Source: Gemmatimonadota bacterium
GTDB taxonomy: Bacteria > Gemmatimonadota > Gemmatimonadetes > Gemmatimonadales > JACORV01
Assembly: GCA_041484135.1 (NCBI GenBank)
Contig: JBGPHD010000003.1
Location: 1-47,629, forward strand
Reading direction: 5' to 3'
Length of the DNA stretch: 47,629 nucleotides
This document shows positions 1-47,629 of the stretch, one piece after another. The number at the start of each line of letters is the position of its first letter. Within the stretch, counting starts at the first letter, position 1. Below the pieces are notes generated by a model. The model ran no database searches, was not told the DNA's origin, and worked only from the letters and a program-made list of their open reading frames with translations. The position numbers were made by a program, and so were the translations under genes.

Positions 1-707
1 ACGTCGTGGTAGGGTGCGAGCACCGCGTCGAACTCGCCCCGCATCGCGCGGACGAACACGGTGTCGGCGGGGAGCGGGCCCGCGATGCCGAGGGTGCGCG
101 CCGCCGGGGCGAGGACCCGGTCGTCCTCGTGGCCGAAGAGCCCGCCTTCGCCGGCGTGCGGGTTCACCGCGCAGAGCGCGAGCCGGGGCTCGCTGATGCC
201 GAACCAGTCGCGCAGCCCCTGCCGAGCGGTCTCCCCGATGGCGACGATGCGCTCGGGCGTGAGGATCGAGAGCGCGTCCCGGAGCGCGAGGTGCGTCGTC
301 ACCAGGACCACGCGCAGCCGGTCGGAGGCCAGCATCATCGCCGCCTGCTTGGCGCCGGTGAGGTCCCGCAGCAGCTCGGTGTGGCCGGGGAAGCGGTAGC
401 CCGCCGCGTTGAGCGCGCGCTTGTCTCCCGGGGCGGTGACGATGGCGTCCACCTCGCCCGCCCTCCAGAGCCGCACCGCTTCTTCCACCGCGCGGCCGGT
501 CGCCCGGCCGGCGCGCACCAGCGGGTCCTCCCCGCCGCCTTCCCAAGGGCCGATACCGACCTTTCGGTCCGCCGTTATGCAGGCGATGATGTCGTCAGGT
601 CCCACCAGGACGCACTCGGCGTCCGCGCCGGGCAACGCCGCGGCCACGACCTCCGCGCCGATGCCGCGCGGGTCGCCGGTGGTGATCGCAAGTCGGGGTC
701 TGGCGAT
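1..707 (-). CDS. pdxA: 4-hydroxythreonine-4-phosphate dehydrogenase (3' end runs off the window)
   Basis: Manual minus-strand translation gives (I)ARPRLAITTGDPRGIGAEV...MMLASDRLRVVLVTTH...NPHAGEGGLFGHED...GPLPADTVF...APYHD, which are PdxA motifs. It follows surA as in many bacteria. The start is uncertain: the best-fitting codon is ATC at 707. Confidence 0.93.
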   Translation of the reverse strand, partial: MARPRLAITTGDPRGIGAEVVAAALPGADAECVLVGPDDIIACITADRKVGIGPWEGGGEDPLVRAGRATGRAVEEAVRLWRAGEVDAIVTAPGDKRALNAAGYRFPGHTELLRDLTGAKQAAMMLASDRLRVVLVTTHLALRDALSILTPERIVAIGETARQGLRDWFGISEPRLALCAVNPHAGEGGLFGHEDDRVLAPAARTLGIAGPLPADTVFVRAMRGEFDAVLAPYHD

Positions 708-733
708 GGAGGTGCCTGGTTCTCTTCGACCGC

Positions 734-2062
734 CTACAGGCGGATCTCGACGTAGGTCTGCCGCCGCAGCGTCCGGTACAGCTCGCGGATGGCGTGGTTC
801 TGCTGGAGCCCGGTGCGGATCGTCTCGCGCGCCTCGTCCAGCGTGTAGGGCCGTTCCGCCTGCACGTCCGTGATCGTGGCCACCACGAACCGCGAGCGCG
901 CGGGCGTCTCGGGGTTCATGGCGAACGGGCCGACCACTTCGCCGATGGTGGCACCCTCGAAGGCCGCGACGTACGGCGCCGGGAGCTGGCTCCGGTCCAC
1001 CGGCCCCAGCTGGCGCGGCTCCGACGTATCGGCATAGAGGCCGTAGAGGGAATCGACGCTCGCCCCGCCGCGCAAACGCGCCGAGATGGTGTCGGCGGTG
1101 CGGTGCGCCGCCGCCAGCTCGCTGTCCGAGATGGCCGGGGTGAAGAGGATGTGCCGCGCCTTGACCTCGCCGGGCTGGACCCGCTCGACCTGGATGATGT
1201 GGTAGCCGAACGGCGTCTCGACGAGATCGGAGATCTGCCCCGGCCGGAGCCGGAACGCGACGTCCTCGAACTCGCGCGTCATGACGCCGCGGCGGAACCA
1301 GTTGAGGTCGCCGCCCTGTTCGCGCGAGCCCGGATCGTCCGAATGCCTCCGGGCCATGGTGGCGAAGTCCGCTCCGTGCCTGACCTCGACCAGCACCGAC
1401 TCGGCGAGGGTGCGCGCGGCGTCGCGTTCGGCCGCCGACGGGTGCGGCGTCACCACGACCTGCTTGAAGGTGAGCGTGGGCGGACGGCGCTGGAGGTTCC
1501 CCGCGGCCGACTCGAAGGCCTGCCGGACGTCCGCTTCCGACACGGCTCCGCCGCGGAGCTTCCCGTCGGTGCGCAGCTTGTCCACGAAGCGGCGCTGGTA
1601 TTCCGCCCGCCGCTGCTGGTCGGCGAGGCGGCGGCGGTACTCCTCCACCGTCCCCATCCCCGCGGCGGCGAGCTGGGTGCGGAACTCGATGTCGGTGCCG
1701 AAGCGGGCGCGGACGTCGCGGAACTGCTGGTCCACGGCGGTCTGGACCTCGGCGTCGGTGACGGTGATGGTGGTGTCGCGCCGGGCGCGCTGGTAGAGGA
1801 CCTCGTCGTCGATCAGGGCCTCGAGGACCGTCCGGCGCAGCGTGGCGAACGACGCCGAGTCCTCCGGGACCTGGAGCCCCTCGGATTGGCGGGTGTTGAT
1901 CTCTTCGTCGATCTCGGAGAGGAGGATCACGTGGTCGCCGACGACGGCCACGATGCGGTCGAGCAGCTGGTGCTGGGCCCTCCCGGTCTGGGCGCTGAGC
2001 GCGGGCGCGGCGGCGGCCCCGAGGGCCGCCGCCGCGACGAGCGCGAGCACCGCCTTACGCAC
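734..2062 (-). CDS. surA: SurA-like periplasmic chaperone / parvulin peptidyl-prolyl isomerase
   Basis: Signal peptide, SurA N-domain ([18 protein letters not shown]), rotamase motifs ([23 protein letters not shown]); lies directly upstream of pdxA. Confidence 0.9.
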
Positions 2063-2063
2063 C

Positions 2064-3542
2064 CTACGACCTCGGCCGGGTAGGCCTCGGCGCCGCGGGC
2101 GGCGGCGCGCCCTGGCGGATCTGCGGCCGGATGGGCGGCCCGCCCGGTACCGGGCTCATGCCGCCGCCGGGCCCCTGCGGCGTCTCAGGACCGCGCACCT
2201 CGCGCGCCCGCTCGAGCGCCCGGTCCACGCCGGACTCCGAGATGTTCCAGGAGTACTTCTCGCGCAGCACGTCGGCGAGGAAGGGCGGCACCTCGAAGAA
2301 CTGGCGCCGCGGCGGGTTGGCGGTGATGGCCTGGAAGTAGGTGTCCACGTGCGAGGCCGCCGCCGCCACGCGGTCGCCGTGGGTGGTGCTGTCGGCGGCG
2401 AGCGAGTCGGGGGAGACGCCGACCGTGTTGGCCATGAGCAGCAGGTCACGCCGGTACGCGTCGCGGATGGTGTCGCGGTCCGCGTGGGTGAGGCGGAAGT
2501 GCTGGGCCTCGGCCGTGCGCAGGAGCATGTCGTTCCGGGCGATGCTCTTCACGAACTCGATCAGCGAGGAGTCGGGGGCGCTCATCACCATCCCGCGCGT
2601 CTGCGGCGGGAAGGCCTGGAGCCACCGGGCGAAGTCGCCCTCGCGCAGCCGGCCGCCGCGGTAGGTGGCCACGATGCGGGACCGGCCCTTGGCGGCCCGC
2701 AGGTTCTCGGCGACGCGCCGCACGATGGCCGGGGCCGAGCCGCGCACCCGGACGTCGGTCTTGTTGGCGAGGCTGTCGAGGTACACCGAGTCGAGCCGCT
2801 GCACCATGACGTCCCTGACGTGCAGCGCGAAGCTGTCGCGGACCACCGCCAGCGCGGGCCGCCACAGGATGTGGTAGCCGAACGGCGTCTCGACGATGCC
2901 GGAGAGCTGGCCCGGCTGCAGCGTGTAGGCCGCGTCCTCGAAGGGCCGCACCATCTGGCCGCGCGCCACCATGCCGAGCGAACCGCCCTCGGCGCGGGAA
3001 CCCGGATCGTCGGAGTGGGCCTGCGCGAGCTGCTGGAACGCCGTGCCGTGCTGGATCTGGCTGAGATAGCCCTCGGCCTGGCGGCGCTTGGCGGCCTTCA
3101 CGGCGGCGGTGGTGTCCGGCTTCGCGGCCACGAGGATGTGGTAGATCCACCGGTACTCACCGACGTTGTAGGCGCTGTCCACCTGCGCGCCGCTGAGATT
3201 GGCGCGGCGCACGATGAGCGAATCGTGGAGCATGTCGGCCATGCGCTGGGAGACCTGCGGCCAGTTGGCCGCCTCGACGGTCGCGCTGTCGAGCAGGCTG
3301 TCGCCGTCGGCCATCGCGCGGCCGAGGAGCTGGTAATCCACCCAGATCTCCGCGATGCGGTCGATGACCTCGCGGCGCAACGGGACCGACTTGGTCGGCG
3401 CCACGATCTGCGCCAGGCGCTCCACCGAGAGCTCATGGCCCGCGGCGCGCGCGACGACATCCTGATGGGCGGTGAGCGCGTCGCGCAGTCCGGAGCAGCC
3501 GGCCAGGGCGAAAACGGAAAGCACCGCGAAGCGGCGAAGCAT
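2064..3542 (-). CDS. Parvulin-type peptidyl-prolyl isomerase lipoprotein (PrsA/PpiC-like)
   Basis: Lipobox LAGC, rotamase motifs HILV...SDDPGSRAEGGSLG...[10 protein letters not shown], Pro-rich tail. Confidence 0.88.
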   Translation of the reverse strand: MLRRFAVLSVFALAGCSGLRDALTAHQDVVARAAGHELSVERLAQIVAPTKSVPLRREVIDRIAEIWVDYQLLGRAMADGDSLLDSATVEAANWPQVSQRMADMLHDSLIVRRANLSGAQVDSAYNVGEYRWIYHILVAAKPDTTAAVKAAKRRQAEGYLSQIQHGTAFQQLAQAHSDDPGSRAEGGSLGMVARGQMVRPFEDAAYTLQPGQLSGIVETPFGYHILWRPALAVVRDSFALHVRDVMVQRLDSVYLDSLANKTDVRVRGSAPAIVRRVAENLRAAKGRSRIVATYRGGRLREGDFARWLQAFPPQTRGMVMSAPDSSLIEFVKSIARNDMLLRTAEAQHFRLTHADRDTIRDAYRRDLLLMANTVGVSPDSLAADSTTHGDRVAAAASHVDTYFQAITANPPRRQFFEVPPFLADVLREKYSWNISESGVDRALERAREVRGPETPQGPGGGMSPVPGGPPIRPQIRQGAPPPAAPRPTRPRS

Positions 3543-3553
3543 GCGTTCTCCTA

Positions 3554-6500
3554 TCAGTTGGGATCCGACACGGCACGCGACAAGGCGCGTACCAGACCTG
3601 CCAGCAGCGGCATGCCGCCGAGCCGCTCGAGCCGCAGCACCAGCGGCGCCGCGCGCCGCACGTCCGCCGCGAACTGCACTTCGTCCATGGCGGCGGTGAG
3701 GCGCGCCAGCCGGGGGACCGCCCCGGCGCGGAAGGTGAGGCGGGCCTCGTTGCCCCGCGCCAGGACCGTTTCGAGGCCGAGTCGCGCGCCGATCACCCGG
3801 AGCTGGGTGAGCGCCACGAGCGCCTCGGCCTCGGGGGGCAGCCGGCCGAACCGGTCGGCCATTTCCGCCCGCAACTCATCAATTTCACCTGCCGAAACGC
3901 TCCGCGCCAGCCGCCGGTACAGGTCGAGCTTGGCCGCGTCGTCCTCCACGTAGCCGTCGGGCAGGAAGGCGGCCCGCTCCAGCACGATCTCCGGCGGGGG
4001 CCAGGCCGCCGCGCCCTGCTCCCCCTTGAGCGCCCGGACCGCGTCCTCCAGCATCCGGAGGTACACGTCCACCCCCACCGACAGGGCGAACCCGGTCTGC
4101 TCGACGCCCAGGAGGTTCCCCGCCCCGCGGAGCTCCAGGTCCTTGATGGCGATGCGGTACCCCGCCCCCAGCTCGGTGTGGTGCGCCAGGGTCTGGAGCC
4201 GGGCCTCCCCCGCCTCGTCCACGTCGTCGGGCACCACCAGGTAGCAGTACGCCCGCCGGTGGCTCCGCCCCACCCGGCCGCGGAGCTGGTAGAGCTGCGC
4301 CAGGCCGAACTGCTGCGCGTGGTGCACGATCATCGTGTTGGCGTTAGGCACGTCGAGCCCCGACTCCACGATCATCGTCGAGCACAGGACGGCGACCTCC
4401 CCCGCCACGAACTTCCGCATCACGTTGTCGAGGTCGTGCGGGCGCATCTGCCCGTGCGCCACGCCCACCACCGCGCGCGGCGCCAGCTTCCGGATGCGCT
4501 CCGCCACCGTCTCCAGGGTCTCGATGCGGTTGTGCACCACGTACACCTGGCCCCCGCGGTCCAGCTCCTTGGCCATCGCCTCCTCGAGGAGCCCGTCGTC
4601 CCACGGCTCCACCAGCGTCACCACCGGCGAGCGGTCGCGCGGCGGTGTCTCGATCACCGTGAGGTCGCGCAGGCCCGCGAGGCTCTGCTGCAGGGTCCGT
4701 GGGATAGGCGTCGCGGTCAGCGTGAGCACGTCCACCGAGAGCCGGAGCTGCTTCAGCCGCTCCTTGTGCTCCACGCCGAAGCGGTGCTCCTCGTCCACCA
4801 CCACCAGGCCCAGCTCCCTGAACACCACGTCGGGCGAGAGGAGCCGGTGCGTGCCGATCACGAGGTCCGTGGTGCCGTCCGCCAGGCCGGTCAGGATGGC
4901 GCGCTGCTCCTTGGGCGTGTGCAGCCGCGACAGCGTGGCGATGCGCACCGGGTAGTCCGCCAGCCGCTCACCAAAAGTCCGGCCGTGCTGCTCCACGAGG
5001 ATGGTCGTGGGCGCGAGCACCGCGACCTGCCGGCCCGCCTGCACCGCCTTGAACGCGGCCCGCACCGCGATCTCGGTCTTGCCGTACCCCACGTCCCCCA
5101 CCACGAGCCGGTCCATCGGCCGGGCGCGCTCCATGTCGCCCTTGACGTCCACGGTCGCCTTGCGCTGGTCCGGCGTGTCCTCGTAGAGGAACGACGACTC
5201 CAGCTCGCGCTGCCACTTGGTGTCCGCCGGGAAGGCGAACCCCGTGGCCAGCTGGCGGTGCGCGTAGAGGTCGAGCAACTCGGCCGCCATCCGCCGCACC
5301 GACTCCTCGGCCTGGGCGCGCAGGCGCTTCCACTTGCCGGCGCCGAGCTTGTGGAGCTTGGGGGGCGGCGCCTCGCCGGTCTCCACTTCCACGCTCCGGA
5401 AGCGCTCGAGCTGGTCGATGCGGTAGAGCGGCACCTGGAGCTTGTCGCCGCCCTCGTACTCGACGACGGCGACTTCCATCGTCGCCACGCCCACGGTGAT
5501 GGTCTGGATGCCGCGGTAGATCCCGACCCCGTGCTCGAGGTGGACCACGATGTCGCCCGGCTTGAGGGCGCCGCTGAGGCCGGCGGGGGGCGCGGTGCGG
5601 TAGCGCCGCGGGCGCCGGATGCGCCGGGCGCGCCGGAAGATCTCGTGGTCGGTGAGCACGCTGAGCCCGGGGAGGCTGAAGCCGCCGTCGAGGGCGCCGA
5701 TGGCGAGGGTGAGCCCCTCGGGGAACCGGCGCCCTCCTTCGACGAGCAGCTCCTCGAGGCGCTCGAGCTGGCCCTCGTTGTCGCAGAGCACGAGGATGGC
5801 GCCGCCGGGGGCGGGCCGGAGCTTGGCGAGGTCGCGCGCCACGTCGGGCGGCTGCGTTACCGGCAGCCGGTGCGTGGGCGCCGCGGCGCCCAGCTCCAGC
5901 CGCGCGAACTGGGCGCGCCCCGCGCGCCAGGCGTCCGGCGCCACCAGGAGGTCGGCGCGGGGCGGCACCTCCTCGCCCAGGCGGCGCGCCACCTCGGCGT
6001 GGTGCTCGGCCTCGTCCCAGGCCCGGTCCGCTTCGGCCTCGAAGGAGAGGGGCCGCTCCAGGACCAGCAGCGCGTCGGCGGGGAGGAGGTCCAGGAGCGA
6101 GCGGCGCACCCGCGGCCCCCCGCCTAACGCGATCTGGGCGCTGGCGGGGAGCACCGTGACACGGTCCAGGTCCCCGGTGCTCCGCTGCGAAGAGAGGTCG
6201 AAGGACCGGAGCGCCACCATCTCCTCGCCCCAGTAGTCCGCCCGCGCCGGCTGCGCCATCCCGAACCCGTACACGTCCACGATGCCGCCGCGCACCGCGA
6301 ACTGCGCCACGTCGCCCACCTGCGGCACCCGCGCGTAGCCCAGCTGCTCGAGCCGGCGGACCGCGTCGCGGAAGGGCACCGCGCGGGTGAGCTCCAGCCG
6401 CGCCGCCTCGAGCGCCGCCGGCATGAGGGTGCGCTCCTGGGTGGCGCGCGCCGTGGTCACCAGCACCCGGAGCGCCCCCCGGGTGAGCTGCTCCAGGGTC

Positions 6501-6817
6501 TCCACCCGCTCGCCGGCGATCTCGAAGTGCGGCTCGTCCTCGCCTAACGCCTCGCGCTGGGGGTAGAGCGCGACCCGTTCCTCCGGCATCAGGACCGCGA
6601 GGTCGGCCAGCCAGCGCTCGGCGTCGCCGGGCGCTCCCGCCACCACCACCTGGAGCCGCGTGGGGAGCGCCTCGGCGAGCCCCGCGACCAGCACCGCGCC
6701 CGCCGAGCCCTGGAGCGGGAGGAGTCCCGCGCGGACGCGCGGCGTGCGCAGCGCGCCGGCGAGATCGGCAAAGCCGGGAAGGGCGCGGAAGGCGGCGAGG
6801 AGCTGGGGGAGCGCCAT
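3554..6817 (-). CDS. mfd: Transcription-repair coupling factor
   Basis: UvrB-homology region, RID (VVHLEHGVGIY), helicase motifs GDVGYGKT, DEEH, TATPIPRT, QLRGRVGR, and a TRCF C-domain. Confidence 0.98.
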   Translation of the reverse strand: MALPQLLAAFRALPGFADLAGALRTPRVRAGLLPLQGSAGAVLVAGLAEALPTRLQVVVAGAPGDAERWLADLAVLMPEERVALYPQREALGEDEPHFEIAGERVETLEQLTRGALRVLVTTARATQERTLMPAALEAARLELTRAVPFRDAVRRLEQLGYARVPQVGDVAQFAVRGGIVDVYGFGMAQPARADYWGEEMVALRSFDLSSQRSTGDLDRVTVLPASAQIALGGGPRVRRSLLDLLPADALLVLERPLSFEAEADRAWDEAEHHAEVARRLGEEVPPRADLLVAPDAWRAGRAQFARLELGAAAPTHRLPVTQPPDVARDLAKLRPAPGGAILVLCDNEGQLERLEELLVEGGRRFPEGLTLAIGALDGGFSLPGLSVLTDHEIFRRARRIRRPRRYRTAPPAGLSGALKPGDIVVHLEHGVGIYRGIQTITVGVATMEVAVVEYEGGDKLQVPLYRIDQLERFRSVEVETGEAPPPKLHKLGAGKWKRLRAQAEESVRRMAAELLDLYAHRQLATGFAFPADTKWQRELESSFLYEDTPDQRKATVDVKGDMERARPMDRLVVGDVGYGKTEIAVRAAFKAVQAGRQVAVLAPTTILVEQHGRTFGERLADYPVRIATLSRLHTPKEQRAILTGLADGTTDLVIGTHRLLSPDVVFRELGLVVVDEEHRFGVEHKERLKQLRLSVDVLTLTATPIPRTLQQSLAGLRDLTVIETPPRDRSPVVTLVEPWDDGLLEEAMAKELDRGGQVYVVHNRIETLETVAERIRKLAPRAVVGVAHGQMRPHDLDNVMRKFVAGEVAVLCSTMIVESGLDVPNANTMIVHHAQQFGLAQLYQLRGRVGRSHRRAYCYLVVPDDVDEAGEARLQTLAHHTELGAGYRIAIKDLELRGAGNLLGVEQTGFALSVGVDVYLRMLEDAVRALKGEQGAAAWPPPEIVLERAAFLPDGYVEDDAAKLDLYRRLARSVSAGEIDELRAEMADRFGRLPPEAEALVALTQLRVIGARLGLETVLARGNEARLTFRAGAVPRLARLTAAMDEVQFAADVRRAAPLVLRLERLGGMPLLAGLVRALSRAVSDPN

Positions 6818-6868
6818 CGGTCAGGCGCGCTGGAACGAGAAGAGCGGCAGGAGCGCCATCGGTCAGGC
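6808..6868. repeat. 19-bp direct repeat GGAGCGCCATCGGTCAGGC (6808-6826 and 6850-6868) duplicating the stop/start junction upstream of mfd
   Basis: Two exact copies read directly, with starts 42 nt apart. Confidence 0.9.
6821..6859 (-). CDS. Putative 12-aa mini-ORF MALLPLFSFQRA between the BatA-domain gene and mfd
   Basis: ATG at 6859, TGA at 6821-6823; in frame with both neighbours and with the same TGA-CCG-ATG context as the mfd start. Translation is unproven. Confidence 0.35.
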   Translation of the reverse strand: MALLPLFSFQRA

Positions 6869-8797
6869 CGCCGCGCGGCGGGCGAAGCCGCCGGTGGCGA
6901 GTCCCGCTTCGGCGAGGAGCACCAGCAGCAGGAGGGCGAGGAGCCCGCCCGTGAGCTCGCTCCGCCCCGCGCCGCGGAACCGCTGGGCCCCGTACGCGCG
7001 CGCGTCCCCGGTCACGCTCACCCGGGCGCCCGGGAAGCGCGTGGCGAGCAGCGACGCCGAGGCGCGCGTGAGGTCGGACTCGCGCGGGTCGAGCGCGACG
7101 ACGAGCATCCCCACCGTGTCCCTCCCCGCGAGCAGCCGGTAGAGCCCCGGCGCCGCCGGCGCGGCGATGACGGACCCGGACTCCACCACCGGCGCCGAGT
7201 CCGCGGCCAGGACGAGCGCGGTGACGTCAGGTGGCAACGCGACCGGATCGCCCGGCGCGGCCTCGATGACCCCGGCCTCGCCGCGCGCCAGGCGGTTCAC
7301 CAGCGCGCCGACGAAGGGCACGAACCCGCCGCTCACCGGCAGGGTGGTCTCCTCGGGCACCAGCCGGCTCGCCACCAGGACCACCCGGCCGTCGCGCACC
7401 AGCCAGGGCTCGCCCCCCGCCCGCGCGAGGACCCCGCGCCCGGCCCCGGCCGGGGTCTCCGTCAGGCGGTAACGGCGGAGCACCCGCGCGCCCGAGAGCT
7501 CCGGCACGTCGGGCGCCGCGATGCTGTCCTCCCGGTCCACCCGGGCGCCGAAGCGCCACCGGACGCCGGCCGCGGCGAGCGCGCGGTTCGCGGCGCCTAA
7601 CGCCACCGGGTCCGCGGGCGGGAGCACGACCGAGGCCCCGGTGCGCGAGGGCGTGCCGATGAGGACGGCGTCGGCGCCCGCTCCGGCGCCGGCCCGCCGC
7701 ACCTGCCCGCCCTCGGCCAGCACGGTGAGGGCCGCGGCGAGGAAGGGCCCGGGGTCGGCGCCGGCCGCGACGGCCACCGTCGCCGGCGGCACCACCCGCA
7801 CCGCGAACGGGCGGCCGTCGTCGGCGCGCAGCTCGTCCGCCTCGAGGCCCACCTCGCCGCCGCGCCAGCCCGGCGTCGCGGACGGCGCGCCTAACGTGAT
7901 CGCCTCCCCCGCCGCGGCCAGCGCCCGCGCGCCCGCGCGCCCCTCGAGCGTGAGCGAGACCGCGACCCGGCCGCCGCCGGCGCCCGCGGGGCCGCCGCCC
8001 ACCCGCGCCACCACCCCGCCCGTCCCCGCGAGCCACACCGGCGGCGAGGGCGAGGCGAAGATCACGCCCCGGTTCTCCGGCGGGTCCGCCGCGGGATGGT
8101 AGAAGAGGACCGGCAGGCCCGCCGCCGCGCTGTCGGGCCGCTCCGGCTCCCGGCTCCCGGCTCCCGGCCCCGCGCCTGTCGCCCTCCCTGCCGGAGTGGC
8201 CCCGCCGCCCAACGCCGTCGCTTGCAGGTCGCTCAGCACGTGGATCTCGCCGCGGGCATACCCCGACGTGGCGATCAGCCGCGCCGCCGCTCCCACGCTC
8301 GCGCCGAGGTCGAGCCGCCGCGGGTCGGGCCGGAGCGCCGCCGACGCCTCGATCAGCTCGGCCGGCGTGCCGCGCCGGGCCAGCCCGTCCGCGGCGATCA
8401 GCCAGACCGCGTCCCCCGCCTGCGCCGCGCGCAGCGTCTCGCGAGCCCGCGCGGCCAGGTCATCGAGCACGCGCCGCCCCCCGGCGATGGCCCCCGAGGA
8501 GACCGAGTTGTCGAGGACGAGCGCGAGCGCGGTGGGGTCGTGGAGGACACCCGCGCCGCCGGGGATCACCGGGCGCGCGGCGGCCGTCACCAGCAGGGCC
8601 ACGGCGAGCATGCGCAGCAGCATGAGGAGCAGGTGGCGCAGGCGGATGGTGCGCTGCGCCTCACGCTCCGTCTGCCGGAGATAGCGCATCGCCGGGAAGA
8701 TGACCTCCGGCGGGCGCCGCCGCTGGAAGAGGTGCAGCAGCGGCGGGACGAGCACGGCGGCAAGACCGAGGAGGGCCAGCGGATGGAGGAAGAACAT
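6863..8797 (-). CDS. BatA (N-terminal TM) and vWA-domain membrane protein
   Basis: MFFLHPLALLGLAAVLVPPLLHL...FPAMRYL...LLMLLRML...ARP BatA signature, DNSVS MIDAS-like motif, C-terminal ESDL plus TM helix. The start overlaps the DUF58 stop (TGATG). Confidence 0.85.
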   Translation of the reverse strand: MFFLHPLALLGLAAVLVPPLLHLFQRRRPPEVIFPAMRYLRQTEREAQRTIRLRHLLLMLLRMLAVALLVTAAARPVIPGGAGVLHDPTALALVLDNSVSSGAIAGGRRVLDDLAARARETLRAAQAGDAVWLIAADGLARRGTPAELIEASAALRPDPRRLDLGASVGAAARLIATSGYARGEIHVLSDLQATALGGGATPAGRATGAGPGAGSREPERPDSAAAGLPVLFYHPAADPPENRGVIFASPSPPVWLAGTGGVVARVGGGPAGAGGGRVAVSLTLEGRAGARALAAAGEAITLGAPSATPGWRGGEVGLEADELRADDGRPFAVRVVPPATVAVAAGADPGPFLAAALTVLAEGGQVRRAGAGAGADAVLIGTPSRTGASVVLPPADPVALGAANRALAAAGVRWRFGARVDREDSIAAPDVPELSGARVLRRYRLTETPAGAGRGVLARAGGEPWLVRDGRVVLVASRLVPEETTLPVSGGFVPFVGALVNRLARGEAGVIEAAPGDPVALPPDVTALVLAADSAPVVESGSVIAAPAAPGLYRLLAGRDTVGMLVVALDPRESDLTRASASLLATRFPGARVSVTGDARAYGAQRFRGAGRSELTGGLLALLLLVLLAEAGLATGGFARRAAA

Positions 8798-9714
8798 CAG
8801 CCCTGGCGGGCGCGTCCCTCCGCCGCGCGGCGCAGCGCGTGGCCGAACGGCGTCTCGGTGGTGACGCGGTGGTAGCCGATGCCGCTGGTGCGGCAGGCCC
8901 GGCGCCACGCGGCGACCACGCGGTCCACCGTGGCGCGATACTCGCGCCGGAGGTCCCGCGCCGCGGTGACGATGCTGTCGCCCGTCTCGGGATCCACGTA
9001 CCGCGCCTCCGACGGGCCGGCCAGCTCCACCTCGGCCGGGTCCATCACGTGGAAGACGGTGACCTGGTGGCCGCGGTGCCGCAGGTACCGCAGCGCGTGC
9101 AGCACCAGTTCTCGCTCGACCAGCAGGTCGGACACGAAGACGACCATCCCGCGCCGCCGGAGCAGGTCCGTCACCCGCCGGAGCGCCGCCTCCGCCACCG
9201 TGCCGCCCCCCGGTGCGAGCGCCGCCAGCTCCTTGACCATCAGGTGCCACTGTCCGTGCCGCGCCCGCGGCGGGACCACCGCGCGGATCGTGTCGTCGAA
9301 GGCGATGAGCCCCGTCGCGTCGCGCTGGCGGAGCAGCACCAGCGCGAGCGCCGCGGCGAGCCGCGCCGCGTAGTCGAACTTGGTGAGCCACCGCTCGGCG
9401 TCCCCGGTCCACGCCATCGAGCGCGACACGTCGAGCACGATGGTGGCGCGCAGGTTCGTCTCTTCTTCATACTGCTTGACGTAGAGGCGGTCGCGCTTGC
9501 CGAGGATCTTCCAGTCGAGGTACCGCAGCTCGTCCCCCGGCTGGTAGGGGCGATGCTCGGCGAACTCCACCGAGAAGCCCCGGAAGGGGGAGCGGTGGAG
9601 ACCGGCGAGGAACCCCTCGACCACGCCGCGCGCCACGACCTCGATCCCGCCCAGGCTCGCCACCTCGATGGGATCGAGGAGGTCGAGCCGGCCGGCGCTC
9701 ACCGGAACGGCCAT
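8797..9714 (-). CDS. DUF58 domain protein (MoxR-associated)
   Basis: GLHRSPFRGFSVEFAEHRPYQPGDELRYLDWK...YEEETN...DVSRSM signature. Confidence 0.93.
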   Translation of the reverse strand: MAVPVSAGRLDLLDPIEVASLGGIEVVARGVVEGFLAGLHRSPFRGFSVEFAEHRPYQPGDELRYLDWKILGKRDRLYVKQYEEETNLRATIVLDVSRSMAWTGDAERWLTKFDYAARLAAALALVLLRQRDATGLIAFDDTIRAVVPPRARHGQWHLMVKELAALAPGGGTVAEAALRRVTDLLRRRGMVVFVSDLLVERELVLHALRYLRHRGHQVTVFHVMDPAEVELAGPSEARYVDPETGDSIVTAARDLRREYRATVDRVVAAWRRACRTSGIGYHRVTTETPFGHALRRAAEGRARQG

Positions 9715-9769
9715 ACCATGTCACTCAAACAGGACATGCCGTAAGGTAGAGGCTTCCCGCGGGACAAGC

Positions 9770-9782
9770 CAAGTCCTTGAGA
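9770..9782 (-). promoter_or_regulatory. Possible IHF site upstream of the sigma54-type promoter
   Basis: Minus strand reads TCTCAAGGACTTG, one mismatch from WATCAANNNNTTR, in an AT-richer patch about 30 bp upstream of the -24 element. Confidence 0.35.
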
Positions 9783-9810
9783 AATGGTGAGTTGTGGAAC
9801 GCCGTGGGGA

Positions 9811-9826
9811 TGGCACGCTCCCTGCT
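9811..9826 (+). promoter_or_regulatory. Sigma54 (-24/-12) promoter for the DUF4384 gene
   Basis: TGGCACGCTCCCTGCT matches TGGCACG-N4-TTGC(A/T) with one mismatch and exact GG-N10-GC spacing. SD GGAGG at 9853-9857, ATG at 9863. Confidence 0.65.
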
Positions 9827-9862
9827 CTTTGTCACGGCGGACCTTGGTGTCCGGAGGTTGAT

Positions 9863-11458
9863 ATGCTGCGCTCTACCGCTCTGGTACTCACTCTGGCTGC
9901 GCTCGCCGTGCCGCTCAAGGCCGGTGACCTGCCTTCTCGCACCGGGCGCCCGAACGAGCCCCCGGGCATCCGCGTCTGGACGTCGCACGGCGAGGTGTAC
10001 CGCCGCGGCGAGCGGGTCCGCCTCTACTTCCGGACCGAACGGGACGCGTACGTGCTCATCCTGCGCACCGACACCGACGGCCGCGTCCGCATCCTCTTCC
10101 CGCGCGTGCCCAGCGAGAACAACTACGTGCGGGGCGGCGCCAGCTACGACGTGCCGAACGTCGGCCAGCACGACGCGTTCGTCGTGGACGACGATCCCGG
10201 CGTGGGCTACGTCTTCGCGATCGCGGCCCAGGACCAGTTCCTGTGGGACCCGTGGACCTACGGGGACCGCTGGCAGCTCGACCAGGCCAGCGACAGCCGC
10301 ATCCACGGCGATCCCTACACCTCGCTCGAGGAGCTGGTGCAGCACATCCTCCCCGAGGGGTACGCGGATTTCGACACGCACCTGCTTCCCTATTCGGTGG
10401 AGCAGCACTACGACTACCCCCGGTTCGTGTGCTACGACTGCCACTCGTACGCGGGCTTCGCGTACTGGAACCCGTACCGGACCTACTGCCCCCGGTTCAC
10501 GCTGTTCGTGTACAACGATCCTTACTACTTCTACCCGAGCTACTGGTATCCGACCCGGTACTACGGCGGCACGCGGGTGGTGTACGTGCGGCCGGGGCAG
10601 CGGGAGGGGCGCTACATCTTCAAGGCGCGCGACGACCAGAGCCAGGCGCCGATCGCCTATCGCGACCGTCGTGACGACCCCGGCGCCGGTGTCAGTGGCC
10701 GCCGGCCGGCCGACCGCGGCGTGCGCGGCGCCGACATCGGTGGCGTGGGCAGCGTGGCGGTGCCCGGGACCGGCGGGCGGCGGCTCTTCACGCCCCCCGA
10801 CGGCGGGACGGGCGGCGGCGGACACGTGGGTGGGCGCGAACCGGCGGACCGTTCGCCGGCGATCGGTGGCGGCGGGATGCCCGAACGGCGCCCCGTGACC
10901 CCCGGCGGCGCGACGACCGACGTGGCGCCGAACGTCAACCGCGGCGTCACCCCGGACGACGGCGGGCGGCGGCGCATGCCTAACGACCCCTCGACGGGCC
11001 CCGCGCCGCAGCCGCGCGAGGCGACCCCGCCCGAAGGCGGCCGCCGCGGCATCGCGACCGATCCCGCGGTCACCCGGCCCACGCCGCGCGAACCGATCAC
11101 CGGACCGGCCGAGCCGCCGGTGAACCGGGGCTTCGCGCGGCCCGAGTGGCGCGGGAACACCACCTCGCCCTCGCCGCGCCCCGAGCCGCGTTCGCCCGAC
11201 GCGCGTCCCGGCGCACCGCAGCCCCGCGCACCTGACGCGCGGCCCGAACCCCGCGCGCCGGACTCGCGGCCGGAACCCCGCGCTCCTGAGGCCCGGCCCC
11301 AGCCGCGGGCGCCCGAGCCGCAGCCGCGCGCTGAACCGCAGCCGCGTGCCGAGCCGCGCCAGCAGCCGCGGGCCGAGCCGAGGCAGGAGCCGCGCGCCTC
11401 GCCGCCGCCGGCGCGGCAGCCGTCCCCGAGCCCCACGCTCACGAGGAGACGGCCGTAG
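9863..11458 (+). CDS. Secreted DUF4384-domain protein with a CxxCH motif, Tyr-rich segment and long Pro/Arg-rich tail
   Basis: Signal peptide after the SD, YRRGERVRLYFRTERDAYV...DTDGRVRILFP (DUF4384-like), CYDCH at 10430-10444, PEPRAP repeats. Confidence 0.8.
   Translation: MLRSTALVLTLAALAVPLKAGDLPSRTGRPNEPPGIRVWTSHGEVYRRGERVRLYFRTERDAYVLILRTDTDGRVRILFPRVPSENNYVRGGASYDVPNVGQHDAFVVDDDPGVGYVFAIAAQDQFLWDPWTYGDRWQLDQASDSRIHGDPYTSLEELVQHILPEGYADFDTHLLPYSVEQHYDYPRFVCYDCHSYAGFAYWNPYRTYCPRFTLFVYNDPYYFYPSYWYPTRYYGGTRVVYVRPGQREGRYIFKARDDQSQAPIAYRDRRDDPGAGVSGRRPADRGVRGADIGGVGSVAVPGTGGRRLFTPPDGGTGGGGHVGGREPADRSPAIGGGGMPERRPVTPGGATTDVAPNVNRGVTPDDGGRRRMPNDPSTGPAPQPREATPPEGGRRGIATDPAVTRPTPREPITGPAEPPVNRGFARPEWRGNTTSPSPRPEPRSPDARPGAPQPRAPDARPEPRAPDSRPEPRAPEARPQPRAPEPQPRAEPQPRAEPRQQPRAEPRQEPRASPPPARQPSPSPTLTRRRP
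11173..11400 (+). repeat. Coding tandem repeats (PEPRAPDAR / PQPRAE units)
   Basis: Degenerate in-frame repeats in the low-complexity C-terminus. Confidence 0.7.
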
Positions 11459-11502
11459 CAGGCGTCGCACCCCGCAACACGTTCCTCGCAGCAACATCCC
11501 CG

Positions 11503-11544
11503 AGCGTCCGGCCGTAGTGGTAAGCGGCCGGACGCTTACCTTTC
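11503..11544 (+). terminator. Intrinsic terminator-like hairpin after the DUF4384 gene
   Basis: 12-bp stem AGCGTCCGGCCG / CGGCCGGACGCT followed by TACCTTTC (weak U-tract). Confidence 0.55.
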
Positions 11545-11589
11545 ATCCCTCACCCAGCAACCCGCGCTCCACCTCGACCCAGGTGACCG

Positions 11590-13152
11590 ATGCGACGTTC
11601 CCTGTTCGCGCTGTTGCTCCCGCTCGCCGCGCCGCTCGCGGCCCAGACCCGCGCCCCCGGCGCGGATCCCGCCGTCCGCCGTGCGATCGAGACCATCACC
11701 GAGTCCGACGTGCGGCGGCGCATCGGCATCCTCTCCGACGATTCGATGCGTGGCCGCCTGACACCCTCCCCGCAGCTGGAGCAGGTCGCGGCCTACGTGG
11801 CGTCGGAGTTCCGGCGCCTCGGCCTGCGGCCCGGCGGCGACCGCGGCACCTTCCTCCAGCGCTACACCATCCGCCGGACCCAGATCGACACCGGCTCCTA
11901 CGCCATGGCGATCGGGAACGGGGTGCACGGCCACTGGGTGCTGGGCCGCGACGCCTGGCTCCGCGCGGGGCCCGTGCCCGACCAGCCGGTGGACGGTCCC
12001 ATCGTGCTCCTGGTGGGCATGCCGACGGACACCGCCCGCCCCTTCGGCGACGTCCCGGTGCGCGGCGCCATCGTGCTGCACGTGGTGTCGAGCCAGCAGC
12101 GGACCCTCGCCCTCCTGCCCACGATCACCAAGGGCGCGGCCGCCGGGGCGCGCGGCTGGATCGTCGTCTCCGACCGGAACGCCGGGTTCTTCGGGACGCT
12201 GGTGCGCGGCGCCCTGACCACGCGGATGCGCCTGGTGGGAGGCGCCTCCAGCGGCGATGCGCCCATCCCGGTGGTCGAGGTGCTCGACGGCAGCGCGGCC
12301 ACTGTGCTCAGGGCCGCGGGCGAGGACATCGCGGCGTTGCGCGCGTCCAGGACCCCCGCGGTGCGCGCCCTCGCGGGCGTCACGGGCGGCATCGGGATCC
12401 ACCAGGCGGTCCTCGGCGAGGCGTCGGCGCCTAACGTGATCGGCATCCTCGAAGGGAGCGACCCGCAGCTCCGGAACGAGTACGTCTTCTTCACCGGCCA
12501 CATGGACCACATCGGCACGGCGGGGAACGGGATCGGCTGCGCGGCCGTGGGCGCCGACTCCATCTGCAACGGCGCCGACGACGACGCCTCCGGCACCACC
12601 GGCGTGCTCGAGCTGGCCGAGGCCTACGCCACCATGAATCCGCGGCCCCGGCGCTCCCTCGTCTTCATGACGGTGAGCGGCGAGGAGCGCGGGCTCTGGG
12701 GGAGCGAGTTCTACTCCGAGCATCCGCTGCTCCCGCTCGCCGGCACGGTGGCCGACCTCAACATCGACATGATCGGCCGCAACTGGCGCGACACCATCGT
12801 GGCGATCGGGAAGGAGCACTCGAACCTCGGCGCCGTCGCCAACCGGGTGACCACCGAGCACCCGGAGCTGGGGATGCGCATCATCGACGACATCTGGCCG
12901 GAGATGCAGCTCTACTTCCGGTCGGACCACTACAACTTCGCGCGCAAGGGCGTGCCGATCCTCTTCTTCTTCAACGGCGTCCATCCCGACTACCATCGCG
13001 TGAGCGACTCGGTCGAGAAGATCGACGCGGAGAAGGAGGCGCGGATCATCCGGATGGTGTTCTACATCGGGCTCGACGTGGCGAACACGGCCGCGCGGCC
13101 GCAGTGGAACCCCGAGAGCCGCCGCCGCATCGTCGAGACCGCGGGGAACTGA
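11590..13152 (+). CDS. Secreted M28-family metallopeptidase with PA-like insert
   Basis: Signal peptide; HMDH, GADDDASG, GEERGL, NIDMIGR, RSDH and DYH motifs. Confidence 0.92.
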   Translation: MRRSLFALLLPLAAPLAAQTRAPGADPAVRRAIETITESDVRRRIGILSDDSMRGRLTPSPQLEQVAAYVASEFRRLGLRPGGDRGTFLQRYTIRRTQIDTGSYAMAIGNGVHGHWVLGRDAWLRAGPVPDQPVDGPIVLLVGMPTDTARPFGDVPVRGAIVLHVVSSQQRTLALLPTITKGAAAGARGWIVVSDRNAGFFGTLVRGALTTRMRLVGGASSGDAPIPVVEVLDGSAATVLRAAGEDIAALRASRTPAVRALAGVTGGIGIHQAVLGEASAPNVIGILEGSDPQLRNEYVFFTGHMDHIGTAGNGIGCAAVGADSICNGADDDASGTTGVLELAEAYATMNPRPRRSLVFMTVSGEERGLWGSEFYSEHPLLPLAGTVADLNIDMIGRNWRDTIVAIGKEHSNLGAVANRVTTEHPELGMRIIDDIWPEMQLYFRSDHYNFARKGVPILFFFNGVHPDYHRVSDSVEKIDAEKEARIIRMVFYIGLDVANTAARPQWNPESRRRIVETAGN

Positions 13153-13165
13153 CGGTCCCGCACCC

Positions 13166-14053
13166 ATGATCCGCACCGGCCCCGCCGGGTGGTCGTACCC
13201 CGATTCCCCGGGGCACGTCTACCCGGCGGACGCCGGCAAGCGCTCCGACGCGCTCGCCTACCTCGCCGGCTACTTCGACACCATCGAGATCAACGCCACT
13301 TTCTACGCGCCCCAGCCGCCGCGGAACTTCACGTCGTGGGTGAAGCGGGTGGCGGCGAACCCGGACTTCCGGTTCACCGCCAAGTTGTGGCAGCGGTTCA
13401 CCCATCCAGAGGGTGTCGGGGGTGGGGTGTCGGGTGTGGGGCCGTGGACCGCGGACGAGATCCGCCAGGTCACCGACGGCCTGGCGATCCTGCGCGAGGC
13501 CGGCCGGTTAGGCGCGGTGCTGGCGCAGTTCCCGTGGTCGTTCAAGGCCTCCGACGCGCATCGCGACGACCTCAAGCGGCTCGCCGAGACGTTCCGCGAC
13601 TGGCCGGTGGTGGTGGAGCTGCGTCACGGCTCCTGGGCCACCCACGAGGACGCCGTCCTCTTCAAGGCGCTCGGCCTGGGCTTCTGCAACATCGACCAGC
13701 CCGTCATCGGCACGTCCATCAAGCCCACGGCGGGCGCCACCAGCGCCGTCGGCTACGTCCGCTTCCACGGCCGCAACTATGACCACTGGATCGAGCACGA
13801 GGAGACGGCCCAGCGCTACGACTACCTCTACACGGCCGAGGAGCTGGCGCCCTGGGTGGACCGCATCCGGAAGGTGGCCGCGTCGGACGGCGTCGAGGAC
13901 GTCTACGTGATCTCCAACAACCATTTCGAGGGAAAAGGCCCCGCCAACGCGCTGATGATCAGGGCCATGCTGGAGGGGCGGAAGGTGAAAGCGCCGCCCA
14001 CGCTGGTCGCGACCTACCCCGCCGCGCTGGAGCCGCACACCGAGCCTGCCTAG
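13166..14053 (+). CDS. DUF72 (YecE-like) protein
   Basis: [53 protein letters not shown] motifs. Confidence 0.92.
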
Positions 14054-14076
14054 CCGGGCTATATTTGTCCCCGCCC

Positions 14077-15873
14077 ATGGACGCCCGTCATATCCGCAAC
14101 TTCTGCATCGTGGCCCACATCGACCACGGGAAGAGCACGCTCGCCGACCGGCTGATCGAGGCCACCGGCACGCTCTCCAAGCGGGAGATGCGCGAGCAGG
14201 TGCTCGACACCATGGACCTCGAGCGCGAGCGCGGCATCACCATCAAGCTGAACGCGGTGCGGATGTCGTATACCTCGGCGGATGGGAGCGGGTACGAGCT
14301 CAACCTCATCGACACGCCCGGGCACGTGGACTTCACCTACGAGGTCTCGCGCTCGCTCGCCGCGTGCGAGGGCGCCATCCTGGTGGTGGACGCCTCGCAG
14401 GGGATCCAGGCGCAGACGTTGTCGAACCTGTTCCTCGCCATGGACGCGGGGCTCGAGATCATCCCCGTCTTGAACAAGATCGACCTCCCCTCCGCGGAGC
14501 CGGAGCGCCGCAAGGGCGAGATCCACGACCTCATCGGCGCCGACCCCGACGAGATCCTGCTCGTCTCCGCCAAGGAAGGGCGCGGCGTGCCGGAGCTCCT
14601 CGAGGCCATCGTGCGCCGCGTGCCGCCCCCGACGGGAGACCCCGAGGCGCCGCTCCGCGCCCTGATCTTCGACAGCTATTACGACCGCTATCGCGGCGCC
14701 ATCCCGTCCATCCGGGTGGTGGACGGCGTCTTGAAGCCCAAGATGCGGATCGCCTTCGGGGCGCACGAGAAGACCTACGAGGTGGACGAAGTCGGCTACC
14801 TCCAGCTCGGCCAGCATCCGGCCGAGCAGCTGGTGGCGGGCGAGGTGGGGTACGTGCACGCCAACATCCGCGAGGTGCGCGACACCCGCGTGGGCGACAC
14901 GGTGCTCGACGCGGACCGCCGGGCGACGGAGCTGCTCCCCGGCTATCGCGACGTCAAGTCCATGGTGTTCGCGGGGCTCTATCCCACCGCGCCCGAGGCG
15001 TACGAGGACCTGCGCGACGCGCTGGCCAAGCTCCAGATGAACGACGGGTCGCTGCACTACGAGCCCGAGTCGTCGGTGGCGCTGGGGTTCGGGTTCCGCT
15101 GCGGGTTCCTCGGGCTACTGCACATGGAGATCGTGCAGGAGCGGCTGGAGCGCGAGTTCAACCTCGACCTCATCACCACGGTGCCTAACGTCGAGTACGA
15201 CGTCTATCTCACCGACGGGACGAAGGTGGTGGTGGAGAACCCGAGCAAGATGCCCACCGGCTCCGAGGTGGACCGCATCGAGGAGCCGTTCGTCAAGGCG
15301 CGCATCCTCTCGCCCGCGGACTACATCGGCGGGCTGATGAAGCTGGGCCAGGAGCGGCGCGGCACCTACCTCGGCATGAAGTACCTGGACACCACGCGGG
15401 TGGAGTTCGAGTGGGAGTTCCCGCTGGCCGAGATCATCCTGGACTTCTACGACCGCCTGAAGACGCTGTCGCGCGGCTACGCGACGCTCGACTACGAGTT
15501 CGGCGGCTACCGCGCCGGCGAGCTGGTGAAGCTCGACATGCTGATCAACGGCGACCCGGTGGACGCGTTCAGCGTGATCATCCACCGCGACAAGGCGTAC
15601 GACTGGGGACGGAAGCTGGCGGAGAAGCTGCGCGAGCTGATCCCGCGGCAGCTCTTCGAGGTGGTGATCCAGGCGGCGATCGGCAACAAGGTGATCGCGC
15701 GGGAGAGCGTGCGGCCCTTGCGCAAGAACGTGACCGCCAAGTGCTACGGCGGCGACGTGACGCGGAAGCGCAAGCTCCTGGAGAAGCAGAAGGAAGGGAA
15801 GAAGCGGATGAAGCAGGTCGGCACCGTCGAGATCCCGCAGGAGGCGTTCCTGGCGGTGCTCAAAGTCGAATAA
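14077..15873 (+). CDS. lepA: Elongation factor 4 (LepA)
   Basis: [72 protein letters not shown] 14077 is preferred over TTG 14065. Confidence 0.99.
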
Positions 15874-15929
15874 CGGGAATCGGGAATCGGGACAGAACGT
15901 GTAGGGGCGGACCTCGTGTCCGCCCTTTT
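15874..15929 (+). repeat. GGGAATC heptamer repeats plus a GTAG-type REP-like palindrome that may also act as terminator
   Basis: CGGGAATCGGGAATCGGGA, then GTAG-GGGCGGAC-CTCGT-GTCCGCCC-TTTT (15901-15929). Confidence 0.65.
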
Positions 15930-16047
15930 GCATGCTGACGACCCGGTGATCGCGGGGATCATAGAGGGCGGCTTATCCTGGGACGCGAGAGATCGTGTCG
16001 GTGCACGACAACGCATCATTCCTGTCCGAGATCCGCACCCGTGATCT

Positions 16048-16458
16048 CTAGGGCTGCACGACCGTGAGGGTGAAGAAGGCTGTATTCGGGATGATGGCGT
16101 AGTTCGTGCCCGTCACCTGAGCGGGCAACGCCGCGTACGACGCGAACGCACCGACGTCCGGCACGTTGACCCGCACCAGCGCCCCCCCCGCCAGTGTGCT
16201 GCCCATCGGTGCCACGACCGCAACGAGCGTCATGTTGGGCCCCAAGCTGGTCGTGAAGACGCGGTAACCGGTCCCGCTCGGCGCCGACACGCTACTCTGC
16301 GCGCCGTCGAGCCGGAACAGGATGCCGCGCGCGCCGGTGTTCTCGGTCGTGAGCCGCACGACCAGGTCGCCGGCCACGGGCCCGGTAGGGGTGCCGTCGC
16401 CGCACGCGCCCGCGGCGAGCGCCGCAAAGATGCCGAGCATCCCGAAGGCATGTCTCAT
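16048..16458 (-). CDS. Small lipoprotein with predicted beta-sandwich (possibly cohesin-like)
   Basis: [19 protein letters not shown] lipobox; ATG overlaps the M6 protease stop (ATGA); 136 aa. Confidence 0.75.
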   Translation of the reverse strand: MRHAFGMLGIFAALAAGACGDGTPTGPVAGDLVVRLTTENTGARGILFRLDGAQSSVSAPSGTGYRVFTTSLGPNMTLVAVVAPMGSTLAGGALVRVNVPDVGAFASYAALPAQVTGTNYAIIPNTAFFTLTVVQP

Positions 16459-18959
16459 CGCGCGCCCCTCCCGGCGATCCGGGCGATCGTCGCCGCATCG
16501 GCCGCGGTGCCGGTCTTGTCGAGCCACGCGACGAAGTCGCCGATGTCGAGCTGGTTGTTGTTGTTGCCGATCAAGTCGAGGTACTTGCGTTCCGCCGTCG
16601 TGAGCGCCGTACCACCTAGAAGGAACTGGCTGACGACGTTGGCCAGGACGAGGGTGGGCGCGGTGACCGCGAGCCGCAGCGGCAGGTCGAGAGTCTCCGC
16701 GCCCGAAGTCGCGCGCACCGTGAAGGTGTAGGCGCTGTCCCTGGTCGGCGTGCCGTTGATCACGCCCCGAGCGGTCAGGCTGAGCCCTGGCGGGAGCGAC
16801 CCCGCCTGGAGCGCGAAAGTCACCGTCCCGCCGGCGGTCATGCGGACCGTGTCCTGATACGGCGCGCCCATCAGCGGGGCACGCAGCGCCGTGTCGGACA
16901 CGGCGAGCTGCGCCCGGAAATTCGCGGTGACGTTCCAGGGATGGGTCATGCGGAGCGTGATCGAGGCTCCGGCCGCGGTCGTGTCGCCGGTCCAGTTGAG
17001 GAAGGCGAAGCCCGCGCCCGGCGTCGCGGTCAGCGTCACGCTGTCGCCCTCGCCGAGGAAGGCGCCATTGACGAGGTTGACGGTGGACGCCAGGGTGCCC
17101 GTGCCCGCCACGGAGACCTGGGTCTTGAACTTCCTGCTGACCGTCGCGATGAGCGCGGTGCCGGCCAGGGTCATCGTGGCGCGGTGCGAGCGCGTGCCGA
17201 GGTCGGACCAGGCGCTGAAGAGGAACTCGGTCCGCCCGTCCGGGCTCATCTGCGAGGAGTCGATCGCGATCGTGACTGTGTCGCCCTCGCTGAACACGTC
17301 GCGATAGACGTTGTAGGCCACGGTGCGGACGCGCACTTGGGCCGTCGAGTCGCTGGCGCGGACGGTCGTCATTCCGGCGAAGCGAAACCGGAAGGCCATT
17401 TCGCCGCCCGGCACCACTTGTCGGATCGAGTCCACGATGAAGCCGGCGAAGGAGCCGTTCGCGTTCAGAGTCGCCGAGGGGTTGGTCGCGAAGCCGAAGG
17501 CCGTGTTGGCCGAGGAGCCGGGGTACGGGTCTCCCGCGTCGCCCCGATTCTCCACGCCCGGCGTGCTGCTGCGGAGTTGGTTCAACCCGTCGGCCTGCCG
17601 GAGCCACACCGCGTGGATCGGGCCCGAGTTCACGTCGTTCCACAAGAAGCTCTGCGCGTACTTGGTCGAGTCCACGTGCCAGATCAGCAGTCCCGGGCCT
17701 GTCATCCGGATCAGCGCGGTATCCGAGAGCGCCGACTGCCGGTTCTCGAGCAGGAAGTACTCTCCGCGCGGGTTCGCGACGGTCGGGCGGATCAGGAACG
17801 CGGTATCCCCGACGGCGGAGGCACCGAGTTGATACGAGCCGGGAAGTGTGAGCGGGCGGACCGCGATCCAGCCCAGCTCGGCGCGCGAGAAAGCCTCCAT
17901 GCTGGCGGGGGACAACTGCGTCGTCCAGCTGCCCGTGCCCATCAGCCCCCAATTGCCCACCCCGGACGAGTAGTCCTCGTCTTCCGGATTCGCGTCGTAC
18001 AGGTCGTCGAGACCAAGGCCGTGTCCCATCTCGTGCGCGAGGGTCCCGATGCCCATGATCTGGCTGCCGGTACACCCGTCGGCACCGCCTACTCCGGGCT
18101 GGATGATGTAGTTGTCGATGCGGATGAACCCGCCGCCGACACGCGGATCGTTCGTGACGTAAGGTGCCCCCGTCCACTCGCTATAGCTGGATCGGTGCGA
18201 CCAGACATTGCGGCTGGATGAAGCGTCGAGCCCCTGGCACTCTGCGCCAAGCTCCGGCTGTATGAATGCGGCGACGTCCACCGTGCCATCGTCGTCACCC
18301 GAATTGGGGACTCCGTCGGGCCCGTCGTTGTCGTACCGCCCGAAGTTCACGCTCCCGTCGACGCGTGATATCGCCTCGCGCATCAGCTGCGGCATGCGGC
18401 CGGGGCTGGCGCCGAAGTCGCAGAGCGCGTTGCAGTTCCCCTCGTACCAGGTGTCGTTGCTGTCCAAGGCGGTACGCGAGAGGATCTCGCCCTGGAGACT
18501 CAGCAACCCGTTCGACATCTCCTCGTAGAAGGTCCGCACCGTGTAGGGCCGCCCCGGCGGGGCCGTCGCGAACGTGAGCATCGTGTCATAGGCCGCGATC
18601 GGGCGCAGCGTGGTGGTGTCGGTGTTGCGGAAGCTGACCAGGAAGTACGGCACACGGATCACGCCGGAGACGGCCGTAGGCGACGGGGCTGCCTGGGCCC
18701 GCAACCCCACCGGTGCGCGGAACGCGAGGGCGGAGTTGAGGGAGCGAAAGTCGTCACGCGCCAGCGCGCTGGCCCGCGCCACCCTGACCTGGCGGGCACG
18801 CACGCGCCACACTCCGTCCGGCCTGAAGTCGAACCCGCGCGGCTCGCGTGGGCGTCCATCGATGCCCTGGGAAAGCGCGCCGTGCACGGGTATCGCCAGC
18901 GCCGCCAGGAGGCGCACGGCCGTCCACGGCCGCCTAACGAACTCGCCGAGAGGGGTCAC
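16455..18959 (-). CDS. Secreted M6-family (immune inhibitor A-like) metalloprotease with C-terminal Ig-like domains and a dockerin/EF-hand-like tail
   Basis: [67 protein letters not shown] motifs. GTG start overlaps the upstream stop (GTGA). Confidence 0.9.
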
Positions 18960-21373
18960 GGCAGGCGATAGACCTCGGTGGTGGCGGTGATGCTGGGCCC
19001 GCGAGTAATGCCGCCGGCGATCAGCACCGTGCCATCGAGGAGCAACGTGGCCGTATGTAAGACGCGGCCCATGGTCATGGTGCCGGCCGGCGCGAATGTG
19101 CCGGTCGCTGGAACGTAGCGGTCCGCGCTGACATTGCCGTCGCCGATCGCCGCCTCGCCACCGGTGACGAGGACCGTCCCGTCCCGCAGTCGCACGGCGG
19201 TACCGGATTCGTGGACCCCGGGGGCGAGCCCGATCCAGCTGAACGTGCCGGTCGCGGGGTCGTAGATCTCGACATTGTCCGGCAGGTTGTTTTCGGTCCA
19301 ATTCCCCTCCACCAGCAGGACCCTGCCATCCTCGAGCAGGGTCGCCGTGCTGACCCCAACGCCTGTCGGGATGCCAGTGCGGCTGAATGCGCCGGTTCGC
19401 GGGTCATAGCGCTCAGCGACACCTTGGACACTTCCCCCCCCGGGTGTGAACGCGGTGATCAGCACGGAGCCGTCCGGGAGCGCTATCGCCACGTCTACCG
19501 AAGCCACCCCCGCGTGCGCGTACGGAGCGGCGAGGGCGAAGGTGCCGCTGGCTGGATCGTAGATCTGCGCGGTGCCCCCCTCGGCGACCAGCACGCGGCC
19601 ATCCGGGAGGAGCGCCGCCGCCCCGTCCCACCACTGCGAGCCGGTCGCGACCGGCTTGCCGGTGGCGGCGAAGGTGCGCGTCGCGGGATCGTAAAGGTCG
19701 GCGCTGCTGTCGTTCGCAACCAGGACCTTGCCGCTGGCCAGCAGGACCGCGGTGTGCAGACCGTCAACGGTGGTCATGTTGCCGGTGGGGGAGAAGGTGC
19801 GGGTGACCGGGTCGTAGGTCTCGGCGCTGCGCGGCGCTGTGGGCCCGCCGAACCCGCCCGCGATCAGGACCGTGCCGTCCGGTAGCAGTGTCGCCGAATG
19901 ACCCCACCGCGCCGTGCTGAGGTTTCCGGCCGCTGTGAACGCGGACCCGGGGACCGGTGGAAGCGGCCCCACCGAGATGCGGGCCTGTCCGACGTTCGTT
20001 CCGGCCGCCGGACCGCCGAAGGCTGACACGGTGACGGTCCCGGGCATGAGGGCCCTCACGAGGCCGCTCTGGCTGACCGTAGCGACGAACCCGTCGCTGG
20101 TTCCCCATGAGATCGGCGCTGCCGCCAACGCCCGGCCCTGGGGGTCGCGCGCCAGGGCGGTCAACTGCACGCTGTCGCCGATCGCGAGCGTGACCGAATC
20201 GGGCGTCACCGTGATCGAGGCGATCGTCACGCCCGACATCACGGTCAGGACCGCCGTCCCGACCTTGCCGCCGGCCGCGGCGGATATGGTGTCCGTTCCA
20301 ACCCCACGGGTGGAGACGCGGCCGTCGGCCGCAACGGACGCCACCGAGTCATCGCTGCTCGACCAGGTCACCGCCTGGGCGTTCAGGACGGCGCCCTGCG
20401 CGTCGCGCGCCACGGCGACGAGCTGCACGCTGCTGCCGAGCGTCACCGTGGCGGTGTCGGGCAGCACGGCGATCGATGCCACCAGCCCGGCCGTTGCGGT
20501 CCCGGTGGTGAAGTCTGCCCCGAAGGGGCTCTCGAGCGCGCTCCCGAGCAGGTCGATGATGGCCGTCGAGGCCACCAGCCGGTACCCCGTGTTGGGCGCC
20601 AGCGCCGCCGCCGGCGTGATCGCGACCGCGGTGTGGGCCGAGTCGGCGAAGCTGAGTGTCGCGGTGACCGGCGTGGTGCCCTGCCGCAACTCGATCGCCC
20701 TCCCGTTCACGGCTGCCGAGTTGACCGGCTCGGTGAAGACGATGAGGATGACGCTGTTGAGCGGCACATCGGTCCCGCGGTGCGGCGGAATGGTGCGCGT
20801 CACCACCGGCGGCCGGCGCGCGGGCACCATGATCCGCTCCTGCGCGAGGACCCCGCCCCGCCCGGCTATCGCCACCGCGAGGGTGTCACCCACCGCGGCC
20901 CCGATGGACACGGGATCGAATCCACCGTCCAGGAGCGGCGTGGTGACGGCCTGGCCGGAGGCGTAGTTGAGGACCGTCGCGCTGACACCGTCAAGAAACG
21001 ACCGGGGCGGCAGCGACACAAATACGACGCGGTCAGACGCGGTAGCTGCGGAGCCGGCAGCCCTCAGCGACGCCGCCGGGAACATGGGAATTGGCGCCGA
21101 GACGACGACACCCGACGACAGCGGGCTCGGCGACTCGGGGGCATCGGGACCGGACACTGCGGCGTTCTCCGAGCAGGCGAGCACGCCGATCGCCGCAAGC
21201 GCCAGCACCCAGCCGCGCTTCCCGGGACGCAGCGGCGTGACCCGCAGGCTCCTCACGGCTGCCCCGCGACCCTGAGGCGCGGGTCCGGCGGGATCAGCAC
21301 TTCGCCGCAGGCCGCCAGCGTGGCTACGGCGGCAAACGCCGCCAGGCGTCGCGAATTCGCGCATCGGGTTCAT
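18956..21373 (-). CDS. Lipoprotein with an SbsA/Big_5 Ig domain, two Big_2 domains and a kelch/galactose-oxidase beta-propeller
   Basis: Lipobox VLAC; [10 protein letters not shown]; [13 protein letters not shown]; kelch repeats [19 protein letters not shown]. Start is ATG 21373 (GGAG SD) or GTG 21256. Confidence 0.85.
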
Positions 21374-21387
21374 AACGACTCCATGGG

Positions 21388-24300
21388 TCACGGTCCACCT
21401 ACCAGTGAGAACCCTGCCCAATAGAACGGGTGGGCAGTCTCCGGATTGCGCAGCATGCTGCGTTGGGCCCCAGCGATCGCTTCTGCTTCGCTACTTCCGG
21501 CCGCAAGGCCGGCGTAGAACCGCTCCATCAACGTCGCCGTGGCGGCGTCCTGGACCGGCCACAGCGTGGCCAGCACGTTCGACGCGCCCGCGAACAGGAA
21601 GGCGCGCACCAGGCCGACCCAGTCGTCGCCGGGCGGCACGTCCACCAGCGAGCCCGATCCCAGCGCCGTCTGGCAGGCGCTCAGCACCACCAGCCGCGCG
21701 TTGAGACGCAGGCCGAACACCTCGCGGACCTCGAGGCGTCCGTCGTCGGCACCGTCGGGCGCCAGATCAACGAACGAGAACAGTGGGTTGTGCTTGTTCA
21801 GCACGCCGTAGGTCGCCAGGTGGATGATGCCGGCCCGCCCGGCAGCCTCGCGCAATGCGCGCTCCGTCGCGTCCGCGCCGGCCAGCACCCGTACCCGGGC
21901 GCCGTAGATGCGAGCGATCGCGGCGACCTCGGCGCGCGAGCCGGGCAGCGCGCGCACCTGCGGCGCCAGCGCGAGCACCATCGCACCCGTCGCGCCGGCG
22001 CGCCGATCCCCCAATCGTGCCCAGGCGGACGCCGACGGGAGGTACTGGACCTCGTAGCGCTCGATGAGGAACTGCTCGCTCGCGCCGCGACGGAGCAGCG
22101 CGGCGAAGGGGAGGTAGTGCAGCTCGGCGTGCGGCGCGATCAGCAGGCGCCGCTTGCCGGCCAGCAGTCCGACGGCCTCGACCGGAGCCACCAGCTCGTC
22201 GTAAAGCCGCCGCAGCGCGGTGCGCCATGCCTGACGCGCCGCCGCGCGCTCGGGGCGCGTCAACGTGCCGCGGGCAAAATCCACCAGCGCGACCAGCGCG
22301 GCGCGATCCACGTCCAGGTCCACCACCGCGACGCTGTCCGCCGTCACCACGAATACCACGACCGCCGAGTCGGTCACGAGATACTCGAGCAGCACTTCGT
22401 CGGGCGACAGCCGGGCCATCACCTCGCGCGCGGGCGCCACCTCGGCGCGCACCATCGCCGCGTAGCCGGGCCGGGCCTCGCGCAACTCCCGCAGCAGCTC
22501 AGCGTATGCCTGCTGCGCGCCAGCCAGCGCTTCGCGCAGTGCCGACGACGACGTGTCGGACCAGCTCGGCCCGCGGAGCCCCGGTTCGCCGGTGCCGGAG
22601 CCTTCCAGCCGGCCGGTGAGTACCGCGATGCGGCGCCGGAGGTCTTGCTCGCGCGACACGAGCGAGTCGGGGGAAGGGTCGGCGGATTCCACCCGCCCGC
22701 GGGCGAGGAGATCGAGCATCTGCCGAGCGCGCAGGCGTTCGCTGGCCTCGAACGCCGCCTCGGCGCGCCCGCGCGCGCGTTCGACGAGGGCCAGCTGCGC
22801 GTAGACGTCCCACTTGTCGGCGAGGAAATCGGCGCGGCTGTCCTAGGCCGCAATCGCGCCGGCGACGCGCTCGATCTCGTTCACCGCGTCATGCAGCGCG
22901 CGCACCGACTCGCCCAGTGCGCCACGGCCGCGTAGCGCCGCACCCAGCCCCGCGTGCAACCGCCACGCCACGCCCGGCGCCGGGCGGCCGCCCAGACGGC
23001 CCAGGCCCCGCTGATAAAGGGCTTCGGCGGCGATGAACGCACCATGCTGCGATTCGAGGTCGCCGAGGGCCGCGAAGGCCGCGGCCTCGCCGATCGCGTC
23101 ACCCAGCACGCGCAGGGTGTCGAGCGCCCGGGTCAACGTGTGGCGGGCCAGCGCGGTGTCGCCGCGCAGCTGCTGCACGGCCCCGAGGATGAGGCGCGTC
23201 AGCGCCACCGGTCGCGGATCACCGGCCGCCTGCTGGACCCGCAACGCGGTTTCGAGGACGGTCGCCGCAGGGCCATAGCTCTCGCGCCGGACCAGCAGCA
23301 CGCCTCGGCCCTGGAGCGCTTCGGCGCGCCCGGCCCGGTCGCCGGCGCGCCGGAACAGCGCCTCGGCGAGGACGTACTCGCGCTCGGCCTCCGCCAGACT
23401 GTTGAAGTCGAGCGCCAGATCCGCGCGGGCCAAGGCAAGTGCCGCCAGCACGGCGGCGCCAGGCGGCCCACCGAGTGTCGCGAGTTGTTCGGCGCGCCGC
23501 AGCTCGCCGCGCGCGCCCTGGAGGTCGCCCATCGCGGCCCGCACCAGCGCCCGATCTCGGCGGACCGCGACGGCCTCGTCCGCCGGACCAGTGGCCTGGT
23601 AGATACCTAACGCGTCGGCCAGTGACGCCAGCGCGCTCCGGTATTCACCACGGCGCAGCGCCAGCAGTCCGAGATTGCGCAGGGCGAGCGCCTCCCCGAC
23701 CCGGTTGCCCTGATCGCGATAGCTCGCGAGCGCCTCCCGGTAGCGCGTCGCCGCGGCGGCGTATTCTCCGGTGATCGCCGCGACATTACCGAGGTTGACC
23801 AGGTTCAGCGCCGCCGGCTCGGCGCGACCGTGCCTGCGGTTGAGGGCCAGGGCCTCCTCGAAGGCGCGGCGGGCGCCGTCGAGATCACCCAGCGTCTGCG
23901 CCATCTCGCCGAGGTTGTTCCGGTCGGCGGCTGCCCCTCGCGTATCGCCGCTGCGACCGCGCAGATCGGCAGCCTCGGCGTAGAGCTCGCCGGCGCGGCG
24001 CAACTCACCGCGATCGCGGTGCACGTTCGCCAGCGCGCCCACGGCGTTGCCCATCGTGCGCCAGTCGCCGACGGCATCCGCGATGACGCGGGCGCGGCCG
24101 AAGTACGCCGCCGCGCTGTCGAGATCACCCGAGTCATAGAACCCCCGGCCGATGTTGCCCAGCGCCGCGCCCAGGCCGGCCGAGTCACCTAACGATTCGC
24201 AGCGCTGCAGGCTGGCGCGCCACGCCAGGGTGGCGGCGGCGATCCCGGACCGGCCCAGGGCTGCGTTGCCAGCCAGGCGCAGGCTATCGGCCGAGACCTT

Positions 24301-24624
24301 GATGCGGCGTTGCACCGGCGACCAGGCGGTGAACCGGGCGACCTGCCGCACGAAGAACGAATCGCGCCAGGCGGTCGCGTACGCGGCGGCGACCCGCCGC
24401 GCCTCGTGGAGGTAGGCGTCGGCGGATTCGGCGTTCACCACCGACGACGCGAGCAGATCCCGCAGCGCGGCGCGCACGTCGTCCGGAGCCTCGCCGGCGC
24501 GCACGGCGAGCGCGGCGTCGTTGCCGCTTCGCGCGAGGGCGCGCACGCCGGCGGCTGCCTGCGGCGTCTGCATCGAGGCGCCCAGCGCGGTGATCAGGGG
24601 CAGGAGTGCGGGGAGTGCGATCAC
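21388..24624 (-). pseudogene. TPR-CHAT (caspase-like) protein interrupted by one in-frame TAG at 22843-22845
   Basis: Signal-like N-terminus (GTG 24624 overlaps the anti-sigma stop) and many TPRs. The frame reads GAIAA*DSRADFLADKWDVY...ERLRARQMLDLL straight into the CHAT domain ([37 protein letters not shown]). Family assignment is firm; pseudogene status is not. Confidence 0.7.
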
Positions 24625-25229
24625 GGCCGCGGCGCCGCGAGGGTGAAGTCGACCAGATCCGAGGCCACCCAGCGATCGAAGCCGGTCTCGGCTTCCACCT
24701 TCCAGAAGTAGGGCGCCCCGGCGCGCAGCCGCACGGTGTCGGCGAGCGCCGCGACCGTGTCCGCGGTTTCCCAGCGCCACAGGACGGTGCCCGCGCCATC
24801 CATCAGCATGACGCGATAGCGCGCGGCGTGAGGAACCGCGGACCACACCAGCTCGCGCACCGCAGTCACGTCACCGTGCGGTGCGAACGCGACCGGCGGG
24901 GCGGTGGTCGTGACGGCCGACTCGCGATACGCCATCTCGTCGAAGCGGTTCCACACCTGAAGCGTCGGCACGAGCAACAGTGCCAGCACCGCCGCCGCAG
25001 CGAGCGCCGGTCGGACCGTCACACGCCGGCGTGGCGCGGTGCGCAGCAGCTCCGCGACGGCCGCCACTTCGCCGCGGCACTCGGCGCAGGCGGCGAGATG
25101 CGCCTCCACGCGCGCGCGATCGACGTCCACCAGGGCGCCGTCCAGGTAGGCCGCGAGCTCCCGGGCCTCCGGATGAATGACTGGGCGTTCCTCAGCAGGC
25201 ATGCGTCGCTCGAGCGTAGGAGGGGTCAT
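24621..25229 (-). CDS. zf-HC2 zinc-finger anti-sigma factor with one TM helix and an extracytoplasmic FN3-like domain
   Basis: LAAYLDG...HLAACAEC (HxxxCxxC), TM PALAAAAVLALLLVP, SD AAGGA; directly downstream of the ECF sigma. Confidence 0.88.
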   Translation of the reverse strand: MTPPTLERRMPAEERPVIHPEARELAAYLDGALVDVDRARVEAHLAACAECRGEVAAVAELLRTAPRRRVTVRPALAAAAVLALLLVPTLQVWNRFDEMAYRESAVTTTAPPVAFAPHGDVTAVRELVWSAVPHAARYRVMLMDGAGTVLWRWETADTVAALADTVRLRAGAPYFWKVEAETGFDRWVASDLVDFTLAAPRP

Positions 25230-25268
25230 CGTCCTTGTGGAACGTGCGGGGCCGGCCGGATTGCGCAG

Positions 25269-25928
25269 TCAGGGCGTGGAACCCTCGATTCCGCGCCGCC
25301 GCAGCGCGTCCTTGAGCGCCGCCAGAACCGCCGTCAGTCGCCGGTACACATGGAAGGGCGTCGGGAACCGCATGATCCTGGCGATCTCACGCGCCGAGTG
25401 GCCGTCGTCGAAGCGCAACGACAACAGCAGGCGGTCGGGCGGCGCGAGCCCGGCGACGGCCGTGAGGAGAGCTTGCTCGAGTTCCCGGGTTTGCAGCTCG
25501 GTATCGGGGCTGGTGTTCTCCGGCTGGCTGAGGCGGTCGGGATCAACCTGGTCGCCGAGGAGATCGGCAAGGCGCGTGCGCACCAGTCGCAGCTGTTCGC
25601 TCGCGGCGCCCTCGCCGCGCGGCTGCCCGTAGCGCTGCCGTACGTGATCCACGCACAGTCGTCGGGCCACCATGACCAGCCAGGTGGTGAACTTGGTCCC
25701 CGGCATCGGCGTGTACGCACGCAGCCGGCGGAGGTCGTCCTGTCGCAGCGACTCGAGGACGAAGGCGTACGCGTCCATGGCCGTGTCGTGGTCGCGGCTG
25801 ATCGAACGGGCGGTGTGCACGAGCAGGCGCGTCCGCAAGGACACAAACGCGTCCCAGGCCGCTTCGCGCTGGGCGTCATCCGTGGCATGCAGCAAGCGGC
25901 TGAGCTCGGAAGGGAGGGATTCGGCCAT
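25269..25928 (-). CDS. ECF-type RNA polymerase sigma factor
   Basis: Region 2 (KFTTWLVMVARRLCVDHVR) and region 4 (LAPPDRLLLSLRFDDGHSAREIARIM). Start is 25928 (GAGG upstream) or 25961. Confidence 0.88.
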   Translation of the reverse strand: MAESLPSELSRLLHATDDAQREAAWDAFVSLRTRLLVHTARSISRDHDTAMDAYAFVLESLRQDDLRRLRAYTPMPGTKFTTWLVMVARRLCVDHVRQRYGQPRGEGAASEQLRLVRTRLADLLGDQVDPDRLSQPENTSPDTELQTRELEQALLTAVAGLAPPDRLLLSLRFDDGHSAREIARIMRFPTPFHVYRRLTAVLAALKDALRRRGIEGSTP

Positions 25929-26148
25929 GCGCGCCTCGAGTATCCGGACTGGCGACTCCATGGTAGCAGGGGCGTCATGCGGGCGATAGGCGGCGCGCCC
26001 GGGGCCAGCAGACGGTCGTATCGGGGTCACGATGGCGACCGCCCGCGCCTGAGGGCCCCGTCACGGGGTATATTCTCTTCCCGCAATGACACCTCGGCAC
26101 ACCTGCAACTTCCGCGCTGAAACCCGCGTCGAGCGGTGCTGGAGCGCG

Positions 26149-26202
26149 CGCACCTCCGAGCGCCAGCCGGAGGTGTTTCTCGCAGTGTTGAAGGTCGAAT
26201 GA
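26149..26202 (+). repeat. Diverged duplicate of the lepA 3' end (att-like remnant)
   Basis: Encodes [17 protein letters not shown] versus Lep[18 protein letters not shown]; 39/54 nt identical by hand alignment. Confidence 0.85.
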
Positions 26203-27251
26203 CGGCCCGCGTCAGCCGGTCCATCAATCGCGGCCTGGTGATCCAGACCGCGTTCCACGGCGACGTCATCCTCACCACGCCCCTGATCCGCCGCGCGGCC
26301 GAGCGGTCCGGCGCCCCGGTGGACGTGGTCACCCTCCCCATCTCGGCGCCGGTGCTCGCGAACAACCCCAGCGTGCGCGAGGTCATCGTCTTCGACAAGC
26401 ACGGGAGCGACCGCGGCCCTGGCGGCTTCTTCCGGATGGTGCACAAGCTCCGGGTGCGGCAGTACAGCACCGCGTATCTCGCGCAGGCGAGCCTGCGCTC
26501 GGCGCTGCTCGCCTTTCTGGCCAAGGTCCCCCGGCGGATCGGCTTCCGCGGGGCGGCGGGCCGGTGGTTCTACACCCACGAGGTGACGACCCGCGGCGAG
26601 CCGCACCAGGTCGAGCGGCTCCTCGCCCTCGCCGACGGCGCGCCCGACCGGCGCGAGCCCGAGATCTTCCCCGCGGCGGGGGAGCGCGCGGCGGTGGACG
26701 CGCTGCTCGCGGAGGCCGGCATCAGCGGGGAGTTCGTGGCGCTCGCGCCCGGCTCGCAGTGGGCCCCCAAGCGCTGGCCCTACTACGCCGAGCTGGCGCA
26801 GGCGCTCATCGCCGAGGTGCCGCTGGTGCTGGTGGGCGGCCCCGGCGACCGCGCGGACGCGCGCGCGATCAAGCACGCGCTGGCGGGCCGCGGCACTCTC
26901 GCCGACGGGGTGGGCACGCTGTCGATCCTCGCGGCCGGCGAGCTGATCCGCCGCGCGTCGCTGCTCGTCACCAACGACTCGGCGCCGGTGCACCTCGCTT
27001 CCGCCGTCGGCACGCCGGCCATCGAGATCTACGGCCCGACGGTGCCCTCGTTCGGCTTCGCGCCGCGCGCGGAATTCTCGCGGATCGTGGAGCCGGACCC
27101 GATGACGTGCCGCCCGTGCAGCCATCACGGGCCGGTGGTCTGCCCGCTGGTGCACCACCACTGCATGCGGAACACCCAGGTGGGCCGCGTGCTGGCCGAG
27201 GTGCGGACGGTGCTCCAGATTGTCCGGACGCACGCGAGGAGGTCGGAGTGA
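26199..27251 (+). CDS. waaF: Glycosyltransferase family 9, LPS heptosyltransferase II-like
   Basis: IQTAFHGDVILTTPL, APGSQWAPKRWP, NDSAPVHLASAVG, YGPT motifs. Confidence 0.8.
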   Translation: MTARVSRSINRGLVIQTAFHGDVILTTPLIRRAAERSGAPVDVVTLPISAPVLANNPSVREVIVFDKHGSDRGPGGFFRMVHKLRVRQYSTAYLAQASLRSALLAFLAKVPRRIGFRGAAGRWFYTHEVTTRGEPHQVERLLALADGAPDRREPEIFPAAGERAAVDALLAEAGISGEFVALAPGSQWAPKRWPYYAELAQALIAEVPLVLVGGPGDRADARAIKHALAGRGTLADGVGTLSILAAGELIRRASLLVTNDSAPVHLASAVGTPAIEIYGPTVPSFGFAPRAEFSRIVEPDPMTCRPCSHHGPVVCPLVHHHCMRNTQVGRVLAEVRTVLQIVRTHARRSE

Positions 27252-28231
27252 GGTTCCTGGTGGGGGTGGATCTGGGCGGCACCAACATCGTCGTCGGCAC
27301 CGTGGCCGAGGACGGCTCGGCGCTGCACGGCGTGCGCGCCGACTGGACGCGGCCCGAGGAAGGCGCCGACGCGGTGATCGCGCGGATGGCGCGGCTCGTC
27401 GAGGAGTCCATCACGGAGGCGGGACGCGTCGCGGGCATCACGCGCGACCGCATCGCGGGCGTGGGGATCGGCTCGCCGGGACCGCTGGACCGTGAGGCGG
27501 GGATGGTGCTCGTCACCCCCAACCTCGGCTGGAAGAACCTCCCACTCCGGCAGCTGGTGAGCGACGCCACCGGCCTCCCCGCCACGCTGGACAACGACGC
27601 CAACTGCGCCATCTACGGCGAGTGGTGGGTGGGCGCGGCGAAGGGCTCGCGCTATCTCGTGGGCATCACGATCGGGACGGGGATCGGCGGCGGGATCGTG
27701 CTCGACGGGAAGATCTACCACGGCGCGGGCGACGCGGCGGGCGAGATCGGCCACATGACCATCGACTCCACGGGCCGGCGCTGCAAGTGCGGCAACTACG
27801 GCTGCCTCGAGGCGTACGCCTCGGGGCCGGCGATCGCCGCGCGCGCGGTCGAGGGCGTCGAGGCCGGTGCCGACACCAAACTCCCCGACTACGTCGGCGG
27901 CGACCTCGCGAAGATCACGGCGCAGACGGTGTACGAGGCCGCGCACGACAACGACGATTTCGCGCTCGAGGTGGTGCGCGACACCGCCAAGTTCTTGGGC
28001 GCGGGCGTCGCCAACCTCATCAACATCTTCAATCCCGACACCTTCGTGATCGCGGGCGGCGTGACGCTCGCGGGAGACAAGCTCTTCCTGCCCCTCAAGG
28101 CCGAAGTGAAGCGGCGCGCCTTCAAGCCGGCGTGGGAGCGGTGCAAGATCGTGCCGGCGGAATTGCCCGGGACCGCCGGAGTCTATGGCGCGGCCGCGAC
28201 CTTCAAGATGCAGACGTGGGGCGAGGTCTGA
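27248..28231 (+). CDS. ROK-family sugar kinase (glucokinase-like)
   Basis: VDLGGT, DNDANCA, GTGIGGG, GEIGHM...CKCGNYGCLEAYAS. GTG overlaps the upstream stop. Confidence 0.93.
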   Translation: MRFLVGVDLGGTNIVVGTVAEDGSALHGVRADWTRPEEGADAVIARMARLVEESITEAGRVAGITRDRIAGVGIGSPGPLDREAGMVLVTPNLGWKNLPLRQLVSDATGLPATLDNDANCAIYGEWWVGAAKGSRYLVGITIGTGIGGGIVLDGKIYHGAGDAAGEIGHMTIDSTGRRCKCGNYGCLEAYASGPAIAARAVEGVEAGADTKLPDYVGGDLAKITAQTVYEAAHDNDDFALEVVRDTAKFLGAGVANLINIFNPDTFVIAGGVTLAGDKLFLPLKAEVKRRAFKPAWERCKIVPAELPGTAGVYGAAATFKMQTWGEV

Positions 28232-29211
28232 AGCAGCTCGGGGTTCTTGGCACCATGGTCTGGGACACGATCGTGGGCCGCGATGCGGGCGCGCCTCCCG
28301 TCGAGGAGTGGGGCGGCATCGGCTACGCGCTCGCCGGACTCGATGCCTCGCTCCCCGCGGACTGGCAGGTGGTGCCCCTCGTCAAAGTGGGCCGCGACCT
28401 CGCGCCGCGCGCGCAGGAATTCCTGCGCGGCCTCTCCCGCGCGAGCGGCGCCCGCTTCATCGAGGTCCCCGATCCCAATCCCCGCGTCCGCTTGAACTAC
28501 CTCAGCGACGAGCGCCGCTGCGAGGGGCTCACGGGCGGGATCCCGACCTGGACCTGGGGAGAGCTGGGGCCGCTGGTGATGGGCCTCGACGCGCTCTACG
28601 TCAACTTCATCACCGGCTTCGAGTGCGATCTCGCCACCGCGCAGGCGCTGCGCCACGCCTTCGCCGGTCCCATCTACGGCGACCTGCACTCGCTCGCGCT
28701 GGGGCGCGCGGCGGACGGCGAACGCTACGCGCGGCCTATCGCGGACGCGGCGGAGTGGCTCGCCTGCTTCGACGTCGCGCAGCTCAACGAGGGCGAGATG
28801 GACCAGCTCGGCGACGAACCGCTGGCGCTGGCCGCCGCCGCCCTGGAACGCGGCGTCTCCGCCGTGTGCGTGACGATGGGCGGACGCGGCGCGGTGTACC
28901 TCGCCGCGGGCGACTTCACCTCGCTCGCCCTTCCCGGGTTCACGCATCGCCGCGCCGAGCGGTCGGTGCGCGGCAGGCCGATCGTGCGCACGGCGCTGGT
29001 CAAGACCGAGGGAGCGCCCGCCGCCGGGGACCCCACCGGCTGCGGCGACGTCTTTGGTGCGACGCTCGTGGCCATGCTGCTCGCGGGGACCGATCTCGAG
29101 CCCGCGGTCTCCGCCGCGAACCGGATGGCGCGGCGCAATGTCACGTATCGCGGCGCCACCGGACTCGAACATCACCTGCGCGGCGCGCTCTCCGGCGCCA
29201 AGGCCTCATGA
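28216..29211 (+). CDS. PfkB-family carbohydrate kinase
   Basis: LGTMVWD, EWGG, LNEGE, VTMGGRG, DPTGCGDVFGA anion-hole motif. Start is GTG 28216 or CTG 28228. Confidence 0.85.
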   Translation: MGRGLKQLGVLGTMVWDTIVGRDAGAPPVEEWGGIGYALAGLDASLPADWQVVPLVKVGRDLAPRAQEFLRGLSRASGARFIEVPDPNPRVRLNYLSDERRCEGLTGGIPTWTWGELGPLVMGLDALYVNFITGFECDLATAQALRHAFAGPIYGDLHSLALGRAADGERYARPIADAAEWLACFDVAQLNEGEMDQLGDEPLALAAAALERGVSAVCVTMGGRGAVYLAAGDFTSLALPGFTHRRAERSVRGRPIVRTALVKTEGAPAAGDPTGCGDVFGATLVAMLLAGTDLEPAVSAANRMARRNVTYRGATGLEHHLRGALSGAKAS

Positions 29212-30107
29212 GCACCGTCATCGACGTCCCCCAGCGCTTCGACGACCGCTCGTTCGAGCTGTTCACGGAGGGCTTCGCGCGGGTGGACGGGACCGCGCGG
29301 GTCATCGTGGACGCGCACGCGTGTGAGTGGATCTCGCCGTTCGGGTTCGTGGGGCTCCTCGCCGCGGGCCAGGCGCTCCTCGAGCGGACCGGGGCGAAAC
29401 CGCTCCTCACGGTGCCCAAGGACCGGGACGTGGCGCACTTCTGGTCGCGCTGCGGCTTCTTCGCCCAGGCGGACGAACTGTACGAGATCCACGGCGTGGT
29501 GCCGCGGGTGAAGCCGGCGCCGACGACCGTGCTGCTCGAAGTGACCCCGGTCAGGGTCGCCGACGACGTCCACGCCGTTGTGTCCCATATCCAGGAGCGC
29601 TCCGCCGCGATCCTCACCGGCGAATTGGGACTCGACGCGAAGGCGACGATGGGATTCGGTATGGCGCTTTCCGAAGCTTGTCAGAATATTGTGGAGCACG
29701 CGGGCACGGGTGGTTGGGTCTCCGTGCACGCGTACACCTGGCGCCGTCTCGGCAAGCGGGTCGTGGTGATCGCCGTGGCCGACGCCGGGGTAGGGTTCCG
29801 GCACACTCTCGAACCAACGCAGGGCAAGGCATTCGGCGACCGGTGGGGCGATGGCGCCGCGCTGGAGGCGGCCTTGCTGCATAACGTCAGCCGGTTCCGG
29901 GATCCGGGACGCGGCCAGGGGCTGGCCGGGATCAGCCGGTACCTGAACCGCTGGCAGGGCAAGATCAGCATCCGGAGCGGGACGGCCCGCATCGCGATCT
30001 TCCCCGCGTGGGAGGTCGAGGACCAGGCCAGGATAGATGGATTGGCGCCGTTCCCCGGCGCGCAGGTGCAACTCGTCATCCCCGCGGGGGCACAAGAAAC
30101 GAAGTGA
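29208..30107 (+). CDS. STAS-like plus HATPase_c (RsbW/SpoIIAB-like kinase) protein
   Basis: N box SEACQNIVEHA, G1 VADAGVG, G2 GRGQGL, C-terminal FPGAQV; no HisKA domain seen. Confidence 0.8.
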   Translation: MSTVIDVPQRFDDRSFELFTEGFARVDGTARVIVDAHACEWISPFGFVGLLAAGQALLERTGAKPLLTVPKDRDVAHFWSRCGFFAQADELYEIHGVVPRVKPAPTTVLLEVTPVRVADDVHAVVSHIQERSAAILTGELGLDAKATMGFGMALSEACQNIVEHAGTGGWVSVHAYTWRRLGKRVVVIAVADAGVGFRHTLEPTQGKAFGDRWGDGAALEAALLHNVSRFRDPGRGQGLAGISRYLNRWQGKISIRSGTARIAIFPAWEVEDQARIDGLAPFPGAQVQLVIPAGAQETK

Positions 30108-30655
30108 TCAACCAGATCGATGTGCGGGCGGTCCTCTCCCGCAGCGTGGCCGAGTTCCATTACGACCTCGTGACCCGCCCGACGGGTCGCGCCGTCCGCA
30201 CCTCGATCGAGGCCGAGCTGGAACGGTACCAGGGCATGAGCGTCGTGGTCCTCGACTTCTCCGCCGTCCGGTTGATCGACTGGTCCTGCGCCGACGAGAT
30301 CGTGGCCAAACTCCTCCAGGCTTCGCTCACCCCCGGCTCTTCCGCCGCCGAGCTGTTCTTCGTGATCCGCGGGCTCTCGGAGCACAACGCCGAGCTGCTC
30401 GAGGAGGTCCTGCTGCGCCACCAGCTGGCGATGGTGCTCGAGGAGGGCGGGACGCTCCGGCTCCTCGGCTGGGTGGCCGAACGGGCCCGCCTGGCGTTCG
30501 AGCACCTGACGGCCCTGGGCAGCGCCGCGGCTGACGAGATGGCGGCGGACCTCGCCTGCTCGCTGGACGAGGCGAAGTCCCTCCTCGACGACCTGGTCGG
30601 CCGGCGGCTCGTCCTGCGCGCGGCCGAACGCTACCGGCCCCTCTCCGCCGCCTAG
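30104..30655 (+). CDS. STAS-like (DUF4325-type) domain fused to a winged HTH
   Basis: TRPTGRAVR, VVLDFSAVRLIDWSCADEIVAKL (STAS phospho-Ser position), C-terminal SAAADEMAADLACSLDEAKSLLDDLVGRRLV. GTGA overlap with the kinase. Confidence 0.75.
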   Translation: MINQIDVRAVLSRSVAEFHYDLVTRPTGRAVRTSIEAELERYQGMSVVVLDFSAVRLIDWSCADEIVAKLLQASLTPGSSAAELFFVIRGLSEHNAELLEEVLLRHQLAMVLEEGGTLRLLGWVAERARLAFEHLTALGSAAADEMAADLACSLDEAKSLLDDLVGRRLVLRAAERYRPLSAA

Positions 30656-30659
30656 CCGG

Positions 30660-31817
30660 ATGAAGAAGCGCACGCAAGGCCCCTCGACGATCGCCATCCA
30701 CGGGGAGGGCGGCGCCCGCGGCACCGCCGACCCCATCGCCACGCCCATCTTCCAGTCCAGCACCTTCGTCGCGCCGTTCGGTCCCGCCGATGACGTGCTC
30801 TACACCCGCTACGGCAACAACCCCAACCAGATCCGGCTCGCCGAGCGGCTGGCGCGGCTCGAGGGCGCGGAGGCGGCGATCTTCGTGGGGAGCGGCATGG
30901 GCGCCACCGCCCTGGCGCACCTCGCGGTGCTCCAGCCGGGGGACCACATCCTGGCGAGCGAGTGGATCTACGGCGGCACGCGCCGGCTCTTCACCGAGGA
31001 GTTCGCGCGGCTGGGGATCGAGACCACCTTCGTGAACCCGGACCGCCGCCGCGACTGGCGGCAGAAGCTGCGCAAGAACACCCGGGTGATCTTCGTGGAG
31101 ACGCCGACCAACCCGGTGATGCGCGTCCTCGACCTCGACTGGCTGAGCATCCTCACCAAGGCCGAGGGGATCGCGCTGCTGGTGGACTCGACGTTCGCCT
31201 CGCCCATCAACTTCCGGCCCCTGGAGCACGGCGCCGACGTCGTCATCCACTCCGTCACCAAGTACCTCAACGGGCATTCGGACGTCATCGCCGGCGCGGT
31301 GGCCGGCACGTCGATCTTCGTGGAGGAGGTGCGGAGCCGCATGAAGGTCTGGGGCCAGGCCCTCGACCCGCACTGCGCCTGGCTGATCGAGCGGGGGATG
31401 AAGACCCTGGCGGTGCGCATGGCCCGGCATAACGAGACGGGCCTCACGGTGGCGACCTGGCTCGAGGACCAGCCCAAGGTGCGCACCGTGCGCTACCCGG
31501 GGCTCGCCTCCCACCCGGACCACGAGCTGGCCGCGAAGACGCTGGACGGGACCAGCGGCATGGTCGGCGTGGAGCTGGCCGGCGGCCCGCGCGCCGCCGA
31601 GCGGTTCCTCAAGGCGCTCCGGATGATCGCCCATGCGCCGAGCCTGGGGGGCGTGGAGTCCCTGGTGTCGGAGCCCCGCTTCACCTCGCACGCCATGATG
31701 ACCGCCGACCAGCGCGCCGCGGCCGGTATCCCCGACGGGTTCCTCCGGTTCTCCCTCGGCCTCGAAGACGCCGAGGACATCATCGCCGACTTGGCCCGGG
31801 GACTCGCGGCAGCCTAG
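30660..31817 (+). CDS. PLP-dependent trans-sulfuration enzyme (cystathionine gamma-synthase/lyase family)
   Basis: YTRYGNNP, SGMGA, ETPTNP, DSTFASP, HSVTKYLNGHSD, SLGGVESL, RFSLGLED. Confidence 0.92.
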   Translation: MKKRTQGPSTIAIHGEGGARGTADPIATPIFQSSTFVAPFGPADDVLYTRYGNNPNQIRLAERLARLEGAEAAIFVGSGMGATALAHLAVLQPGDHILASEWIYGGTRRLFTEEFARLGIETTFVNPDRRRDWRQKLRKNTRVIFVETPTNPVMRVLDLDWLSILTKAEGIALLVDSTFASPINFRPLEHGADVVIHSVTKYLNGHSDVIAGAVAGTSIFVEEVRSRMKVWGQALDPHCAWLIERGMKTLAVRMARHNETGLTVATWLEDQPKVRTVRYPGLASHPDHELAAKTLDGTSGMVGVELAGGPRAAERFLKALRMIAHAPSLGGVESLVSEPRFTSHAMMTADQRAAAGIPDGFLRFSLGLEDAEDIIADLARGLAAA

Positions 31818-31827
31818 ATTCACCCCC

Positions 31828-32523
31828 GTGATCAAGTTCACCAACGTCACGAAAGACTACCCCAAGACCGGCGCCGCCCTGAAGGACGTCACCTTCCATG
31901 TCGCCAAGGGCGAGTTCGCGTTCTTGACCGGCCACAGCGGCGCCGGGAAATCCACCGCGCTCAAGATGATGTACCTGGCGGACCGGCCGACGACGGGCGA
32001 GGTGCGCGTCTCCGGCTTCGCCACCGCCCGGATGAGCCAGCGGGAGATCCCGCGCCTGCGGCGCCGCCTCGGCATCGTCTTCCAGGACTTCCAGCTCCTC
32101 GCCGACCGCACCGCGGAAGAGAACGTGGCCTTCGCCCTCGAGGTGACGGGCGCCCGCCGCGCCACCATCGGCCCGCGGGTGATGCGGGTGCTGACCCAGG
32201 TCGGGCTGGCGAGCAAGGCGGGCCAGTACCCGCGCGAGCTCTCGGGCGGTGAGCAGCAGCGGGTGGCCATCGCCCGCGCCCTGGTGAACGACCCGCTGGT
32301 CCTCCTCGCCGACGAGCCCACCGGGAACCTCGACGAGCGCGCCACCCGCGGCATCGTGCAGCTCCTCAAGGACATCAACGCCAGCGGGACGGCGGTGGTG
32401 ATGGCGACCCACGACCTCGACATCGTGCGGAGCATGACGGCGCACCTGATCGAGCTCCAGCAGGGCGCGGTGGCGTACGACTCCGCCGACGAGGCCGCGC
32501 AGCCCGAGGCGGCCGCGCCGTGA
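31828..32523 (+). CDS. ftsE: Cell division ATP-binding protein FtsE
   Basis: GHSGAGKS, GIVFQDFQLL, LSGGEQQRVAIARA, ADEPTGNLD; followed by ftsX. Confidence 0.95.
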   Translation: MIKFTNVTKDYPKTGAALKDVTFHVAKGEFAFLTGHSGAGKSTALKMMYLADRPTTGEVRVSGFATARMSQREIPRLRRRLGIVFQDFQLLADRTAEENVAFALEVTGARRATIGPRVMRVLTQVGLASKAGQYPRELSGGEQQRVAIARALVNDPLVLLADEPTGNLDERATRGIVQLLKDINASGTAVVMATHDLDIVRSMTAHLIELQQGAVAYDSADEAAQPEAAAP

Positions 32524-33377
32524 GCCTCATCCTGCGCGAGACCGCCCTCGCCTTCAAGCGGGCGCCCGTCCTCTCGGCGCTGTCGGTCACGACGATCGCG
32601 TTCTCGCTCTTCGTGTTCGGCCTCTTCGGCCTGGTGGCGGTCAACATCCGCCGCACCATCGGCGACGTGGCGGAGCGGGTCGAGGTGGTGGCCTATCTCA
32701 AGCGAGGCACCGCGATCGAGACGGTGACGATGGCCTCCCAGGACATCGAGGCGTTCCCCGAGGTCTCGCGGGTGGTGTACGTGACCGAGGAGGACGCGCT
32801 CGCCCGCGCGCGCCGCGACCTCACCGAGTTCAAGGACATCTTCCAGGACCTCGAGTCCAACCCGCTCCCCGGCTCGCTGGACGTGAGGCTCAAGCCCGCG
32901 TTCCGCGACGCGGTGCACGCGGCCGCGGTCGCGGAGCGGCTCCGCGCCTACGCCTTCATCGACGACGTGCGCTACGGGCAGGACTGGGTGGAGAAGCTGG
33001 ACCGGCTGCGGAACATCGCGGGGGCCGTGGGCGCGGTCGTGGGCGCCGCCTTCGCGATGGTGGCCATCATCATCATCGGCACCACGATCCGCATGGCGGT
33101 GCTCCAGCGCAGCCGCGAGATCGCCATCATGCGGCTGGTCGGCGCCACCGACGGGTTCATCCGCCGGCCCTTCCTGCTCGAAGGGCTCCTCAAGGGGCTG
33201 CTCGGCGGCCTGGGCGCGCTCGGCCTCTGCTACGCGGCGTACGCGATGATCGACGCCTACCTCATCCGGGCCTCGTTCTTCACCTCGACCCAGGCGATCG
33301 TCGGGGTGGCCGCCGGCGGGCTCCTCGGACTTCTCGGCAGCACCGCGAGCGTGGGCCGGCACCTCAGGAATGTCTAG
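32520..33377 (+). CDS. ftsX: Cell division permease FtsX
   Basis: TM1, periplasmic loop with NPLP, EIAIMRLVGATDGFIRRPFLLEG. Confidence 0.95.
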   Translation: MSLILRETALAFKRAPVLSALSVTTIAFSLFVFGLFGLVAVNIRRTIGDVAERVEVVAYLKRGTAIETVTMASQDIEAFPEVSRVVYVTEEDALARARRDLTEFKDIFQDLESNPLPGSLDVRLKPAFRDAVHAAAVAERLRAYAFIDDVRYGQDWVEKLDRLRNIAGAVGAVVGAAFAMVAIIIIGTTIRMAVLQRSREIAIMRLVGATDGFIRRPFLLEGLLKGLLGGLGALGLCYAAYAMIDAYLIRASFFTSTQAIVGVAAGGLLGLLGSTASVGRHLRNV

Positions 33378-34635
33378 CGGGCCAGGGTGCGCGCGCGCGC
33401 ACCGGCACAACGTCCCAGGGCTCGCGGGCTCCGTGATCGCGGGGCTCCTCGCGGCCATGCTGCTGTGCACCTCGGCATCGGCGCCCGCCCCTCTCCTCGC
33501 GCAGCAACCGCCCCAGGACACCACGCTCCAGCGGAGCCAGGCGCGCCTCCTCGAGATCCGGCGCGAGCGCGAGCGGCTCCAGCAGGAGATGGAGCGGCTG
33601 CGCGGCCGGGTGCACTCGCTCTCCAGCGAGCTCACCAACATCGAGCAGCAGGTGCAGACCACCGGCCGCATCGTGAGCGAGCTGGACCTCCAGGTCACGG
33701 CGATGGGCTCGCAGATCGAGCGGACCACCGCGGACCTCATCGTGGCGGAGGACGCGCTGGTCGAGAAGCGCGCCATCCTCGAGCACCGGCTCTCCGAGAT
33801 CAGCAAGCGCGGGTCGCTCTACGCCGCGCGGGTGCTGCTGGGCGCCGAGTCGTTCGGGGACCTCATCTCCCGCTACAAGTACCTCTACCTCATCAGCCGG
33901 CAGGACCGGCAGCTGGTGTCGGACGTGAAGGCGCTGCGGGACCGCGTGTCCGAGCAGCGGGACGGGCTCCTCAACCTCCGCAACAGTCTCGCCAACCGGC
34001 GCGACGAGCGGGCCGAGGAGAACGTGCGGTTCCGCGAGCTGGAGCAGCAGCGGCAGCAGAGCCTGGTGAACTCCCAGCGCGACCAGCAGCGGATGGAACA
34101 GCGGCTCGCGCAACTGGTGCGCGACGAGGCCCGCCTGAACGACCTCATCGTAGCCTTCGAGCGGCGCCGTCTCGAGGCCGCGCGCTCCGCCTCCGCCGCC
34201 GGCGCGGCCGCGCGCGCCGGGACCATCCGCACCACCGACCTCGGCCAGCTCGATTGGCCGGTGAACGGCGACATCATCTATCGCTTCGGCCGGCAGCAAC
34301 TCCCCAACAACACCACCATCCGGTGGAACGGCATCGGCATCGCGGTGGCGTCGGGCACGCCCGTGAAGGCCATCGCCGCGGGCACCGTCCGGGTGGCGCA
34401 GCCCCTCGGCACCTACGGCCTGTCGGTCGTCATCGACCACGGCGGCGGGTACTACAGCGTCTACGGGTTCCTGGCGGATGTCACGGTGCGCCAGGGCCAG
34501 GCGGTGCAGCGCGGGCAGGTGCTCGGGACCTCGGGCGGGGCCAACTCGGACCAGGGGCCCCACGTCCACTTCGAGATCCGCGGCCAGGGGGGCGAGGCGC
34601 TCGACCCGATCGCGTGGCTCCGCCGCCGCCAATGA
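33370..34635 (+). CDS. envC: EnvC-like murein hydrolase activator (coiled coil plus M23 domain)
   Basis: Long coiled coil, LDWPVNG...WNGIGI...GPHVHFEIR, directly after ftsEX. The start may be later (GTG 33433). Confidence 0.85.
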   Translation: MSSGPGCARAHRHNVPGLAGSVIAGLLAAMLLCTSASAPAPLLAQQPPQDTTLQRSQARLLEIRRERERLQQEMERLRGRVHSLSSELTNIEQQVQTTGRIVSELDLQVTAMGSQIERTTADLIVAEDALVEKRAILEHRLSEISKRGSLYAARVLLGAESFGDLISRYKYLYLISRQDRQLVSDVKALRDRVSEQRDGLLNLRNSLANRRDERAEENVRFRELEQQRQQSLVNSQRDQQRMEQRLAQLVRDEARLNDLIVAFERRRLEAARSASAAGAAARAGTIRTTDLGQLDWPVNGDIIYRFGRQQLPNNTTIRWNGIGIAVASGTPVKAIAAGTVRVAQPLGTYGLSVVIDHGGGYYSVYGFLADVTVRQGQAVQRGQVLGTSGGANSDQGPHVHFEIRGQGGEALDPIAWLRRRQ

Positions 34636-34791
34636 CGTCGGGCCGGGACCAGCGCGTCATCAAGCGCTGCGGGCCTGCACCGCCCCCGCTGCGGCGAGGA
34701 TTGGCGCGGCGCCACCCGCGACTGGTAGCGCACTCCCTGTAACGCAGCCCAAGGTTGCGCTCCCGCGCTCCCGCCATTTTCTTCTTGTACC

Positions 34792-35796
34792 ATGCCCGAC
34801 GAAACGCTGCTGACGCTCCGCCAGCTGGCCGCCCAGCTTGCCCTGCCGGAATCCACGATCCGCTACTACCGGGACGCCTTCCTCGACCACATCCCGTCGG
34901 TCGGCACGGGGCGCCGCCGTCGCTACCCGTCGCAGGCCGTTGCGGTCTTGCGCTCGATCGCGAGGAGCTACGCCTCCGGTCAGTCCCGCGGCGACATCGC
35001 CCGCGCCCTCGAGCAGCACGCGCCGCGTCCCGCGACGGTCGCCACGGCGGCGCAGCACAGCGCACCCACCCGGGCCATGGACGAGGTCTCGAATCTCGAC
35101 CTCCTGGGCGCCATCCTGGACGGCGAGCGCGAGCAGCGCGACGCCCTCTGGCAGATGGCCAAGGAGATCGTGCGCCTGACCGGCGTGCTGGAGGGCCAGG
35201 ACAAGGTGCTGGGCGAGATCGCCGACCGCGCCGGCGTGGTGGTCTCGGGCCGGCCCGCGGTCGCCGCGCCTGCAGCGAGGCCGGCGCTCTCGGCGCCGAA
35301 TCCGATGGCGGAAGCCGCGCCGGCGCCCGCCGCGGTCCCGCTGCCGCCACCAGCTCCTCCCGCACCGCACCCCCAGGCGAGCGCGTTCCAACCTCCGCCG
35401 CCGATGCCTCCGCCGCCGCCCCCGGTCGTCTCGACGGAGCCGGTGCGGATCTGGCCGGAGCCGTCGCCTGTCGCCGAGCCGCCGATGCCGGCGCCGCCCG
35501 CGTTCATCGGCGGCAACCCGTTCTCCGGCGGTCCGCTGCCGGAACTGGAGCCGGAGCCTCCCGCCTCACCGTTCCGGTCGAGCGTCCCGGCAGCGCCGAT
35601 GGTCGAGGGCGGCGAGATGGAGCGCTTGAGGCAGGAGCTGGAATCGGAGCGAGCCCTGGTCGAGCGGCTGCGCGAGGCCAAGCTGCAGCTCGAGCACCGC
35701 ACCGCCGATGCCGAGTCCGCGCTCGAGAACAACCGCGGCCGCCGCTCGTCCGTCATCAAGCGGCTCCTCACCGGCGAGAAGGGCGATGACCGGTAA
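34792..35796 (+). CDS. MerR-type HTH protein with Pro-rich linker and C-terminal coiled coil
   Basis: LTLRQLAAQLALPESTIRYYRD...GRRRRY HTH, poly-Pro linker, heptad-rich C-terminus. Confidence 0.8.
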   Translation: MPDETLLTLRQLAAQLALPESTIRYYRDAFLDHIPSVGTGRRRRYPSQAVAVLRSIARSYASGQSRGDIARALEQHAPRPATVATAAQHSAPTRAMDEVSNLDLLGAILDGEREQRDALWQMAKEIVRLTGVLEGQDKVLGEIADRAGVVVSGRPAVAAPAARPALSAPNPMAEAAPAPAAVPLPPPAPPAPHPQASAFQPPPPMPPPPPPVVSTEPVRIWPEPSPVAEPPMPAPPAFIGGNPFSGGPLPELEPEPPASPFRSSVPAAPMVEGGEMERLRQELESERALVERLREAKLQLEHRTADAESALENNRGRRSSVIKRLLTGEKGDDR

Positions 35797-36109
35797 CCTG
35801 CCGTCGGGGCGGATCCCCACGGTCGGGATGCGCGAGATCGTGGCGGCGCTGCACCGCCGGCGCGCCCGCCGTCGCGAGACGGTGACGGAGATGCGGCACG
35901 CCCTCGAGCAGCTCTCCAGTGGCGTGGAGCGGCATCTCGCGCGGATGGCGCAGCTCAAGGAAGCGGTCGAAGCGCAGGGCGGCGACCTGTCATCGCTCCA
36001 GTACTACGACAACGTCATGGCGAGATTGCGCGGCGAGCTGCGCTCGGCGGAACGGGCGCTGGCGGAAGTGTTCCGCGCCGCGGCGGACGGGCTTCCGGCG
36101 GGGACCTAG
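35786..36109 (+). CDS. Hypothetical alpha-helical protein
   Basis: ORF fills the gap between two genes with GC-rich third positions; start 35786 or 35828. Confidence 0.55.
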   Translation: MTGNLPSGRIPTVGMREIVAALHRRRARRRETVTEMRHALEQLSSGVERHLARMAQLKEAVEAQGGDLSSLQYYDNVMARLRGELRSAERALAEVFRAAADGLPAGT

Positions 36110-37548
36110 GGCTTCGCCGCGAGCGCGATGGCGATGCGGTCGTCGGCGGTGGTCTTGGCGCGCAGCAGCGCGCTGTTGGCCAGGGTGAAGAGGTCCTCCG
36201 TGCGGAGCACCTCGGGATGCGGGAAGGACACGATGCCGGCGGAGAAGTTGGGCCGCCCGTCGGGCGGAACGGTGAAGGTGTGCTTGCCCACGATCCCGCG
36301 CAGTCGCTGGACGAAGTTGCGGGCGCCGCGCGCGTCGGTCTCCGGCAGCACCAGGGCGAACTCGTCGCCGCCGTACCGCGCCACGAAGTCCGGCGAGCGC
36401 AGCTCGCGCTGGAGCAGATGACCGACCTCCACCAGGATCGTGTCGCCGATGGCGTTCCCCAGCCTGGCGTTGATCTCGCGGAACCGGTCCAGGTCGAGCA
36501 GGACGACACAGAAACGCAGCCGGTAGCGCCGCGCCCGCTCGAACTCGTCCTTGATCCGCCGGTCGAGCGCGTCGAGACTGGCGCACCCGGTCATCGAGTC
36601 GAGCGCCCCGGCGCCGCTCTGCCGGCGGAAGATGGCGGCGCGACGGTCCTCGTTCTCCAGCACCTTGGCGGCCGCCTGCGCGATGGTATCGGCCAGCGCC
36701 ACGTCCCGTGCCGTGAGTTCCGCATCCCCCTCCTTGGTCCGGAGGAAGAAGACGCCGGCGGGCGCGCCCTGGACGAACACGGGCAGCGCCACCGCCGACC
36801 GGATGTCCACGTCGATGGATTGCGTCGCCCAGCTCTCGCGGATGGTCGCGAAGAGCGGGTGTTCCTTGATGTTCTCGATGACCACCGGCCGCTCGGTCCG
36901 CAGCGCTTCCCGGAGCTCGGGGTACTTGTCGAGCTCGACGGTGATGTCCCGGGCCGCGGCGTTCTCGTACACCGCCACGACGCGGCCGTGACGCTCCCCC
37001 GGTTGCGTGAGCACGAACGAGCAGTGCGACAGGTTGAGGGCCTGCCCCACCCGCCGCACCAGTGTCTGGAAGATCTCCTCGGCCCGGAGCGAGGCCGAGA
37101 CCTCCTGGAAGATGTCGAAGAGCAGCTCCCGCTGGCGCAGCGAGGCCCGGAGCTCGCGCAGATCCTGCTGGAGCTGGACCAGCCGGGAGAGACGGGCCTG
37201 GAACTCGCTCACCCGGACCGGCACGGCCAGCGCGTCGTCCGCGCCCGCCAGGAGGAGGTCCGCGAGCACCTCGGGGTCCGCGTCGCCGCTGACGGCGATG
37301 AGCGGCACGTCCACGTCGTGGATCGCGCTCTTGCAGGCCCGCACCCGCGCCGCCGCCGACTCGGCCGGACCCTTCACGCAGAGCAGGACCGCGTCGCCCT
37401 GCTTCGCCGTCACGGCCTCCGCGATGTCGGCGTCCGCCGGCAGCTCGCCCACGCCGAAGCCGGCGTGCGTGAGCGACGCGAGGAGGCCGGCGGGTCGCGC
37501 CGACGGTTCACCCGCCACCAGCAGTTGCAATCGGAGGAGCTCGGTCAA
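36106..37548 (-). CDS. Diguanylate cyclase (pseudo-REC, GAF, GGDEF)
   Basis: RSPD I-site, RYGGDEF, DLDRFREIN, GAF region; TTG start at 37548 with GAGG upstream. Confidence 0.9.
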   Translation of the reverse strand: MTELLRLQLLVAGEPSARPAGLLASLTHAGFGVGELPADADIAEAVTAKQGDAVLLCVKGPAESAAARVRACKSAIHDVDVPLIAVSGDADPEVLADLLLAGADDALAVPVRVSEFQARLSRLVQLQQDLRELRASLRQRELLFDIFQEVSASLRAEEIFQTLVRRVGQALNLSHCSFVLTQPGERHGRVVAVYENAAARDITVELDKYPELREALRTERPVVIENIKEHPLFATIRESWATQSIDVDIRSAVALPVFVQGAPAGVFFLRTKEGDAELTARDVALADTIAQAAAKVLENEDRRAAIFRRQSGAGALDSMTGCASLDALDRRIKDEFERARRYRLRFCVVLLDLDRFREINARLGNAIGDTILVEVGHLLQRELRSPDFVARYGGDEFALVLPETDARGARNFVQRLRGIVGKHTFTVPPDGRPNFSAGIVSFPHPEVLRTEDLFTLANSALLRAKTTADDRIAIALAAKP

Positions 37549-37636
37549 TCCTGCCTCACGCCCGGTCCCGCACGGCGCGAACGTAGTCGCGCCGCGCGCG
37601 CGCCGCAAGCAACGCCCACGGGCCGGAGGGCGCGCG

Positions 37637-38287
37637 ATGGACGCTGACCGCACGCGGACCGCCCGCCGGCGCATGGTGTCGCGACAGCTCGCCGCGCGCG
37701 GCATCGCCGACGGGCGCGTCCTGGCGGCGATGGCCACGGTGCCGCGGCACCTCTTCGTGCCTCCGGGCTTCGAGCGCGCGGCCTACGACGACGCGCCCCT
37801 GCCCGTCGGGGAGGCGCAGACGATCTCGCAGCCGTACATCGTCGCCCTGATGACCGCGTCGCTGCGGCCGCGGCGGACCCACCGCATCCTCGAGATCGGC
37901 ACCGGCTCCGGATACCAGACCGCGATCCTCGCCCATCTCGCCGCGCGGGTCTTCACCATCGAGCGGATCCCGGCGCTGGCCGACGGCGCCCGCGCCCGCC
38001 TCACGGCCCTGGGCTACGGCAACGTCGTCTACCGGGTCGGTGACGGCACCCTCGGGTGGCCCGAGGAGGCGCCGTTCGACGGGATCGTGATCACCGCGGC
38101 GGCGCCGCTCCTTCCCGCCCCGCTCCTCGACCAGCTCGCCCCGGGCGCCCGCATCGTGGTGCCGGTGGGCGACCGCGCGCTCCAGGAGCTGCTGGTGGGG
38201 GTGAACGGCCCGGCCGGACTCGAGACCAGCCGCGCGGGGGCCTGCCGGTTCGTGCCCCTGATCGGCGCGCACGCCTTCGACCGGTAG
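37637..38287 (+). CDS. pcm: Protein-L-isoaspartate O-methyltransferase
   Basis: VPRHLFV, QTISQPYIVA, LEIGTGSGYQTA, GWPEEAPFDGI, RFVPL; SD GGAGG. Confidence 0.96.
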   Translation: MDADRTRTARRRMVSRQLAARGIADGRVLAAMATVPRHLFVPPGFERAAYDDAPLPVGEAQTISQPYIVALMTASLRPRRTHRILEIGTGSGYQTAILAHLAARVFTIERIPALADGARARLTALGYGNVVYRVGDGTLGWPEEAPFDGIVITAAAPLLPAPLLDQLAPGARIVVPVGDRALQELLVGVNGPAGLETSRAGACRFVPLIGAHAFDR

Positions 38288-39210
38288 TGGCCGACCTCCC
38301 GAAGGAAGGCCTCCTCGGTGCGCACGTCTCGAGCGAGGGTGGCGTCGCCCGCGCCCCCGCGCGCGGCGGCGCCATCGGCGCCACGGCGATCCAGCTCTTC
38401 ACCAAGACGCCTAACCAATGGCGCGAGCGCGAGGTGGCGCCCGAGGCCGCCCGGGAGTTCGGGGACGCCATGGCCCGCCACGGGATCAGGGTCGCGGTCA
38501 GCCACGACTCGTACCTCATCAACCTCGCCTCTCCCAAAGGCGCGCTCCGCGCCCGCTCGCAGGCCGCCTTCACCGCCGAGCTCTTTCGGGCCGAGCGGCT
38601 GGGGCTCGCGTACGTCGTCTCGCATCCCGGCAACTACCTCGACGACCGTGCCCGCGGCCTGGCGCGCAACGCGCTGGCCTACGCCGAGTGCCTTGCGGCC
38701 GCACCGGGCCGGGTGAAGGTGGCGATCGAGGTCACCGCCGGATCGGGGACGGCCCTCGGCGCGCACTTCGAGGAGCTGGGGGAGCTGGTGGACCGGATGC
38801 CCGCCCGGGCGCGGAAGCGCGTCGCCTTCTGCGCCGACACCTGTCACCTCTTCGCCGCCGGCTACGACCTGGCCGGTGACTTCGACGGCGTCTGGCGTGC
38901 CTTCGACCGGGTGCTGGGATTCGAGCGGCTGGCGGTCATGCACCTCAACGACTCGCGCGGCGGCCTGGGCAGCCGGCTCGACCGGCATCAGCTGATCGGC
39001 GACGGCGAGCTGGGGAAGGAGCCGTTCAGGAGGATCATGACCGATCCGAGGTTCCGGGGCGCGATCAAGCTGATCGAGACCCCCAAGGGGGAGGACGGCG
39101 TCACGAACGACCGGAAGATGCTGCGCCGTCTCAGGGCGTATGCGCGCGGCGGCGCGGGGTCGGCGGGGCTTGGGACGGCCGTTCCCACCTCTCGGGAACC
39201 GGAACTTTGA
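38287..39210 (+). CDS. nfo: Endonuclease IV
   Basis: LGAHVS, QLFTK, HDSYLINL, HPG, DTCHLFAAGYDL, HLNDS, DRH, ETP. Confidence 0.95.
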   Translation: MADLPKEGLLGAHVSSEGGVARAPARGGAIGATAIQLFTKTPNQWREREVAPEAAREFGDAMARHGIRVAVSHDSYLINLASPKGALRARSQAAFTAELFRAERLGLAYVVSHPGNYLDDRARGLARNALAYAECLAAAPGRVKVAIEVTAGSGTALGAHFEELGELVDRMPARARKRVAFCADTCHLFAAGYDLAGDFDGVWRAFDRVLGFERLAVMHLNDSRGGLGSRLDRHQLIGDGELGKEPFRRIMTDPRFRGAIKLIETPKGEDGVTNDRKMLRRLRAYARGGAGSAGLGTAVPTSREPEL

Positions 39211-39235
39211 GACCCACCGGGTGATATGCTATCCT
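39207..39235 (+). promoter_or_regulatory. Sigma70-type promoter predicted to give a leaderless transcript starting at ATG 39241
   Basis: TTGAGA (39207-39212), 17-nt spacer, TATCCT (39230-39235) with extended TG; the ATG is 6 nt after the -10 and has no SD. Confidence 0.55.
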
Positions 39236-39240
39236 TCGAC

Positions 39241-39594
39241 ATGCAGCGGACTTCGGGCCGGCTCAACTGGATACGCCGTTTGGCGTGCGTCTTCGCCGTG
39301 GGGCAAGGCCTGCTCTACGCCGCGCTGCCGTTCGCCGAGGCGCGGATGGAGCACCCGCCCGCCACGGCCGGCTACGAGTCCCGCCACAGTCACGACTGCG
39401 TCGCTCTCCATCAGCCCGACAAGTGCGTCTTCTGCCAGCTCGCCACGATGCGGGCCCGCCGCACCGACGCCGTGCTCGTCCGAGCGGAAGGCCGCACGGT
39501 CCTGGTGGGTGCGCCCAACCGCGGGACCGCCGAGCCGGAGCGCTTCGTCCATCGGTCGACCCTCTCCCGAGCCCCTCCCTCCTCCCTCGCCTGA
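39241..39594 (+). CDS. DUF2946/CruR-like leader protein with His/Cys cluster and C-terminal RAPP motif
   Basis: Signal-like hydrophobic N-terminus, HSHDCVALHQPDKCVFC, ends SRAPPSSLA; precedes a metal-uptake operon. Confidence 0.8.
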   Translation: MQRTSGRLNWIRRLACVFAVGQGLLYAALPFAEARMEHPPATAGYESRHSHDCVALHQPDKCVFCQLATMRARRTDAVLVRAEGRTVLVGAPNRGTAEPERFVHRSTLSRAPPSSLA

Positions 39595-39640
39595 GCTCGC
39601 GGCGGCGCACGGTGCGCCGCCCTACTCCAGCTACGAGGGA
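39583..39640 (+). promoter_or_regulatory. Predicted SD-sequestering RNA structure between the RAPP leader and the OMP gene
   Basis: TCCCTCG (39583-39589) is exactly complementary to CGAGGGA (39634-39640, the SD), enclosing the hairpin GGCGGCGCAC-G-GTGCGCCGCC (39601-39621). Confidence 0.65.
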
Positions 39641-39642
39641 CC

Positions 39643-40896
39643 GTGAAGATCCATCCGATACGACGGCGAGCGGTCACGCTCGTCACGATGATACTGCTCT
39701 GGGGCGGCGCGCTCGCCGCGCAGACCCCGGCCGACTCGGTGGCGCGCCGCCAGCAACGCACGCTCGACTCGCTGGCCGCGGCCCTCCGGGCCCTCCAGGC
39801 CCGGCTCGACAGCCTGGCCCGCGCGCGGGCGGACACGGCGCCGACCGACGACCTGGCCGCGCTGCGCGCCGCGGCCGCCGCCGCCGCGCCCGATTCGGGG
39901 ACGGCCAGCGCACCACGCCAGGCCCGCTTGGGCCAGAACGCACTCAACCCCGAGATCAGTGTCACCGCCATTGTGCACGCGGGCGTAGACCGACCGGGGC
40001 CGCAGGCTGAGCCCTTCAGCGCGCGTGAGTTCGAGTTCTCGTTCCAGTCCGCGCTCGATCCATACTCGTACACCAAGATCTTCCTCTCGGTCACGGACGA
40101 GGGGGCGGAGGTCGAGGAAGGCTATGCCTTCTGGTCCGGACTTCCCGGCCACACCCGGCTCGACGTCGGCCGGCTGCGCCAGCCGCTCGGCGAGCTGAAC
40201 CGGTGGCACCGGCATGCGCTGCCGGAGGGCGAGTTGCCGCTCGTGCATCAGCGCTACCTCGGCGGCACGGAAGGATTGAAAGGCACCGGCGTCTCACTCT
40301 ACGCGCCGCTGCCCATCTCCGGCCGGGCGGGAACCTACGAGTGGTACGGCCAGGTCACGCAGGGCACGAACGATTCCCTGTTCCTGGGCGGCAACCGGCC
40401 GAGCTTTCTGTCCGCGCTGTCGGGGTTCTGGCAGTTCACGCGTTCCACCTTCGCGCAGGTAAGCGTGTCCGGGGCCTACGGGACCAATCCCGACTCCAGC
40501 CTCAAGACGACGATCGGCGCGCTCGCGGTCCGCTTCACGTGGCGCCCGCCGGCCGAGGGCACGCGTCGTGAGTTCACGACGCGGGGGGAGCTGTTCGCGC
40601 TCCACCGCCGGTTCGCCGGCACCGGACCGGCCCGCCTTGGCGGGTACCTCGCCGCCTACTGGCGGCTCGACCGCCGCTGGATCGTCGGGGTGCGCGGCGA
40701 CTACGTTCAGTCCCCGGATCCCGTCGTCGCGGCACACGAGTGGGAGCTCCACTCGACGCTCACGTTCTGGCAGAGCGAATTCGTCTACCTTCGCGCCGAA
40801 TTCACCCACCACCGCGATGTCGCCGGCTTCAACTCCGAACGCCTTGCTCTCCACGCCGTCTGGGCCATGGGGCCCCACAAACACGAGCTCTTCTAA
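39643..40896 (+). CDS. Outer-membrane beta-barrel protein associated with metal ABC uptake
   Basis: Signal peptide, coiled coil, LNPEISV, REFEFSFQSALDPY, EVEEGY, NRWHRH, His-rich end GPHKHELF. Confidence 0.75.
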   Translation: MKIHPIRRRAVTLVTMILLWGGALAAQTPADSVARRQQRTLDSLAAALRALQARLDSLARARADTAPTDDLAALRAAAAAAAPDSGTASAPRQARLGQNALNPEISVTAIVHAGVDRPGPQAEPFSAREFEFSFQSALDPYSYTKIFLSVTDEGAEVEEGYAFWSGLPGHTRLDVGRLRQPLGELNRWHRHALPEGELPLVHQRYLGGTEGLKGTGVSLYAPLPISGRAGTYEWYGQVTQGTNDSLFLGGNRPSFLSALSGFWQFTRSTFAQVSVSGAYGTNPDSSLKTTIGALAVRFTWRPPAEGTRREFTTRGELFALHRRFAGTGPARLGGYLAAYWRLDRRWIVGVRGDYVQSPDPVVAAHEWELHSTLTFWQSEFVYLRAEFTHHRDVAGFNSERLALHAVWAMGPHKHELF

Positions 40897-41940
40897 ATGA
40901 CTACCATGCTGCTCTCCGCGCTCACCGTCGCCGCCGCCCTGACGACGCCACCCAACCCCGTCCGGGTCGTGACCTCACTCACGACCTACGCCGCCATCAC
41001 CCGCGAGATCACGGGTGACCGCGCCACCGTCACCTCCATCGCCGAGGGGGATGAGGATCCGCATTTCGTGCAGCCGCGTCCCAGCTTCGTGCCGGCGCTG
41101 CGCGACGCGGACCTCTTCGTCAGCACCGGGATGGACCTCGAGCTGTGGGTCCCGGCCTTGCTCGACCGTGCCGGGAACGCGAACGTCCGCGAAGGCGGCC
41201 GGGGCTACGTCGCCGCGTACCAGGGCATCCACATCCTCGAGATACCCACTTCTTTGAGCCGCGCGCAGGGCGACATTCACGTGGACGGCAACCCGCACAT
41301 CTGGTCCGACCCGATCAGCGCGATCATCATCGCGCGCAACATCCTGGCGGGTCTCCAGCGGGTCTCGCCCGAGAACAGCGCCTTCTTCGCCGGGCGCGAG
41401 CAGGACTTCGAGCTGCGCATCCTACGCGCCACCTTCGGCGAGGAGCTGGTGCGGATCGTCACGCCGGCCGCGCTCTTCGGCCTCGCCAACAGCGACCGCC
41501 TGTTGCCGTTCCTCCAGAGCACCAACTACCAGGGCCATCCGCTGATCAGCCGCCTGGGTGGGTGGATGCAGCAGGCCCAGGCGTTCCGCGGGCGTGAGAT
41601 GGTCTGCTACCACAAGGAATGGAGCTACTTCTCCAACCGGTACGGCGTGCAGTGCGTCGAGTACATCGAGGCGAAGCCCGGCATCCCGCCGACGCCGCGG
41701 CACGTCCAGGATGTGATCGCGCTGATGCGCGACCGGCACATTCCGGTCCTCTTCGCCGCGAACTACTTCGACCGGAGCCAGATCCAGCAGGTGGCCGAGC
41801 GGACCGGGGCGACGGCGGTCGTCGTGCCGGCCATGACGAATGGCGCGCCCGGGATCACCACGTACTTCGACCTCATGAACACCTGGATCACCCAGCTGGC
41901 GCAGGGGTTCGCCGGCACGGCCGCGACGGGGGCGAGGTGA
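40897..41940 (+). CDS. Metal ABC transporter substrate-binding protein (ZnuA/TroA cluster A-I)
   Basis: EDPHFV, ADLFVSTGMDLE, GNPHIWSDP, YHKEWSYF, EAKPGIPPTPRH. Confidence 0.92.
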   Translation: MTTMLLSALTVAAALTTPPNPVRVVTSLTTYAAITREITGDRATVTSIAEGDEDPHFVQPRPSFVPALRDADLFVSTGMDLELWVPALLDRAGNANVREGGRGYVAAYQGIHILEIPTSLSRAQGDIHVDGNPHIWSDPISAIIIARNILAGLQRVSPENSAFFAGREQDFELRILRATFGEELVRIVTPAALFGLANSDRLLPFLQSTNYQGHPLISRLGGWMQQAQAFRGREMVCYHKEWSYFSNRYGVQCVEYIEAKPGIPPTPRHVQDVIALMRDRHIPVLFAANYFDRSQIQQVAERTGATAVVVPAMTNGAPGITTYFDLMNTWITQLAQGFAGTAATGAR

Positions 41941-42788
41941 GCGCCTTCCTCGAGATCATGCTCGCGCCCTTCGTGGCGTGCATGATCCTGGTCGCGGTCC
42001 ATTCGTACCTGGGGCTCCACGTCATCTCGCGCGAGGTGATCTTCGTGGACCTCTCCCTGGCGCAGATGGCGGCGCTCGGCACGACCATCGCCCTGTTCCT
42101 CGGCGTGGCGCGCACCTCGCCGTGGGCGCAGGCGTTCGCGCTCGCCGCCACGGTGCTCGGCGCGGCGGTCTTCGCCGCCACCCGCACCAAGAACCACGGC
42201 CGCGTGCCGCAGGAGGCCATCATCGGCATCGTGTACGTGGTCGCCTCCGCCGCCGCGATCCTGGTAGCCAACCAGACCCCGAGCGGCGGCGAGGCCATCA
42301 AGGAGATCCTCGAGGGCACCGTCCTCTGGGTCACCTGGGCCACGATCCTCAAGCTGCTGATCGCGTATGTCGTGCTGGGGACGTATTTCTTCATCATGCG
42401 CCGGCGATTCGAGACCATCTCCTTCGAGCCCGTGGTGGCCGAGTCGAAGGGCTGGCACATGCGGTGGTGGGACTTCTGGTTCTACCTCGGCTTCGGCATC
42501 GTGATCACCTTCTCGGTGCCGATCGCCGGCGTGCCGCTGGTGTTCAGCTTCCTGGTCGTGCCGGCCGTCACGGCGTTCCTCTTCACCAGGAAACCGCTCC
42601 TGCTCACCCTGATCGCCTGGGTGACCGGCGCGGTGGCGTCCGCCACCGGCCTCGCGGTCTCCTACTGGAGCGACTGGCCCACCGGGCCGACCATCGTCTG
42701 CACCTTCGGCCTGGTGCTGCTGATCGCCGCGATGGGGAGGCGGCTCTTCAGTGGACCGGCGGAAGCCCCGGAGGCTCCGGCCGCGTGA
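41937..42788 (+). CDS. Metal ABC transporter permease (ZnuB/MntB-like)
   Basis: YLGLHVISREVIFVDLSLAQMAALG, EAIIGIVY, DWPTGPTIV, multiple TM helices; GTGA overlap. Confidence 0.9.
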   Translation: MSAFLEIMLAPFVACMILVAVHSYLGLHVISREVIFVDLSLAQMAALGTTIALFLGVARTSPWAQAFALAATVLGAAVFAATRTKNHGRVPQEAIIGIVYVVASAAAILVANQTPSGGEAIKEILEGTVLWVTWATILKLLIAYVVLGTYFFIMRRRFETISFEPVVAESKGWHMRWWDFWFYLGFGIVITFSVPIAGVPLVFSFLVVPAVTAFLFTRKPLLLTLIAWVTGAVASATGLAVSYWSDWPTGPTIVCTFGLVLLIAAMGRRLFSGPAEAPEAPAA

Positions 42789-43483
42789 GCTGGCCGTCGC
42801 CTTCGCGTCGCGCGGGGATCCTCGCGCGGCTCTCGCTCGCGGCGGGCGCCGCCGGCCTCGCGGCCGCGATCGCCTGCCACGACACCACCGGCACCAGCGC
42901 CTGCTTCGAGCCTAACGCCTCAGGGTACCAGTTCAGCCTCGCCGCCGACACCGGCTTCGTGTTCCGCTGGCCCGGCAGCTACATGCCGGTGCGCGTGTAT
43001 GCCGAGGACGTGGGCGAGCTCCAGGCCAACACCGCGGCGGCCATGCAGCTCTGGGTGAACGCCTTCCGGTGCAGCGAGCTTTCGATGGTGACCGTGACCG
43101 ACTCCACCAAGGCCGACATCATCGTGCGGAACCCGGCGTTCCTGCCCCCTGTCGCCGGCGCCGTGGTCGTCGCGGCCGACTCGGTGGGCGCGTGCCGGGG
43201 CGTCACCACCGACAGCACCTTCACCGGTCTCTCCACGCTGGCGGAGCCGGTCCGCGTGTTCGTCGCCCCGGTCTCCGTCGACTCCGCCGCCGTCGCGGCC
43301 TGCTACCATTTCGTGACGGCGCACGAGCTGGGGCACGCGCTGGGCCTGCTCTCCCACAGCCCCGACACCCTGGACATCATGTATACCCAGCCCCGGCGCC
43401 GGGTCCTCTCCGAGGCCGACAAGTTCACCATCCAGGTCCTCTACCACGCCGCGCCGACCATCGGACCGCCGCCCCGGCAATGA
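42785..43483 (+). CDS. Matrixin (M10-like) zinc metalloprotease lipoprotein
   Basis: Lipobox AIAC, HELGHALGLLSHS, Met-turn DIM, LSEADK. Confidence 0.85.
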   Translation: MSWPSPSRRAGILARLSLAAGAAGLAAAIACHDTTGTSACFEPNASGYQFSLAADTGFVFRWPGSYMPVRVYAEDVGELQANTAAAMQLWVNAFRCSELSMVTVTDSTKADIIVRNPAFLPPVAGAVVVAADSVGACRGVTTDSTFTGLSTLAEPVRVFVAPVSVDSAAVAACYHFVTAHELGHALGLLSHSPDTLDIMYTQPRRRVLSEADKFTIQVLYHAAPTIGPPPRQ

Positions 43484-44133
43484 CCCGCGCCCGCGCGATC
43501 ACCGAGGCGGAGGTCCGCCGCGCCGCGGGCGCCTCACGCACGCTGGCGGTGGCGAAGGGCACGGTGGTGACGCCGGCTGCGAGAGATCTGGCGAAGCAGC
43601 TGGGGGTGGCGCTCGTAAGTCAGAGTGACGTGAGCCGGGAGCCGGGAGCCGGACCGTCGGCGCCCGACGCGGGTCCGGCTCCCGCCTCCCGGCTCCCCGT
43701 CATCGCCCTCGGCGCCGACCACGGCGGCTTCCCGATGAAGGAGCACCTCAAGACCGTCCTCACCGAGCTGGGATACAATGTCCTAGACGTGGGCACGAAC
43801 GGCACCGCGGCGGTCGACTATCCCGACTTCGCCGTTCGGGTCGCGCGCGCGGTGGCGGAGGCGCGGGCGTGGCGGGGGATCATGGTGGACGGCGCCGGGA
43901 TTGGCAGCTCGATGGCCGCGAACAAGGTCGCCGGTATCCGCGCGGCGCTCTGCTACGACCTCACCACCGCGCAGAACGCGCGCGAGCACAACGACGCCAA
44001 CGTGTTGACGTTAGGTGGCACGCTGCTCGGCCCCCGGCTCGCCGCCGAGATCGTGCGCGCCTTCCTCGCCACTCCGTTCGGCGGGGGGCGGCACCAGCGC
44101 CGCGTCGACAAGATCAACGCCCTGGACCGCTGA
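43480..44133 (+). CDS. rpiB: RpiB/LacA/LacB sugar-phosphate isomerase with an extra N-terminal domain
   Basis: IALGADHGG, VDYPDFA, AANKVAGIRAA, AREHNDANVL, GGRHQRRVDKI. Confidence 0.88.
   Translation: MTRARAITEAEVRRAAGASRTLAVAKGTVVTPAARDLAKQLGVALVSQSDVSREPGAGPSAPDAGPAPASRLPVIALGADHGGFPMKEHLKTVLTELGYNVLDVGTNGTAAVDYPDFAVRVARAVAEARAWRGIMVDGAGIGSSMAANKVAGIRAALCYDLTTAQNAREHNDANVLTLGGTLLGPRLAAEIVRAFLATPFGGGRHQRRVDKINALDR
43632..43695. repeat. 24-bp inverted repeat built from GGAGCCG heptamers, in frame in the rpiB linker
   Basis: GAGCCGGGAGCCGGGAGCCGGACC (43632-43655) versus GGTCCGGCTCCCGCCTCCCGGCTC (43672-43695): 23/24 complementary. Confidence 0.85.
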
Positions 44134-44477
44134 TGCGCCTGCGCCGCCTCGCCCTTCGCCTCAAGGCGCTGCTCCTCCTCGCGACGTTCGTGGGCAGCGG
44201 CCTTCCGACGGCGCTCGACGTGGCGCTGCACCACCTGCGCCCCGGGCTGGCGGCACCGCTACCGCACCTCGACCCGCCGGGCGGCTGCCACAGCCACGCC
44301 GAGCACTGCCTGCTGCGCGGGCACGACTCCGCCCTGCGCTTCGCGGTCACGAAGGTCCCGCTCCGCCTCGCTGCCCAGCGCGCCGAGCGCCTCGGCCTCC
44401 TGCCGGGAGACGATCCGCGCCCCCGGCTCCTTCCCTTCCTCCATCACTCGCGAGCCCCTCCGCAGCCGTTGGTCTGA
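44133..44477 (+). CDS. Second His/Cys-rich RAPP leader protein, upstream of the TonB-dependent receptor
   Basis: ATG overlaps the rpiB stop (TGATG); hydrophobic N-terminus; HH...H...CHSHAEHC; ends HHSRAPPQPLV. Confidence 0.78.
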   Translation: MRLRRLALRLKALLLLATFVGSGLPTALDVALHHLRPGLAAPLPHLDPPGGCHSHAEHCLLRGHDSALRFAVTKVPLRLAAQRAERLGLLPGDDPRPRLLPFLHHSRAPPQPLV

Positions 44478-44547
44478 CCGTTCCCTGACATCAGACAACG
44501 AGACCGCGCCCCGCCGCCGTTGCGGCGCGGTGCGACCACCTACGGAG
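44458..44547 (+). promoter_or_regulatory. Predicted SD-sequestering RNA structure upstream of the TBDR
   Basis: CTCCGCAG (44458-44465, includes the PP codons) pairs 7/8 with CTACGGAG (44540-44547, SD). Inner hairpins at 44467-44500 and 44503-44531. Confidence 0.55.
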
Positions 44548-44552
44548 ATGCC

Positions 44553-46811
44553 ATGTCACCGCTCTTCATCGCGGCGGCGCTTGCCATGTCGGCAGGCCTG
44601 CCCACGACCACCTCCCCCGTCGATCCCCCGCCCACGCGCGCCGTCTCCGGGCGCGTCACCGATCCTTCCGGCGCGCCCCTCGCGGACGTCCGCGTCAGCG
44701 TTCTCGAGGCCCGCCGCTCGACCTCCACCGACGACTCCGGGCGCTACCGCGTCGCCGAGCTGTCGCGTGGCACCTTCACGGTGTCGTTCCGCTCCATCGG
44801 CCACCGACCCGAGACGCGGCGGGTCACGCTCACCACCGCGAATGTCACCCTCGACGTCGTGATGCAGGTAACGCTGGTCGAGCTGGACGCCTTGCAGGTC
44901 ACCGCCACGCCCACCGCCACCGACGCGCTCGCCTCACCGCAACCCGTGGCGGCGCGCGGCGGCGAGGAGCTGGCCGCCAGCCAGGCCCCGACCCTCGGTG
45001 AGACCATCCAGGGCATGCCGGGCGTGCGCAACTCGAGCACCGGCGTCGGTATCGGCAAGCCGGTGATCCGCGGGCTCACCTCCAACCGCGTCCTCATCCT
45101 CGACAACGGCCAGCGCCTCGAGACCCAGCAATGGGGCGACGAGCACGCCCCTAATCTCGAGACCGTGGACGCAGACCACATCGAAGTGCTGCGCGGACCG
45201 GCCAGCGTGCTCTACGGCTCCGATGCCCTGGGCGGCGTGGTCAACGTGGTGCGCCCCGAGCTGCCGGACGCCATCGGGCGGCCGGCGTTCGTGCACCTGA
45301 CGGCGGCCGGCGGCTACGGCACCAACAACCGGGAGCCCGACGGCTCCCTGACCGTCAGCGGCGCGAGCGGCCACGTCGGCTTCCGCGGCGGGCTCACCGG
45401 CCGCACCAGCGAGAACGTCCGGACGCCGTCGTACACGCTTTGGAACAGCGGCAATCGCGCCACGGGCGGCAACGGGGCGCTCGGCATCCGCGGCGCATGG
45501 GGCTCGGCGTCGGCCACATACTCGCGCCGTGTCGAGCACATCCAGCTCACCGACCTGGACAGCACGGCGACACCCAACCAGCGCATCGGCACCGACGTCG
45601 GCCGGGTTGAACTCGCCCTCCCCCTCGGCCCCTCCCGGCTGGAGGTCACCGGCGGATGGGAACGCAGCCGCCGACGCGAGTTCGAGGAGGACACGTCCAC
45701 CGCGGTCGTGCTGGGCCTCCTTCAGACGACGTATACCACCGATGTGCACTTCCACCACGCACCGCTCGGCCGGGTGAACGGGACTCTCGGCTTCTCAGGC
45801 GTGCGGACGACCTTCGACAAGTCCGGCGAGGAAACATTGATCCCGAACTCCCGGACAACCAGCGCCGGGGTGTACGCCTTCGAGCAAACGGAAACGGGAC
45901 GCTGGGGACTCTCGGCGGGACTGCGGTACGACTATCGCCGGCTGGATGTGGACGACGACACCGTCATCGCCGTGACAGCGCAGCAACGCACCTATAGCTC
46001 GGCAACGGGCAACGTCGGCCTGCTCTACCGCGTCTCCGAGCCTGTCGCGCTGGTGCTGAACGTGGGCCGCGGCTTCCGGGCGCCTTCCACCTTCGACCTG
46101 TTCTCCAACGGCGTGCACGAGGGTACATCGGCCTTCGAGCGTGGCGACCCGACGCTCCGCAACGAGACCTCGCTCAACACCGACATCGCGCTGCGCGTGC
46201 GCACCGCCGACATGCTGCTGGTGGTCGGGGCGTTCCTCAACGCGATCCAGAACTACATCTACACCGTCCCGACCGGCACCAGCGACTCGGCGTCCGGCTT
46301 CGAGATCTTCGACGTGACGCAGGGGGACGCCCGCCTGACCGGAGGCGAGCTCTCCGTGGAGTACCACCCGGCACGCGCCATTCACGTCAGCGCGAGCGCG
46401 GACTACGTGCGGGGCCAGAACACCACCACGGGCAGTCCGGTCCCCAAGATGCCGCCGCTGCGGGCAACGTACGGGATCCGCTACGAGCCTCGCGGGCGCG
46501 GCGCCATCCGCAGTCCCTTCCTTCAGGTGAGCGGCGAAACGAACGCCCGTCAGACGCGCCTCGATCCCGCAGAGGCCCAGTTCTACGCCGCCGCGTTCGG
46601 CGGCGTCGGCTATCAGTCCGCGGCGTATAGCCTCTTCAATGCAGGCGGCGGCTTCGACGTGGCGGGCGGCGGGCGAACGCTCCACTTCTCGGTGGCGCTG
46701 CATAACGTCTTCAACACCTCCTATGCGGAGTATCTCAGCCGCATCAAGACCAACGCGCGTAACCCCGGCATGGGGCGCACCCTAAACGGGAGGGTTTCAA
46801 TCGACTTCTGA
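44553..46811 (+). CDS. TonB-dependent receptor with N-terminal carboxypeptidase-regulatory-like domain, probably a transition-metal transporter
   Basis: Signal peptide, plug KPVIRG...QQWGDEH...IEVLRGPASVLYGSDALGGVVN, RGFRAPS, NGVHEG, C-terminal Phe; SD GGAG before ATG 44553. Confidence 0.93.
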   Translation: MSPLFIAAALAMSAGLPTTTSPVDPPPTRAVSGRVTDPSGAPLADVRVSVLEARRSTSTDDSGRYRVAELSRGTFTVSFRSIGHRPETRRVTLTTANVTLDVVMQVTLVELDALQVTATPTATDALASPQPVAARGGEELAASQAPTLGETIQGMPGVRNSSTGVGIGKPVIRGLTSNRVLILDNGQRLETQQWGDEHAPNLETVDADHIEVLRGPASVLYGSDALGGVVNVVRPELPDAIGRPAFVHLTAAGGYGTNNREPDGSLTVSGASGHVGFRGGLTGRTSENVRTPSYTLWNSGNRATGGNGALGIRGAWGSASATYSRRVEHIQLTDLDSTATPNQRIGTDVGRVELALPLGPSRLEVTGGWERSRRREFEEDTSTAVVLGLLQTTYTTDVHFHHAPLGRVNGTLGFSGVRTTFDKSGEETLIPNSRTTSAGVYAFEQTETGRWGLSAGLRYDYRRLDVDDDTVIAVTAQQRTYSSATGNVGLLYRVSEPVALVLNVGRGFRAPSTFDLFSNGVHEGTSAFERGDPTLRNETSLNTDIALRVRTADMLLVVGAFLNAIQNYIYTVPTGTSDSASGFEIFDVTQGDARLTGGELSVEYHPARAIHVSASADYVRGQNTTTGSPVPKMPPLRATYGIRYEPRGRGAIRSPFLQVSGETNARQTRLDPAEAQFYAAAFGGVGYQSAAYSLFNAGGGFDVAGGGRTLHFSVALHNVFNTSYAEYLSRIKTNARNPGMGRTLNGRVSIDF

Positions 46812-46817
46812 AGCGAA

Positions 46818-46857
46818 GGCGGTGGCGGGCGGCGCCGATTCGCCGCTCGCCGCCGCC
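46818..46857 (+). terminator. GC-rich 17-bp hairpin just after the TBDR stop
   Basis: GGCGGTGGCGGGCGGCG-CCGATT-CGCCGCTCGCCGCCGCC with G-U pairs. No U-tract, so it could be a stability element instead. Confidence 0.4.
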
Positions 46858-46982
46858 GCCGGGCGGGACAACATGTCCTGAGCACGCGAATACCGGGCGC
46901 GTTCCTCGCCCATCGGCTCGCGCCTGGCCGCCCGTTCGTCGGCACACGGATTGCACCGGATGAGGTTGACCCGGAGGAATCG

Positions 46983-47629
46983 ATGGCCGTACGCCGACAG
47001 GAAGCACTCGACTATCATGCCGGGCATCGGCCCGGCAAGATCCAGATCGCGATCACCAAGCCCTGCAAGACCCAGCGCGATCTCTCCCTCGCCTACACGC
47101 CTGGCGTCGCCGAGCCGTGTCTCGACATCCAGAAGACCCCCGACGACGCGTTCAAGTACACCGCCCGCGGCAACCTCGTCGCGGTAGTGTCCAACGGGAC
47201 CGCCGTGCTGGGGCTCGGGGACATCGGGCCGCTCGCCGGCAAGCCGGTGATGGAGGGCAAGGGCGTCCTCTTCAAGACCTTCGCCGACGTGGACGTCTTC
47301 GACCTCGAGATCAACGCACCCACGGCGGGCGAGTGCATCGCCTTCTGCGAGATGCTCGAGCCCACGGTGGGCGGCATCAACCTCGAGGACATCAAGGCCC
47401 CCGAGTGCTTCGAGGTCGAGGAGACCCTGAAGGCGCGCCTCGCCATCCCGGTCTTCCACGACGACCAGCACGGCACCGCGATCATCTCGGGCGCCGCGCT
47501 CCTCAACGCCGCGGAGGTCACCGGCCGCAAACTCGCCGACCTCAAGGTCGTCTTCAGCGGCGCCGGCGCCTCGGCCATCGCCACGGCGAACCACTACGTG
47601 CGGCTCGGCGTCACGCTCGAGCACATCAC
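46983..47629 (+). CDS. maeB: NADP-dependent malic enzyme (5' part; runs off the window)
   Basis: SD GGAGGA; [12 protein letters not shown]...PGKI...[17 protein letters not shown]...NGTAVLGLG...[12 protein letters not shown]...[12 protein letters not shown]...[10 protein letters not shown]. Confidence 0.95.

What the first reader, a model, noticed from the sequence alone, without database searches (positions are those of the whole stretch)
39207..39645. Metal-sensing RAPP arrest-peptide leader with a visible anti-SD switch controlling an OMP/ABC metal-uptake operon
Seen: a probably leaderless 117-aa ORF with an export-signal-like N-terminus, HSHDC..H...CVFC and terminal RAPP (39568-39579). Four nt later, TCCCTCG pairs perfectly with the next gene's SD across a strong hairpin. 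Established: RAPP-type motifs stall ribosomes (ApdA/ApdP), and DUF2946 leaders with CxxC plus RAPP (Bordetella CruR, Rhodobacter CutF) regulate downstream copper genes. Inference: a stalled ribosome covers the anti-SD and switches uptake on, while metal-dependent folding or pulling releases the stall and switches it off. That is SecM/MifM logic applied to a Zn/Mn-type ABC system rather than a Cu receptor.
Basis: partly seen in the sequence, partly recalled or inferred. Interest (0 to 1): 0.85.

Follow-up and report, generated by a model that had tools for sequence, protein, structure and literature searches.

The report
Metal-sensing ribosome-stalling leader before porin/ABC operon
A small exported peptide gene ending in the ribosome-stalling motif RAPP sits in front of a porin and metal ABC-transporter operon, with its last codons paired to the next gene's ribosome-binding site, which makes it a new Gemmatimonadota branch of the known CutF/CruR copper-sensing leader peptides, possibly tuned to zinc.

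Summary
Window 39241-39594 encodes a 117-aa peptide with a signal-like N-terminus, a C-x3-H-x4-C-x2-C motif and RAPP four codons before the stop. Its last codons (TCCCTCG, 39583-39589) pair with the SD (CGAGGGA, 39634-39640) of a porin-like gene. That gene is followed by a ZnuA-type binding protein and an ABC-3 permease.

At this one locus the fold is not significant in a 71% GC genome. The family evidence carries the case. Homologues occur in 170 of 401 genomes of the phylum. All 30 best loci keep R(A/G)PP 2-9 residues before the stop. The CxxC-to-RAPP spacing is 43-45 residues in 41 of 41 leaders. Leader tails pair better with their own SD than with others' (0 of 20,000 permutations).

This is a sub-threshold DUF2946 relative built on the published CutF design, with CruR's spacing. 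A second, unrelated-looking RAPP leader (44133-44477) precedes the TonB receptor.

Metal identity and polarity are unproven. Zinc is favoured. The same leader family also heads CzcCBA-type efflux operons, so polarity cannot be read from the sequence. I rate it a new variant of a known kind, of moderate interest.

The parts
39207..39235 (+). Promoter-like site: -35 TTGAGA (39207-39212), 17-nt spacer, TG-extended -10 TATCCT (39230-39235). It ends 5 nt before ATG 39241, which implies a leaderless or near-leaderless mRNA.
   Evidence: the only hit in 5.8 kb, against 0.2 +/- 0.5 in shuffles. TTGAG-17-TGnTAT(C/G)CT-5 nt-ATG is kept in 4 of 4 same-genus loci (L001-L004) while the spacer varies.
39241..39594 (+). 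Leader 1: 117-aa CutF/CruR-like arrest-peptide ORF, including the stop codon.
   Evidence: Codon-position GC is 0.72/0.56/0.89, like neighbouring genes. It is conserved in 170 of 401 phylum genomes.
39241..39342 (+). Export-signal-like N-terminus (residues 1-34): basic n-region, hydrophobic core, invariant Pro30, then A-E-A before R35.
   Evidence: Sequence. The AF2 model has a helix at 5-37 with block pLDDT 83-98. No signal-peptide predictor was available, so cleavage is inferred.
39376..39435 (+). Putative metal-sensor motif E46-x2-H49-x-H51-x-C53-x3-H57-x4-C62-x2-C65.
   Evidence: H57, C62 and C65 are invariant, and E46 and C53 are kept in 90% or more of 30 sequences. Metal binding is inferred.
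39568..39579 (+). RAPP arrest motif (CGA GCC CCT CCC). The expected stall has CCT 39574-39576 in the P site and CCC 39577-39579 in the A site.
   Evidence: R110, P112 and P113 are nearly invariant. The stall position is by analogy with the CruR toeprint (PMC12992588, passage seen). It was not tested here.
39583..39589 (+). Anti-SD TCCCTCG, inside the last codons of the leader. The stop TGA is at 39592-39594.
   Evidence: P(SD core paired to tail) = 1.00.
39599..39622 (+). GC-rich inner hairpin (GGCGGCGCA-CGG-UGCGCCGCC) enclosed by the anti-SD/SD helix. No U-run follows it.
   Evidence: RNAalifold on 11 short-IGR loci keeps it, with G-C to C-G swaps.
39634..39640 (+). SD region CGAGGGA of the porin-like gene, which starts at GTG 39643.
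39643..40896 (+). 417-aa outer-membrane beta-barrel (porin-like) with a signal peptide and an N-terminal coiled coil. No Pfam or NCBIfam match.
   Evidence: no family. AF2 mean pLDDT is 71.5, with about 16 strands. Foldseek top hits are porins MOMP, OmpM1, OprO and OmpF, at E 1.6e-8 to 1e-5 and TM about 0.4-0.5.
40897..41940 (+). ZnuA-family (cluster A-I) metal substrate-binding protein.
   Evidence: Pfam ZnuA 7.3e-49. Best NCBIfam hit is AztC at 2e-26, far below its cut-off. The alignment to YfeA shows His/His/His where YfeA has His/His/Glu.
41937..42788 (+). ABC-3 family permease. Its GTG overlaps the SBP stop (GTGA). No ATPase gene is in the operon.
   Evidence: G012 has the same gene order without an ATPase.
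42785..43483 (+). Matrixin-like HExxHxxGxxH protein. Co-operonic, role unknown.
   Evidence: Pfam Peptidase_M10 7.2e-7. Proteins with a similar C-terminal sequence, by eye, close the RND efflux operons of relatives.
43480..44133 (+). RpiB-like gene with an N-terminal extension of about 70 aa, overlapping its neighbours (ATGA, TGATG).
44133..44477 (+). Leader 2: 114-aa ORF with a hydrophobic N-terminus, HLDPPGGCHSHAEHC, and HHSRAPPQPLV*. RAPP is at 44451-44462. Anti-SD CUCCG at 44458-44462 lies inside the Pro codons.
   Evidence: Codon-position GC is 0.86/0.51/0.90. Homologues occur in 38 of 401 phylum genomes. P(SD~tail) = 0.98.
44543..46811 (+). SD CGGAG (44543-44547) and a TonB-dependent receptor, with the likely start at ATG 44553.
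   Evidence: Plug, TonB_dep_Rec_b-barrel and CarboxypepD_reg domains. Best NCBIfam hits are the heme-type and ZnuD-type models, all below cut-off.

Best explanation
Leader 1 (39241-39594) is a translated regulatory uORF of the CutF/CruR (DUF2946-superfamily) kind. It is a nascent, probably co-translationally exported peptide whose C-terminal RAPP arrests its own ribosome.

With the two Pro codons in the P and A sites, the ribosome covers roughly the next 12-15 nt. That stretch is exactly the anti-SD (39583-39589) and the stop codon. The SD of the porin gene (39634-39640) is then freed and the porin/SBP/permease operon is translated. When the arrest is short, the ribosome terminates, the helix re-forms and the SD is masked.

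The Cys/His motif lies a fixed 44 residues upstream of RAPP. It should therefore have just left the exit tunnel at the moment of arrest. Metal binding there, or folding or pulling linked to it, sets how long the arrest lasts.

Shown here: the conserved ORF, the motifs, the spacing, the pairing and the gene context.

Inferred: that the ribosome arrests, that a metal modulates the arrest, which metal it is (zinc favoured, about 0.45), and the polarity (about even).
For: 1. It is a real, conserved coding gene. Codon-position GC is typical of coding sequence. The representative library holds 29 small relatives. A1-profile matches occur in 170 of 401 phylum genomes.

2. RAPP is fixed. All 30 best loci carry R(A/G)PP 2-9 residues before the stop: 28 through the filter, plus L044 and L045 by eye. 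Of the 43 distinct leaders, 39 have RAPP and 4 have RGPP.

3. The ruler is fixed. CxxC-to-RAPP spacing is 44 in 34, 43 in 4 and 45 in 3 of 41 leaders, although the intervening sequence is poorly conserved. CruR's family shows 45 +/- 1-2 residues, and that spacing matters functionally (PMC9426467, passages seen).

4. The SD is masked.
- P(SD core paired to leader tail) exceeds 0.5 in 36 of 41 loci and 0.8 in 29 of 41.
- The cognate tail/SD duplex averages -14.6 kcal/mol, against -11.15 +/- 0.53 when partners are permuted among 25 cluster representatives. None of 20,000 permutations reached the observed value. The result is the same without my four start-codon overrides.
- Arms change together between lineages: CCCUCG/CGAGGG, UCCUCUCC/GGAGAGGA, CUCCCGUUCC/GGAACGGGAG.
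- Perfect complements of 7 nt or more over the SD core occur in 11 of 41 family loci, against 11 of 703 own-genome controls.
- RNAalifold recovers both helices, with 7 of 13 pairs showing compensatory changes.

5. There is a link to the known family. DUF2946 scores E 0.025 across nearly the whole model. The A1 profile finds a PF11162-annotated protein at 2.9e-6. hhalign gives 95% probability over the full length.

6. RAPP and RGPP are depleted in this genome's crude proteome, with observed/expected ratios of 0.41 and 0.43. AAPP is at 1.45 and PPAR at 1.70. This fits the published avoidance of these arrest motifs (PMC12992588, abstract seen).

7. An independent second leader family in the same window has the same output design.

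8. There are published precedents. CutF's stem-loop with an anti-SD is opened by stalling. CruR arrests at RAPP in vitro.
Against: - There is no experimental or expression evidence. No RNA run holds the locus.
- The single-locus fold is not significant, with z = -1.29. Stable duplexes are common in this GC-rich genome: 47% of 703 controls reach the same energy.
- Much of the SD pairing is compositional. Shuffling the C/U-rich tail still gives a mean P of 0.52, against 0.83 observed. Five of 41 loci show little or no tail/SD pairing.
- The leader falls below Pfam's DUF2946 threshold (15.8 against 23.7 bits). None of the 30 members reach it.
- The AF2 model of the sensor region is of low confidence, with pLDDT 51-69.
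- The same leader family heads a CusA/CzcA-type efflux operon, so the polarity for an importer is undetermined.
- No ABC ATPase is in the operon.
Confidence: 0.75

Rival explanations
1. The arrest peptide is the same, but its output is transcriptional, as in CruR. The stalled ribosome would block Rho, or prevent a terminator-like outer helix from forming, and masking of the SD would be secondary.
For: CruR works through Rho-dependent termination (PMC9426467, passages seen). In several relatives the 3' arm of the helix is followed by a T-run: L006 TCTTCTTTTTT, L007 TTGTTTTT, L008 GGGTTTTC, L002 CATCTTTT and L025. In those loci the outer helix could act as an intrinsic terminator.
Against: In the window no T-run follows the helix, and the terminator scan finds nothing there. 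The intergenic region is only 48 nt and mostly base-paired, which leaves little room for a rut site. CruR's is 162 nt. The SD core itself is the paired partner in 36 of 41 loci, as in CutF.
Confidence: 0.12
2. The ORF encodes a bona fide small exported metal-binding protein, such as a periplasmic chaperone. The downstream gene would simply be translationally coupled to it. RAPP would be a tolerated slow spot, and the tail/SD pairing a by-product of Pro/Ser/Leu codons.
For: Shuffled tails keep a mean SD-pairing probability of 0.52. Any ribosome reading the last codons opens the helix, whether it stalls or not. The peptide has a signal-like N-terminus and conserved Cys and His residues.
Against: R(A/G)PP is invariant 2-9 residues before the stop in 30 of 30 loci. 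The sensor-to-RAPP spacing is fixed at 43-45 residues across a non-conserved linker. RAPP is depleted elsewhere in the proteome. Tails pair better with their own SD than with others'. CutF and CruR proteins are undetectable in cells and act in cis.
Confidence: 0.08
3. It is a chance ORF and a chance hairpin in GC-rich DNA.
For: The fold z-score is -1.29. The genome holds 74 stop-to-stop ORFs ending near R[AG]PP, mostly out-of-frame artefacts.
Against: Conservation across 170 of 401 genomes. Coding-type GC periodicity. Invariant motifs. Synteny with the same operon in another genus.
Confidence: 0.01

Closest known systems
CutF of Rhodobacter capsulatus (cutFOG; DUF2946 / 'CutF-like' proteins)
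   Same: - A small first gene of a metal operon with a Sec-type N-terminus.
- A Cys motif and a C-terminal proline stalling motif.
- A stem-loop whose anti-SD masks the SD of the next gene and appears to include the leader's last codons: the published stem-loop-retaining construct keeps the last four codons of cutF.
- A stalled ribosome opens the stem-loop.
- A short intergenic region.

Sources: 10.1101/2022.11.11.516240 and 10.1101/2025.02.05.636593, passages and the Discussion section seen.
   Different: - CutF has CxxxC and a PPP motif and depends on EF-P. Here the motifs are C-x3-H-x4-C-x2-C and RAPP/RGPP, which were reported as refractory to EF-P (PMC12992588 abstract).
- CutF's target is a Cu oxidase used for detoxification, and Cu prolongs the stall. 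Here the target is a porin plus a ZnuA-type ABC importer.
- The phylum is Gemmatimonadota and the mRNA is probably leaderless.
- The words 'ABC', 'zinc' and 'Gemmatimonad' do not occur in that paper's main text. Its supplements could not be seen.
CruR (Bp2923) of Bordetella pertussis
   Same: - A CxxC motif, with RAPP 3-4 residues before the C-terminus.
- CxxC-to-RAPP spacing of 45 +/- 2. Here it is 44.
- An export signal.
- It heads a metal-uptake operon. Leader 2 here, and 9 of 41 family-1 leaders, precede TonB receptors.
- Arrest at RAPP has been shown in vitro.

Sources: PMC9426467 and PMC12992588.
   Different: CruR's output is Rho-dependent termination across a 162-nt intergenic region. 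Here the region is 48 nt and contains an SD-masking helix. CruR passes the Pfam DUF2946 threshold, and this leader does not. CruR senses Cu, and here the metal is unknown.
ApdA/ApdP/ApcA RAPP arrest peptides, and SecM/MifM
   Same: The RAPP core stalls with Pro-tRNA in the A site. The stalled ribosome remodels downstream mRNA to expose an SD. This is recalled knowledge plus abstracts listed.
   Different: Those peptides monitor Sec/YidC activity and lie upstream of localisation-machinery genes. Here the downstream genes are metal transporters, and the leader carries a Cys/His sensor.

Membership tests
Pfam DUF2946 (PF11162) | Score above the curated gathering threshold (23.7 bits) | tested here: not met
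   15.8 bits, E 0.025. 9 of 30 family members match at E <= 1 and none is over the threshold. Family search of the own genome: 0 matches at E <= 1.
Pfam DUF2946 (PF11162) | Detectable homology to an annotated member | tested here: met
   The A1 profile hits P0072, which carries a precomputed PF11162 annotation, at E 2.9e-6. It is 1 of 62 hits. hhalign of A1 against P0072 gives 95.2% probability and E 2.5e-8 over 106 columns.
CruR-type uORF (as defined in PMC9426467) | CXXC motif | tested here: met
   C62-V-F-C65. Both Cys are invariant in 30 of 30 sequences.
CruR-type uORF (as defined in PMC9426467) | C-proximal RAPP about 3 residues before the C-terminus | tested here: met
   RAPP plus 4 residues here. 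The tail is 2-4 residues in the 41 leaders analysed, and 9 in L044.
CruR-type uORF (as defined in PMC9426467) | CXXC-to-RAPP spacing of about 45 residues, conserved within 1-2 | tested here: met
   44 here. Across the 41 leaders: 44 in 34, 43 in 4 and 45 in 3.
CruR-type uORF (as defined in PMC9426467) | Copper-relieved arrest coupled to Rho-dependent termination | not testable with these tools
   This needs experiments. The 48-nt structured intergenic region argues against the Rho mode.
CutF-like protein (rule-based definition, 10.1101/2022.11.11.516240) | [quoted passage not shown] | tested here: met
   117 aa, PP at residues 112-113 of 117, and the next gene 48 nt away.
CutF-like protein (rule-based definition, 10.1101/2022.11.11.516240) | N-terminal Sec signal peptide | tested here: inconclusive
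   Basic n-region, hydrophobic core, Pro30 and A-E-A. AF2 helix at 5-37. No signal-peptide predictor was available.
CutF-like protein (rule-based definition, 10.1101/2022.11.11.516240) | Stem-loop that masks the SD of the downstream gene | tested here: met
   In silico only.
RAPP-class arrest peptide (ApdA/ApdP type) | Ribosome arrest at RAPP | not testable with these tools
   Indirect evidence only: motif invariance and depletion of RAPP/RGPP in the proteome.
RAPP-class arrest peptide (ApdA/ApdP type) | Encoded upstream of Sec/YidC machinery genes (monitoring substrate) | tested here: not met
   The downstream genes are a porin-like OMP, a ZnuA-family SBP and an ABC-3 permease.

The most novel reading that the evidence does not exclude
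Gemmatimonadota carry a portable module: a fixed-ruler metal sensor, a RAPP arrest site and an anti-SD. It exists in at least two sensor families. One is C-x3-H-x4-C-x2-C placed 44 residues before RAPP. The other is GGC-x2-H-x2-H-C placed 47-49 residues before RAPP.

On this reading the module senses zinc, or another divalent cation, rather than copper. It is plugged in front of importers (a porin with a ZnuA-type ABC system, and TonB receptors) and exporters (CzcCBA).

That would make these the first zinc-responsive nascent-chain sensors. It would also imply that one cassette yields opposite physiological outputs, with polarity set by something other than the visible sequence design, such as the compartment in which the emerging sensor meets the metal.
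Probability: 0.3. Interest if true: 0.75.

Novelty: new variant of a known kind. Interest (0 to 1): 0.55.

Why it matters
Metal-sensing arrest peptides have been studied experimentally only for copper, in two proteobacteria (CutF and CruR). This locus extends the kind in several ways:

- To another phylum.
- To a subfamily that Pfam does not catch and that databases label 'hypothetical protein'.
- To a new class of regulated genes, a porin plus a ZnuA-type ABC importer.

It also offers natural comparative evidence that the published cases lack:
- Leader tails that pair preferentially with their own SD, across 41 loci.
- A 43-45-residue sensor-to-RAPP ruler, identical in front of import and efflux operons.

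That makes two questions directly testable: how one cassette sets its polarity, and whether zinc can be read by a nascent chain.

Tried and rejected
**Energy statistics at the single locus.** The fold z-score is -1.29 and duplex energies are ordinary for this genome. I rejected them as evidence and used lineage-specific pairing and exact-complement counts instead.

**Unconstrained duplex search of tail against 230 nt downstream.** It mostly found spurious GC-rich partners inside the next gene. I replaced it with SD-window tests.

**The search for related loci with A1.** It failed because no stretch was conserved enough. I used the genome search instead.

**AF2 of the leader.** Only the N-terminal helix is confident. 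The model gives no metal-site geometry, and I did not take it to a fold search.

**Rfam over 38800-44700.** One sub-threshold chance hit inside the porin gene. No riboswitch was found.

**Expression.** No RNA holder is listed, and read laying was not used.

**Fur/Zur-like operator.** GATAnnnTATC overlaps the -10 element but occurs only 3 times in the genome. That is no evidence of a regulon.

**Literature.**
- 'DUF2946' gave 16 papers.
- RAPP + arrest peptide + ribosome stalling gave 29 papers.
- Arrest peptide / zinc / ZnuA / uORF gave 5 irrelevant papers.
- CutF / CruR from 2023 on is.
- I found no paper that links such leaders to ZnuA-type ABC systems or to Gemmatimonadota. Supplementary tables were closed and may list them: CruR Table S1, CutF File S1 and Fig. 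S6, and the EMBO J source data.

**Polarity.** I looked for differences between leaders in front of porin, TonB-receptor and OEP genes in motif, spacing and tail. None was found.

**Rows dropped.**
- Of 38 representatives, 9 long repetitive proteins were left out of A1.
- Of 43 leaders, L024 and L039 lack a downstream ORF in the DNA held, which leaves 41.
- L012, L016 and L017 (weak hits) showed no motif and were not analysed. L019 carries a variant motif, CAFH in place of CxxC, and was also left out.
- L044 (9-aa tail) and L045 (CxxF, RGPP) were seen by eye only.
- Start codons of L003, L014, L041 and L050 were overridden by hand. One search repeats the test without the overrides.
- Family 2: a leader was found in 24 of 25 loci. 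18 passed a stricter sensor pattern. 13 with credible starts were folded; L067, L068, L082, L088 and L089 were dropped.
- Identity of the downstream genes was checked by Pfam only for G028 (OEP/HlyD/ACR_tran), L018 and L047. The rest were classed by BLASTP to the window's proteins or by N-terminal likeness.

**Unpublished genome.** G205 is one of the 170 positives. No other claim rests on it.

Full report
**What is there**

Window 39241-39594 (+) is a 117-aa ORF. It begins with a basic stretch followed by a hydrophobic one, ending in A-E-A. It carries E46, H49, H51, C53-x3-H57-x4-C62-x2-C65, and it ends in STLS-RAPP-SSLA-stop. RAPP lies at 39568-39579.

TCCCTCG (39583-39589, codons 115-117) is the exact complement of CGAGGGA (39634-39640), which lies 2 nt before GTG 39643. 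The MFE structure forms this helix around a GC hairpin at 39601-39621.

The only sigma-70-like site in 5.8 kb is TTGAGA-17-(TG)TATCCT at 39207-39235, and it ends 5 nt before ATG 39241. The same layout is kept in 4 of 4 same-genus genomes while the spacer drifts. Other genera show a TACATT-like hexamer 6-11 nt before the start. A leaderless or near-leaderless transcript is therefore plausible.

**Is it more than chance?**

At this single locus it is not. The fold z-score is -1.29. In a crude own-genome control of 703 consecutive ORF pairs, 47% reach the same tail/SD duplex energy. Only the exact 7-nt complement over the SD core is unusual, at 11 of 703, or 1.6%. The case rests on comparison with relatives.

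**The family**

A full HMMER scan of 1.84 billion representatives found 38 hits. Of these, 29 are small proteins of 91-126 aa. In their alignment with the leader (A1), P30, H57, C62 and C65 are invariant. Q22, E46, C53, R110, P112 and P113 are nearly so.

An A1 profile search matched 170 of 401 genomes sampled from the phylum, often 2-3 times per genome. This count includes the unpublished G205. Source names and the Atlas place the relatives in Gemmatimonadota, always as 'hypothetical protein'.

All 30 best loci have R(A/G)PP 2-9 residues before the stop. Among 43 distinct leaders, 39 have RAPP and 4 have RGPP.

The CxxC-to-RAPP distance is 44 residues in 34, 43 in 4 and 45 in 3 of 41 leaders, across a linker that is otherwise poorly conserved. 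That is the hallmark reported for CruR's family: 45 residues, conserved within one or two, and functionally important (PMC9426467, passages seen). About 44 residues places the sensor just outside the exit tunnel when the ribosome reaches RAPP. This last point is inference from general knowledge of tunnel length.

**The RNA switch**

In 41 loci with a downstream ORF, the ensemble probability that the SD core is paired to the leader's tail exceeds 0.5 in 36 and 0.8 in 29.

Tails pair better with their own SD window than with those of other lineages. The cognate mean is -14.6 kcal/mol, against -11.15 +/- 0.53 when partners are permuted among 25 cluster representatives, and 0 of 20,000 permutations reached it. 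The result is unchanged without my manual start corrections, and with all 41 loci.

The arms change together between lineages: CCCUCG/CGAGGG near the window, UCCUCUCC/GGAGAGGA, CUCCCGUUCC/GGAACGGGAG and others. The pairing often includes the stop codon. RNAalifold on 11 short-IGR loci recovers both the outer helix and the inner hairpin, with 7 of 13 pairs showing compensatory changes.

Against this, shuffling the C/U-rich tail still leaves a mean pairing probability of 0.52. Part of the effect is the composition of Pro, Ser and Leu codons. Five loci show little pairing.

**Geometry**

CruR's toeprint puts the third and fourth RAPP codons in the P and A sites (PMC12992588, passage seen). By analogy, the stalled ribosome here has 39574-39576 in the P site. 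A ribosome shields roughly 12-15 nt downstream of the P site (general knowledge). That stretch contains the anti-SD at 39583-39589. The SD lies 60 nt away and is not occluded.

The mechanism is therefore physically coherent, and it is the one published for CutF. There, a stem-loop whose anti-SD masks the cutO SD is melted by the stalled ribosome.

**Relation to DUF2946**

The leader scores 15.8 bits against a 23.7-bit threshold (E 0.025), over nearly the whole model. Nine of 30 relatives match at E <= 1, and none passes the threshold. The A1 profile nevertheless reaches one PF11162-annotated protein at 2.9e-6, and hhalign gives 95% probability over the full length.

It is thus a distant branch of the superfamily that a Pfam-based survey, such as CruR's, would miss.

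**What is regulated**

The next gene (39643-40896) has no Pfam or NCBIfam match. It models as a beta-barrel behind a signal peptide and a coiled coil, with mean pLDDT 71.5. Foldseek's best hits are porins: MOMP, OmpM1, OprO and OmpF, at E down to 1.6e-8 and TM about 0.4-0.5.

The genes that follow are:
- a ZnuA-family binding protein;
- an ABC-3 permease;
- a matrixin-like HExxH protein;
- an RpiB-like gene.

All overlap or abut one another. No ATPase gene is present, here or in the syntenic G012 operon.

Aligned to YfeA, the binding protein has His, His, His where YfeA has His, His, Glu. By recalled knowledge, that is the zinc-type pattern of ZnuA, AztC and TroA. Its best NCBIfam hit is AztC, far below cut-off.

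**Context across the family**

Of the 41 loci:
- 28 precede the same porin family;
- 9 precede TonB receptors;
- 4 precede an OEP-like gene.

In G028 the OEP-like gene opens an OEP / CusB-type adaptor / CusA-CzcA-family RND operon. TIGR00914 scores 903 bits against a cut-off of 701, and the adaptor ranks CzcB/NccB far above CusB. Sensor motif, spacing, tail and anti-SD design do not differ between the three classes.

Two things follow. First, a divalent cation such as zinc fits importer, receptor and Czc-type exporter better than copper does. One class must respond the other way, or one class is regulated counter-intuitively. CutF and CruR already show opposite polarities within one superfamily.

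**A second leader**

ORF 44133-44477 overlaps the RpiB stop by one base. It encodes a 114-aa peptide with a hydrophobic N-terminus, HLDPPGGCHSHAEHC, and HHS-RAPP-QPLV-stop. Its codon-position GC is typical of coding sequence.

Its Pro codons (CUCCG, 44458-44462) pair with the SD CGGAG (44543-44547) of the TonB receptor. P = 0.98, and the region's fold z-score is -2.36.

It is not detectably homologous to leader 1. BLASTP and hhalign align only the C-terminus. An Atlas lead points to Gemmatimonadota clusters, in one of which 13% of members carry DUF2946.

Homologues occur in 38 of 401 phylum genomes. In 18 analysed leaders the sensor-to-RAPP spacing is 48 in 14, 47 in 3 and 49 in 1. In 11 of 13 loci with credible starts the SD is paired to the tail, and CCUCCGG/CCGGAG alternates with CCUCCAG/CUGGAG.

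My first searches with this leader used a frame shifted by one base and are void. See Tried and rejected.

**Indirect support for arrest in this organism**

In a crude proteome of 1672 ORFs, RAPP and RGPP occur at 0.41 and 0.43 of expectation. AAPP, PPAR and RPAP are at 1.45-1.70. This fits the reported purging of these motifs from bacterial proteomes (PMC12992588, abstract seen).

**Verdict**

This is a real, conserved regulatory leader of the CutF/CruR kind, with a comparatively well-supported SD-masking helix. It differs from the studied cases in several ways:
- phylum;
- a sequence family below Pfam's threshold;
- the sensor motif;
- a probable leaderless mRNA;
- the regulated genes.

Arrest, metal identity and polarity remain untested. 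I rate it a new variant of a known kind. My confidence in the mechanism class is about 0.75, in zinc about 0.45, and polarity is about even.

Noticed in passing
window 44133-44477 (RAPP 44451-44462; SD 44543-47; receptor from 44553): A second RAPP leader, with a different sensor (GGC-x2-H-x2-H-C), sits directly before the TonB-dependent receptor. Its anti-SD lies inside the Pro codons. Its family is found in 38 of 401 phylum genomes, with a 47-49-residue ruler.
   Followed up: yes
L062 (G028:C107:56000-66000), L063, L064: Family-1 leaders also head OEP / adaptor / CusA-CzcA-type RND efflux operons. In G028 that operon sits just upstream of a malic-enzyme gene, as the metal cluster does in the window (malic enzyme from 46983).
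   Followed up: partly
window 39599-39622 and the same place in L002-L009, L025, L029, L035: The hairpin right after the leader's stop codon keeps both its structure and a GGCGCAC-like sequence across genera. Its role is unexplained. It could hold the two arms together, act as a pause site, or bind a factor.
   Followed up: partly
L006, L007, L008, L002, L025 (downstream of the 3' arm): In some relatives a T-run follows the SD arm, so the outer helix could double as an intrinsic terminator. That would be an attenuation variant. No such T-run occurs in the window.
   Followed up: no
window 42785-43483; L061 3580-4269; L062 6737-7366; L063 1968-2639; L064 5997-6722: A small matrixin-like HExxHxxGxxH protein with a conserved C-terminal ...TIQ.LYH... 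motif closes both the porin/ABC and the RND efflux operons. Its function is unknown.
   Followed up: no
window 40897-42788; L061: The ZnuA-type binding protein and ABC-3 permease have no ATPase gene beside them, here or in G012.
   Followed up: partly
window 43480-44133: An RpiB-like gene with an N-terminal extension of about 70 aa is embedded in the metal cluster and tightly overlapped with its neighbours. The order is the same in G012.
   Followed up: no
whole genome G000: RAPP and RGPP are under-represented in a crude proteome (ratios 0.41 and 0.43), while related tetrapeptides are not.
   Followed up: yes
window 39223-39233: An AT-rich palindrome, GATATGCTATC, overlaps the -10 element. Only 3 GATAnnnTATC sites exist in the genome, so there is no sign of a regulon.
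   Followed up: partly
window 34792-35796 and 36106-37737(-): A MerR-family regulator and a GAF-GGDEF protein lie a few kb upstream of the leader. No link to the operon was examined.
   Followed up: no

Follow-up and report, generated by a model that had tools for sequence, protein, structure and literature searches.

CruR (Bp2923; Pfam DUF2946) of Bordetella pertussis acts via Rho-dependent termination (Roy et al. 2022, PMC9426467); its Cys motif and its RAPP motif are 45 residues apart, and shifting this spacing by 5 impaired regulation (PMC9426467), while arrest at the CruR RAPP has been demonstrated in vitro (PMC12992588). In Rhodobacter capsulatus, CutF works through a stalled ribosome that melts a stem-loop that masks the Shine-Dalgarno (SD) site (PMC9973294; bioRxiv 10.1101/2025.02.05.636593), and CutF-like proteins have been sorted into 29 clusters whose sites are made up of Cys, of His or of both (Ozturk et al. 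2023, PMC9973294), their reported neighbours including OEP/RND efflux and TonB-like genes (PMC9973294). RAPP/RGPP arrest peptides comprise ApdA, ApdP and a 'TonB-related' uORF class, the last of which is described as general in Gram-negative bacteria (EMBO J 2025, PMC12992588). The TonB-related class was defined from motif and neighbour annotation only, and the accessible text of that paper has no occurrence of 'zinc' or 'secondary structure' and is silent on ligands, on spacing and on pairing of the RNA (PMC12992588); likewise, the accessible text of the CutF-like literature has no mention of Gemmatimonadota. Since His/Cys-variant CutF-like leaders (PMC9973294) and RAPP uORFs before TonB receptors (PMC12992588) are already in print, the novelty of the leader described here is lower than the original prediction of this locus had assumed, and lies in a changed set of likely ligands within a known class (CruR, CutF-like leaders and RAPP uORFs).

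This leader, hereafter leader 2, lies in a window of 47,629 nucleotides (72% G+C), the whole stretch of DNA that was analysed, from a Gemmatimonadota bacterium (contig JBGPHD010000003.1). It is a probable RAPP arrest peptide of 114 aa with nine His and two Cys, encoded at 44133-44477 (+), and its ATG (44133-35) shares bases with the stop TGA (44131-33) of rpiB in a TGATG overlap, so that the size, composition and coupling given in the original prediction hold. The upstream gene rpiB (43483-44133, +) encodes ribose-5-phosphate isomerase B with an N-terminal extension of about 70 aa (Pfam LacAB_rpiB, E 1e-53, residues 74-211; NCBIfam PRK05571, 176.7 bits, over the cut-off of 135). Codon composition of leader 2 (GC1/2/3 of 0.86/0.51/0.90) is coding-typical for the window. 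The predicted hydrophobic N-terminus was confirmed by hydropathy and by the AlphaFold2 model, in which residues 2-21 (44136-44195, +) form a helix (pLDDT 95-97) that may serve for export or for anchoring in the membrane, and the part past residue 34 is mostly coil (block-mean pLDDT 55-78). The RAPP codons CGA GCC CCT CCG (44451-44462, +; residues 107-110), the predicted arrest site, are followed by the tail codons for QPLV and the TGA stop (44463-44477, +); the peptide had been thought to end in HHSRAPP, which missed these last four residues.

Like CruR, leader 2 is a short ORF directly before a TonB-dependent transporter gene; its product has a hydrophobic stretch at the N-terminus, with RAPP 3-4 residues from the stop and the Cys motif 44-45 residues upstream. 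Unlike CruR, which heads its operon, it sits mid-operon, coupled to rpiB. As with CutF, the nascent peptide may be an exported sensor, and its C-terminal end carries a Pro motif ahead of a predicted SD-shielding structure, whereas CutF has CxxxC and PPP, copper-induced stalling and a multicopper oxidase target, and leader 2 has RAPP. In length (114 aa), in the place of its PP (residues 109-110) and in the distance to the receptor gene (75 nt downstream on the + strand), leader 2 agrees with the CutF-like rule set (Ozturk et al. 2023), which also asks for a Sec signal peptide by SignalP, for which the predicted hydrophobic helix of residues 2-21 is a candidate. The features of the TonB-related RAPP class are present, as leader 2 has fewer than 300 aa, a C-terminal RAPP and a predicted N-terminal helix and lies upstream of a TonB-dependent receptor.

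A family search with an HMM built from 15 leader 2 homologues retrieved 383 cluster representatives, mainly from Gemmatimonadales, under a threshold of E<=1e-3, and 187 when this was tightened to E<=1e-10. Among 135 aligned members, the ligand candidates D29 (135), H34 (134), H45 (129), H55 (134) and C59 (134) and the arrest motif R107 (133), A108 (123), P109 (135) and P110 (135) are near-invariant. R[AG]PP occurs within 10 residues of the C-terminus in 134 of the 151 family proteins examined, followed by a tail of 4 aa in 89 and of 3 aa in 24 of these 134, and the spacing between the Cys motif and RAPP is 44-45 residues in 110/115. This conservation is hard to reconcile with a frame left open by chance in DNA of high G+C content, in which case RAPP and the hairpins would be coincidental. 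R[AG]PP is indeed frequent in the six frames of the window (58 occurrences, 12 of them no more than 10 codons from a stop), and the fold of the leader-receptor region has a z-score of only -1.93 (11/200 shuffles equally stable), so that the window fold by itself is weak evidence. Nevertheless, only two R[AG]PP motifs in the window lie at the end of reading frames that stay open over 100 codons or more (leader 2 and the ORF at 39226-39594), the GC3 of leader 2 is that of a coding sequence, and a RAPP leader ORF precedes 53 of the 54 receptor orthologues from Gemmatimonadota whose upstream DNA covers 700 nt or more, compared with 4/54 reverse-complement windows, 3/102 windows inside the receptor gene and 0/51 further upstream (0-7%). 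The family conservation and this locus association contradict a chance frame, which we regard as extremely improbable and rejected, and they bear out the proposal of a RAPP leader directly before a TonB-dependent receptor. The case is thus one of conservation rather than of motif or fold, and leader 2 is very likely a genuine arrest-type leader.

The putative metal-binding segment (44217-44309, +) comprises D29 (44217-19), H34 (44232-34), H45 (44265-67), H55 (44295-97) and C59 (44307-09). The original prediction had placed the ligands in CHSHAEHC (residues 52-59; 44286-44309, +) and called them non-CxxC; the latter is likely correct, but the conserved set is the wider one, with C52 kept in just 71/135 aligned members. 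In 130/151 family proteins, Hx[DE]xCxx was found with a fourth residue other than Cys, and CxxC at the Hx[DE]xCxxX motif in none of the 151. By profile alignment (hhalign), the family matches local CxxC RAPP leaders at 96.4% (E 1e-9) and a set of eight of them at 97.0% (E 1e-10, 107 columns), those eight being mostly sub-threshold for PF11162 (gathering score 23.7 bits; 1/61 genomes above the cut-off). In these alignments C59 takes the place of the first CxxC Cys; the second has been lost, leader 2 reading C59-L-L-R. In front of the orthologous receptors, the distance from the end of CxxX to RAPP is 43-46 residues in 59/59 leaders (57/59 at 44-45; 44 in leader 2), and the fourth position of CxxX holds Cys in 6 leaders, His in 6 others and a different residue in the remaining 47. 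Judged from these alignments, the leader 2 family is homologous to the local CxxC-type, CruR-like leaders and not an independent invention, its link to CruR being a probable profile-level homology by way of these leaders, and leader 2 is probably a lineage-specific relative of copper-sensing leader peptides with an altered putative metal-ligand set. The differences from CruR are the loss of the second CxxC Cys and the invariant D29, H34, H45 and H55.

A further difference from CruR is that leader 2 matched no Pfam family, including DUF2946 (PF11162), at E<=1, and 27 of 111 family members gave weak DUF2946 matches below threshold (best E 6.3e-4), in agreement with the expectation that CxxC-based models would overlook it; PF11162 had no match at E<=0.1 in the window's genome. 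Leader 1 (39226-39594, +), which heads the same gene cluster, is a CxxC-type leader of 122 aa (CVFC) ending in RAPPSSLA, with a weak DUF2946 match (E 0.028), and belongs to the leader alignment A2.

The gene downstream of leader 2 (44553-46811, +) encodes a TonB-dependent receptor of 752 aa (Pfam CarboxypepD_reg, Plug and barrel) in a ZnuD/haem-receptor-like clade. Among proteins of solved structure, ZnuD is its closest relative (4rdr, E 1.9e-24), and its NCBIfam scores for TonB-hemin (179.9 bits) and ZnuD (NF038289; 142.3 bits, E 2.2e-41, cut-off 950 bits) are both under the cut-offs. The His-containing motifs pointed out earlier, WGDEH and GVHEG, are both present and recur in orthologues (QQWGDEH in 55/57, GVHEG in 41/53). 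Between leaders 1 and 2 lie genes for an outer-membrane protein whose family is unknown (39643-40896, +), a binding protein resembling ZnuA (40897-41940, +; Pfam ZnuA, 7.3e-49) and an ABC-3 permease (41937-42788, +; Pfam ABC-3, 4e-32); the best NCBIfam matches of the latter two are the zinc proteins AztC and AztB, respectively. Directly upstream of the leader-receptor pair, a ZnuB-like gene was found in 24 and a ZnuA-like gene in 22 of 50 loci. Because its neighbours are ZnuA/ZnuB-like genes and a ZnuD-like receptor, where CruR would suggest PepSY_TM or copper genes, Zn(II) would be the likeliest single ligand of leader 2; this gene-context assignment is tentative, as those of the receptor, binding protein and permease all lie beneath curated cut-offs.

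The leader could also work as proposed with copper, as in CruR and CutF, or with Ni, Co, Mn or Fe as its ligand, which we consider rather unlikely. Both characterised relatives sense Cu (PMC9426467, PMC9973294). Ligands of both Cys and His would be suited to Cu. Canonical CxxC leaders stand before 6/59 orthologous receptors, and the receptor itself matches OprC (E about 5e-16) and, under the cut-off, TIGR01778 TonB-copper (E 7.7e-27); systems of the ZnuA/ABC-3 family carry Mn or Fe too, and the MntC model gave E 1.1e-17. Nevertheless, the copper-linked neighbours reported for cruR, namely PepSY_TM, PCuAC, Sco, YcnI and CopC, are absent among the cluster genes scanned against Pfam, and the linked genes are the ZnuA/ZnuB-like pair together with a receptor that is nearest ZnuD among solved structures. 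The invariant residues of the leader 2 family, rich in Asp and His and including only one Cys, are of a kind seen more often with Zn(II) than with Cu(I).

For the control of the receptor, we lean towards a translated cis-acting arrest leader of the CruR/CutF kind that acts through SD unmasking. The ribosome would arrive from rpiB via translational coupling, read the 114 codons of leader 2 and, by analogy with CruR, ApdA and ApdP (PMC12992588, PMC9426467), arrest at RAPP, with its two Pro codons (44457-44462) in the P and A sites. At this pause, H55-x3-C59 would have moved some 50 residues away from the peptidyl-transferase centre and be just past the exit tunnel, with D29, H34 and H45 further outside, and metal occupancy of these residues, in the cytoplasm or the periplasm, could set the duration of the arrest. 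The arrested ribosome would mask the Pro and tail codons, so that the anti-SD codons would be occupied, the SD freed and the receptor translated; upon release and termination, the structure would re-form and the receptor would be switched off. By the logic of an uptake receptor, metal binding would relieve the arrest, and the receptor would therefore be off in metal-replete cells. In SecM-secA and MifM-yidC2, arrest near the end of the upstream ORF similarly opens a structure that hides the next SD; what these leaders monitor, by way of pulling force, is the export machinery and not a metal, and they have no sequence relationship to leader 2.

In free RNA, the segment CUCCG (44458-44462, +) inside the two Pro codons pairs, in both the MFE and centroid folds, with CGGAG (44543-44547, +), which includes the receptor SD GGAG (44544-47), 5 nt before the ATG. 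The two inner hairpins that would bring these segments together are formed in the MFE fold at 44467-44500 (+), with the last codons and the UGA stop in its 5' arm, and at 44505-44534 (+), G+C-rich and without a U tract, so that both the pairing of the PP codons and the hairpin over the leader stop are as first described; a hairpin resembling the first is visible in the closest homologue (L002/L047). The anti-SD thus sits within the arrest codons themselves, unlike in CutF. Some complementarity to GGAGG is, however, intrinsic to any pair of Pro codons (CCNCCN).

The predicted probability that the SD is paired with the leader end is 0.98 in the window, where the outer helix has 5 bp only, and pairing of the SD with the segment from RAPP to the stop is predicted at P>=0.5 in 47/59 loci. 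Across these 59 loci, the mean probability is 0.78 for cognate and 0.56 for swapped leader ends, and the leader-end/SD duplex averages -15.28 kcal/mol for cognate and -12.71 for non-cognate pairs, with 0/5000 permutations as low, a P value that overstates independence because the loci are related. The first RAPP Pro codon is the rare CCT in 35/59 leaders, compared with 142 of 2228 Pro codons in the receptor genes (6.4%); the enrichment of CCT (and CCA) could reflect rare-codon selection instead of pairing. When the RNA covered by a stalled ribosome was removed in the model, the mean cost of opening the start region fell from 12.7 to 9.0 kcal/mol, by at least 3 in 32/59 loci, and that of the SD region in the window barely changed (6.1 to 5.6 kcal/mol, about 0.4). 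With 60 nt of upstream leader allowed and the footprint blocked, the mean probability of an unpaired SD was 0.08 in the free and 0.14 in the stalled state and reached 0.5 at none of the 59 loci, the SD remaining bound to other C-rich segments; when the model was limited to RNA 3' of the ribosome, 8/59 loci reached 0.5. RNAalifold gave no consensus structure for 36 intergenic regions because their alignment is too poor, and no Rfam family, including known riboswitches, was found in the leader 2-receptor region.

The label 'CruR-type switch' in the original prediction merges two mechanisms, since CruR uses Rho and SD shielding belongs to CutF. The same arrest peptide could have a CruR-type output, in which the stalled ribosome blocks Rho and allows read-through into the receptor gene, and release of the arrest leads to Rho termination within the intergenic region or beyond it, with an RNA structure that is incidental or a pause signal. 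No other mechanism has experimental backing for RAPP leaders that precede a TonB-dependent transporter (PMC9426467), and this one would suit the homology to CxxC leaders and the equal spacing, a terminator scan in which no intrinsic terminator was found and the second inner hairpin was not scored as one, and the somewhat C-rich leader and intergenic region (C 0.41 and G 0.29 in the window's intergenic region). However, the intergenic region, at 75 nt here and a median of 84 over the 59 loci compared with 162 nt in B. pertussis, is short and predicted to be highly structured and would thus be a poor Rho loading site, and its excess of C over G is not above that of the flanking coding sequence. 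As Rho termination also gives no role to the cognate leader-end/SD pairing or the CCT bias, we consider it unlikely here.

SD unmasking presumes action in cis. The ORF might instead encode a small exported metal-binding protein acting in trans, for example as a chaperone in the periplasm that connects the receptor with ZnuA, with RAPP tuning its own synthesis only and the receptor outside leader control. The N-terminal hydrophobic helix suggests export, the conserved ligand candidates lie in the N-terminal half, and the gene is placed among transport components, but the low-scoring coil after residue 34 is unlike a stable domain, and the invariant RAPP 3-4 residues before the stop, the 44-45 spacing and the leader-end/SD pairing point to cis. 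Together with the reports that CutF and CruR are undetectable or degraded (PMC9973294, PMC9426467), this makes a trans-acting protein highly unlikely.

Leaders of this family also precede CusA/CzcA-type efflux operons, for which one uniform rule that metal relieves the arrest does not account; the leader-end/SD design there is the same, and the neighbour types around the family are those of CutF-like proteins.

Leader 2, the candidate leader peptide, is a 114-aa ORF on the forward strand that runs from an ATG at 44133 to a TGA at 44475-44477 and, as originally predicted, holds nine His and two Cys and is coupled to rpiB through a TGATG in which the rpiB stop overlaps the leader 2 ATG. The gene 5′ of it could be identified as rpiB by Pfam LacAB_rpiB (E 1e-53) and by NCBIfam PRK05571, which scored over its cut-off. 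The expected hydrophobic N-terminus is present, as a basic segment followed by a hydrophobic one, and CHSHAEHC occupies residues 52-59. The C-terminus reads ...LHHSRAPPQPLV; the peptide had been described as ending in RAPP, the predicted ribosome arrest motif, but four residues follow it. The receptor gene starts 75 nt downstream on the same strand, after GGAG (44544-47), and encodes a TonB-dependent protein of 752 aa with CarboxypepD_reg, Plug and barrel domains (Pfam). The GC3 of leader 2 (0.90) is similar to that of the neighbouring genes, in a window with a G+C content of 71.9%. The R[AG]PP motif by itself has little meaning; six-frame translation of the window gives 58 copies, of which 12 lie within 10 codons of a stop and just two, in leader 2 and the ORF at 39226-39594, close a frame open for at least 100 codons. 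An AlphaFold2 model of leader 2 built from 111 sequences predicts two helices, residues 2-21 and 24-34, followed by coil (mean pLDDT 74.2), similar to CruR, a copper-sensing leader peptide of the DUF2946 family described as 'poorly structured' (PMC9426467). No sequence variation was seen in leader 2 or the intergenic region among contigs of four sediment-metagenome DNA runs over 43900-44900, in which depth was zero for the bins 44274-44341 (two runs) and 44410-44511 (one run). No public RNA run was listed for the region.

The association of such ORFs with this receptor extends beyond the window. A receptor-protein scan, with one genome per species, gave 77 loci, and those at an identity of at least 48% were all titled Gemmatimonadota or its orders, bar one, 'Bacterium HR33'. 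Leaders were scored as ORFs of at least 50 codons ending in R[AGPS]PP-x(0-10)-stop directly upstream of the receptor, in loci with at least 700 nt upstream; two further receptor loci, with 149 and 264 nt of upstream DNA, were left out of the count. A search for RAPP/RGPP ORFs upstream of homologous receptors had been suggested, and a leader was found in 53 of the 54 orthologous receptor loci, the sole locus without one being the HR33 contig (L107). The same ORF test gave 4/54 on the reverse complement, 3/102 inside the receptor gene and 0/51 further upstream. CxxC leaders ending in RAPP/RGPP precede five of 18 more distant receptor relatives, which share 25-39% identity and come from Bacteroidota, Rhodothermales, Ignavibacteriae and other groups.

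Leader 2 has no match in Pfam or NCBIfam, lenient thresholds included, and a word-indexed protein search returned 2 relatives only. In 61 related genomes, homologues were found at 12 places (E<=5e-4) spread over 10 other genomes, and at the best-scoring places, ten loci were read, all of which encode proteins of ~115 aa with RAPP 4 or 5 residues before the stop. An HMM of 15 sequences, searched against 1.84 billion representatives, recovered 383 proteins with E<=1e-3, of which 187 have E<=1e-10. R[AG]PP lies at most 10 residues from the C-terminus in 134 of the 151 family proteins examined (RAPP in 130, RGPP in 4), with a tail of 4 residues in 89 and of 3 in 24. The same set carries Hx[DE]xC followed by two residues and a non-Cys in 130 proteins, and CxxC at that site in none of the 151. 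Five ligand-type positions are near-invariant in an alignment of 135 proteins (D29 in 135, H34 in 134, H45 in 129, H55 and C59 each in 134), together with the arrest motif (R107 133, A108 123, P109 135, P110 135). Of CHSHAEHC, proposed as a non-CxxC ligand block, H55 and C59 are among these conserved residues, and C52 is present in only 71/135.

A survey of 301 genomes of the phylum located the family in 73 genomes and 29 of 128 genera, nearly all from one order, and named records with orthologous loci are Gemmatimonadota or Gemmatimonadales MAGs. Several of the surveyed genomes carry two to four family copies a few kb apart. Three to four copies per genome occur in two genomes (G133:C108 74686-82692; G170:C54 and C88), those of G133 being ~3.8 kb apart on a single strand. 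At locus L023, a second leader copy at 10989-11888 fits the family in its C-terminal part (…PGLHQDSRAPPAALA) and has its N-terminal part in another frame, possibly through a frameshift or an assembly error. The ESM Atlas gave Gemmatimonadota clusters without names and one cluster with DUF2946 in 13% of its members. Ten family proteins looked up by cluster bear 'hypothetical protein' as their only name, which matters for annotation, where the ORFs of this family now carry that label.

As had been foreseen for CxxC-based models, the DUF2946 model (PF11162) barely detects the RAPP leaders of this order: it gives the window protein no match, scores over its cut-off in just 1 of the 61 related genomes and matches 27 of 111 leader-2 family members below threshold (best E 6.3e-4). 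The family was compared with eight CxxC-type RAPP leaders of the same order, including leader 1 of the window (39226-39594, forward strand), a 122-aa peptide with CVFC that ends in RAPPSSLA and matches DUF2946 below the cut-off (E 0.028). BLASTP between leaders 2 and 1 gave a C-terminal match only (E 0.074), and profile–profile comparison of the family with the eight leaders reached 96.4% probability (E 1e-9), rising with a deeper alignment to 97.0% (E 1e-10) across 107 columns that span the N-terminal helix through RAPP. In this alignment the first Cys of CxxC is matched by C59, and an invariant His four residues before that Cys is matched by H55. Among the leaders before orthologous receptors, 59/59 have a Cys with a CxxX block that stops 43-46 residues short of RAPP, with a distance of 44-45 in 57 of them and of 44 in leader 2; counted on the sequence, the CxxC-to-RAPP spacing of leader 1 is also 44 residues. 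This fixed Cys-to-RAPP spacing is the clearest result of the comparison. The fourth CxxX residue is Cys in 6 leaders, His in 6 and another residue in 47. Since profile alignment and spacing both agree with the CxxC leaders, leader 2 is, judged from sequence, a diverged relative of the CruR kind that would have lost the second Cys and kept a set of one Asp, three His and one Cys. A subtype with HP[AP]DCAFH, which has His where CxxC has its second Cys, precedes orthologous receptors at L057, L059, L060, L061, L070 and L104; together with CxxC and CxxX leaders it makes up a natural series.

The claim that the Pro–Pro codons pair with the SD of the receptor gene was borne out in both MFE and centroid folds of 44430-44575, where CUCCG (44458-62) pairs with CGGAG (44543-47). 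Two inner hairpins lie within this helix, as predicted, one at 44467-44500 with the leader stop inside and a G+C-rich one at 44505-44534. The latter was considered as an intrinsic terminator and rejected for want of a U tract; a scan of 43400-44700 found no promoter or intrinsic terminator. A known riboswitch at the leader region was ruled out by an Rfam scan of 39000-45000, which returned no family and a single sub-threshold, unrelated match. The fold energy of 44430-44575 (-50.2 kcal/mol, z = -1.93) is equalled by 11/200 shuffles, and because this z-score alone is non-significant the pairing was tested over 59 loci. RNAalifold gave no consensus structure for 36 intergenic regions, whose alignment is too divergent, so per-locus duplex and partition-function tests were used, the P values of which are optimistic as the loci are related. 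The duplex energy between the leader end (Ala codon to stop) and receptor positions -20..+3 averaged -15.28 kcal/mol for cognate versus -12.71 kcal/mol for non-cognate pairs, a cognate mean reached by 0/5000 permutations. In partition-function folds the SD is paired with the RAPP-to-stop segment at P>=0.5 in 47/59 loci, and mean pairing falls from 0.78 to 0.56 after leader ends are swapped (Wilcoxon p 1e-5; 0.98 in the window). Longer helices in other registers are seen at individual loci, with 8-10 bp in L048, L061, L065 and L072, for example. For the tail codons of leader 1, UCCCUCG, pairing is predicted with the SD of the next gene, CGAGGGA.

Codon choice is in keeping with this design. The first RAPP Pro codon is CCT in 35/59 leaders versus 142/2228 (6.4%) of Pro codons in the receptor genes, and with CCT the motif contains CCUCC, which is complementary to GGAGG. 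This bias might instead reflect selection for a rare codon, because CCA is likewise enriched at the first Pro codon (10/59 vs 6.9%).

The reading with the most support is that of a cis-acting arrest switch, which would merge features of CruR and CutF, another copper-sensing leader peptide. CruR has been reported to arrest at RAPP in vitro, the Pro codons occupying the P and A sites (PMC12992588), and in CutF a stalled ribosome melts a stem-loop masking the next gene's ribosome-binding site (PMC9973294; bioRxiv 10.1101/2025.02.05.636593). Because the arrest and tail codons include the anti-SD, the mRNA channel of a ribosome stalled at RAPP would contain the partner of the SD. Metal on the H55-x3-C59 block, with D29, H34 and H45, would alter the duration of the arrest, at which point this block should be just out of the tunnel. 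The sensing site has been proposed to be cytoplasmic for CruR (PMC9426467) and periplasmic, during co-translational export, for CutF (PMC9973294).

Fold models with a blocked ribosome footprint count against the idea that such a stall unmasks the SD, as does the missing RNAalifold consensus. With 60 nt of upstream leader kept, the mean unpaired probability of the SD was 0.08 free and 0.14 stalled, no locus of the 59 reached 0.5, and other C-rich segments served as alternative partners. With only the RNA 3′ of the ribosome, it rose from 0.07 to 0.26, and 8/59 loci reached 0.5. The cost of opening -15..+5 decreased with a stalled ribosome from a mean of 12.7 to 9.0 kcal/mol, and in the window just from 6.1 to 5.6. 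A Rho-dependent output, as demonstrated for CruR, would be the other route from arrest to expression; it seems the less likely one, given a short, structured intergenic region and because the cognate pairing between leader end and SD would be left without a role.

The arrest switch would also have to serve genes of opposite function. Besides the ZnuD-like receptor, the family precedes a receptor type of 814-824 aa, a 417-aa protein followed by ZnuA, and OEP-(MFP)-RND operons (L021, L022, L023, L128 and L136), the RND pump of L021 matching TIGR00914 (CusA/CzcA) with 903.8 bits (cut-off 701.45). Near-identical sensors with the same leader-end/SD design thus stand before both importers and CzcA-type exporters, and this dual use prompts the question of what fixes the sign of the response. 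Before an uptake receptor, metal would be expected to relieve the arrest, as in CruR; if arrest always means 'on', the effect of metal must be opposite in sign in importer and exporter contexts, a contrast already noted in the literature between CruR and CutF. Alternatively, the importer and exporter gene sets could both be needed under one condition. Also at L021, a second leader starts 7 nt past the RND gene and is followed by a receptor.

Which metal would be bound was approached through gene context, which favours zinc. In the 50 loci that have 2300 nt or more of upstream DNA, the leader–receptor pair is directly preceded by a ZnuB-like permease in 24 and a ZnuA-like protein in 22, and by rpiB and the peptidase in 1 (L047) besides the window; because of these counts, the conserved partner is the ZnuA/ZnuB-like transporter, and the coupling to rpiB is a local insertion. 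These conserved neighbours argue for zinc; the best solved relative of the receptor is ZnuD (E 1.9e-24), and the best NCBIfam models, all below their cut-offs, are AztC and AztB for the transporter and a haem/ZnuD-type model for the receptor. The receptor motifs singled out in the original prediction are conserved in orthologues (QQWGDEH 55/57, GVHEG 41/53); since they align with the corresponding His-containing stretches of ZnuD, both are taken as likely marks of the receptor clade and not as independent metal evidence, GVHEG presumably representing the His that haem receptors have between their FRAP and NPNL boxes. To our knowledge, copper is the only metal studied so far for arrest peptides, and copper or another metal as the ligand here is a minority possibility. 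We tentatively propose, as a reading that could well prove wrong, a zinc-sensing nascent peptide with an Asp/three-His/one-Cys set 44-45 residues from RAPP and an anti-SD inside the arrest codons, the same module, sometimes 2-4 per gene cluster, being placed in Gemmatimonadales before importers (the ZnuD-like receptor; a porin-like protein with ZnuA/ZnuB) and CzcCBA-type exporters. If so, one peptide design would give opposite outputs by context, and, as far as the literature searched shows, no arrest peptide responsive to zinc would have been described before it.

The element is of a kind already known. CruR was described in 2022 (PMC9426467), and RAPP/RGPP uORFs before TonB-dependent receptors were reported in 2025 as general in Gram-negative bacteria (PMC12992588). 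The 5,334 CutF-like proteins described in 2023 include clusters with Cys, His or mixed sites and neighbours such as OEP/RND and TonB-like genes, and some were suggested to be Ni or Co sensors (PMC9973294). No description of a zinc-responsive arrest peptide was found in the literature searched on arrest peptides, DUF2946 and CutF-like proteins. The literature searched likewise yielded no description of a single-Cys Gemmatimonadales family with invariant Asp and His at CruR spacing (members may be listed in supplements, PMC9973294 Figs S5-S7 and File S1, PMC9426467 Table S1), its connection with ZnuABC-like genes and with a receptor resembling ZnuD, an anti-SD inside Pro codons with a CCT bias, or mid-operon, tandem use of such RAPP leaders. 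Post-transcriptional control by metal-sensing arrest peptides such as CruR and CutF has been recognised only recently, and this family extends the module beyond Proteobacteria, in a form missed by the Pfam model and any CxxC rule, whose ligand set is altered and spacing to the arrest site retained in a context pointing to zinc. The fixed spacing, the CxxC/CxxH/CxxX series and the Pro-codon anti-SD all bear on how metal binding by a nascent chain leads to arrest or release.

The gene order of the window recurs in its closest relative, G012 (L024 and L047), as leader 1, an outer-membrane protein of 417-420 aa, a ZnuA-like protein, an ABC-3 permease, an M10-like peptidase, rpiB, leader 2 and the receptor; a leader 1 homologue sits at the equivalent position there. 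The putative outer-membrane protein (39643-40896, forward strand, 417 aa) ends in HKHELF and has no Pfam or NCBIfam family; its homologues lie between RAPP leaders and ZnuA in several Gemmatimonadales, its nearest named ESM Atlas cluster has Porin_O_P in 22% of members, and it may be a metal-related porin. The genes for the ZnuA-like binding protein and the ABC-3 permease (40897-42788, forward strand) overlap by 4 nt, and no ATPase (ZnuC) gene was seen in the cluster. The stretch between the permease and leader 2 (42788-44133, forward strand) is occupied by the M10-like metallopeptidase, which has an HELGH motif and matches Pfam Matrixin (E 7.1e-7), and by rpiB, which has an N-terminal extension of ~70 aa. 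Within the window no further gene of the cluster follows the receptor, and the next forward-strand ORF (46983-47629) looks malic-enzyme-like by eye; in G012 the receptor is followed by a 368-aa protein without Pfam or NCBIfam family.
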